Shown: positions 1 to 31,003 of the stretch, one piece after another | Numbering within the stretch: position 1 is the first letter of the stretch | How the letters are laid out: the number at the start of each line of letters is the position of its first letter | From: an uncultured archaeon | GTDB lineage: Archaea > Asgardarchaeota > Thorarchaeia > Thorarchaeales > Thorarchaeaceae | DNA length: 31,003 nt | Direction: 5' to 3' | NCBI GenBank assembly: GCA_964648855.1 | Contig: CAZYLT010000023.1 | Coordinates: 1-31,003, forward strand | Translations under genes and position numbers: made by a program | The notes under the pieces: model-generated | What the model saw: only the letters and a program-made list of their open reading frames with translations | Databases searched by the model: none | Told to the model about the DNA's origin: nothing

Positions 1-213
1 GGATCATGTGATGTGGCCAATTCGCCTCTGAATCATTGTATTATTTTACAGAGCCTCCTAATTGAGAAAGCTATTAAGCACCTATGCATCGTCACACGAA
101 CCATGAAACCACAGTGGGCATCAACTTCTCAGGCACCGCTTCTTACTGATGGGCTTTCCAGACCCATTGACAAGGCAGAAGGAAAATGTCCCATGACGGA
201 GAGCTGGAAATGA
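1..213 (+). pseudogene. mvhD: Degraded 3' remnant of an mvhD (hydrogenase delta subunit) paralogue
   Basis: Codons 55-210 align without gaps to the C-terminus of the intact MvhD at 11963-12412: 17/52 identities by hand (LIEKAI..R....QWASTSQA....DG...P....WK vs LMEKAI..R....QWASASEA....DG...P....WK). Both end in ctggaaATGA. The GCHPGDCHY motif is not retained. It sits in the usual mvhD position, upstream of mvhG. Confidence 0.7.
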
Positions 214-333
214 ATTGTTTCTCAATTTTATTTGATGACGTTCGTAAGAATAATCTAGACCAACATGGATTGGCAAGGGCTCATGACACCATGGAAATAA
301 TGATGTTTCATTCCGATTTGAGGAGGCTAACTC

Positions 334-1254
334 ATGAGTGACCCAGTACCTGTGGCAATGGCACAGGGAAGTTCGTGCTGGGGTTGTTTCCAGAGTCTGG
401 TTGACATCCATCTCAATTTAGCAGATGTCCTGCCCCTACTGGATATTAAATTCTGGGCAGGAGTCGTGGATTACAAACTTCAAGACTTGGAGAATTATTC
501 CGATAAATCGATCAAAATTGGATTATATGAGGGAATGGCAAGAACAGAAGAAGATGTTCATTTGCTGAAGGTTATGCGCGACAAGTGTGAGACCTTGATT
601 GCCTTTGGAACATGTTCATGTTTTGGAGGTATTCCTGGGCTGGCCAACTTCTATGATATAGATGATGCATTAGAGGTGAAGTTCAGAAACAATAAGACGG
701 TTTCTGGAGGTAAAGTGCCCACAGAGAATCTACCTGCAATTGAAGCAACAGTGAGACCTAACAAAGACATTGTGGATTTTGACATCTACTTGCCTGGCTG
801 TCCACCCACCTCAAAACTCATTCTTACTGCGTTGAATGCTTTGCTTAATGGAGAGGACATAGAATTGCCTCCCCATACTGTTTGTCACTACTGCGACCGC
901 GAGAAAGAAGAAACCCCTATTCCAGAGGTCCTGCGTCCATTTGAAGGGAAAGCTGACCCAGATAGGTGCCTTCTCGAGCAAGGATATATTTGCCTCGGGT
1001 CTGCAACATGGGGCCTCTGTGAGGGACAGTGTGTGAACAAAGGTTCAACATGTCGAGGCTGTTTTGGTCCGCCTCCACCAATCATGTCTGACCAAGGCGC
1101 TGCGTCAATGTCAATGCTTGGAACGTACGCCCCCATCGACCCTGAAAAATTGCTTGAAAAAGTGAAGGACCCACTTGGTACTTTCTATAGATTCACGTAT
1201 GCAACTAGTCATCTTGGTAGAATCAGGCAAAAACGCGAGGAGGCGAAGAGATAA
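334..1254 (+). CDS. mvhG: F420-non-reducing (group 3c) hydrogenase small subunit MvhG/VhuG
   Basis: SSCWGC, AFGTCSCFGGI, LPGCPP, CHYC, RCLLEQGYICLG and CRGCFGP Fe-S motifs; gaggagg RBS upstream; stop overlaps the start of the large subunit. Confidence 0.95.
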   Translation: MSDPVPVAMAQGSSCWGCFQSLVDIHLNLADVLPLLDIKFWAGVVDYKLQDLENYSDKSIKIGLYEGMARTEEDVHLLKVMRDKCETLIAFGTCSCFGGIPGLANFYDIDDALEVKFRNNKTVSGGKVPTENLPAIEATVRPNKDIVDFDIYLPGCPPTSKLILTALNALLNGEDIELPPHTVCHYCDREKEETPIPEVLRPFEGKADPDRCLLEQGYICLGSATWGLCEGQCVNKGSTCRGCFGPPPPIMSDQGAASMSMLGTYAPIDPEKLLEKVKDPLGTFYRFTYATSHLGRIRQKREEAKR

Positions 1255-2570
1255 TGGCAGAAGAAAAGACGATTAGAATCGATCCCGTAACAAGACTTGA
1301 GGGACATGGTGCATTAACAATCAAAATGGGCAAAGATGGAAAAGTCAAAGACGTTCAATTCAATGTAGGAAGCACGAGATTTTTCGAGAAGTTTCTTGAG
1401 GGTAGACCAATGGAGGAAGCCATTAGGATTGCTCCAAGAATCTGTGGCATCTGTCCGGTCCCTCACCATTTAGCCTCGACAAAGGCGGTGGAAGCAGCTT
1501 GGGATGTTACACCTCCAGAACCAGCAATCAAACTGCGCCGGCTGATGATGGAGGCAAAGCAGCTTTCCTCCCACGCAATTCATTTCTACGCTCTTGCCGC
1601 ACCGGATTTTGTTTTTGGACCTTTTGCCGATCCTGCGGTTAGAAATGTGGCGGCGGTACTCAAGCATCTTCCTGATGTGGCTGTTCAGGCGATTGAATTG
1701 ATGGAGTTTGGTCAGGAGATGTGCAGGACGGTGGGTGCAAAGGCTATACATCCAACAACTGCAATTCCGGGTGGAATGTTATCCCCTCTTAGCGAAGAAG
1801 AACGTGACAAATGGCTAGGAGAAGTGCCTAATCTTCTGGAAAACATAAACAAGACCGTCGACCTTGCCAAAAAGGTAGTCACTGACTATGTAGATGTTGT
1901 GACAAAGGTTGCTGTTACTCCAACCTACTATCTTGGATTGACCAATGATGGAGTCCTGGATATCTACGAAGGCAATGTTCGAGTAATGGACCCCGACGGG
2001 AAGATAGTAGCTGATTTTGAACCAAGTGAGTACACAACATACTATGGTGAACATATTCCTAACCATTCTTACGCTACTCATACATACTTCAAACCTGCTG
2101 GGTATCCCGATGGAATCTGGCGTGCCAATACCCTGGCACGATGCAACGTAGTTGACAAGATGGCTACTCCACTGGCTCAAGAAGCCCTTGAAGAGATGCG
2201 TGAACTGATTGGACGGCCATCACACCACACTTTCGCCTTTCATTACGCTCGAGTTGTCGAAATGGTTCAGGCTGCGGAATGGATTAAGACATTGCTTGAA
2301 GATCCAGATATTGTCAGTACTGATATCAAGTTATCAGACGTCGAGCCAAAGGCAGGTGATGGCGTTGGCATAGTTGAGGCACCACGAGGAACTCTTCTGC
2401 ACAATTACGAATGCGACGAAGATGGGATAGTTTTGAAAGCAAATCTCATCGTGGCAACCAACAACAATATTGCGGGGATTGAGAAATCATTGATGGTGGC
2501 CGCAAAGCAGATCTTTGAAGACAAAGCCCATGAGGAACTCGAATTACCTGACCCACTCGTTAAAACATAA
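1254..2570 (+). CDS. vhuA: Group 3c hydrogenase large subunit, split (VhuA) type, lacking the C-terminal L2 motif
   Basis: IDPVTRLEGH N-terminus, L1 motif RICGICPVPH, VEAPRGTLLH and ANLIVAT. Ends at TAA 2568-2570 without DPCxxCxxH. Confidence 0.93.
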   Translation: MAEEKTIRIDPVTRLEGHGALTIKMGKDGKVKDVQFNVGSTRFFEKFLEGRPMEEAIRIAPRICGICPVPHHLASTKAVEAAWDVTPPEPAIKLRRLMMEAKQLSSHAIHFYALAAPDFVFGPFADPAVRNVAAVLKHLPDVAVQAIELMEFGQEMCRTVGAKAIHPTTAIPGGMLSPLSEEERDKWLGEVPNLLENINKTVDLAKKVVTDYVDVVTKVAVTPTYYLGLTNDGVLDIYEGNVRVMDPDGKIVADFEPSEYTTYYGEHIPNHSYATHTYFKPAGYPDGIWRANTLARCNVVDKMATPLAQEALEEMRELIGRPSHHTFAFHYARVVEMVQAAEWIKTLLEDPDIVSTDIKLSDVEPKAGDGVGIVEAPRGTLLHNYECDEDGIVLKANLIVATNNNIAGIEKSLMVAAKQIFEDKAHEELELPDPLVKT

Positions 2571-2579
2571 ACAACGGAG

Positions 2580-2741
2580 TTGAAACAAATAACAGACGAT
2601 ATACCCGAAGGACTGCTCAATCTCTTGGAGATGGTGGTCCGCTGCTACGACTGCTGACTATCCTGCGGCGCTCATCTTACCATCGTGGACGATGAGGGTC
2701 GCGAGATAGCACGGAAGGAGATTGTAACCAGCGGTGGATGA
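2580..2741 (+). CDS. vhuU: VhuU selenoprotein: small hydrogenase subunit carrying the L2 Ni-ligand motif; Sec at TGA 2655-2657 (absent from the ORF track)
   Basis: Hand translation: LKQITDDIPEGLLNLLEMVVRCYDC-U-LSCGAH-LTIVDDEGREIARKEIVTSGG-stop. This matches the EGLLNxxEMxxRAYDPCLSCATH end of MvhA, with TGA at the Ni-ligating Cys and conservation continuing past it. Start uncertain (TTG 2580 or ATA 2589 behind GGAG 2576-2579). Confidence 0.92.
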
Positions 2742-2797
2742 AGGTTCGGCGTAAAGTTGTGAGCCGGGCCGGACAGACCCTGCAAGGGTCAAGCTGG
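2728..2797 (+). promoter_or_regulatory. Eukaryote-like SECIS element 1
   Basis: AUGA (2738-2741, overlapping the vhuU stop), then A. An 8-bp helix GGUUCGGC 2743-2750 / GCCGGGCC 2763-2770 closes the loop GUAAAGUUGUGA, which contains AAA. G-GA-C follows at 2771-2774. Possible basal pairing CCAGC 2728-2732 / GCUGG 2793-2797, with an inserted hairpin GACCCU-GCA-AGGGUC at 2776-2790. Confidence 0.72.
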
Positions 2798-2812
2798 ATC
2801 TTCTCTGTAAGG

Positions 2813-2869
2813 TTATTCCTCTAATGAGTTAAGGATTAGGACCCAAATCTCGTTCTGAAAGAGGAATGA
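2813..2869 (+). promoter_or_regulatory. Second, degenerate SECIS-like / kink-turn hairpin
   Basis: 10-bp basal helix UUAUUCCUCU 2813-2822 / AGAGGAAUGA 2860-2869 enclosing AUGA 2824-2827 and UGA 2856-2858. The upper helix is only partly paired (GGAUU/AAUCU). Confidence 0.5.
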
Positions 2870-3094
2870 TTCATGACAGTCAAGGCTTATGCATTAAAAA
2901 TCTATATCTGCAATACCCGCCAATATCGCCACCAACAAGAGCAGCCCATTGATTTACCGTCCAGTGTCTGATAACATGTCAAAAATGATTATTTGTGTGG
3001 TACATAATGTGGCTTTTCAGCGCAAGTGTGACATGTAAACACAAGCACAGGTGTCGATACATAAGGTAATAAGCAAACTTTGCTCGGAATTTGA

Positions 3095-3207
3095 TGCAGG
3101 TACCAATATCGTATGCGCACATACTCCAGATGAGACAGTTACTGGATTTCCCAATACACTTCTTTCAGAGATTTACGCTACTTTTCAAGACCTGCAAACC
3201 GCATACG
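3095..3207 (+). ncRNA. Candidate structured cis-regulatory 5' leader (pseudoknot) of the ssb gene
   Basis: Two perfect, crossing long-range helices: UGCAGGU 3095-3101 / ACCUGCA 3190-3196 and CGUAUGCG 3110-3117 / CGCAUACG 3200-3207. There is also an internal hairpin UCCAG 3125-3129 / CUGGA 3142-3146. The element ends 13 nt before the ATG. Confidence 0.45.
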
Positions 3208-3220
3208 CGAGAGAAATAAT

Positions 3221-3700
3221 ATGAGTTATGACAGAGAGCCCATTGAGGCTACAGTGGCCAAGCTAAGGCCCGGAATGAAGAATGTATCTATTGCCTTTAG
3301 AGTCTTGGAAAAGGGCGAAGAGCGAGAAGTAACTACTCGAGGAAGTGGCGAAAGCCATCGGGTTATGGATGCTGTTGTGGGAGATTCCACAGGTATCGTA
3401 AATGTTCCTTTGTGGGACGATTCAATTGATAATCTTGAAATTGACCAGACCTACAATTTGAAGAATGGCTATACCAAATTATTTCGAGGAAATCTTCAAC
3501 TCAACATCGGCAGATATGGAGAAATTTCAGAAGCTGACACTCCTATAGAGGAGGTTAACGAAGAGGTAGACATGTCTGAAGAAACACACGAGGATGACCG
3601 GCATCGTGGACGTCGAAGTGGTGGTAACTATGGCGGAAGCCGTGGTGGCAGATCTGGAGGCAATAGAGGCCGTCGCGACAACCGTGAGAGAAGTTACTAG
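3221..3700 (+). CDS. ssb: Single OB-fold ssDNA-binding protein (crenarchaeal SSB / RPA-like) with Gly/Arg-rich tail
   Basis: VAKLRPGMKNVSI, VGDSTGIVNVPLWD and NGYTKLFRGNLQLNIGRYG are typical of archaeal SSB OB folds; RGG-rich C-terminus. Confidence 0.88.
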   Translation: MSYDREPIEATVAKLRPGMKNVSIAFRVLEKGEEREVTTRGSGESHRVMDAVVGDSTGIVNVPLWDDSIDNLEIDQTYNLKNGYTKLFRGNLQLNIGRYGEISEADTPIEEVNEEVDMSEETHEDDRHRGRRSGGNYGGSRGGRSGGNRGRRDNRERSY

Positions 3701-3837
3701 TCAACAAAATCCAAAGTGGTTGAGGGGCAAAGTAGCATATTGCATAGCACCAATACACTTGCCCCAATCCTATTTTTTACTAGTTTCAGTATCTGAAACA
3801 ATGTTCATATACGAACCCACTCTGAGAAAGTGATTTT

Positions 3838-4110
3838 TTACGAAGCCTCAAGTTCCTTAAGGAACTCTTCGAAAGCACCCTTCAGATTGAATTTCTGTAG
3901 GAATTCTTCCCAGGAATAAGTTTCAATCCCCTCTTCCTGTGCTCTTTGTATTTTCTTTTTTCCAGGACGCTCTCCAAGAATCAGTATTTCTGTTTTACCT
4001 GAGAATGAACCATACTCAAGACCGTGTTGTTTAACGAAGGCCTTGATATCGTTCTTGGTTAGTCCCTTAATCTTCCCTGTTACGTATATCCTCCTAGACA
4101 CGACCATCAT
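3838..4110 (-). CDS. Stand-alone BRCT domain protein
   Basis: IYVTGKIKGLTKNDIKAFVKQHG...SFSGKTEILILGERPGKKKIQRAQEEGI..SWEEF matches the LigA/RFC1-type BRCT pattern. Confidence 0.85.
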   Translation of the reverse strand: MMVVSRRIYVTGKIKGLTKNDIKAFVKQHGLEYGSFSGKTEILILGERPGKKKIQRAQEEGIETYSWEEFLQKFNLKGAFEEFLKELEAS

Positions 4111-4321
4111 CTATCATATCTTGACAGCGACATATAATCTCATTCAAAATTTGATTTGTTTGCACGAAAGCGCGTTCTTCCAACCCCATCAGAAATCATC
4201 CAGAATTGATTATCGTTTACCAAATATTCTCTTATCCGCTTGTTCTTGTGTACAAGGATGAATTCCTCAATTCGTTAGGTTTACATTAGAGGCCTGCAAT
4301 ATCATGAATATCGGCGTGTTG

Positions 4322-5079
4322 GTGGTACTTTCACAAATTGAGTAATTTCTTTGGATAGTTGGGAGCACATTTGCAATGAGCCTTATTGCCTAGATTGGGC
4401 TCTTTACTCTATCATTAAATGAACAAACTGTGGACCGAATCGCACTTCCTCTGGTTGCGTTTGCAGCAGGTTCTCTACTTGGAGGAGCATTTCTGCATCT
4501 TCTGCCAGAAAGCATCGCTGATTATAGTTTGAATATTCAATTATTCATCTGGGTGGTAGTAGGCTTTCTACGATTCTTTGTTCTTGAGCAGTTTTTGCAA
4601 TGGCGTTATTGTCATCTAGCCGGAGCTGAACATCATGGTGTGGTCACCTACTTGGTGCTACTGGCTGATGGGCTTCATAATTTCATAGGTGGTCTTGCAA
4701 TAGCTGGGTCTTTTGTGGCAAGCATTCCAATCGGTATTGTAACGTGGTTTGCTGCGGCTGCTCATGAGATCCCACAAGAATTGGGGAACTTCGGAATCCT
4801 AATTCATGGCGGATGGGAAAAAAGAAAGCTTTGACTTTCAATTTCCTTTCTGCTCTTACTGTCGTAGCAGGAGGACTAGTTACGTTTTTTGTTTCATCAA
4901 GCATCAATATCACCTTTCTCTTGCCTTTCGCTGCAGGGAACTTCATCTACATAGCAGCTGCTGACTTGATACCGGAGGTACAGCACGCTGAATCATTGAA
5001 GGGACGAATTGGATATACGGTGGCTCTGCTACTTGGAGTAGTGACTATTTTGCTAGCCCGAGCTGTTTTCCATTTATAA
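4322..5079 (+). pseudogene. ZIP family metal transporter pseudogene
   Basis: ZIP motifs FAAGSLLGGAFLHLLPES, DGLHNFIGG, HEIPQELG and FIYIAAADLIPE are split over two frames by a 1-nt loss in the A run at 4818-4823. In-frame stops at TAA 4343-4345 and TAG 4391-4393 interrupt the first TM segment. Confidence 0.88.
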
Positions 5080-5136
5080 GCATCTGAGCTTAAATAAAAG
5101 AACGGTTCGCCTTAGGATTGGAAACCATTGGCTACA

Positions 5137-6342
5137 CTAAAGCTCTTCTGACTTCAATAGATTCTCGATATGGCGTCGACTATGCTCCTCATCCAGCTTC
5201 GTGTCTTTGTGCTCAATGATATTTCGTTCTAACCTATCTAACGCCAGTTTGTACGCCTCTTCTACACTCCATGCTTCGGCTGTGCTATAGTATTGCGTAT
5301 GTGCCGTTCTAAACTGCAACCGACACTGAATCAACTGGTCCCCCTTGGAAACCGGCCCGTATTTCTTGAAGTATGCGAAGAGACCTCCTATGCCCACAAC
5401 ATCCTTGTAACGCCTGACAAAGGAATCGAATTCACGACGCATAGCGGCTTTCTCTTCATCCGTCATTCGAATTCCCGGTTTGACTGAAAATTGCACTCCA
5501 ATTCTTTTCTTCTCCATGGCCTTCTGTGCAATAGGCTCAAGTAGATCTCTCTTGGTTATGATTCCAATAGGCCTGTCTTCTTCTATAACGACTAGACTGG
5601 ATATGTCATTCTGACGCATCCTATTCTCGGCTTCTTTAATAGAATCATCTGGTTTTGCTGCATATACCGGATATGACATCAATGAGGATATCGTCATATG
5701 AACAAGGTCGGATTTTTCTCCAGCTCTCTCACCTTGTCCTCCATGACCTTCATCTCCTCCGTACCCGCCCTCTTGTCTATCACGGCTTCTGTATACCACA
5801 TCGACCAAATCCTGAATGCTGATAATGCCCTCCAGTTTGCCATCTTTCGTAACTGGTGCGTGGGAGAACCCATAGGTTCTGAATATTTCTAAGACCTGTG
5901 CTATCGAATCACTTGGACGGGCAGTCACTGGGTTTTCAGTCATGACTTGTCTTACGGTAGTTGCTGCCCAATCATCTCCGGCAGCTTTTTCCAAGATAGC
6001 ATCTCTCGTTATGAATCCCGCTAGTTTCTCTCCCCTGTAGACGACTAACACAGGACTACCACTCTCAATCATGAGTCTGGCTGCCTCAGCTACCTCCTCG
6101 GTTGATTGAATCCTAGGTGGCCTTGTCGTAAGCGTCTTTACTTTTGTCTGAGTCTGATTCTGTCTGGTTCGGTTCATTAATCGACGAGTTAAGACACCAT
6201 TGTAGTCCCCATTTCTGTCTTCAATAATGAGGGCTTGCTGTTTTTGCTCTCTAAGCTTTGGAATCGCGTCAGAAAGATACTTGTCTTCGCTAATTGTATC
6301 GTATGTTTGCTGGTATACTGATTCTACATTAATACCATTCAT
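5137..6342 (-). CDS. CBS-domain protein (4 CBS) with C-terminal HPF/RaiA-like domain; probable archaeal ribosome hibernation factor
   Basis: Two CBS pairs (VMTENPVT..., GIISIQDL, LMSYPVY, GIITKRDL) plus a ~100-aa C-terminal beta-alpha-beta-beta-beta-alpha pattern ending in AWSVEEAYKLALDRLERNI, similar to the final HPF helix. Confidence 0.82.
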   Translation of the reverse strand: MNGINVESVYQQTYDTISEDKYLSDAIPKLREQKQQALIIEDRNGDYNGVLTRRLMNRTRQNQTQTKVKTLTTRPPRIQSTEEVAEAARLMIESGSPVLVVYRGEKLAGFITRDAILEKAAGDDWAATTVRQVMTENPVTARPSDSIAQVLEIFRTYGFSHAPVTKDGKLEGIISIQDLVDVVYRSRDRQEGGYGGDEGHGGQGERAGEKSDLVHMTISSLMSYPVYAAKPDDSIKEAENRMRQNDISSLVVIEEDRPIGIITKRDLLEPIAQKAMEKKRIGVQFSVKPGIRMTDEEKAAMRREFDSFVRRYKDVVGIGGLFAYFKKYGPVSKGDQLIQCRLQFRTAHTQYYSTAEAWSVEEAYKLALDRLERNIIEHKDTKLDEEHSRRHIENLLKSEEL

Positions 6343-6416
6343 GGTCTTCGAATCCTTGAAATAACAATAGATAAGCCCTATATATGAATCCTAGTTTAGG
6401 ACGTTAACTCAGGTTC

Positions 6417-7226
6417 TTAGCTTGTGTACTTCTTATGAAATACCTCATCGTGATTCAATTTGGTATCAACAAGAATTCTTCCCACTGGTGCTAGGTATAT
6501 CACAAACTCTTGTTCGCCATCCAGTCCGAGCATATTATCCATTTGTTCCTGATAATATGCACCAATTGCACACGTTCCAGCTCCAATCGCGCCACAAGCA
6601 AGGTAGAGATTTTGACACAGATGCCCCGAATCCTGAGCAATGACTTTTGTTGCAAGGTCCGAGTAACGCCAATGCGTACGATATGGAATGCAACTCCAGA
6701 CCAATACCAATGATGCGTTTCTGAAGTAGGGTTGATTCCGGCAAGCATTCTTCACATCATTCGGAGTTATATCTTGCTTGCTTTTCAATGGAAGAAGCGA
6801 GTGCTCTAGGGGGACGTATCGGTAGATGCCCGGTGATATGCCCTCGACATTGAAGGCTATGAGGTACGTTTCAAACGGGTGACGTCCCCCACCCGAGGGA
6901 ACTGTCCTGAGATTAGCCTCCTTGTTGCCGACGACTTTCTGGATTCCCTGTGTACTCCACAAAAGAAATCCGAGCTCATCCAGTGATAATGCTTCACCAG
7001 TAAATTTCCTATGGCTTCTTCGAGTTGAGATAATCTTCGATATACTATCCTCTCGAACTTCAAAGGTGTCAAGCCTAGGAAGCTCAATAGTATCTGAGGT
7101 ATCTGGCGTGGGTTTCTGTAAGGGCGGGGGGTCAATGCCTTGCTTCTGGGGCGTAGACATCGATTCCCAGAGCGACCACTGGTCTGCCTTCAGGATTTTT
7201 CTTAATTCATCCATTTCTTCCACCAT
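6417..7226 (-). CDS. SagB/ThcOx-family nitroreductase-like oxidoreductase
   Basis: RRSHRKF, LGFLLWSTQG, RTVPSGGGRHPFETY, GIYRY and DSGHLCQNLYL. ATG 7226 preferred over TTG 7307. Confidence 0.9.
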   Translation of the reverse strand: MVEEMDELRKILKADQWSLWESMSTPQKQGIDPPPLQKPTPDTSDTIELPRLDTFEVREDSISKIISTRRSHRKFTGEALSLDELGFLLWSTQGIQKVVGNKEANLRTVPSGGGRHPFETYLIAFNVEGISPGIYRYVPLEHSLLPLKSKQDITPNDVKNACRNQPYFRNASLVLVWSCIPYRTHWRYSDLATKVIAQDSGHLCQNLYLACGAIGAGTCAIGAYYQEQMDNMLGLDGEQEFVIYLAPVGRILVDTKLNHDEVFHKKYTS

Positions 7227-7505
7227 GAATTTTTGATATGATGATAGCCCCACTGAAACTATGTAAAGAATGTGGATGAAAAGGAGGTTTGCATCAGAAT
7301 TGTTCAAAATGTCACTTTTAATTCATTCTGAATGAATTCGTGTCAGTTCTGGGATATTGCTGCTGGTTCTGTTATTCATATACACAGCGTTACATCTATA
7401 ATATTTTAACACGGGACACACACGGACATCTCCCCCAAAATAACTGTCAAAACGTCGGGTGCGAAGAGCCTTAGATTTGACAGATTCGATATCCGAGTGT
7501 GAAAA

Positions 7506-8006
7506 ATGTTGGAAGGCAAACTCCACCATCCGTCATCTGACTTCGCTAAGGAGCTTGAAAAGGTTCCTGGCGGCGAAGCTATAAAGAAATGTGTTCAATG
7601 CGGAATTTGTACAGCAACCTGCATGGTTGCCCGCGAATCAGACAAGTATCGACCGCGTCAACTCATACAGAAGATACTCCTTGGCGAACGTGAGGAGGTT
7701 CTGAAGAGTCTTCAACCGTGGCTATGTATGTCTTGTATGATGTGCGAGGAGAGATGCCAAGAAGGGGTCAGTCCTGCCGATATATTCCATGCAGTTCGAC
7801 GCATAGCTGCAAGAGAAGGACATATACCTCCCGCCTACAGGCAAACTGTTGATACAGTTCTTGAGGACGGCTGGCTTCTAGAGGATTCTTACTCAGATTT
7901 TATTGAAGATGATCGGGATGACTTGGGTCTCGAAACAGAGTTGAATTGGAACAAGAAATTCGTAGAACATGTTAAGAAGAAATACTTCCCCGAGGTAGAA
8001 GAATAA
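7506..8006 (+). CDS. hdrC: Heterodisulfide reductase subunit C
   Basis: CVQCGICTATC and WLCMSCMMCEERC; translationally coupled to hdrB. Confidence 0.92.
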   Translation: MLEGKLHHPSSDFAKELEKVPGGEAIKKCVQCGICTATCMVARESDKYRPRQLIQKILLGEREEVLKSLQPWLCMSCMMCEERCQEGVSPADIFHAVRRIAAREGHIPPAYRQTVDTVLEDGWLLEDSYSDFIEDDRDDLGLETELNWNKKFVEHVKKKYFPEVEE

Positions 8007-8144
8007 TGGATGAAATTTTGCTCTATCGTGGGTGTACGACGCCAGTTCGACTTCCTAATTATGAAGCCGCTACTATCGCAGTTTTGAAGAAACTCGGTGT
8101 CAACGTGCGCCCAATGAAGGACGCTAACTGTTGTGGTGCGCAGT
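7771..8144 (+). repeat. Copy 1 of a 374-bp dispersed direct repeat spanning the hdrC-hdrB junction
   Basis: Gapless hand alignment with 28321-28694: about 44 mismatches (~88% identity). Confidence 0.92.
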
Positions 8145-8878
8145 ACGTAGAATCTTTGTCAAGAAATGCTTTTGCGGCTATGAGTGGAAGAATATTGGCT
8201 CTTGCTGAAAAGGATGGACTGGATATCTTGGCTATCTGTGGAGCCTGCTCCGGCTCATTAAAAGTAAACAAACACTATCTTGACACTAACGACGAAGCCA
8301 AGGACGAACTGAATGAGCTCTTGGCTGAAGAAGGTCTTGAATACTCAGGTACTAGCAGAGTACGACATTTGCTACAGGTTTTCAATGAGGATATTGGATT
8401 TGAGAAGATAGAGAAAGCAATCACTCGACCATACAAAGGGTTGAAGCTTGCTGCACACTATGGATGTCACGTGACTCGACCTGGTGATATTGTTCAAGTA
8501 GATGATCCCGAGAATCCCACAATCATTGATGACCTCATCGCCTTGGTTGGGGCAACTCCCATTGATTACACTGGAAAAACACGATGTTGTGGAGGTCCAA
8601 TGTTGGCGATGGATGATGGCATCGCAACAGCTATTGGACAGGACAAAATTGCGAATATCAAGAAAGCAGGCGCCCAAGGTGTTGTGACTGCCTGTGTCTT
8701 CTGTAACATTCAACTTACACAGGCACAGTTTTCTGGTGAAATAGATCGAAGTCAGCTCTTGCCTACTATTACAGTACCGCAACTGCTTGGGCCCGCTTTG
8801 GGAATTGATGATGATTCGCTTGGGCTTATGCTCAATCGAATAAGTCCTGATGCGATTATGAATACACTTGGAGGTTAG
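8006..8878 (+). CDS. hdrB: Heterodisulfide reductase subunit B
   Basis: Two intact CCG domains: GC...CCG...CGAC and HYGCH...CCGG...CVFC. Confidence 0.93.
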   Translation: MDEILLYRGCTTPVRLPNYEAATIAVLKKLGVNVRPMKDANCCGAQYVESLSRNAFAAMSGRILALAEKDGLDILAICGACSGSLKVNKHYLDTNDEAKDELNELLAEEGLEYSGTSRVRHLLQVFNEDIGFEKIEKAITRPYKGLKLAAHYGCHVTRPGDIVQVDDPENPTIIDDLIALVGATPIDYTGKTRCCGGPMLAMDDGIATAIGQDKIANIKKAGAQGVVTACVFCNIQLTQAQFSGEIDRSQLLPTITVPQLLGPALGIDDDSLGLMLNRISPDAIMNTLGG

Positions 8879-8881
8879 AAA

Positions 8882-10213
8882 GTGACAACCACAAAATCAT
8901 CGACAAAGGGCAAGGATAAATCACAATCTAGAGATGCTCTGATTATTGGCGGTGGAGTTGCTGGCATGCAGGCTGCCCTCGATATTGCTAATCAAGGATT
9001 CCACGTATATTTGGTTGAGAAATCCCCCTCGATTGGAGGACGCATGGCTCAAATCGATAAGACCTTTCCCACCTTGGACTGTTCAGCATGCATTCTGACA
9101 CCCAAACTGAGCGAAGTTGGACGTCATCCAGATATTGAGCTCTTGACATATTCTGAGGTCAAAGACGTCAAGGGCGAGGAAGGTAATTTCACCGTGGAAG
9201 TGCTGAGGAAAGCACGAATGGTAGAAGAAGAATTATGTTCAGGATGTGGTCAGTGTATTGAAGTCTGTCCAATTGAGGTTTCGAATGAGTTTGACCAGAG
9301 CCTCGGATTTAGAAAGGCAATCTATATGCCGTTCCCACAGGCTACTCCCAACACTGTGACTATTGATATGGAAACCTGTATCCAATGTAGCAGATGTGTG
9401 ACTGCCTGTGATAGGGAGGCAATAAACCACAGTCAGAAAGACAAGATTATTGAGTTGAATGTTGGAGCAATCATTATTGCAACCGGCTACAAGCTCTTTG
9501 ATGTTGCAGAATACTCTCGCTTTGGTTACAGCAAGTTCCCTAACGTTATTCATGCAATGGAATATGAACGTTTGATAAATGCTGCCGGTCCTACTGCAGG
9601 CCATCTGGTGAGATTGAGTGACGGAAAGATTCCCAAGAGCATTGCTTTCATTCAATGTGTAGGTGCTCGTGATGTCAACAAGGGCGTTCCACTCTGTTCG
9701 CGAATTTGTTGTATGTATGGGATCAAGAATGCTGTAATGGCGAAGGAGCACGAACCTGACATAGATGTGACTATGTACTACCTCGACATCCGTGCCTTTG
9801 GTAAAGACTTCGAACAGTTCTATGAACGGGCAAAGTCGCGATTTGGTGTGAATTTTGTGCGTGGCAGAGTCGGAGAAGTGGTCCAAGATCCTGACACCAA
9901 TAACTTGATTGTTACTGTGGAAAACACAGAAACCGGTGAAGTGCTACAAGTTGAATATGACTTAGTTGTTCTCAGTCCTGGCATTCAACCACCGTCAGAA
10001 CTAACAGAGCTTTTAGAAAAGATAGGATTAGATGTTGATGAAAACGGCTATGTCGAGGCCCGGGACATACTCTCAACTCCCGTTGATACTACCATATCCG
10101 GAGTGTATGTCTGTGGGTGTGCAGAGGGGCCAAAGGACATTCCCGATTCTGTATCCGAGGGAAGCGCGGCAGCAATGCGTGCGACCATTTCATTAAATGA
10201 TGGAGGTAACTGA
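8882..10213 (+). CDS. hdrA: HdrA-family flavoprotein, short paralogue (FAD domain + inserted 2x[4Fe-4S] ferredoxin; no N-terminal domain, no C-terminal ferredoxin)
   Basis: IIGGGVAG, DKTFPTLDCSACILTP, CSGCGQCIEVCP, CIQCSRCVTAC, MEYERL, IQCVGAR, CSRICCMYGIK and GPKDIPDSV. Confidence 0.93.
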   Translation: MTTTKSSTKGKDKSQSRDALIIGGGVAGMQAALDIANQGFHVYLVEKSPSIGGRMAQIDKTFPTLDCSACILTPKLSEVGRHPDIELLTYSEVKDVKGEEGNFTVEVLRKARMVEEELCSGCGQCIEVCPIEVSNEFDQSLGFRKAIYMPFPQATPNTVTIDMETCIQCSRCVTACDREAINHSQKDKIIELNVGAIIIATGYKLFDVAEYSRFGYSKFPNVIHAMEYERLINAAGPTAGHLVRLSDGKIPKSIAFIQCVGARDVNKGVPLCSRICCMYGIKNAVMAKEHEPDIDVTMYYLDIRAFGKDFEQFYERAKSRFGVNFVRGRVGEVVQDPDTNNLIVTVENTETGEVLQVEYDLVVLSPGIQPPSELTELLEKIGLDVDENGYVEARDILSTPVDTTISGVYVCGCAEGPKDIPDSVSEGSAAAMRATISLNDGGN

Positions 10214-10214
10214 G

Positions 10215-11966
10215 ATGTCTGACGAAATAGAACCAAGAATTGGCGTCTTTGTATGTCATTGTGGTCACAATATCGCAGGGACAGTGGATGTAGAATCAGT
10301 GGCAAAGATGGCAAAGGACCTGCCTTATGTTGTCTATTCAACCGATGATATGTTCATGTGTGCAGACAGTGGTCAACAACTGATAAAGGACAAAGTAGCA
10401 GAACATAACCTGAATCGGGTTGTTGTTGCAAGCTGTTCGCCAAGGATGCATGAACCAACTTTTAGACGAGTCGTAGAAGAAGCGGGTCTCAACAGATATC
10501 TCTTTGAGCAGGTCAACCTGCGAGAGCACGTATCATGGTGCCATATGCGAGAACCAGAGGCTGCCACAGAGAAAGCGAAGGATCTTGTTCGCATGTCGGT
10601 TGCTCGAGCCGCTAAACTTGAATCATTACCCATCAAGAGCGTTTCTGTAACTCCTAGAGCCTTGGTAATCGGCGGAGGTGTGACTGGAATGCACACTGCC
10701 CTTGACATCGCAGATAGAGGCTTTGATGCTGTTCTTGTGGAACGTGAGGCTGACTTGGGCGGACATGTGAAGAAATGGCACAGTCTTTACCCGACAGGTA
10801 GACACGGAGTCGAGATTGTAGATGAGCTCTCAGAAAGAATTCTCAAACACAAGCGCATCAAAGCATACACCAATAGTGAAGTTGTAGGGTTTGATGGTTA
10901 TATCGGGAATTTCGAGGCAACAATCAAGAATAATGAAACGAATAAGGAAGAGAAGCTGGATGTCGGAACAGCTGTCGTTGCAACTGGTTTCAAACCATTC
11001 AAGCCCCAGGGATACTATGGATATGGCTGGACCCCAGACATCGTTACCTTGGCAGAGCTAGAAGAGATGAAGGGTGAAGGTGAGCTCAAGAGACCTAGCG
11101 ATGGACGACCAGTAAAGAAAATTGCGATGATTGGGTGTGTCGGTTCCCGAGAACCTGACAAGAAGGGACACGAACACTGCTCACGATATTGCTGTACTGC
11201 AGTGGCAAATACGGCATCTCAGCTGAGGGATGAATTGGACGAGGTAGTGATCCTCTACCAAGACATACGAACCTATGGAAAGAACCATGAAGCGATTCAT
11301 AGGCAGGCTCGGGCAAAGCACGTCATATATAGTAAGTTTCCAACTGATGAGAAACCCGTTGTACATTACAAGGATGGGCAGATTACCATCACATGGACTG
11401 ATGTACTCTCAGGTGGTAAGTTGGAGTTCTTCCCGGACATGGTTGTGCTTGCATCTGCAATGCTACCCGCCGAGGGTACTGAAGAGGTTGCCAAGCTGTT
11501 TAGCCTAACACGAAGTCCCGACGGGTTCTTCAATCCAGAGCATATTAAACTGGCTCCGCTGACCACACACACCGCTGGTGTGATGATTGCTGGAACTGCC
11601 CAAGCTCCCAAAGGTGCATCTGAGTCTATTGTTGACGCAAGCGGTGCGGCAGCAAAGGCTGTTGGTCTGATGGCTCGAGGTGAGGTAGAAATCGAATCTA
11701 CAGTGTCTTATGTCATTGAGGACCTCTGTTCCTCATGCCACACGTGTGTTTCAGCTTGTCCATACGGTGCAATTAGTATTGATGAAACAAAAGAACCCGG
11801 AGTGGCAAAGGTAACCGAGGCAAAATGCCACGGTTGTGGTACTTGCGCTGCAGCATGTCCAAGCAGTGCAATAGTCATGCGACACTCTACTGACGAACAG
11901 ATTTTGACCATGGTTGAGGCATATCTTTGTCCTGAACAGCTCGTAGAGGGAGGTGCCAAGCAATGA
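10215..11966 (+). CDS. hdrA: HdrA-family flavoprotein, second paralogue (N-terminal Fe-S domain + FAD domain + C-terminal ferredoxin; no inserted ferredoxin)
   Basis: IGVFVCHCGHNIAG, ASCSPRMHE, VIGGGVTG, CVGSR, CSRYCC, CSSCHTCVSACP and CHGCGTCAAACP. ATG 10215 follows ggaggt. Confidence 0.93.
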   Translation: MSDEIEPRIGVFVCHCGHNIAGTVDVESVAKMAKDLPYVVYSTDDMFMCADSGQQLIKDKVAEHNLNRVVVASCSPRMHEPTFRRVVEEAGLNRYLFEQVNLREHVSWCHMREPEAATEKAKDLVRMSVARAAKLESLPIKSVSVTPRALVIGGGVTGMHTALDIADRGFDAVLVEREADLGGHVKKWHSLYPTGRHGVEIVDELSERILKHKRIKAYTNSEVVGFDGYIGNFEATIKNNETNKEEKLDVGTAVVATGFKPFKPQGYYGYGWTPDIVTLAELEEMKGEGELKRPSDGRPVKKIAMIGCVGSREPDKKGHEHCSRYCCTAVANTASQLRDELDEVVILYQDIRTYGKNHEAIHRQARAKHVIYSKFPTDEKPVVHYKDGQITITWTDVLSGGKLEFFPDMVVLASAMLPAEGTEEVAKLFSLTRSPDGFFNPEHIKLAPLTTHTAGVMIAGTAQAPKGASESIVDASGAAAKAVGLMARGEVEIESTVSYVIEDLCSSCHTCVSACPYGAISIDETKEPGVAKVTEAKCHGCGTCAAACPSSAIVMRHSTDEQILTMVEAYLCPEQLVEGGAKQ

Positions 11967-12412
11967 CACAAACCAAGACAAATTCATCTCAGTCTGATTC
12001 TGACGAGTGGGAACCACAGATAGTGGCGTTTTGTTGCAACTGGTGCAGCTATGCTGGGGCCGACCTTGCCGGCACATCACGCATTCAATATGCCCCAAAT
12101 GCACGCATCATTCGAGTGAATTGTACAGGGCGTATCACGCCTGAATTCATTCTATCTGCTCTGGAGATGGGTGCAGATGGTGTGTTAGTGTCGGGTTGTC
12201 ACCCAGGAGACTGTCATTATACAAACGGAAACCTAAAGGCTCGTGCCCGATGGGCTCTGATGGAAAAGGCCATTGAGCAATCGGGGTTGGATCCACGAAG
12301 AGTCAGGCTGCAATGGGCATCAGCCTCTGAGGCGCAAATATTTGCAGATGGAGTCAATAAACTAACAGAACAAGTGAGAGATCTTGGACCAATCAGGAGA
12401 AACTGGAAATGA
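11963..12412 (+). CDS. mvhD: Methyl-viologen-reducing hydrogenase delta subunit ([2Fe-2S]), Cys-only form
   Basis: FCCNWCSYAGADLAG, RVNCTGR, GCHPGDCHY and WASASE; ATGA overlap with hdrA. Confidence 0.95.
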   Translation: MTQTKTNSSQSDSDEWEPQIVAFCCNWCSYAGADLAGTSRIQYAPNARIIRVNCTGRITPEFILSALEMGADGVLVSGCHPGDCHYTNGNLKARARWALMEKAIEQSGLDPRRVRLQWASASEAQIFADGVNKLTEQVRDLGPIRRNWK

Positions 12413-12642
12413 CGAAGTTTCAACACTTTTTCGAACAAAAACGTGGAGAAGTGCGTAGACAGAGGCGCAAACTCCAAGAATTGCTAACAGAGGGACCGGC
12501 CACAGTCAGCCAACTGTCCTCGAAGACAGAATACTCAAAGGACTTGGTTGTCTGGAATCTCATGGGAATGCTTCGTTGGGGGCAAATTGAAATCACAGGT
12601 CAAGAAAACGAAGAGCTGATCTATTCGCTGAAGGAAGAATAG
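12409..12642 (+). CDS. Small winged-helix-like protein closing the hdr-mvhD operon
   Basis: ATGA overlap with mvhD. LLTEGPATVSQLSSKTEYSKDLVVWNLMGMLRWGQIEITG...IYSL fits a wHTH pattern. Confidence 0.75.
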   Translation: MTKFQHFFEQKRGEVRRQRRKLQELLTEGPATVSQLSSKTEYSKDLVVWNLMGMLRWGQIEITGQENEELIYSLKEE

Positions 12643-13217
12643 CCCACCCCGTTCAATGCATATCCTCAGTTTATTGGGGTGTCCTTGGGCGCCTTCTTGC
12701 TTTCCTAAGGCTCCATATTCTCTTTGTGAGCCTCTTCTGCAGCTGTTGAAACTCCGTGATAATGCCACGTGAAGAGAACAATCCCTCTACCAGATACAAT
12801 GCATAAGACAAGGTTTTATTGCAATTCTAGCAAAGAGTGTTGCATCAGTTAGGATCTCCGGCTGCATGGGCCATACAGGAACTTGACCAAAAATGGAATG
12901 AGAGAGGTCGCCATAATGGTCCCGAGAACTATAAACAAATGATGCATTATCCCGCATGGTTTGGTTTTCTATGGGGCACTAGAGTTAGGTAAGCCTTGAT
13001 GGTGTCCTATTATTTTCGTCGTGTTTTGTAATACCTTTTCGTGACTCAGCAATTTACGTGACTTTTGATATGCTTCAAAGGAAAGACAGGTATTCTCCAA
13101 AGTAACAGCCGCGCGTTCTCTTAAGATCTATTGTCATTTAGCCAAAAACTGGTGTGTATTCATAACGGGTTTGTTTATCAATATCTTTCAACTAGAAATC
13201 TGACAAGAGGTCTATCT

Positions 13218-14951
13218 TTGGTAGATGATAACAGGGAAACTGAATGGCTTCATAGCATACTCGAGATTGTGACCGATGGAATTGTCGTGTTGCAAGACAA
13301 CGAGATAGTTGATGCTAATTCTGTATTCTCCACAATGCTAGGATACGAAAAAGATGACCTCATTTTCATGGCATTTGAAGACCTTGTAGACTCCTTATCT
13401 CGCAGACACCATAGTAACATGCTAGATGCTCTTGCGGATGCAGAGAATGTTGAACCCTTTAGTACTCGGATGCGAACAAAACAAGGCGACTTGCTTCATG
13501 TTGAGATTAATCCCCGCATCATTAGTTTTGACGGTGATGACGCTGTTCTGATAGCTGTAAATAATGTGACTGGGCAAATCGTGCTCGAGGAAACCGTCCT
13601 TGAACTAGAAAACAGATTTGCAAATCTCTATGACTTGTCCCCCATCGCCTATTTGACATTGAATCGGGAGGGTATAATCGAACAGGTGAATAAGGCTACA
13701 GAAGACCTTTTTGGTTACACTGCGGACAAGCTTATTGGAGCCAATTTTTCAACTCTTTTTCTAGAGAGAACAGAAGAATATGATCCAGCGGGAGACATAC
13801 TCGCCGAAGTGTCCAGAGGTCGTACAGTGAATGCTCTAGAAGTTGAGATGGCACGTTCCGACAAACGACCTATTTGGGCATCCATCTCATCCAGTTCACT
13901 TACTCCCGGCTCTGAAAAGCCTCGTGAGATAGGTTTGATGGCAGTAGATATTACTAGGAGGAAACAAGCAGAGGATAGACTCAGAGAAGAGAGGGAGCGG
14001 GCTGACCTCTATCTTGGGCTTATGACAAGCGATTTGAATATCATTAATCAAAGCGCTCTCTTTGCACTTGAGAACTTGAAAGTGTCAATGGACCTGCCTG
14101 AAGCAGAGCTTGAACTCATCAATGAAACCGCATGGAATATTCGAAGATCGTCCCGCATGATTGCTAACATGGAGGTTCTCTTCAAACTTGCTAGAAGTCC
14201 TCCTGATAAGGTTAAGACGAGAGTACGTACTCATTTCAACAGAGCAGCAACTGAAGTTGACCGTGATTTCGAATGGAAAGATTTGGAAATCAATACGAAT
14301 ATTGGAGACGAGCCCTTGGAGGTTTTAGGAGATATGTTTCTTTGGAGTATTTTCTTCAATATTCTCCATAATGCCATGATATACGATTCGAGTAAGAAGG
14401 TACAGGTTGATGTCAATGCTAGTATCGTCGATATGGGTCGTGAAGTACGAATCGAATTTGCAGATCGAGGACCGGGCATACCCGATGACCGAAAGCCACA
14501 CGTATTCAAAAGAGAAGGCATTGCCAAAGCTGAACCTACAGGAAAAGGATTAGGCCTAACTGTTGTTGATAGGTATGTCACAGACCTTGGAGGACGTGTT
14601 TGGGTCGAAGACAGGATTCCCGGAGAGCCATCAAAGGGTAGCAAGTTTGTTCTTGTTCTACCAAGGTGGCAAGAACAACTACAAATTCCTCCTATTACAT
14701 TCTACAAGTCCCAGCATTGTGTGTTCTGTGACCCAGTCTTGGATATTCTAACCTCCGTACTGGATGATATGGGGATAAGTAGGTCAATCATTAGTGTTGT
14801 GGATGTAGAAGACCCTAACGCAGGCATTTCAGAAGACGAATTGCCCGCGCTACCAGCAATCCAACTGGGAGGTCGTAGACTGGCAGGATATGTCCCTGAA
14901 GAGGACATGCGTCAGGAAATAGTCAAGCTTATGATGACGGCATCTGAGTAA
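13218..14951 (+). CDS. PAS-PAS-HATPase sensor-kinase-like protein lacking the H-box His, with a C-terminal thioredoxin-like CxxC domain
   Basis: Two PAS domains; N box NILHNAM, G1 DRGPGIP, G2 GKGLGL. The H-box region reads LMTSDLN. C-terminus FYKSQHCVFC...VVDVE...LPAI. TTG 13218 behind gaggt preferred over 13131. Confidence 0.85.
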   Translation: MVDDNRETEWLHSILEIVTDGIVVLQDNEIVDANSVFSTMLGYEKDDLIFMAFEDLVDSLSRRHHSNMLDALADAENVEPFSTRMRTKQGDLLHVEINPRIISFDGDDAVLIAVNNVTGQIVLEETVLELENRFANLYDLSPIAYLTLNREGIIEQVNKATEDLFGYTADKLIGANFSTLFLERTEEYDPAGDILAEVSRGRTVNALEVEMARSDKRPIWASISSSSLTPGSEKPREIGLMAVDITRRKQAEDRLREERERADLYLGLMTSDLNIINQSALFALENLKVSMDLPEAELELINETAWNIRRSSRMIANMEVLFKLARSPPDKVKTRVRTHFNRAATEVDRDFEWKDLEINTNIGDEPLEVLGDMFLWSIFFNILHNAMIYDSSKKVQVDVNASIVDMGREVRIEFADRGPGIPDDRKPHVFKREGIAKAEPTGKGLGLTVVDRYVTDLGGRVWVEDRIPGEPSKGSKFVLVLPRWQEQLQIPPITFYKSQHCVFCDPVLDILTSVLDDMGISRSIISVVDVEDPNAGISEDELPALPAIQLGGRRLAGYVPEEDMRQEIVKLMMTASE

Positions 14952-15015
14952 TTTCCGTTATAGGAAGCACAATTAAGAGTAATTCTGCAAATGTTGCTAT
15001 AAACTTGTGATTTGA

Positions 15016-15471
15016 ATGACGCAAGAAGAATTGAAAGCTACCTCTATAGGAAAAATTGTTCGTGAAGATGACTACATCGCAATCAGAGTCTTTGATAAAT
15101 ACTGGACAGGTGTCCATAATCTCGACAAATTTTCTCATCTTGTTGTGCTATGGTGGCTTACAGAAAATGATAATGAAGAGGCTCGAAATCATTTGAGGGC
15201 AAACCCCCCGCATGTCCCTGAGGCGGAAGAGTCAGGGGTATTTGCTACAAGATCAAGTCACCGTCCCACACCCATCGCTCTCTCCATCGTAAAACTGCTA
15301 TCGGTTGACGAGGAAAGGAAGCATCTTATCCTTGACCAAATTGATGCATTCGACCAAACACCTGTGGTCGACATCAAGCCGTACATGCCAACATCTGACA
15401 GAGTAGATGAAGCGAAGGTTGCAAAATGGTTTGAAAATCTTAAGCCTAGATATACTGAGACAAATTTCTAG
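15016..15471 (+). CDS. trmO: tRNA m6t6A37 methyltransferase TrmO/TsaA (YaeB family)
   Basis: FSHLVVLWW, GVFATRSSHRPTPIALS and DAFDQTPVVDIKPY. Confidence 0.9.
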   Translation: MTQEELKATSIGKIVREDDYIAIRVFDKYWTGVHNLDKFSHLVVLWWLTENDNEEARNHLRANPPHVPEAEESGVFATRSSHRPTPIALSIVKLLSVDEERKHLILDQIDAFDQTPVVDIKPYMPTSDRVDEAKVAKWFENLKPRYTETNF

Positions 15472-15647
15472 TTGTTTCATATATTCCTAGATCCAACCAT
15501 TTTTCCACAAATATGCCAGCAATCACGGATAGACATTTCATCACTTCATTCATCTTGCTATTCAGAGATGACAGGTAGATGTCATGCATTCCAGTTATTG
15601 ACTCTCTGTAGGTTCCAAATATCGTCGGTCAGTCATTAACTATTCTG

Positions 15648-16514
15648 CTATAATTCCTTGTTGAACAAAAAAATCTGAGTTCTATGAATATCATCAGTAA
15701 ACCAAGGAAGACCGTCTATTGTGCTTTCAAAGCCAGTTTCAGTGATGCCCATCACTGCATCAAATTGTTGGTCGCATGCCAAGTCAAGATGATACGAAAG
15801 ATGGGAAAGAAAGGTGTCCTCGTCTGTGGCATAGACTGTAAATGACCATTGATCGCCATCACCTTCTTTTCTGATGCCCCCGACAGAAAGTCCACTCACT
15901 TTGTCTCCATCTTGGCTTAGATGGTAAGAACATTTGTGGTCAAGATTTTGCAGAGATTGGTCCGTGAATTCCCAAGATTTCCAGTCATGAACGATTACCT
16001 GATGAAGGAATCCAAAGCCATTCTGGTCTAGCAACTCTTCTATGTGACGAGGGCTTGCTTGCAGAACCTCTTTCTCTTTATGCCTCCAATCAATCTCCGA
16101 TAAATCACCTTTCCAGAACACGTACATCTGAAGTATTTTTTCTAGACCAATCCTCTCAGCCAATGCTAATGACTCCACATTATCGCTGGCGGTTGTGTAT
16201 CGTATCCTCTCAACTCCGAGATCATGAGAAACATTGACAAGATAATCAGTGAGTCTGTTTGCGTACCCCTGTCCTCGGTGCTCAGAATGAACTCGCAGCC
16301 CCTCAAACCAAGCTGTCTTTCCGTCATCTATTACCCTTAGATTGGCAATCGCAGTGAGTTTCCCATCGACTTCTATGCCGAAAGTATGACAGTTAGCATC
16401 CTCAAGCCAGTCACCGATTTGACGGGGTAAGTAGTCATGACCGCCCCAGACATTTTTTGATATCTCCTTGATATCGGGCACGTCATCTTTTCTAACATCG
16501 CGGACTGTGGCCAT
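15648..16514 (-). CDS. GNAT family N-acetyltransferase
   Basis: WGGHDYLP and acetyl-CoA motif WFEGLRVHSEHRGQGYA; NVESLALAERIG. Confidence 0.88.
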   Translation of the reverse strand: MATVRDVRKDDVPDIKEISKNVWGGHDYLPRQIGDWLEDANCHTFGIEVDGKLTAIANLRVIDDGKTAWFEGLRVHSEHRGQGYANRLTDYLVNVSHDLGVERIRYTTASDNVESLALAERIGLEKILQMYVFWKGDLSEIDWRHKEKEVLQASPRHIEELLDQNGFGFLHQVIVHDWKSWEFTDQSLQNLDHKCSYHLSQDGDKVSGLSVGGIRKEGDGDQWSFTVYATDEDTFLSHLSYHLDLACDQQFDAVMGITETGFESTIDGLPWFTDDIHRTQIFLFNKEL

Positions 16515-16556
16515 CTTAGTATCAGCTCAGTATGTACTAGATTGATGGATGATTAA

Positions 16557-18026
16557 TCAACCGGTCGAATCGTTTTTCGAATCAAAAATCAGTGTCTTAA
16601 CGATAACAGGCACAACAACACCTTCAATGATTGGTTCTCCTATATCGACAAAATCTCCTTCATCAAGAGTGATTTCATCGATTGATGCGATTTCATTGGT
16701 GATGGTAGTTTCACGTTTCATCACATTTCCGATACTATTTCCGACATCGGTATCGAAACACATCAAAATGGGATTATTCTGTCGTACCGTGTTAGGTATT
16801 GCGTCTACGATGCCATGAGCAAATTCACATAAATTATCATAAGACGGACGAACGGCATCCTTGAAAGCTAGGATGAATGAATCCTCTCCCTCAACCAAAT
16901 CAAAGCGGTGAAAAGCACGCTTAATTGCCTTAGTCACTTCTTCTCTTTGTGTCGTGCCTCTGTCAATGTAGGGAATAACAGCTGGCAGATTTCTAATCGG
17001 ATATTCAATGCCGGATGATAGAAATGTTGTAGAACCACTTACTCTGAGGCTGAATTGACCAGCTCCAATAACTGTCGCACGAATGCGCTGTGCAGGCTCT
17101 TGGTATTGCAGACCTTTCTCGCACATCAGATTCACAATCGCATCTGCGAGTTCTTTTCCGATATCCCTGTAGTCCTGCTTTTCTCTTCCATAGATGAATT
17201 CAGCTACTCCGCCCGAAAAAGTGATGACATCAACATGGTTGTGCTCAGAGAGTGGTTCGGTCATCAATAGCATTTCAGAAACAGGATTGTTTGGTTTCCC
17301 CGTCAGAGTATCTATAAGAGCCTCAGCAAGAATATTTGCCAAGTTCCGCTTTTGGGTTTCATCAAGTTTAGAGCCTAAATGTAAATCAAGGCCGATGAAT
17401 CCTCCTATTTTTCTACCCGTTTCCTCTATCCTTGTAATGATGTCATTCTTTCCACATGCTACCAGTCTCCCGCCAACATTGATAGCCGCTGTATCAGTTA
17501 TTCTCCCATCCCTGCAAATGGCTATGTTTGAAGAACCACCGCCGATGTCTACATTCATTACAGTTAGACCTGATTTCTCGGATAACTCGACTGCTCCAGA
17601 CCCGTGTGCCGCCAGTACCGACTCAAAATTCGGCCCCGCAGTCGCTGCGACAAATTTACCTGCCTCTCCTGCGAGCATCTCTACAATTTGCTCTGCATTT
17701 TGTTTCTTCGCACTCTCTCCTGTAATTATGACTGCTCCTGTGTCGATATCCTGAACAGAAATCCCTGCAGCCTTGTAATCGGACAATAGTAGTCTTTGAA
17801 GTGCACAATAGTCAATGGTCTGAGCGTCTTCAAATGGTGTCAAATGTATGGGTCCAGAGAAGACAACCTCTTTGTCTACAATCTCGAATTTTTCAGTACG
17901 GCTATTGATGTCCTTTTCTAGGATGATCTTGCTGAAGACAACATGCGATGTAGATGACCCAATGTCTACACCTATGCTCATTAATTCCTTTCTTTGTGTC
18001 TTCACAAACATAGGGGTGCTCTCCAC
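16557..18026 (-). CDS. eutA: EutA-family reactivating factor (ASKHA ATPase)
   Basis: SIGVDIGSSTSHVVFS, TGAVIITGESAKKQNA, FVAATAGPNFESVLAAHGSGA, DIGGGSSN, IRATVIGAG and VPVIVKTLIF. Confidence 0.92.
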   Translation of the reverse strand: MESTPMFVKTQRKELMSIGVDIGSSTSHVVFSKIILEKDINSRTEKFEIVDKEVVFSGPIHLTPFEDAQTIDYCALQRLLLSDYKAAGISVQDIDTGAVIITGESAKKQNAEQIVEMLAGEAGKFVAATAGPNFESVLAAHGSGAVELSEKSGLTVMNVDIGGGSSNIAICRDGRITDTAAINVGGRLVACGKNDIITRIEETGRKIGGFIGLDLHLGSKLDETQKRNLANILAEALIDTLTGKPNNPVSEMLLMTEPLSEHNHVDVITFSGGVAEFIYGREKQDYRDIGKELADAIVNLMCEKGLQYQEPAQRIRATVIGAGQFSLRVSGSTTFLSSGIEYPIRNLPAVIPYIDRGTTQREEVTKAIKRAFHRFDLVEGEDSFILAFKDAVRPSYDNLCEFAHGIVDAIPNTVRQNNPILMCFDTDVGNSIGNVMKRETTITNEIASIDEITLDEGDFVDIGEPIIEGVVVPVIVKTLIFDSKNDSTG

Positions 18027-18146
18027 TATTACCTAAATCGACGCTCGTTCGAATCGATTTTGAGTGTTATGTTCTGTACAGTCTATGGGCAGAGTGGATA
18101 ACCAGTCATTTAAAATGGAAAATTTGCTCGTAGGTATTGACCAACC

Positions 18147-18662
18147 ATGGATGTATTAGAAGCTATTCGAGAGCGAAGAAGTATTAGGAAATACAAGTCC
18201 GGACCTGTTGAAGATGAAAAACTTGAAAAGATTTTAGAGGCGGGCAGATGGGCTCCATCAGCATCAAACAAACAACCTTGGCATTTCATTGTAGTAGAGG
18301 ACCCAGGAATTCGGAATTCAATGGCTAATCAACACCCCTACGGCAGATTCATGTCGGAATCACCTGTTGTCATTGTTGTGCTTGGGAATCCTGAAGCACA
18401 TCCCAAATACCATTTAGCAGACCCACACAACGCGGTACAGAATATGCTATTAGCAGCATATGCACAAGGCCTTGGCACATGTTGGATGGGAGTAAGAGAC
18501 ACCTCCATTGAACCAGAATTCAAACAATTGTTGGACATTCCTGACAAGTTTCGAGTTGTCTGTTGCGTTTCATTAGGATATAGCCGTACAACACCCACGA
18601 AAACTCGAAAGCCTCTGGATGAAATCGTATCATACGAGAAATTCGGGGGAGAAAACAAATAA
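18147..18662 (+). CDS. Nitroreductase family protein
   Basis: RRSIRKY, WAPSASNKQPWHF and QNMLLAAYAQGLGTCW. Confidence 0.93.
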   Translation: MDVLEAIRERRSIRKYKSGPVEDEKLEKILEAGRWAPSASNKQPWHFIVVEDPGIRNSMANQHPYGRFMSESPVVIVVLGNPEAHPKYHLADPHNAVQNMLLAAYAQGLGTCWMGVRDTSIEPEFKQLLDIPDKFRVVCCVSLGYSRTTPTKTRKPLDEIVSYEKFGGENK

Positions 18663-18784
18663 GGTGGTGGGAATTGGCTTTAGAGATTCCAACCTTCCCC
18701 CCAAAAAATGAAGCCAGTATTATATGCTGCAAATCTCATCTCTTGCACTATGAGATACAATAGTATCATGGATTTGAAACAAGA

Positions 18785-19756
18785 ATGATTCAAGAAATCA
18801 CTTTGAACGATATCCAGTCAGCACACGAGAGAATTGAGCAGCATATAGTCAAGACACCTGTCATGACCTCAAATACCATCAATAGAATGACGAATGCTGA
18901 TGTTTATTTCAAATGTGAAAATTTCCAGCGTGTTGGAGCTTTCAAATTTCGAGGTGCTGTTAATGCGGTATCCCAACTGAGCGAAGAAGAAAAGGATAGA
19001 GGTGTCGTTACACATTCCTCAGGCAACCATGCTCAAGCGCTTTCTCTAGCTGCTGCTAAGCTTGGAGTCAAAGCGACTATCGTCATGCCAGAGAATGCTC
19101 CGAAAGTGAAGGTTGAAGCCACGAGAGGTTATGGTGCTTCTGTTGTGTTCTGCAAGTCCACTGTTGAAAGTAGGGTGGAAACTGCTAATGCTCTTGTTGA
19201 TGAATATGGCTTCGTGCTTATACATCCGTATGATGACAAGAGGATAATTGCAGGTGCTGGTACTGCGGCCCTAGAGCTGATTGAGGAATGTGGAGTGCTT
19301 GATGCGGTCTTTTGTCCAATTGGTGGGGGTGGCCTAATCAGTGGAACTAGTGTTGCTATCAAGAGCCTCACGGAATCCGCGAAAACGATAGGGGCGGAAC
19401 CGAAGCAGGCTGATGATGCATACCGTTCCGTTAGAGATGGCAGAATCTACCCCAGTATCAAGCCCAACACAATTGCAGATGGATTGCGAACAAGCCTTTC
19501 CGAGCTCACTTTCAATATTATTTCCGAAAATGTTGATGAAATCGTACTTGTTACTGAAACTAAGATTGTAGATGCTATGCGACTACTGTGGGAGAGAATG
19601 AAGCTAGTTGTTGAGCCTTCAGGAGCAGTGCCATTAGCTGCCCTCTTAAGTAAGAGAAACAGGTTTGAGAAACAAAGAATTGGAGTGATTCTTAGTGGTG
19701 GAAATGTGGACCTTAGTTCATTCTTCGCCAACTATTATGACAGAATCAACTCTTAA
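18785..19756 (+). CDS. PLP fold-type II serine racemase / serine-threonine dehydratase-like enzyme
   Basis: KCENFQRVGAFKFRGA (PLP Lys), THSSGNH, GGGGL, EPSGA and LSGGN; no ACT domain. Confidence 0.9.
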   Translation: MIQEITLNDIQSAHERIEQHIVKTPVMTSNTINRMTNADVYFKCENFQRVGAFKFRGAVNAVSQLSEEEKDRGVVTHSSGNHAQALSLAAAKLGVKATIVMPENAPKVKVEATRGYGASVVFCKSTVESRVETANALVDEYGFVLIHPYDDKRIIAGAGTAALELIEECGVLDAVFCPIGGGGLISGTSVAIKSLTESAKTIGAEPKQADDAYRSVRDGRIYPSIKPNTIADGLRTSLSELTFNIISENVDEIVLVTETKIVDAMRLLWERMKLVVEPSGAVPLAALLSKRNRFEKQRIGVILSGGNVDLSSFFANYYDRINS

Positions 19757-19877
19757 TCTTCATAATCCGGCATAATAGCTTCGGTCTACTCTCCACTCAT
19801 CCAAAGTGGTTTCAAATAGACTGTCAAATCGCAAAACTGAGAAAGCATTCCTCTTGGACATATTATTGGGTGCTTGA

Positions 19878-20978
19878 TTGAAAAGATGGATAATGCATGT
19901 TGATATGGATGCATTCTTCGCTTCGGTTGAGCAATATCGCCATTACCCAGAACTAGTAGATCAACCCGTCTGCGTAGGACACGATCCAAAGAAAGGCAGA
20001 GGACGTGGTGTGGTGCGAGCGGCATCATATGAGGCTAGAAAATTCGGTATCAAGTCAGGAATGCCCGTTTCAACAGCCTATAAACTGTGTCCAGATGCGA
20101 TTTTTGTACAGGGCGATTTTTCTAGCTATACGGAGGCATCAGATGAATTTATGGATGTTCTAAGACAGTACGCAGATGGCGAACGTGTACGAAGAGCAAG
20201 TATTGATGAAGCCTACATCGAAACAACTGACAGTTGCAACACTCAAGAAGATGCTAGGAATTTTGCTACGCTTATCCAGAAAACTGTGAAAGAAGAAACA
20301 AGTCTGCCATGTTCAATAGGCGTAGCACCCAATATGACCCTTGCCAAGATTGCCTCGGATATTGAGAAGCCTGAGGGAGTGACAGTTGTCGGTCAGAGCT
20401 TGGAAGAGCGAGCCAAGTTTCTTGCCCCTCTCTCAGTTGAAGCCATCCAGGGAATAGGACCTAAGACCGCAGAACGTTTGAGAGCACACGGTATTGAAAA
20501 GCTTGGGCAATTACAGAAAATGACAGTTGCTGAATTATATCCTGCTATGGGTAAGGGGTCTGAATGGTTCCTCGATCGCGCATTGGGCATAGATGAACGT
20601 CCTTTGATAGACAATGGTCCAAGAATAAGGAAGTCAATTAGCAAAGATAGAACATTCATGCAAGATGTTGACGCTGAAAATCTAGATTTTCTGAAATCTC
20701 AAATTCTTTCAATTTGTACTCGTATCACGAGAAAATTACACGAAAAGGAATTGTGGTTCAGAACTGTTACTCTCAAACTACGATATGCCGATTATGAAAC
20801 TATCCAGAGAAGTCGCTCTCTGCCGATTGACACCAATGATGGAGCGGCATTGGAGAAGACCTCTATCTCATTGCTTGAAGAAGAACTGGATTTCTCCAGA
20901 CAACTGCGTCTTATTGGAGTGAAAGTTTCGAGTCTCTCTAAGAATGAGTCGCAAATGGTTCTAACGGAGTTCATCTAG
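19878..20978 (+). CDS. dinB: Y-family DNA polymerase IV
   Basis: HVDMDAFFASVE, SYEARKFG, SIDEAY, LAKIASDIEKPEG and GIGPKT; little-finger domain. Confidence 0.95.
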   Translation: MKRWIMHVDMDAFFASVEQYRHYPELVDQPVCVGHDPKKGRGRGVVRAASYEARKFGIKSGMPVSTAYKLCPDAIFVQGDFSSYTEASDEFMDVLRQYADGERVRRASIDEAYIETTDSCNTQEDARNFATLIQKTVKEETSLPCSIGVAPNMTLAKIASDIEKPEGVTVVGQSLEERAKFLAPLSVEAIQGIGPKTAERLRAHGIEKLGQLQKMTVAELYPAMGKGSEWFLDRALGIDERPLIDNGPRIRKSISKDRTFMQDVDAENLDFLKSQILSICTRITRKLHEKELWFRTVTLKLRYADYETIQRSRSLPIDTNDGAALEKTSISLLEEELDFSRQLRLIGVKVSSLSKNESQMVLTEFI

Positions 20979-21040
20979 CTGTATGAGGGGTTAATTCAGA
21001 AGGCTTATTGACTCGTAATCGCTGCAATTTCAAAACTGAC

Positions 21041-21751
21041 ATGGAAGTAATGTTTCTGAATAGAATCATAGAATGCAAATTTCTGGAAAGAAAAAACAGA
21101 TTTCTTGGTACAGTTGTTTGTAATGGAAAAAAGCGTGATGTTTTCATTCCGAATCCTGGTCGTATGAACGAGTTGATGATTGAAGGAAAGAAAATGTTCA
21201 TTCAAGAAAAAAGAGGGCCTCAAAGGAAGACTGACTACAACCTCATAGCAGTCAAGCACAATGATGTACTGATTTCTATTGATTCGAATAAACCGAACAG
21301 ATTCATGTATCGGATGCTCGCGAATCATCAATTACAGCAATTCCAAGGATATAGGACAGTTGCAAGTGAACCATCATATCATAGTGGAAGATTTGATTTT
21401 AGATTAGAGGGTGAAAAAAGTGTCCTCATAGAGGTAAAATCTTGTACATTAGTACAGGATGGACGAGCGTTATTTCCCGATGCCCCTACTATCCGGGGAG
21501 CAAGGCATGTCCGCCATCTTACTATTGCTTTAGACGAGAAAACCATCGATGAAGCTGCCGTGGTATTTGTTATTCAACGACCAGATGCCTATGTCTTTTC
21601 ACCGAATTGGCAGATGGATCCTGATTTTGGAGCCGCTATCGAGGAAGCAGATGATAAAGGAGTCCGTTTAATGGCATTGAGGACAAAACTTGTTGATTGG
21701 AAACTTGAGCTCCTTAGTGAAATTCCAATTGACATAGGCTACACAAAGTAG
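21041..21751 (+). CDS. sfsA: DNA/RNA nuclease SfsA
   Basis: ERKNRF, PNPGRM, RFDF, IEVKSCTL and FPDAPTIRGARH. Start may be 21008, 21041 or 21050. Confidence 0.93.
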   Translation: MEVMFLNRIIECKFLERKNRFLGTVVCNGKKRDVFIPNPGRMNELMIEGKKMFIQEKRGPQRKTDYNLIAVKHNDVLISIDSNKPNRFMYRMLANHQLQQFQGYRTVASEPSYHSGRFDFRLEGEKSVLIEVKSCTLVQDGRALFPDAPTIRGARHVRHLTIALDEKTIDEAAVVFVIQRPDAYVFSPNWQMDPDFGAAIEEADDKGVRLMALRTKLVDWKLELLSEIPIDIGYTK

Positions 21752-21824
21752 ATGTGACGCGTTAGCCATCAACTTTTTGTGTTCGGAATACATCTTGAGA
21801 ACTGAATACTAGGAGTGACATGGG

Positions 21825-22832
21825 GTGAGCAAAAAGAGGAATTGGCTGACTTTCATTGGAATAGTCATTATCCTACTGCTTATTCCATACAATGTTTCGT
21901 ACAATCCTTCAGCTCCAATTATAATTGAAGGCTTATTCTATGGAAGATTTCCCTCTCTGGCTTCTCACCTGGCTTTCCAACTTGTGAATCTTGCACTCAT
22001 CACGTTGCCCAGTGCGTACTTTGTTTACAGAATGAATGACGAAAGAAGTAAGGACCAGACCGCCCAACTAGCAATCTATGTATATATCCTGACAATCGTA
22101 GTGCTCTGGATTATCGTTCCTAGTCAAGTCTATGGATGGTATGCACAGGGGTATATTGACACCCCTTCCAGATTCTTGACAAACTACGGGTCCATGCTAC
22201 TGGTATTTGCAGTATTGCTGCCTGTCTTAAGACGAAATAGCACAAGGCATGGTTCTCAGAAAAACTCGGGTGATATTTGGGCCATAGTTTTCTTTGTTCT
22301 CCTTGTGTTTGCTCCAATCTATGTCTTATTCTATTCTATAGGAGTAGGACCGGACACATTTTCTATTATCATGGTTTACGCAGCGATAGGTTTTGCTGCT
22401 TGGCTGGAAACCCGATTTTCTAACCAAGCGGGTGGAATATCATTCGAGTACAGATTAGGAATGTTTCCCGTAGCTTGGTTGTCTATATTTGTCCTATTTC
22501 CCCTAACATATTTCATCTATATGTTGCAGGAATTTAAAAGAGGAAATGCATCCAAACGTAGACTTGTGCTCTCAGCACTTCTGGCGAGTTCTGTATTCAT
22601 TTTCCAAGCGTTTCATTTGATTTTGCAATGGCTAGCTGGGGTGAACCTTGGCTTCTCATTTCCAACCCCATTGGTACTACTTGTTGCATACTATTACAAG
22701 AAGCATGCTATAACTGAAACAGAGGAAAGGGCGCGCACCATTCCAACACAAGAGGATCAAACCATTGTGAAGGTACCAATGACTTATCTTGTGTTATCAA
22801 AAATTAGAGAAATGCGATCACGGAGGGAGTGA
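21825..22832 (+). CDS. Hypothetical polytopic membrane protein
   Basis: 335-aa ORF with about 9 hydrophobic segments; ggagtga RBS before GTG; lies upstream of the ABC pair. Confidence 0.75.
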   Translation: MSKKRNWLTFIGIVIILLLIPYNVSYNPSAPIIIEGLFYGRFPSLASHLAFQLVNLALITLPSAYFVYRMNDERSKDQTAQLAIYVYILTIVVLWIIVPSQVYGWYAQGYIDTPSRFLTNYGSMLLVFAVLLPVLRRNSTRHGSQKNSGDIWAIVFFVLLVFAPIYVLFYSIGVGPDTFSIIMVYAAIGFAAWLETRFSNQAGGISFEYRLGMFPVAWLSIFVLFPLTYFIYMLQEFKRGNASKRRLVLSALLASSVFIFQAFHLILQWLAGVNLGFSFPTPLVLLVAYYYKKHAITETEERARTIPTQEDQTIVKVPMTYLVLSKIREMRSRRE

Positions 22833-22942
22833 AGTATTGATGGCAGAGCGAACGAACGATTCGTATTATGAAGACTCAAGAGGACACATATTGGCTCGAC
22901 CACTAGCCTTTGAATTGCAGCTGCACAGGGGGGTCCACTAAA

Positions 22943-23854
22943 ATGGAACCAGATGTAGATATCTTACAACGAATGACACCAAATGAGCTAGTGAGTATGG
23001 CTCGTGCTCTAGATATTCCTTTGGCACAACGGAGCATCCTAAAAGATGACCTAGTCCACAAAATATCTTCTAAGCTGAGGAAAAGCGAAGAAGAATCTCT
23101 TGAGCCTCTCGCATCTCCAGCGATAAGAATTGAGAATATGACCAAGCGGTTCGGACCGAAAGTAGCTGTACGGGATTTGAATCTGGAGGGAAATCCTGGA
23201 GAGATAGTGGGTTTGGTGGGCCCCAATGGAGCGGGGAAGACTACAACTCTTCGAGTGCTGACGGGCATAATTCAACCAACCAGTGGAGATGTCTATGTAA
23301 ATGGGTGCGATATGAGCAAGAATCCCATCCCTGGCAAGCGGGTGCTAGGATACATCCCCGAGCGTCCTACTTGCTATCCTAGTTTGAAAGTGCGGGAATA
23401 CCTTACATTTATGGCTCGAATATATAGTGTTTCAACAGTCAATACAATCCTTAGAATAAGGGAGCAAATTGACCTATTTCACCTGAATGAATTTGTCGAT
23501 TCCTACATCGGTACATTATCGAAAGGTAATTTACAACGAGCATTGCTCGCAGGCATTTTCATAAGAGACGCTCCCTATATCCTTGCTTTTGATGAGCCCA
23601 TCTACGGATTGGATCCGCGTGGCGCTTGGAATTTGAAGTCCCTGCTCAAACGTCTTAAGACTGAAGGTTCAGCAATTCTGGTGTCCACACATATTTTGGA
23701 GGTAGCTGAGAGTCTGTGTGATAGATTTGTGATCATGAACCATGGCGATGTAGTAGGGAGGGGTACGTTGAGCGAGTTGAGGTCACTCTTCGACGAGGCC
23801 AATTCGCTAGAGGAAGTATTCCTGATGTTAACTGGTGGAATTCCAAAGACGTAA
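22943..23854 (+). CDS. ABC transporter ATPase (ABC-2/DrrA-like) with an N-terminal helical extension
   Basis: Walker A GPNGAGKTT, signature LSKGN, Walker B AFDEP and switch STH. Confidence 0.92.
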   Translation: MEPDVDILQRMTPNELVSMARALDIPLAQRSILKDDLVHKISSKLRKSEEESLEPLASPAIRIENMTKRFGPKVAVRDLNLEGNPGEIVGLVGPNGAGKTTTLRVLTGIIQPTSGDVYVNGCDMSKNPIPGKRVLGYIPERPTCYPSLKVREYLTFMARIYSVSTVNTILRIREQIDLFHLNEFVDSYIGTLSKGNLQRALLAGIFIRDAPYILAFDEPIYGLDPRGAWNLKSLLKRLKTEGSAILVSTHILEVAESLCDRFVIMNHGDVVGRGTLSELRSLFDEANSLEEVFLMLTGGIPKT

Positions 23855-23858
23855 GGAG

Positions 23859-25448
23859 ATGATGCCCAGAATGCAGTTACCAACTCTTATCATGAATGAG
23901 TTTAGAATGCTCTGGAATCAGTTCAAGAGAACAGTCACTTCTCCTTCTATGCTTGGGTTCTATTTGATTACATTTGTTGGTGGTTTCATCATAACCAGTA
24001 TTCTGAGTACACTCATCAGCTTCTCGCCCCTCTTTGTTGGCGTGGCAGAAGCTATAGAAGAGTTAATTTCACCCTCGGACATCTTTGCTGCTCTTGGATT
24101 CTTGACTGTTTCATCGATTATCGCGGGTTATGTTGGTGTTGGGCCTGCATCAGTATGGGAAAAAGAAGACGAGAGCATTACGATGCCGGCCCCAATCCAT
24201 CCTTATCAATTGTTCATTAGTAGGTATATCCGGAGAGTGATTCGAAAGGTTGGATATGTATTGTTGGCATTGCTAGTGTTTCTACCTCTAATTGAATCTG
24301 CCCTGATTCTTGTTAATGCTGCCATTATGCTTGTAATTGGAATAATTTTGTTCCTAGAAACCAATTACTTCCTAGGTAGCATTGCTGCATATATCCGTTT
24401 GAAGCTGAATTCCATGTTTCAGACTAGGCTACGTTATCTGGGATTGGTCGGGCTGGCTGTAATTGCATATCTTCCGTCGAGCTCTTTTCTTTCAAATAAT
24501 ATCTTACTACAAATTTCAATTCCTGCTAACATATTTGGCTTGCTTGTCATGCAGCTGAGCCACGTTCATGCTCCCGGCCTGCCAGCTTATAATTTCTTAG
24601 TGCTGAGCCTCATTGGTGCATCCATCGCATTTCTCTTCTTGGTCAATCTGATTGACAGAAATTTCTATGACGTATTTGCTGGTGCTGTAACAAGACAACG
24701 AAGCGAAAGCAAGGTCGCCAGCAAAATAAGAGGCGAGGTAGATTTCTCCGCTTCCAGTATACAGGACCCTCTAGGCTGGATAATACTCAAAGATTTTTGG
24801 AGCAGGATGAGGAGCCCAATACAGTTTTGGAAATACATCTACGTAATTATCGGTTCAGGCTTCGCAATCTATCTTAATATATTCCAGCCGACGTGGCTTC
24901 CTCCTCTTCAGCTCCCTCCTGAGCTCAATCGATCTCTGACTCCTGCATTCCTGCTTGTACTGGCACTTACGGCACAGCTTGTGTCATTACCTGCACTCCT
25001 CGCATTTGTTGATGAGAGAGAGAACATCTATCTCTTGAAAGCATCTCCATTTCGTTCAAGTGATATTGTACTCGCGAAGTATACCCTGAGTCTTCTCGAA
25101 ATTGGATTATCCTCACTACCGATTCTCGGTTTCTTGCTCTACTTCTTCAGAGCGCCGGGGTCGGCATTCATAATTACTCTTGCTGGACCAATGATAGCAG
25201 TCTTCGCAGCCACTGGAATAATGACCGGAGCATACGTCCCCGTCTTTACCAATACCCCCGAAAATCCGCCAGTACCCATCGCCTTCTCTTTTCCTGCGAT
25301 TAATCTTGGATTAGGTGTGCTTATTGCTTTAGTTGCGTCTAACTACGCTGAGAACATATTATTGCTATTTCTTCTTCCTGCTCTAACTATATTTCTCGTC
25401 TTTGGTTTTCTTAGGTTATCGATGAATGCTCTCAATTCGTACAAATGA
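23859..25448 (+). CDS. Putative ABC exporter permease
   Basis: Many TM segments in two ABC-2-like halves (ERENIYLLKASP...IVLAKY); directly behind the ATPase. Start is 23859, 23862 or 23871. Confidence 0.82.
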   Translation: MMPRMQLPTLIMNEFRMLWNQFKRTVTSPSMLGFYLITFVGGFIITSILSTLISFSPLFVGVAEAIEELISPSDIFAALGFLTVSSIIAGYVGVGPASVWEKEDESITMPAPIHPYQLFISRYIRRVIRKVGYVLLALLVFLPLIESALILVNAAIMLVIGIILFLETNYFLGSIAAYIRLKLNSMFQTRLRYLGLVGLAVIAYLPSSSFLSNNILLQISIPANIFGLLVMQLSHVHAPGLPAYNFLVLSLIGASIAFLFLVNLIDRNFYDVFAGAVTRQRSESKVASKIRGEVDFSASSIQDPLGWIILKDFWSRMRSPIQFWKYIYVIIGSGFAIYLNIFQPTWLPPLQLPPELNRSLTPAFLLVLALTAQLVSLPALLAFVDERENIYLLKASPFRSSDIVLAKYTLSLLEIGLSSLPILGFLLYFFRAPGSAFIITLAGPMIAVFAATGIMTGAYVPVFTNTPENPPVPIAFSFPAINLGLGVLIALVASNYAENILLLFLLPALTIFLVFGFLRLSMNALNSYK

Positions 25449-25456
25449 ATCGAGGA

Positions 25457-27379
25457 TCATGGCGGGCTTTTTGTCTTGAGAGTGAGTCTAAATGCATTAG
25501 CAATAACCACCATTGTTAGACCCATATCTCCCAGCGCTATTGCAAGCCAGAGGCTCATTAAGCCCAATATGGAAAGAAATCCCAAAACTGCCTTTACGCC
25601 AATTGAGAGACCGACATTATTCCGAACAATACTCATGGTCTGCTTCGCTCTTTGCAGGAGTAATGGAACCTTAGTAAGATCCGTATCCATGAGAGCAATA
25701 TCAGCCGTTTCGATAGCGGCATCACTGGATATCGCGCCCATAGCTATGCCCACATCTGCACTGGCTAAAGCAGGCGCATCATTGACACCATCACCGACCA
25801 TGATCACTCTGCCACTTCTTCTGATTTCCTCAATTGCTTCAACTTTCTCATTTGGTAGCATATTTGCTCTATATTCATCTGCTCCTACCTCAGCTGAAAT
25901 GTTTTGAGCAACTTCATGGTTATCTCCCGTCAATACTACCGTCTTGATGCCCTTTTCTTTGAGCTGGGCGATTGCCGCCTTTGCACTGGGACGCAAGATA
26001 TCTTTGAGGACCAGTGTACCGATATGTTCCTTCTCTTGGGACACGTACACTAGGGTGCCATGCCCACATGAATGCTCCTTCTCAGCAGAGAGTGCGACAC
26101 CTTCGTCCTCCATGAGTTCTCTACTGCCTACAGCGTAGTTTGATTCCTTGTATGTTCCTACTATGCCTTTTCCTGGCACAGAGGAAAAAGTGTCCGTAGG
26201 TGGTGCATCTACTTGACTGCTATCTGCTTCCTTCATTATTGCCTTTGCAATTGGATGCTCTGAGTACTGTTCAAGCGATGATGCTACTCTCAAGACATGG
26301 GCCCTATTGTTTTGATTATGGACACACACGTTACTGACGCTTAGCTTGCCTTCTGTAAGTGTTCCAGTTTTGTCGAACACTACTGTTTTTGCTAGGCTTG
26401 TAGTTTCTATATACTCACCACCTTTAACCAGAATTCCTTCACGAGCTGATCCTGCTATTGTTGATACCATGCTGACTGGAATCGATAGGGCAAAAGCACA
26501 TGGGCATGAAATCACAAGTAGGGTCAGTGCCCTATATACGGCTGCGACTATCCCAAATCCGAGTAGAAATGTTCCCACTCCCAATAAGAAAGAAGCCATA
26601 ACAACAACAGGAGTATAATAATGCGAAAAACGCGAAACGAACCTCTCTGTTTTTGCCTTCTTTTCTCGTGCCTGTTTCACAGTTTCGACAATCTTTGCCA
26701 ATAGTGTATTCTTTGATTCCTTGGTAACTCGTATTTCCAAATAGCCTTCTTGATTTAGGGTGCCTGCGTATGCCTCATCTCCAACCATTTTTCTGACAGG
26801 TCTAGATTCGCCAGTAATTGATGCTTGATTTACATGTGATTCTCCCTTTACGACCACCCCATCCATTCCAATTCTATCGCCTGGTCTGATGATGATTTTT
26901 TCTCCTATTTCTACAGCATCTGGAGACTTGAACTTCTCTCTTCCATCCTCCTTAACTGTCACTGAAGGGGGCTCTAGTTCCATTAGACTCTGTATTTCTG
27001 TTCTAGCCCTATCCCCAGCTTTCTCTTCTAGGATTTCAGCAAGATAAAACAGAAACATTACTGCTGCACCCTCTGCTGGTTCCCCAATAAGCACTGCCCC
27101 AATCGCTGCAACAGTCATGAGGAAGGTTATGCCGAGATGAACCCTGATGATGCTCCTAATACCATTGGGAATAATCCATCTACCTGCAGATAATATTGAA
27201 ACTAAAAATAGGACCAGAGGCAGATATTCTATTGATGTGAAAAAATCCGCCAGGAGACCACCAATGAGTGATATGCCCGAAATTAATGCTAAGGCATATT
27301 TGACTCTGAAGTCTATTTCTTCCCGTTGGGCTCTTTCCGCTTCACAGTGCTGACAAGCGGTTTCACTGATCTCTAACAT
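25457..27379 (-). CDS. Heavy-metal-translocating P1B-type ATPase (Zn/Cd/Pb type)
   Basis: TGES, SCPCA, DKTGT, SEHPIA, TGDN, GDGVNDAP and a C-terminal GDMG; short N-terminal CQHC. ATG 27379 follows ggagag and overlaps the arsR stop region. Confidence 0.94.
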   Translation of the reverse strand: MLEISETACQHCEAERAQREEIDFRVKYALALISGISLIGGLLADFFTSIEYLPLVLFLVSILSAGRWIIPNGIRSIIRVHLGITFLMTVAAIGAVLIGEPAEGAAVMFLFYLAEILEEKAGDRARTEIQSLMELEPPSVTVKEDGREKFKSPDAVEIGEKIIIRPGDRIGMDGVVVKGESHVNQASITGESRPVRKMVGDEAYAGTLNQEGYLEIRVTKESKNTLLAKIVETVKQAREKKAKTERFVSRFSHYYTPVVVMASFLLGVGTFLLGFGIVAAVYRALTLLVISCPCAFALSIPVSMVSTIAGSAREGILVKGGEYIETTSLAKTVVFDKTGTLTEGKLSVSNVCVHNQNNRAHVLRVASSLEQYSEHPIAKAIMKEADSSQVDAPPTDTFSSVPGKGIVGTYKESNYAVGSRELMEDEGVALSAEKEHSCGHGTLVYVSQEKEHIGTLVLKDILRPSAKAAIAQLKEKGIKTVVLTGDNHEVAQNISAEVGADEYRANMLPNEKVEAIEEIRRSGRVIMVGDGVNDAPALASADVGIAMGAISSDAAIETADIALMDTDLTKVPLLLQRAKQTMSIVRNNVGLSIGVKAVLGFLSILGLMSLWLAIALGDMGLTMVVIANAFRLTLKTKSPP

Positions 27380-27665
27380 GTATGGTTGCTCTCCTGAGTA
27401 TAGCATGAATACACTCATCTGTGATTCTATAGATTGACCTTCGACCTATTTTCGTTGCTCCCACAAATCCTCTATCTTTTAGTTTGCTCAGTTGATGACT
27501 AACACTGCTAATACTAAGGTTCACCTTCTCAGCTATCTCGCTCACGGAAATACTCGCATCTTGAGTTAGAATCTCTATGATCCGCAGTCGCGATGGGTCT
27601 GATAACGTTTGAAACACCTTCGAAAGCTCTTCTATATCTGATTCAGTTAGGTTAATGGGTTCCAT
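27363..27665 (-). CDS. ArsR/SmtB family metalloregulator
   Basis: FQTLSDPSRLRII and SSVSHQLSKLK; alpha5-like DECIH...H; ATG 27665 behind ggagg. Confidence 0.92.
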   Translation of the reverse strand: MEPINLTESDIEELSKVFQTLSDPSRLRIIEILTQDASISVSEIAEKVNLSISSVSHQLSKLKDRGFVGATKIGRRSIYRITDECIHAILRRATIHVRDQ

Positions 27666-27694
27666 GACTTTCCTCCTCTCCTGTGTTATATATG

Positions 27695-27720
27695 AATAAT
27701 TGAGCACATATTCAAATAAT
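27695..27720. promoter_or_regulatory. Imperfect 12-2-12 inverted repeat, probable ArsR/SmtB operator
   Basis: Minus strand ATTATTTGAATA-TG-TGCTCAATTATT, with core TGAA-N6-CTCA, 30 bp upstream of the arsR start. Confidence 0.65.
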
Positions 27721-28019
27721 TTAGCCGTGATAAATATTCCTGTCCAGCATGCGAAGAAGGCGTCATACCAAGCCAATACGCGAGAAGATAGCAGACTTTT
27801 GGGGATTTCATCTCTAGCACTTCTGCCAAGGAATATCAAGTAATTCGTGACAAGTTATGAAGCCCAGTGATTTGGCTTTAGGCTGAAGAAGCGCATAGAT
27901 GAACATGTTAGGTTACAATAGTCTATTCATTTGCTGGAATTCATGATTGGGAAATGTTAATACCAATTGCTCGTTTGAAAACAGAAGTCATCCTGCAAAG
28001 ATATCTGTGAGTGGATTAC

Positions 28020-28556
28020 ATGGCTGAAGAAGCAACAGAAAGGAACGAACCTACATCGCGTCGAAAACCTGCTATTGTGAATCCTGAGTTCAAATATCAG
28101 GTGTTGCGCGAACCGGGTGGTGACAACCTAAGGCTGTGTTTCCAGTGCGGTACGTGTACTGCGGGGTGTATTATCACAGAGTATAGTGATGAATACAAAG
28201 GTCCTCGAAAAATCATACGAATGGCTCAGCTCGGCTTGGTTGAAGACCTTTTCTCCAGCCCCCAGCTATGGGCCTGTGGCAATTGTCATGAATGCACGGA
28301 GGTGTGCCCACAAGGAGTCAGTCCTGCCAATATATTAAACGCGATTCGACGCTTAGCTGCAAGAGAAGGGCATATTCCTGCCGCCTATAGGCAAATTGTT
28401 GAGGCAGTTCTTGAAGATGGCTGGCTTCTGGAAAATTCTTACTCAGATTTTGTTGAAGATGACCGGGATGATTTGGGTCTCGAAAAAGAGTTGAATTGGA
28501 ACAAAAAATTCGTAGAGCGTGTTAAGAAGAAGTTTTTCCCCGAGGGAGAAGAATAA
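28020..28556 (+). CDS. hdrC: Second heterodisulfide reductase subunit C (mosaic)
   Basis: CFQCGTCTAGC and WACGNCHECTEVCP. The C-terminal part is nearly identical to hdrC at 7506, while the N-terminal part is divergent. Confidence 0.88.
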   Translation: MAEEATERNEPTSRRKPAIVNPEFKYQVLREPGGDNLRLCFQCGTCTAGCIITEYSDEYKGPRKIIRMAQLGLVEDLFSSPQLWACGNCHECTEVCPQGVSPANILNAIRRLAAREGHIPAAYRQIVEAVLEDGWLLENSYSDFVEDDRDDLGLEKELNWNKKFVERVKKKFFPEGEE

Positions 28557-28694
28557 TGAATGAAATTTTGCTCTATCGTGAGTGTACGACGCCAGTTCGA
28601 CTTCCAAATCACGATGCCGCTCCTATCGCAGTTTTCAAGAAACTCGGTGTCAACGCGCGTCCAATGGAGCACGCTAATTGTTGTGGGGCGCAGT
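28321..28694 (+). repeat. Copy 2 of the hdrC-hdrB junction repeat
   Basis: Offset 20550 bp from copy 1; similarity drops sharply on both sides. Confidence 0.92.
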
Positions 28695-28879
28695 GCGAGG
28701 GAAACCAAGCAATGCCTCAGAAGTACGGTGAAGAATTCGCCATTCCAGTATTGCACTACCCACAACTACTCGGACTTGCCTTAGGTTTTCCACCAATGGA
28801 GCTCGGACTGGACAGTCTGAAGGTTAGACCCACATCTCTCTTGAAGAAACTGAAGAGAAGGGAAGAAGAGGGCGTTTAG
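28556..28879 (+). pseudogene. hdrB: hdrB remnant with a large in-frame internal deletion
   Basis: The first 46 codons match hdrB at 8006 up to NCCGAQ, with GC changed to EC. The sequence then jumps to an HdrB C-terminus (IPVLHYPQLLGLALG). 107 aa vs 290 aa. Confidence 0.85.
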
Positions 28880-28891
28880 GAGGCTTAGACT

Positions 28892-29413
28892 ATGTGGAAT
28901 TACTACGCGGTGTGGAGAGTCTTGGAGGAATTGCTTGGCGATCTAAAGGAAAGAGATGTGGAGATTCCTGCAGACTTTTTGACGAAACTGAAAGCTGCCC
29001 ATGGGAATATCAACATCCTGAAAGCCGACCCCACCTATGAAGACACCATGAAGAAGGTAGAGGAGCAGTTGAACAACCTAGAGGGACAACTAGTTTATCT
29101 TGCTGAAAATAGAGTGGGTCCAGAATATGCGGACAAGTGGATCGCCAGAATCAGACAGGCCAGAGAGTCTGAGCCTGAGGTATCACGGGCAAAACCGTTC
29201 TCTCCTGGGGTTCCACGAGCAGACTACTGGATTCGCCTTACGATAGGAGAGGTAATCAGACTGGAGGAGATAAAGGAAATGGCCTCGGACTTGGGCCTCT
29301 CAATCAAAGCGGAAGACACTGATACAGTCATAGTCCACGGTAAAGAGGCAAAGGTAAAGAGGTTGGTCAAGAACATGACTGCGAAGATGAGAGAAGAGAG
29401 AAACAGAGCCTAG
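28892..29413 (+). CDS. Conserved archaeal hypothetical protein (DUF2096-like)
   Basis: Clean ORF with ggagg RBS. WRVLEELLGDL...VEIP and F.PGVPR motifs recalled from DUF2096 proteins. Confidence 0.65.
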   Translation: MWNYYAVWRVLEELLGDLKERDVEIPADFLTKLKAAHGNINILKADPTYEDTMKKVEEQLNNLEGQLVYLAENRVGPEYADKWIARIRQARESEPEVSRAKPFSPGVPRADYWIRLTIGEVIRLEEIKEMASDLGLSIKAEDTDTVIVHGKEAKVKRLVKNMTAKMREERNRA

Positions 29414-29430
29414 GCTCTGTTATACTTGTT

Positions 29431-29922
29431 CTATTTATCTGCCTCTGAGGCTTCAGCTGCCAATATTCGTGCGGCTGTTGCAGATATTCGAGACTTCCGT
29501 GCTTTAATCTCACGGCTCTGCAATGAGAGAGCCTCTACTGGACAGAAATCTATACATTTTGGCTCGCCCTCACAAAGGTCGCAGACGATAGCTATTCTGT
29601 CAGGGCCCACTGTGATTGCTCCAAAATCGCAAGCTTCAACGCACCAACCACATCCATTGCACTTGTCTTCATCTATGATGATATGACCATCTTTCTCACT
29701 CTGTTGCAGAGCATCTCTCGGGCAAGCAATGACACACGGGGCGTCTTCGCACATTATGCAAGCTATCGCCAGATTACCGCTCGGATAGACACGAACCGCC
29801 CTAATCCGAGACCTGATGGGATTGAAGACCCCGTCTTTCTCAAGGGTACATGCATATTCACAGACAGTACAACCGGTGCAAAGGTCTGGGTCGCAACTCA
29901 CAAACTTGTGTACTTTCGCCAT
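29431..29922 (-). CDS. 4x[4Fe-4S] ferredoxin-like subunit (AOR partner, DmsB/HydN-like)
   Basis: CTGCTVCEYAC, CIMCEDAPCVIACP, CNGCGWCVEAC and CDLC...CIDFCP; ATG 29922 behind ggaggt. Confidence 0.92.
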   Translation of the reverse strand: MAKVHKFVSCDPDLCTGCTVCEYACTLEKDGVFNPIRSRIRAVRVYPSGNLAIACIMCEDAPCVIACPRDALQQSEKDGHIIIDEDKCNGCGWCVEACDFGAITVGPDRIAIVCDLCEGEPKCIDFCPVEALSLQSREIKARKSRISATAARILAAEASEADK

Positions 29923-29935
29923 TCTGTTACCTCCA

Positions 29936-31003
29936 TCAATCCCTATTCGTCTTCTTAGTGGTCTTTTTCTTCCCACTCTTCTTCTTGGAATCTGTCTTCT
30001 TCAAGTCCTTAAGGTACCCAGCATAACTCTCGAGTCCTAACTCCTTGAGCTTGGCGTCCGATGGGATTCCCTCTTTTGACCACCCTCGTGTTTCATAATA
30101 GTCATCAAGAAGAAGGTCTAGTTCCTCCTGAGTGACTAGGGAACCCTTCGCAATTCCCGACTTGATGGGTTCAGTCATACATCGGATGGGCAATGTGTCC
30201 CTTTCACGACCAATGCCCTCGCGGAGATTGTAGATCTTGGCCAAGTTGCTGATTCTCTCACCGCAGCGTCGCATCTCCTCTGCAGTCATTGGAATGCCGG
30301 TGGCCAGAGTGTACATCTTGGCATAACTCTCGTAGTCCCATATCCCTCTGGAGAACTTGCAAATGATGAGGGAGTCGATGACGCTGTAGAGGTCCTCTCC
30401 ATCTATGACAAGTTGACCCCTTCCTTTCTCAGCCTTAAAACGGTCAACCTGACCTTTCAAATCGGGCCCGTAGGCACCATGTCGTTGATGGTCGGCACCT
30501 CTGCGTGACACAGCATAGCCTAGAGCACAGGTCTTGAGGCCCCGCACATCATAACCGGTCATTTCCACACCTTTGATATGCATAGCGAACTTCTCTGAAC
30601 CTTTTCCTAGCTTAGCAGCTGCACGTTCCACACCTTCAGCCAAGAGACCTCCTATATCTTCTCTGAGGGCAATCTTCTCTATCATGTCACACATACCCTC
30701 GGCGTTACCGAACTCGAGCTCTATACCACCTGTGTCCTTCTTGGTGATGATTCCCTTCTCGTATGCTTCCATAGCAAATGCGACCACAACACCTGTTGAT
30801 AGAGCATCTGTACCGTATAAGTCACACAGCTGTACAGCCCGAACGATGGCATCGGGTCTGTCAACACCTGTACACGAACCAAAAGCATAGGTTGGCTCAT
30901 ATTCGACACGACCAATTGCACCTTTGAATGGGCCTTCTCTTACCACTCCAACATGCTCGCAGCGCATTCCACAGCTATCGCAGCCCTGTATTTTCTCAAC
31001 ATG
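29936..31003 (-). CDS. aor: Tungsten aldehyde:ferredoxin oxidoreductase family protein, C-terminal part (5' end outside the window)
   Basis: Frame is open to the window edge (HVEKIQGCDSCGMRC); VEYE, CDLYGTDALSTG, RGADH, DSLIICKF and YYETRGW. Confidence 0.92.
   Translation of the reverse strand, partial: HVEKIQGCDSCGMRCEHVGVVREGPFKGAIGRVEYEPTYAFGSCTGVDRPDAIVRAVQLCDLYGTDALSTGVVVAFAMEAYEKGIITKKDTGGIELEFGNAEGMCDMIEKIALREDIGGLLAEGVERAAAKLGKGSEKFAMHIKGVEMTGYDVRGLKTCALGYAVSRRGADHQRHGAYGPDLKGQVDRFKAEKGRGQLVIDGEDLYSVIDSLIICKFSRGIWDYESYAKMYTLATGIPMTAEEMRRCGERISNLAKIYNLREGIGRERDTLPIRCMTEPIKSGIAKGSLVTQEELDLLLDDYYETRGWSKEGIPSDAKLKELGLESYAGYLKDLKKTDSKKKSGKKKTTKKTNRD

Follow-up and report, generated by a model that had tools for sequence, protein, structure and literature searches.

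The 31,003-nt stretch of Thorarchaeota DNA analyzed here (the window) carries vhuG, vhuA and vhuU in succession on the + strand. The first of these genes, vhuG (334–1254), encodes a 306-residue hydrogenase small (FeS) subunit, which matches the Pfam family Oxidored_q6 (1.3e-19), and vhuA (1254–2570) encodes a [NiFe(Se)] hydrogenase large subunit of 438 residues with a match to Pfam NiFeSe_Hases. The third, vhuU (2580–2741), is a short selenoprotein gene, recognized by its translation, its homologous loci, an alignment to a PDB chain and its best NCBIfam match. The NCBIfam families closest to the three products are VhuG NF045875 (233.6 bits, cut-off 450 bits), VhuA NF041785 (503 bits, cut-off 800 bits) and VhuU NF041786 (49.1 bits, E 3.6e-13, cut-off 70 bits), respectively. 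All three scores lie below the equivalog cut-offs, which indicates that the proteins are homologues outside the narrow methanococcal equivalogs and not members of them.

VhuA possesses the N-terminal RICGICPVPH motif, with the L1 ligands Cys64 and Cys67. The protein ends at a TAA codon (2568–2570), and an L2 motif of the DPCxxCxxH type is absent from the whole 438-residue translation. The top PDB matches of VhuA are 9sfi_g, 5odc_F and 9sw2_F, the best of them being 9sfi_g (E 8.7e-132), a split VhuA of 418 residues. The nearest named relatives of the protein come from Candidatus Thorarchaeota MAGs; the closest, from TEKIR_14, belongs to the same genus and shows 94% identity.

The vhuU gene lies in the same reading frame as vhuA, a relation that the first-pass annotation had left unmentioned, and the spacer between them consists of the TAA codon plus 9 nt. 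When the in-frame TGA at 2655–2657 (+ strand) is read as selenocysteine (U), direct translation of 2580–2741 yields LKQITDDIPEGLLNLLEMVVRCYDC-U-LSCGAH followed by a 21-residue tail, which reproduces exactly the peptide that the first-pass annotation had quoted for a hidden frame with an in-frame TGA. The full product reads LKQITDDIPEGLLNLLEMVVRCYDCULSCGAHLTIVDDEGREIARKEIVTSGG and is followed by a stop. An L2 motif of the form D-x-U-x-x-C-x-x-H is present in it as DCULSCGAH (DCU-LS-C-GA-H), and the UGA occupies the first Cys position, that is the first ligand position, of this motif. The codon for His32 is at 2673–2675, the 21-residue tail is encoded at 2676–2738 and the stop codon TGA is at 2739–2741, all on the + strand.

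Alignment of VhuU with the 27-residue chain 9sfi_M sets RCYDCULSCGAHL against RAYDPXYSCAAHM, where X, the selenocysteine, falls on the UGA of the window. The same position aligns with a Cys in the fused MvhA and FrhA enzymes, and a Cys is also found there in one homologue from a related genome (G013, contig C63), making up a classical Sec/Cys pair; the expectation that the TGA would align with Sec or Cys in homologues is therefore borne out. The fused 473-residue MvhA (5odc_F) is tiled by VhuA, which covers residues 4–411, and VhuU, which covers residues 422–451. As the two alignments lie side by side on this single chain, the two products amount to one normal large subunit, in agreement with the initial description of a large subunit that stops without its L2 motif and is completed by the next frame. 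The proposed Methanococcales-type split into VhuA and VhuU is likewise upheld, with VhuA best matched by the split 9sfi_g and VhuU aligning to 9sfi_M. Judged from its sequence, the region 2580–2741 is a real selenocysteine-coding gene, vhuU, which would supply the nickel-binding end absent from the large subunit.

It is plausible that standard annotation overlooks this gene, since the calling of open reading frames halts at the TGA and the peptide reaches 49.1 bits where the NCBIfam VhuU model demands 70. In practice, ORF callers cut vhuU to 25 codons, and curated models may fail to rescue it.

The vhuU peptide was used in a six-frame search of 41 related genomes, with E ≤ 2e-10 defining a strong match. 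A frame containing exactly one in-frame TGA is found at this threshold in 23 of the 41, far above chance, and the matches reach three other Asgard families besides the Thorarchaeia family. The source genome itself contains a second vhuU copy on contig C6 (98391–98543), which has an ATG start and closes a paralogous operon with the order vhuD-vhuG-vhuA-vhuU. All 27 TGA loci that were excised (L013–L032, L079–L081 and L083–L086) have the TGA at the identical codon, within ...R-C-Y/F-D-C-U-L-S/G-C-(G/A)-A-H; a TGC or TGT at the codon corresponding to 2655–2657 of relatives had been considered at the outset, and TGA is kept in these 27 loci. The frame of vhuU relative to vhuA varies among genera, indicating that vhuU is an independent gene.

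Nei-Gojobori counts, with the window copy as the reference and with compared pairs that are not independent of one another, put the summed pN/pS at 0.10 in the 18 codons that precede the UGA and at 0.31 in the 27 that follow. In the comparison with the same-genus orthologue, pN of vhuU is 0.00 while pS is 0.42 and 0.29. Purifying selection thus extends past the TGA, which indicates that the part 3′ of it is translated.

Two of the homologous loci deviate in other respects. In a more distant Asgard genome (locus L079, G032:C49:18799–18930), a TAA leaves a tail of 6 residues after the His, which suggests that the length of the VhuU tail is not essential. The Cys-form homologue mentioned above (locus L082, G013:C63:34312–34452) is also split and reads DCCLSCSAF, with Phe in place of the conserved His, although its end retains the ...ATGA; this copy may be Vhc-like or degenerating.

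The end of vhuU overlaps with a eukaryote-like SECIS element (loki-type, type I; 2738–2774, + strand), which was delineated by RNAalifold, by covariation and with R1, a covariance model derived from the SECIS elements of vhuU loci. It comprises the AUGA at 2738–2741, which contains the stop codon, an A at 2742, a stem formed by 2743–2750 and 2763–2770, an apical loop beginning with GUAAA (2751–2755), a G at 2771 and the GA at 2772–2773. This layout, AUGA-A-[8 to 9 bp]-GUAAAGUUGUG(A)-[stem]-G-GA, agrees with that of a type I lokiSECIS, in which an AUGA ... GA core encloses an upper stem of 7–15 bp and an apical loop containing A, placed at the 3′ end of the gene or over it. In 20 of 20 aligned loci the ATGA stands at the gene end, the hairpin comes next and GAC follows. 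The structure of 10 pairs has 85% of its cells paired and shows changes on both sides in 8 of the 10 pairs; its covariation score is reached by none of 500 shuffles, and every slid register collapses.

The model R1 scores 46.2 bits at the SECIS of the window and 45.7 bits at that of the paralogue, and 16 bits is not exceeded anywhere else in the genome. Since only the two vhuU copies are recovered, R1 is too family-specific for a census of other selenoprotein genes. It shows no second SECIS in the whole window. An Rfam scan of positions 1–3300 with E up to 10 gave no SECIS family and only a chance sRNA match. A lower stem, pairing GGYGG before the AUGA with CCYYGC past the SECIS, was dismissed: it shows no covariation, and the downstream bases form a hairpin of their own.

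This short conserved hairpin, ACCCUGCAAGGGU, is located 3′ of the SECIS at 2777–2789 (+ strand) and was identified by alignment and covariation. It is found in 20 of 20 aligned loci, often with a GCAA-type loop, and its closing pair covaries, being AU in 11, GC in 5 and CG in 2 of them. The hairpin may be a 3′-end or terminator element or a part of the basal SECIS. Past the hairpin, conservation is absent even among members of the genus, and neither TEKIR_14 nor the paralogue has a sequence corresponding to the region 2813–2869.

The source genome, a Thorarchaeota MAG that is 94.6% complete, contains PSTK (C6:54406–55014), tRNA-Sec (C6:55148–55234; 54.7 bits, above the Rfam cut-off, with the anticodon tca according to ARAGORN), SepSecS (C6:55975–57102) and EFSec (C6:57776–58639; TIGR00475, 281 bits, above the cut-off), which form one cluster at 54.4 to 58.6 kb of contig C6. 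The selD gene, which has an in-frame TGA of its own, is found on contig C12, so that the search for the Sec machinery proposed in the first-pass annotation recovered tRNA-Sec, PSTK, SepSecS, EFSec and selD alike. A HycI-type maturation protease is encoded at C4:30285–30617. The Pfam profiles euk_SelB_III (PF21208) and Beta-barrel_SelB (PF25461) gave no match, and as they are silent on archaeal controls too, these blanks are uninformative. Among the 41 relatives, which as kin are not independent, 22 have both a TGA-containing vhuU and a strong SepSecS match, 1 has vhuU only, 2 have SepSecS only and 16 have neither.

The recoding of the UGA as selenocysteine, as originally suggested, is supported by sequence evidence of several kinds, namely the conserved TGA, its alignment with the Sec of the solved VhuU, the covarying SECIS and the complete machinery. 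This Thorarchaeota genome would accordingly be one that decodes UGA as Sec, and its Hdr-linked [NiFeSe] hydrogenase would be complete and not defective, which bears on the correct annotation and on the metabolic reconstruction of Asgard hydrogen metabolism.

Candidates for the redox partners of the hydrogenase are encoded 5 kb downstream on the same (+) strand, where a hdrCBA-mvhD block (7506–12412) shows matches to Pfam Fer4, CCG, Pyr_redox_2 and FlpD. It contains hdrC (7506–8006) and hdrB (8006–8878), both assigned by Pfam matches, two hdrA-like genes (8882–10213 and 10197–11966; Pfam, NCBIfam HdrA2) and mvhD/vhuD (11963–12412; Pfam FlpD, NCBIfam VhuD). The products of these genes are likely to be the redox partners of the hydrogenase. 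The hdrA-like genes encode 443 and 589 residues, overlap by 17 nt in different frames and match separate parts of the HdrA2 profile. An in-frame TGA is not seen in hdrC, hdrB, the hdrA-like pair or mvhD (7506–12412), and R1 finds no SECIS after mvhD.

These features fit an Hdr-linked, group 3c-like (Mvh/Vhu) hydrogenase, an assignment based on the best PDB and NCBIfam matches together with the hdr/mvhD neighborhood. The earlier claim of a [NiFeSe] group 3c enzyme holds in this form, as group 3c-like, with VhuG, VhuA and VhuU as the best families and hdrABC-mvhD nearby.

The arrangement of the genes, the conservation of vhuU and the selection on it, the covariation in its SECIS and the machinery encoded in the genome are all observed, and together with this assignment they lead to a reading in which vhuU very probably encodes, as a gene of its own, the C-terminal part of a large subunit whose enzyme is an Hdr-linked, group 3c-like [NiFeSe] hydrogenase of a Thorarchaeota archaeon. 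It is hypothesized that vhuG, vhuA and vhuU are co-transcribed as an operon. By analogy with methanococcal Vhu, from which the insertion of Sec, the ligation of nickel and the cleavage of the tail are drawn, the UGA at 2655–2657 would be decoded by Sec-tRNA(Sec), brought by EFSec under the direction of the SECIS located 80 nt downstream. The AUGA core holds the UGA stop of vhuU itself, which would be too near the SECIS for recoding. VhuU would then dock on VhuA, where Sec26 and Cys29 would join Cys64 and Cys67 of VhuA as nickel ligands, and the HycI-type endopeptidase is predicted to cleave the tail after His32, following metal insertion.

The start codon of vhuU is less certain than its end. 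The copy at 2580–2741 has no ATG start, and the candidates are TTG 2580 and ATA 2589. The ATA (2589–2591) is orthologous to the ATG start in 18 relatives and in the genome's own paralogue, and TEKIR_14 vhuU also has ATA at the ancestral ATG position. It lies 9 nt past a GGAG Shine-Dalgarno-like element, a spacing identical to that between this element and the ATG in other genera, while TTG 2580 abuts the GGAG with zero spacing. The start thus remains uncertain, with ATA replacing the ancestral ATG and TTG touching the Shine-Dalgarno-like element, and initiation in this copy may be inefficient or unusual.

The ATA found here and in TEKIR_14 might also mean that this vhuU copy is weakly expressed or decaying after the loss of its ATG, and that the vhuDGAU paralogue on C6, which retains the ATG and has vhuD directly upstream in its operon, provides the working enzyme. 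Such a decay is improbable, however, as the absence of nonsynonymous change relative to the same-genus orthologue points to strong constraint that persists on the peptide, the SECIS is intact with a score equal to that of the paralogue, and both vhuG and vhuA are intact.

The shared frame and the distance of 9 nt, seen both here and in TEKIR_14, together with the missing ATG of vhuU, could alternatively be explained if the TAA at 2568–2570 were read through and VhuA and VhuU were made as a single polypeptide. This is hardly credible, since in other genera vhuU occupies a different frame or follows several stops, and is equipped with a Shine-Dalgarno-like element and an ATG of its own; moreover, there is no known machinery for TAA read-through here, and the solved homologue consists of two chains. 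Lastly, MAGs commonly contain single in-frame stops that are artefacts, but the view that the hydrogenase is broken, with a TGA that arose through an error in sequencing or through a recent nonsense mutation, appears effectively refuted by conservation, as the TGA is shared by 27 independently assembled loci, including the genome's own second copy and the same-genus TEKIR_14, and is accompanied by purifying selection past it, a covarying SECIS and the Sec machinery.

As the separate C-terminal piece of a large subunit, vhuU has close counterparts in other Asgard archaea. VhuU is one of five selenoprotein families reported for Lokiarchaeota (Mariotti et al. 2016, Mol Biol Evol 33:2441, PMC4989117), where it has about 50 residues and a single Sec and is placed after vhuA. 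The lokiSECIS described there has an AUGA, a 9-bp stem, an A-rich loop of 11 nt and a GA/AA, and for VhuU.1 it is stated explicitly that the AUGA doubles as the UGA stop (PMC4989117). A single-Sec gene of about 50 residues after vhuA, with the SECIS over its stop, is what is seen here too, and so are the AUGA...GA core, a stem near 9 bp and an A-rich loop of about 11 nt. The differences are that the host is a member of Thorarchaeota, that the loop has GUAAA here and AAAAA in Lokiarchaeota, that the 3′ core of the SECIS is GA here and AA as reported for Lokiarchaeota VhuU, and that one unpaired nucleotide is present here between the AUGA and the stem.

In a 2024 survey of the Asgard selenoproteome (ISME J, PMC11227280), the Sec trait was found in 77.4% of Thorarchaeia and the FrhA/MvhA/VhuU family in 68.3% of the Sec-using Asgard archaea, and most of the Thorarchaeia frhA genes have an apical loop that starts with G[U/G]AAA. 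The vhuU of the window comes from the same class of organism, has the same family, SECIS type (type I) and loop start, and shows no substantive difference from the Thorarchaeia members of that survey. VhuU has also been reported in Atabeyarchaeia and Freyarchaeia (PMC11291895). The novelty that the first-pass annotation had implied does not stand, because the literature already contains VhuU and its SECIS, both in Lokiarchaeota (PMC4989117) and, through the survey, in Thorarchaeia (PMC11227280); a split large subunit of this family, with a eukaryote-like SECIS lying over the stop codon, is published knowledge, and the present gene brings no new biology.

The structurally characterized counterpart is VhuADGU of Methanococcus (9sfi/9t1s), PDB entry 9sfi being the Hdr-Vhu-Fwd assembly of M. 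maripaludis (Nature 2026, PMC13518236). There, too, a VhuA of 418 residues is split from a small Sec peptide, with the Sec at the same aligned position, and HdrABC and VhuD are found in association with the enzyme. The mature VhuU chain of Methanococcus has 27 residues and ends one residue past the His. Its motif contains DPU and RAY where DCU and RCY are found here, its SECIS is of the methanococcal type while that of the window is eukaryote-like, and the present host is a non-methanogen. MvhA of Methanothermococcus thermolithotrophicus (5odc_F) belongs to the same enzyme family, but it is a single chain of 473 residues with Cys (DPCLSC) in place of Sec. The literature compared here makes no mention of the DCU motif, the ATA start or the hairpin after the SECIS.

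The replacement of DPU by DCU is shared by the Asgard loci examined: R-C-Y-D-C-U is found in 27 of 27 vhuU loci, with Cys substituting for the conserved Pro of DPC/DPU. R-A-Y-D-P-U/C is kept in methanogen VhuU and in the fused enzymes, among them the two other [NiFe] hydrogenases of the same genome. The DCU (in the region 2643–2657 of the window) creates a vicinal Cys-Sec pair, and thioredoxin reductase has a selenenylsulfide between Cys and Sec at its GCUG terminus. By this analogy it may be speculated, with little confidence, that the pair in Asgard VhuU could form a selenenylsulfide, serving for selenol protection, or alter the geometry of the site. Such a bond might shield the selenol until nickel is inserted, or during oxidative stress; alternatively, the loss of the conserved proline to Cys might by itself change the active-site geometry. 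Should the DCU prove functional, it would mark a form of the [NiFeSe] site that is particular to Asgard archaea.

Follow-up and report, generated by a model that had tools for sequence, protein, structure and literature searches.

Locus and Host Genome

The window, by which we mean the whole stretch of 31,003 nucleotides that was analysed, is contig C23 of a MAG of 3.1 Mb with 44.7% GC, and every one of the closest relatives of this genome is labelled Thorarchaeota. The gene order in the region is vhuG (334-1254), vhuA (1254-2570), which encodes a truncated large subunit, and then the small ORF vhuU; vhuA and vhuU share one frame and are separated by a single TAA. The product of vhuU is a small selenopeptide, from which the split [NiFeSe] hydrogenase large subunit obtains its C-terminal Ni-binding motif, DCU-LSC-GAH. 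With TGA 2655-2657 read as Sec, the peptide ends ...RCYDC-U-LSCGAH-LTIVDDEGREIARKEIVTSGG-stop. Two features define the gene:

2580-2741, + strand: vhuU coding region, supported by its translation and by orthologue peptides; Cys homologues read DCCLSC at the same position.
2655-2657, + strand: Sec codon UGA, in frame and followed by 27 conserved sense codons and then the stop; it aligns with Cys in two homologues, L129 and L130.

The start codon of vhuU is uncertain. TTG 2580, which lies immediately 3′ of a GGAG, is a candidate; ATA stands at 2589-2591, where most orthologues and the paralogue on contig C6 have an ATG start (K-M-T-D-D), and a same-genus relative (L012) likewise has Ile at this position.

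The genome contains a Sec machinery, with a tRNA-Sec (C6:55144-55234), a SelB that scores 281 bits and lies above the curated cut-off, a SepSecS that scores 471 bits, and a SelD that itself has a Sec codon. The genes for tRNA-Sec, SepSecS and SelB/EFsec are clustered within ~3.5 kb (G000:C6:55144-58639), ~40 kb from a second vhuA-vhuU locus on the same contig. Three Sec-containing ORFs were found in the genome, namely the two vhuU copies and selD. The MvhD/FlpD homologues, one at 12020-12388 of the window and the others at seven other loci, were ruled out as further selenoproteins; none of the eight has an in-frame TGA, and all are Cys forms.

Structure of the Element at the End of vhuU

The initial annotation, made from the sequence alone, had placed at the end of vhuU an AUGA-A...G-GA-C core, an 8-bp helix with an AAA-containing loop, and an extra 6-bp hairpin on the 3′ side of the basal loop, the whole lying about 80 nt past the Sec codon and the UGA of the core serving as the vhuU terminator. 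All of these parts are present, and RNAfold on 2720-2805 reproduces the structure, with an unpaired GGUGGAUGAA between helix 1 and helix 2. When more flank is added, an outer helix (GGAGAU/AUCUUC) stacks beneath helix 1 (z = -2.45); single-sequence z-scores for the element range from -1.6 to -2.5. The in-frame TGA that ends vhuU lies inside ATGA 2738-2741, 84 nt after the Sec TGA. The parts of the element, which spans 2717-2803, are as follows:

2717-2722, + strand: 5′ strand of the outer helix, GGAGAU, within codons R-K-E-I; pairs with 2798-2803 in the MFE fold.
2728-2732, + strand: 5′ strand of basal helix 1, CCAGC, within the last vhuU codons; pairs with 2793-2797.
2736-2742, + strand: bulged strand of the K-turn-like core, with G2736 (-1b), G2737, A2738 and U2739 (loop L1-L3), G2740 and A2741 (tandem G.A pairs) and A2742 (3b).
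2739-2741, + strand: vhuU stop codon, U2739-G2740-A2741, inside AUGA 2738-2741.
2743-2770, + strand: upper helix 2 and apical loop; 2743-2750 pairs with 2763-2770 (8 bp, no mismatch) around a 12-nt loop at 2751-2762, GUAAAGUUGUGA.
2771-2775, + strand: non-bulged strand of the core, with GGAC at 2771-2774: G2771 (3n), G2772 and A2773 (partners of A2741 and G2740), C2774 (-1n, can pair with G2736) and A2775.
2776-2790, + strand: third helix (the extra hairpin), 2776-2781 pairing with 2785-2790 (6 bp, GCA loop), inserted in the non-bulged strand.
2793-2803, + strand: 3′ sides of two helices, GCUGG 2793-2797 for helix 1 and AUCUUC 2798-2803 for the outer helix, from folds and alignment.

The core is predicted to have the geometry of a K-turn. 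By sequence and topology it matches what is expected of a k-junction, with a 3-nt loop, tandem G.A/A.G pairs, an invariant G2736 and C2774, and a hairpin on the non-bulged strand. The tandem pairs would be G2740.A2773 and A2741.G2772, with A2742.G2771 as the 3b.3n pair and G2736-C2774 at -1b/-1n. As this assignment makes G2737-A2738-U2739 the loop, G2740 position 1b and A2741 position 2b, the stop codon would sit at L3, 1b and 2b of the turn.

Conservation and Covariation in Thorarchaeota

Twenty-five Thorarchaeota vhuU loci were aligned with MAFFT, and a consensus structure was obtained with RNAalifold. The gene ends in GG-N-AUGAA, with the stop inside the core, in all 25 loci, and the consensus has four helices. 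In this alignment 93.3% of paired cells are complementary, compared with 51% when partners are slid by one column, and changes on both sides of a pair occur in 48 cells, compared with 16.2 in shuffles, none of 500 reaching the observed value. Covariation of the helix in orthologous loci, which the initial annotation had named as a test, is seen at seven of the eight pairs of upper helix 2, where 94% of cells are paired. Helix 1 has 85.6% of its cells paired and two-sided changes at two of its five pairs; the outer-helix consensus GGAG/CUCC is 97% paired across the 25 sequences, and the third helix, in which the closing pair may be AU, CG or GC, has 98% of its cells paired.

The positions invariant in these sequences are G2736, A2738, U2739, G2740, A2741, A2742, A2773 and C2774, and G2772 is nearly so; the apical A2754 and A2755 are likewise invariant. 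The core nucleotides that do not vary among orthologues are those that the predicted K-turn would require. Within the same genome, the vhuU of the second vhu locus (L002, on contig C6) is 93% identical. Its helix 2 carries three substitutions in the 3′ arm, all of which keep pairing (G-C to G-U once, and G.U to A-U twice), and its downstream hairpin has another sequence with pairing retained.

Distribution Across the Phylum and Model Searches

A phylum sample of 300 genomes gave a vhuU match in 211, and pooling all fetched vhuU loci yielded 62 distinct 3′ ends, the counts from which are not independent since the genomes are related. The stop UGA falls within an NUGA core in 61 of the 62 ends (AUGA in 55, U/CUGA in 6), Sec codon and stop are 84 nt apart in 58 ends and 96 nt apart in the other 4, and the 3′ core trinucleotide is GAC or AAC across the phylum. 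The sole exception, L084, stops at UAG and has a complete SECIS ~22 nt downstream, in which all three helices differ in sequence and the layout is the same. Alignments were used for these counts because a strict helix finder that allowed no mismatch missed 21 of the 62 ends, owing to mismatches at the base of the stem. The exact three-helix topology is the RNAfold MFE structure for 33 of 61 sequences vs. 9 of 305 shuffles; in many of the sequences without it, the energy model pairs nucleotides across the K-turn.

Two Cys homologues of vhuU lack the element. L129 ends in a UAA stop and has neither the stem nor the AAA loop. In L130 (G069:C63:34000-34800, Thorarchaeota), helix 2 and the AAA loop are gone, and a UGA stop and a downstream GAC are retained, a pattern that suggests a SECIS in decay since Sec was replaced by Cys.

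Scoring with a covariance model built from Asgard elements, another check named at the outset, also recovered the element. The model, R1, drew on only 11 vhuU elements, all AT-rich and Lokiarchaeia-like (family f9 in the phylum search), and its top match on both strands of the 31-kb window was 2724-2803, with 18.7 bits, an E-value of ~0.008 and every helix aligned. A strict core/stem descriptor, scanned over both strands of the 3.1-Mb genome, gave 27 sites, three of which coincide with the stop codons of selD and the two vhuU copies; simple arithmetic puts the chance matches expected per gene end at ~1e-4. The sites at C1:51291, C25:6854 and C6:97740 lie within or after ordinary ORFs, and with ~24 background sites the descriptor is by itself unspecific. 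When both strands of 2400-3100 were scanned against Rfam with cmscan at E<=10, no SECIS family scored, eukaryotic models such as SECIS_1 included, and the only matches were two weak and irrelevant ones (STnc310 and CRISPR-DR63). By these comparisons of sequence and predicted fold, the element is real and conserved.

Elements of selD and vhuD

The overlap of stop and core is found in another gene as well. In Thorarchaeota selD the stop UGA lies in an [A/G/C]UGA core, 990 nt after the Sec codon, at all 21 loci, so that this SECIS would act at long range and not on its own UGA. The RNAalifold consensus for selD has a 7-bp closing helix (GAGACCG/CGGUCUC), a 3-bp UCC/GGA stem, an upper stem and a covarying side hairpin. 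The selD of the source genome (G000:C12 ~37111, - strand; L114:1225-1318:-) ends at a UGA that belongs to its own type II SECIS, as part of a GUGA core, and its Sec is near the N-terminus.

Seven vhuD genes from AT-rich Loki-type genomes all have their stop in, or next to, the 5′ half of the SECIS. Two of them stop at the core UGA, three have the stop somewhere between 4 nt upstream of the AUGA and just past it, and two have it 9-21 nt upstream; UAG, UAA and UGA all occur. The vhuD/hdrA elements (L153-L159 and L151, from AT-rich Loki-type genomes and one other Asgard family) are laid out as in vhuU, with a closing helix that is often CCGAA/UUCGG, an AUGA, an 8-9-bp stem, a GAC, replaced in one by GAG, and, enclosed within, a short hairpin whose loop contains GCA.

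Relation to Known SECIS Classes

Asgard SECIS elements have been proposed as an evolutionary link between archaeal and eukaryotic selenocysteine systems, and a 2018 paper by Liu is reportedly devoted to the SECIS of Thorarchaeota. The present element is of the eukaryote-like AUGA/GA type and not of the methanogen GAA_A type, as the initial annotation had concluded. For Asgard eSECIS-like elements of type I (model of Huang 2024) the core is 5′-[A/G]UGA...[G/A]A-3′, found here as AUGA 2738-2741 and GA 2772-2773; the stem has 7-15 bp with at most two mismatches and the loop 8-20 nt with 5′ adenines, the vhuU element having 8 bp, no mismatches and 12 nt. Location at the 3′ end of a Sec-UGA gene is seen in vhuU, in a genome with tRNA-Sec, SelB, SepSecS and SelD, and the compensatory changes expected of the type are found at 7/8 upper-stem pairs, together with the match by the model built from family f9.

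The stop-overlapping core has precedents. In Lokiarchaeum VhuU.1 the AUGA doubles as the UGA stop (Mariotti 2016, PMC4989117), and this lokiSECIS belongs to the same gene family as the element described here and shares with it a 3′ [G/A]A. The Lokiarchaeum element has a ~9-bp stem and an A-rich apical loop of ~11 nt (PMC4989117), whereas ours comes from Thorarchaeota and is GC-rich, its stem being of 8 bp and its 12-nt loop beginning with GUAAA and not AAAAA. It also has GA where Lokiarchaeum VhuU has a 3′ AA, and an enclosed 3′ hairpin that is absent from the main-text account (PMC4989117). The element also agrees with the eSECIS-like type I structures of Thorarchaeia frhA/vhuU, for which AUGA_GA cores and stops that often overlap the AUGA were reported (PMC11227280); G[U/G]AAA apical loops were reported for most Thorarchaeia frhA and GUGA_GA for Thorarchaeia selD (Huang 2024, PMC11227280), and the vhuU element has a GUAAA loop. 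The model of that study comprises core, upper stem and apical loop, with everything else taken as 'internal loop and lower stem', whereas the three-way layout is favoured here. It obtained nothing significant with SECISearch3 on Asgard genes (Huang 2024, PMC11227280), with which the negative Rfam scan agrees.

Although the initial annotation had implied that the overlap of stop and core was novel, it was published for Lokiarchaeum VhuU.1 in 2016 (PMC4989117) and generalised in 2024 (PMC11227280), so the vhuU finding is correct and not new. The locus is a clean Thorarchaeota case of the published rule that a SECIS core can double as a stop. The comparison adds that the overlap is near-universal in vhuU (61/62) and in Thorarchaeota selD (21/21), that the element would act on a UGA 990 nt off and not on its internal UGA, and that a third helix left out of the published models is present in all elements inspected.

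The AUGA...GA quartet and the unpaired apical adenines are shared with eukaryotic SECIS elements; like these, the Asgard element would act from the 3′ end over long distances, 990 nt in the case of selD, and leave a UGA that is too close without recoding. Unlike eukaryotic elements, which lie in the 3′UTR and are bound by SBP2, the vhuU element has its 5′ half in coding sequence, and SBP2 is reported absent from Asgard genomes (PMC4989117, PMC11227280); its upper stem is also shorter, it has no Rfam match, and it carries an extra helix on the 3′ strand. With the SECIS of Methanococcales and Methanopyrus it has in common that it is an archaeal element adjoining the 3′ end of the same hydrogenase genes, and methanogen vhuD/hdrA elements also have AUGA and GAC/AAC (PMC4989117). 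Unlike the methanogen GAA_A SECIS, however, it has no such bulge and no three G-C/C-G pairs above it, helix 2743-2750/2763-2770 being uninterrupted.

The Third Helix

The hairpin at 2776-2790 has counterparts well beyond this locus. A third helix is conserved in vhuU of all five Asgard families inspected, its loop usually containing GC(A), and it covaries in Thorarchaeota selD (GCCGY-CGCRA-GCGGC, between GAGGA and the closing CGGUCUC). It is also found in the vhuD elements inspected, from AT-rich Loki-type genomes and those of one other family. The main texts of Mariotti 2016 (PMC4989117) and Huang 2024 (PMC11227280) do not describe this helix, and no account of it was found among the searched papers that name SECIS together with a three-way junction or a k-junction. 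It could well be previously undescribed, a view on which we stop just short of calling it probable.

Asgard SECIS elements may be three-way, k-junction-like structures and not simple stem/internal-loop/stem hairpins of the eukaryotic kind, a proposal that we make tentatively and with nearly as much confidence as doubt. The hairpin would enter the non-bulged strand directly after the GA(C), and the closing helix would take its 5′ strand from the end of the CDS. The position of hairpin 2776-2790 after GA-C-A on the non-bulged strand is that of the hairpin in the k-junctions of TPP riboswitches and H. marismortui 23S rRNA (Wang 2014, PMC4005666), a likeness of secondary-structure topology only; selD differs in having a 3-bp canonical stem, UCC/GGA, between the core and the branch point. 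In lineages without SBP2, the role of the third helix could be to pre-organise the kink or to bind a factor, and with the stop fixed in the 5′ strand each terminating ribosome would reset the element. The helix gives structure probing, and efforts to find a SECIS-binding factor in Asgard archaea, something definite to aim at.

A lower-stem pairing has been drawn differently, between [U/C]GG 5′ of AUGA and C[C/U][A/G] in what we regard as the third helix (Huang 2024). With runs of G and C that do not vary, most sequences allow either pairing; a separate hairpin is favoured by L084 and by the covariation of the closing pairs, and the lower-stem pairing was set aside.

Proposed Working and Alternative Explanations

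We consider that 2717-2803 is very probably a functional vhuU SECIS of the Asgard eukaryote-like type I, which would recruit a SelB complex and whose stop would be read as the element melts. A core of K-turn type (AUGA 2738-2741 opposite GA 2772-2773) would form at the base of the 8-bp stem, capped by the GUAAA loop. Folded in this way, the SECIS would recruit archaeal SelB/EFsec-GTP-Sec-tRNASec to ribosomes paused at UGA 2655, 84 nt upstream, and a K-turn-binding adaptor may take part in the recruitment of SelB. With UGA 2655 in the A site, a ribosome would extend no further than ~2670 and would leave 2717-2803 folded. When UGA 2739 occupies the A site, the mRNA channel would hold ~2724-2754, a span in which helix 1 has its 5′ strand and helix 2 its 5′ arm, with the core between them, so that the SECIS would by then be melted. 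A SECIS folded at the first UGA and melted at the second would make UGA 2655 recodable and UGA 2739 not; UGA 2739-2741 would then be read by a release factor as a stop, and the SECIS would refold once termination is over. Unfolding may be the basis on which the two UGA codons are told apart, and melting under the terminating ribosome, as the initial annotation had proposed, is a reasonable explanation of the discrimination. Comparative support comes from selD, whose stop UGA is likewise in the core, 990 nt past the Sec codon. The explanation matches published arguments from proximity. Earlier authors linked the proximity of the stop, often overlapping AUGA in Asgard genes, to stop discrimination (Huang 2024, PMC11227280), and attributed the non-recoding of nearby UGA stops to proximity or a minimal distance (Mariotti 2016, PMC4989117).

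Less far-reaching readings of the locus were weighed against this one. The AUGA/GA hairpin might be a chance match without a role in Sec decoding, as could be argued from the ~24 further genome sites that fit the descriptor without selenoprotein context, from the empty Rfam result and from single-sequence z-scores of merely -1.6 to -2.5. Such a coincidence is exceedingly improbable, however; the helices covary around invariant core nucleotides, the element is kept across the phylum, an independent covariance model finds it and the Cys homologues are without it, so that the comparative data already contradict this view. Another reading would detach hairpin 2776-2790 and its pyrimidine-rich tail from the SECIS and see in them a signal for termination or 3′-end stability that merely abuts it. 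Most Thorarchaeota orthologues do have a CUCCUUC tract and T-rich tracts after the hairpin, which is, moreover, missing from the published Asgard SECIS models. Yet helix 1 encloses the hairpin and draws its own 5′ strand from the coding sequence, which makes the hairpin an internal branch and not a terminal stem. Equivalent enclosed hairpins of other sequence, with covariation, occur in the selD and vhuD SECIS, and L084 keeps the layout with all three helices changed in sequence; a separate termination signal thus seems improbable, though less so than a chance match.

The alternative that deserves most weight accepts a true SECIS and denies the overlap of stop and core any discriminating role. 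It holds that the overlap is a by-product of genome compaction: the SECIS is always at the end of the CDS, its core needs a UGA, the frame happens to use it, and any UGA so near the SECIS would escape recoding anyway. The seven Loki-type vhuD genes fit this account, having their stop in or beside the 5′ half of the SECIS and the core UGA in only two, with all three stop codons in use, and so does the L084 vhuU, with its UAG and displaced SECIS, which indicates that the overlap is not obligatory. The published explanation of non-recoded UGA stops likewise invokes a minimal distance and not the overlap itself (Mariotti 2016). Against compaction stands the fixation of the overlap in 61/62 vhuU ends, from deeply divergent families both GC-rich and AT-rich, and in 21/21 Thorarchaeota selD, which has the look of selection more than of drift. 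Common descent and a dual constraint, on the protein tail and on the RNA, could still be what froze it. We regard compaction as rather less likely than not, while granting it appreciable weight.

Sequence Downstream of the Element

A hairpin with a 10-bp stem at ~2811-2871 shows no conservation and no match to the SECIS covariance model at E<=10. It lies near the start of a region, window 2806-3050, in which ~215 nt between the SECIS and a conserved TCGA(T/C)ACATAAGGTAATAAGC block are unique in this genome; the stretch is missing from the same-genus relatives L012 and L042. Alignment columns 103-114 (window ~2798-2806) contain (CA)CCUCCUU or CUCCUU after most Thorarchaeota vhuU elements. The tract resembles the 3′ end of 16S rRNA, which may be coincidental. 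Tracts of the CCUCCUU type pair with the AAGGAG of the conserved R-K-E codons and so make the outer helix.

Follow-up and report, generated by a model that had tools for sequence, protein, structure and literature searches.

We asked why the nickel-binding motif of a short selenoprotein gene in Thorarchaeote DNA reads R-C-Y-D-C-U-L-S-C-G-A-H, with one cysteine directly after the Arg and another directly before the selenocysteine (Sec), at the position of the DPCxxCxxH proline, one of the least variable residues in [NiFe] hydrogenases. The gene, vhuU, lies in the window, by which we mean the whole stretch of 31,003 nucleotides that was analysed. The sequence-only reading had located the motif correctly, with exact coordinates and codons, and had proposed that both cysteines are either reversions from Sec in a VhuU that once held several, or extra thiols that modify or protect the NiFe site. 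The features that bear on the question, all on the forward strand, are the following.

334–1254 (+): vhuG, hydrogenase small subunit (Pfam PF01058, E 1.3e-19)
1254–2570 (+): vhuA, large subunit of 438 amino acids without the C-terminal nickel-ligand motif (Pfam PF00374, 100.5 bits)
2580–2741 (+): vhuU, selenoprotein gene of 53 codons with a TTG start (ORF reading, with conservation on both sides of the TGA)
2640–2675 (+): L2/L5 motif R-C-Y-D-C-U-L-S-C-G-A-H, codons 21–32 of vhuU
2643–2645 (+): Cys22 (TGC), the column after Arg, a variable small-residue column according to homologue surveys and tree
2652–2654 (+): Cys25 (TGC), adjoining Sec and replacing the consensus Pro, the Asgard clade signature according to homologue surveys and tree
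2655–2657 (+): Sec26 (in-frame TGA), in the place of the terminal nickel-ligand Cys of DPCxxCxxH (alignment; tRNA-Sec in the genome)
2676–2738 (+): tail of 21 residues after His32 (pLDDT below 50 in the structural model)
2738–2773 (+): Loki-type SECIS with AUGA, a 9-position stem, a 12-nt A-rich loop and closing GA (pattern match)

The vhuG-vhuA-vhuU locus of this Thorarchaeote encodes a group-3c [NiFeSe] hydrogenase with a split large subunit, which vhuU completes. The closest solved relative of VhuA is the M. maripaludis VhuA (9sfi_g, E 8.7e-132), and near-identical records carry the name 'Ni/Fe hydrogenase subunit alpha, Ca. Thorarchaeota'. Its N-terminal metal motif L1, RICGICPVPHH, contains the nickel ligands Cys64 and Cys67, which are invariant in 33 Asgard VhuA and also in 79 aligned sequences. 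The vhuU gene lies in the frame of vhuA, which is followed by one TAA, three more codons and then the TTG start, and vhuU codons 21–32 read CGC TGC TAC GAC TGC TGA CTA TCC TGC GGC GCT CAT. DPCXXCXXH is given as the C-terminal consensus of [NiFe]-hydrogenase large subunits (PMC5299533). Compared with it, the window VhuU has the D, the ligand (as Sec), the xxC and the xxH, with Cys for Pro, and all four canonical metal ligands are intact (VhuA Cys64 and Cys67, VhuU Sec26 and Cys29). Cleavage of the large subunit after the His of this motif is the rule (PMC5299533), so the maturation endopeptidase would be expected to cut off the tail after His32. A search with the NCBIfam model for VhuU (NF041786) gave 40.5 bits (E 8.7e-10), below the curated cut-off of 70; in a control search the cut-off was passed in 1 of 14 reference genomes and the model gave a signal in Methanocaldococcus, and it appears to be tuned to methanogen VhuU.

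A read-through fusion of vhuA and vhuU (TAA read as Gly and TGA as Cys, 495 residues) was modelled using AlphaFold2 with a 79-row alignment. The model had a mean pLDDT of 90.7 and a pTM of 0.90, with a pLDDT of 90 over the motif block (fusion residues 461–470) and disorder in the tail after the His. The top Foldseek match was 5odc_F, the MvhA of the Hdr-Mvh complex, with a target-length-normalised TM score of 0.94, and by this resemblance VhuA and VhuU together make up an ordinary large subunit of group 3c, divided between two genes.

The SECIS and the end of vhuU overlap, the stop codon (2739–2741) being the UGA within the SECIS AUGA; published VhuU genes have a Loki-type SECIS of the same architecture, with the AUGA holding the stop codon (PMC4989117). 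A second vhuGAU locus in the same genome (contig C6:96891-100043, L002) carries a motif identical to that of the window and the same SECIS layout, and tRNA-Sec is encoded on contig C6 as well. Only the two vhuU SECIS passed when the whole genome was scanned with the SECIS pattern, and an Rfam search of the window returned no family at the gathering threshold. In Lokiarchaeota VhuD contains Sec, whereas none of the eight MvhD-family matches (PF02662) in this genome has an in-frame TGA.

The gene family itself is already published: the window vhuU belongs with the Asgard VhuU bearing lokiSECIS (Mariotti et al. 2016, PMC4989117; Huang et al. 2024, PMC11227280), which likewise has about 50 codons and a single Sec at the nickel-ligand position, downstream of vhuA. 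Reviews give the archaeal VhuU motif as UxxC only (PMC13188914), and the literature searched held no discussion of the neighbouring Cys (D-C-U), the motif being listed only as UxxC. What is new here is the D-C-U signature with its single origin and its exceptions, the rejection of a Sec relic, the distinction between the two columns, and the lack of a partner Cys. The Methanococcus VhuA/VhuU of the Hdr-Vhu-Fwd complex is also split (PDB 9sfi/9t1s, PMC13518236), with a small Sec peptide that supplies the last two metal ligands, but that peptide reads R-A-Y-D-P-U where the window reads R-C-Y-D-C-U. Sec occupies the same ligand position in bacterial fused group-3c and periplasmic [NiFeSe] enzymes (Desulfobacterota; structures from D. 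vulgaris Hildenborough and Dm. baculatum), and a U-L-S-C core is common to many bacterial Sec-type enzymes and the window VhuU. The bacterial enzymes are fused, use a bacterial SECIS and, in all those searched, have Pro before Sec, whereas the window enzyme is split, uses a Loki-type SECIS and has Cys.

To what extent D-C-U is shared among Asgard archaea was examined in 400 Asgard genomes using the pattern R-x-[YF]-D-x-TGA-x-x-C-x-x-H, which gave 247 matches in 210 genomes, compared with 2 matches for the reversed control pattern; the motif is therefore not a product of chance. Residues were counted in the 150 listed of the 247 matches, of which 7 are chance and 143 real. Among those listed, 139 of the 143 real matches (~97%) read D-C-U, the exceptions being R-C-Y-D-P-U in two genomes of one Loki-type genus, R-S-Y-D-N-U in one Asgard genome, and R-C-F-D-F-U in another, at a contig end. 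In a set of 40 relatives, the split Sec-type copies read D-C-U without exception (26/26, 25 of them from the Thor family), and the fused Cys-type paralogues from the same Asgard genomes as split copies read D-P-C. The column after Arg is much looser: four families, Thor and Loki among them, have Cys, and the remaining copies have Ala, Ser, Asn or Ile. Among 54 fetched loci, the Cys codon before Sec is TGC in 42 and TGT in 8, and the Cys codon after Arg is TGC in 27 and TGT in 18; in the phylum-wide matches from the AT-rich Loki family, TGT predominates before Sec. With both codons in use at both columns, it is the amino acid that is under selection.

Outside the Asgard archaea the two columns part company. 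The M. maripaludis VhuU (PDB 9sfi_M), the one entry from which the methanogen state at these columns is taken, reads R-A-Y-D-P-(U)-Y-S-C-A-A-H, which bears out the earlier claim that Cys stands in place of a canonical Pro. A Cys-type motif is present in 79 of the best 150 cluster representatives of VhuA homologues. Its first Cys is preceded by Pro in 77 of the 79, by Leu in 2 and by Cys in none, and its Arg is followed by Ala in 40, Cys in 13 and Ser in 12, with others in the remainder. The replacement of Ala by Cys, which the sequence-only reading had also singled out, is thus present but less unusual than it had supposed. An open pattern run over 301 Desulfobacterota genomes gave 53 matches, about 50 of them real and all D-P-U, four being R-C-Y-D-P-U, and Pro precedes Sec in every one of a set of 72 fused bacterial Sec-type loci. 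The fused Sec-type large subunit of Desulfocarbo indianensis (G402, L116) also has R-C-Y-D-P-U, and Cys after Arg therefore occurs together with the canonical Pro outside archaea. A wider search with E-x3-R-x-[YF]-D-P-TGA-x-x-C-x-x-H, at one genome per species, found at least 120 stretches; those listed come nearly all from Desulfobacterota and Desulfurobacteriaceae, and the one 'Promethearchaeota' contig among them is one of the two Asgard D-P-U genomes. By these sequence comparisons, Cys22 is a variant common in the family, at a tolerant column of small residues, and Cys25 is an Asgard clade signature, specific in everything searched.

Two cluster representatives from short Logan contigs (P0124 and P0141) are VhuA-like fused proteins that end in R-C-F-G-W and R-C-F-N-W just before the stop, where D-P/C-U would be expected. 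These endings may be a further variant of the motif or may come from an assembly error. Searching metagenomes with a pattern for such endings returned no match, and the clusters that the two proteins represent are unnamed.

To place the change in time, a maximum-likelihood tree was built from 58 VhuA sequences (IQ-TREE, LG+G4), comprising 50 Asgard split and 8 bacterial fused Sec-type proteins; row L194 and two Aquificota rows were left out as a long-branch artefact. The Asgard VhuA clade was separated at 100/100 support. Four changes are needed in the column before Sec, where Pro became Cys on the Asgard stem and Cys later gave way once each to Pro, Asn and Phe, compared with at least seven in the column after Arg. 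The genus that changed from Cys to Pro is nested among D-C-U lineages (support 99/90, then 98/94). The window and C6 copies fall in two different old Thor paralogue clades, and both read R-C-Y-D-C-U. As reconstructed on this tree, Pro was replaced by Cys a single time, on the branch leading to the Asgard VhuA/VhuU clade, and the Cys was lost in some later lineages.

The proposal that both extra cysteines are former Sec residues of a multi-Sec VhuU can be set aside, and we consider it hardly credible. Multi-Sec proteins do exist in Loki, in the form of HdrA, VhuD and PrxL, while VhuU itself is described with a single Sec (PMC4989117). Cys codons lie one base step from TGA, as had been pointed out for the two TGC codons, but this holds for any Cys codon and is uninformative. 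With TGA forced after Arg, the scan of 400 Asgard genomes gave one match, a chance one in stop-riddled non-coding sequence; with TGA forced before Sec it again gave one, out of frame inside an unrelated open gene. No real VhuU in the 400 genomes has TGA at the column of codon 22 or codon 25, and the outgroups carry Ala and Pro there, not Sec. A relic of Sec was accordingly rejected for these genomes. The expected alternation between Cys and Sec is also missing, since the first column switches between Cys and Ala, Ser, Asn or Ile and the second between Cys and Pro, Asn or Phe, but neither to Sec; what homologues do conserve is Cys, strongly before Sec and weakly after Arg.

The reading that we favour, at a probability of about 0.55 as a whole, starts from what the comparisons show: Pro gave way to Cys25 on the Asgard stem, selection on the amino acid has since maintained Cys25, Cys22 is ordinary, and neither residue was formerly Sec. 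The conservation of Cys25 across the phylum at the amino-acid level fits a function, judging from the alignments: a two-base change was fixed once and kept in ~97% of copies across classes and paralogues, both Cys codons are used, and the residue adjoins the selenol. The part of this reading that concerns the thiol is more tentative. By analogy, Cys25 may supply the active site with a second-shell thiol that acts as a guardian or resolving residue for Sec26 when it is off nickel, a role that we hold possible rather than probable. Placed in the second shell next to Sec26, the thiol could form a vicinal Cys25-Sec26 selenenylsulfide whenever Sec is off the metal, be it in a free peptide that still awaits its metal or following oxidative attack, and this bond would shield Sec from over-oxidation. 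A point against it is simple backbone geometry, by which a residue tends to face away from the one that follows it, so that Cys25 could reach the selenium only if Sec were to leave nickel. With VhuA Cys64/Cys67 and VhuU Sec26/Cys29 intact, the catalytic reaction should be no different from that of other [NiFeSe] enzymes. There is precedent for selenium–sulfur chemistry in a Cys-Sec selenylsulfide proposed for HdrA in the M. maripaludis Hdr-Vhu complex (PMC13518236).

A partner Cys for Cys25 was sought in VhuA, and among 33 aligned Asgard sequences none is invariant besides the nickel ligands Cys64 and Cys67. Cys157 was ruled out as a disulfide partner, being present in just 25 of the 33, and six of the eight copies that lack it are D-C-U. 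The absence of a conserved partner excludes a fixed disulfide to VhuA and leaves Sec as the only constant neighbour. Against a thiol role stand the return to Pro in one Loki-type genus and the Asn and Phe found in one genome each, which make it plain that Cys25 is not indispensable, and the fact that methanogens and bacteria run [NiFeSe] enzymes with Pro. We also examined whether VhuA co-varies with the column. Eighteen VhuA columns have a residue that is shared by at least 90% of Asgard sequences and found in at most 10% of Pro-type homologues (residues 41, 70, 83, 102, 103, 105, 150, 271, 275, 276, 284, 359, 363, 403, 411, 422, 431 and 432), examples being Pro70 inside the L1 motif, Met150 for Arg, Thr275 for Lys and Pro432 for Tyr/Phe. 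None of the 18 changes with the reversion from Cys to Pro; the Pro revertants keep them all, so that these residues are clade signatures and nothing in them points to a co-adapted pocket.

A vicinal Cys-Sec pair occurs in mammalian thioredoxin reductase, where the redox centre Gly-Cys-Sec-Gly lies on the C-terminal, flexible, substrate-facing tail of a flavoenzyme. In both proteins the adjacent Cys and Sec could, by analogy only, close an eight-membered selenenylsulfide ring. The pair in the window differs in being internal (D-C-U-L) to a hydrogenase peptide, with Sec serving as a metal ligand, rather than forming a C-terminal Gly-Cys-Sec-Gly on a flavoprotein. A bolder extension of the analogy, which we think rather improbable, is that the Cys-Sec pair forms a built-in redox switch, in which Sec would leave nickel upon oxidation and form a selenenylsulfide with Cys25, parking the enzyme in a protected and quickly reactivated state. 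If true, this would bring thioredoxin-reductase chemistry into the active site of a hydrogenase, and would offer a possible reason why Asgard archaea that depend on hydrogen can withstand pulses of oxygen.

The main rival to the guardian role, and one to which we give about the same odds, is that Cys25 is a structurally tolerated marker of the clade, fixed early by chance or epistasis in place of Pro and held by packing within a tight motif, its thiol having no chemical role. All motif columns are nearly invariant, so conservation alone is no proof of a special function; Pro, Asn and Phe occur at the Cys25 column in real Asgard genes, and Leu at the Pro column in 2 of 79 Cys-type homologues. 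The change from Pro to Cys moreover came along with the 18 other clade-signature changes, Pro70 in L1 among them, and the revertant genus retains all the other clade-specific VhuA residues. Chance fixation and passive retention sit less easily with the two base changes that Pro to Cys requires, or with the persistence of Cys in ~97% of copies, through deeply separated classes and both old Thor paralogues, while the neighbouring tolerant column after Arg changed at least seven times. The sole exception found in more than one genome is, furthermore, a return to Pro and not a step to a one-base neighbour such as Ser or Arg.

Selection might instead act at the level of translation, on the codon before UGA, for example by avoiding a slow peptidyl-Pro donor in the P site during Sec insertion by the eukaryote-like Asgard machinery. 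The change from Pro to Cys does coincide with the clade whose SECIS is of the Loki type and lies in the 3'-UTR, and the context after UGA is biased as well, CTA being the commonest Leu codon there (30/54). A requirement for anything other than Pro would nevertheless allow many residues, and ~97% are Cys; TGC and TGT are both used before UGA; other archaeal selenoprotein motifs (UxxC, CxxU, UxxK, UHxP) follow no rule of a Cys codon before UGA; the genus with D-P-U has the same gene layout; and a copy in the Thor genome G013 in which Sec itself has become Cys still keeps the preceding Cys (D-C-C). The near-exclusive use of Cys, the synonymous codons and the D-C-C copy weaken the case for recoding to the point that we find it very unlikely. 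Fainter still is the prospect that Cys25 alters metal coordination, as a fifth ligand or a replacement ligand in some Ni-Fe state. It adjoins a nickel ligand and is conserved together with the four standard ligands, but those four are intact, Pro revertants exist, and the fusion model is MvhA-like with a pLDDT of 90 at residues 461–470 and no sign of a rearranged site. To our knowledge, no [NiFe] enzyme uses the Cys25 position as a ligand.

The replacement of Pro by Cys25 is of interest beyond this locus. In current models, both Asgard physiology and the syntrophy behind eukaryote origins revolve around hydrogen metabolism of the Hdr-Vhu type, and here a whole archaeal phylum has replaced the DPCxxCxxH proline with a thiol beside the catalytic selenol. 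[NiFeSe] enzymes are of interest as H2-producing catalysts, and Cys25 offers a natural and easily mutated handle on second-shell tuning of their oxygen sensitivity, maturation and proton handling. If Cys25 does nothing, D-C-U would still mark Asgard-type VhuU cleanly at the sequence level, and this is a gene that gene callers miss.

Several further observations were made on individual vhuU loci. In each of the 54 Asgard loci fetched, Leu follows the Sec UGA; its codon is CTA in 30, as it is in the window (2655–2663). UGA-CUA is a read-through-favouring context known in eukaryotes, and the bias may reflect a context effect on recoding. The D-C-C copy is a vhuU-like ORF near locus positions 1810-1960 of L036 (G013:C63:32500-35500), which reads R-C-Y-D-C-C-L-S-C-S-A-F, with Phe for the cleavage-site His; the VhuA tree places it inside a Thor paralogue clade, and it may be a Cys-type split VhuU or a decaying copy. 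Two other loci, L007 (G008:C28:6753-9902) and L012 (G012:C34:76245-79394), contain a full R-C-Y-D-C-U vhuU with no vhuA directly upstream and look like orphan vhuU genes; the former is preceded by an MvhD-like gene and by no more than the first part of vhuG, as if the 3' part of vhuG and vhuA had been deleted.
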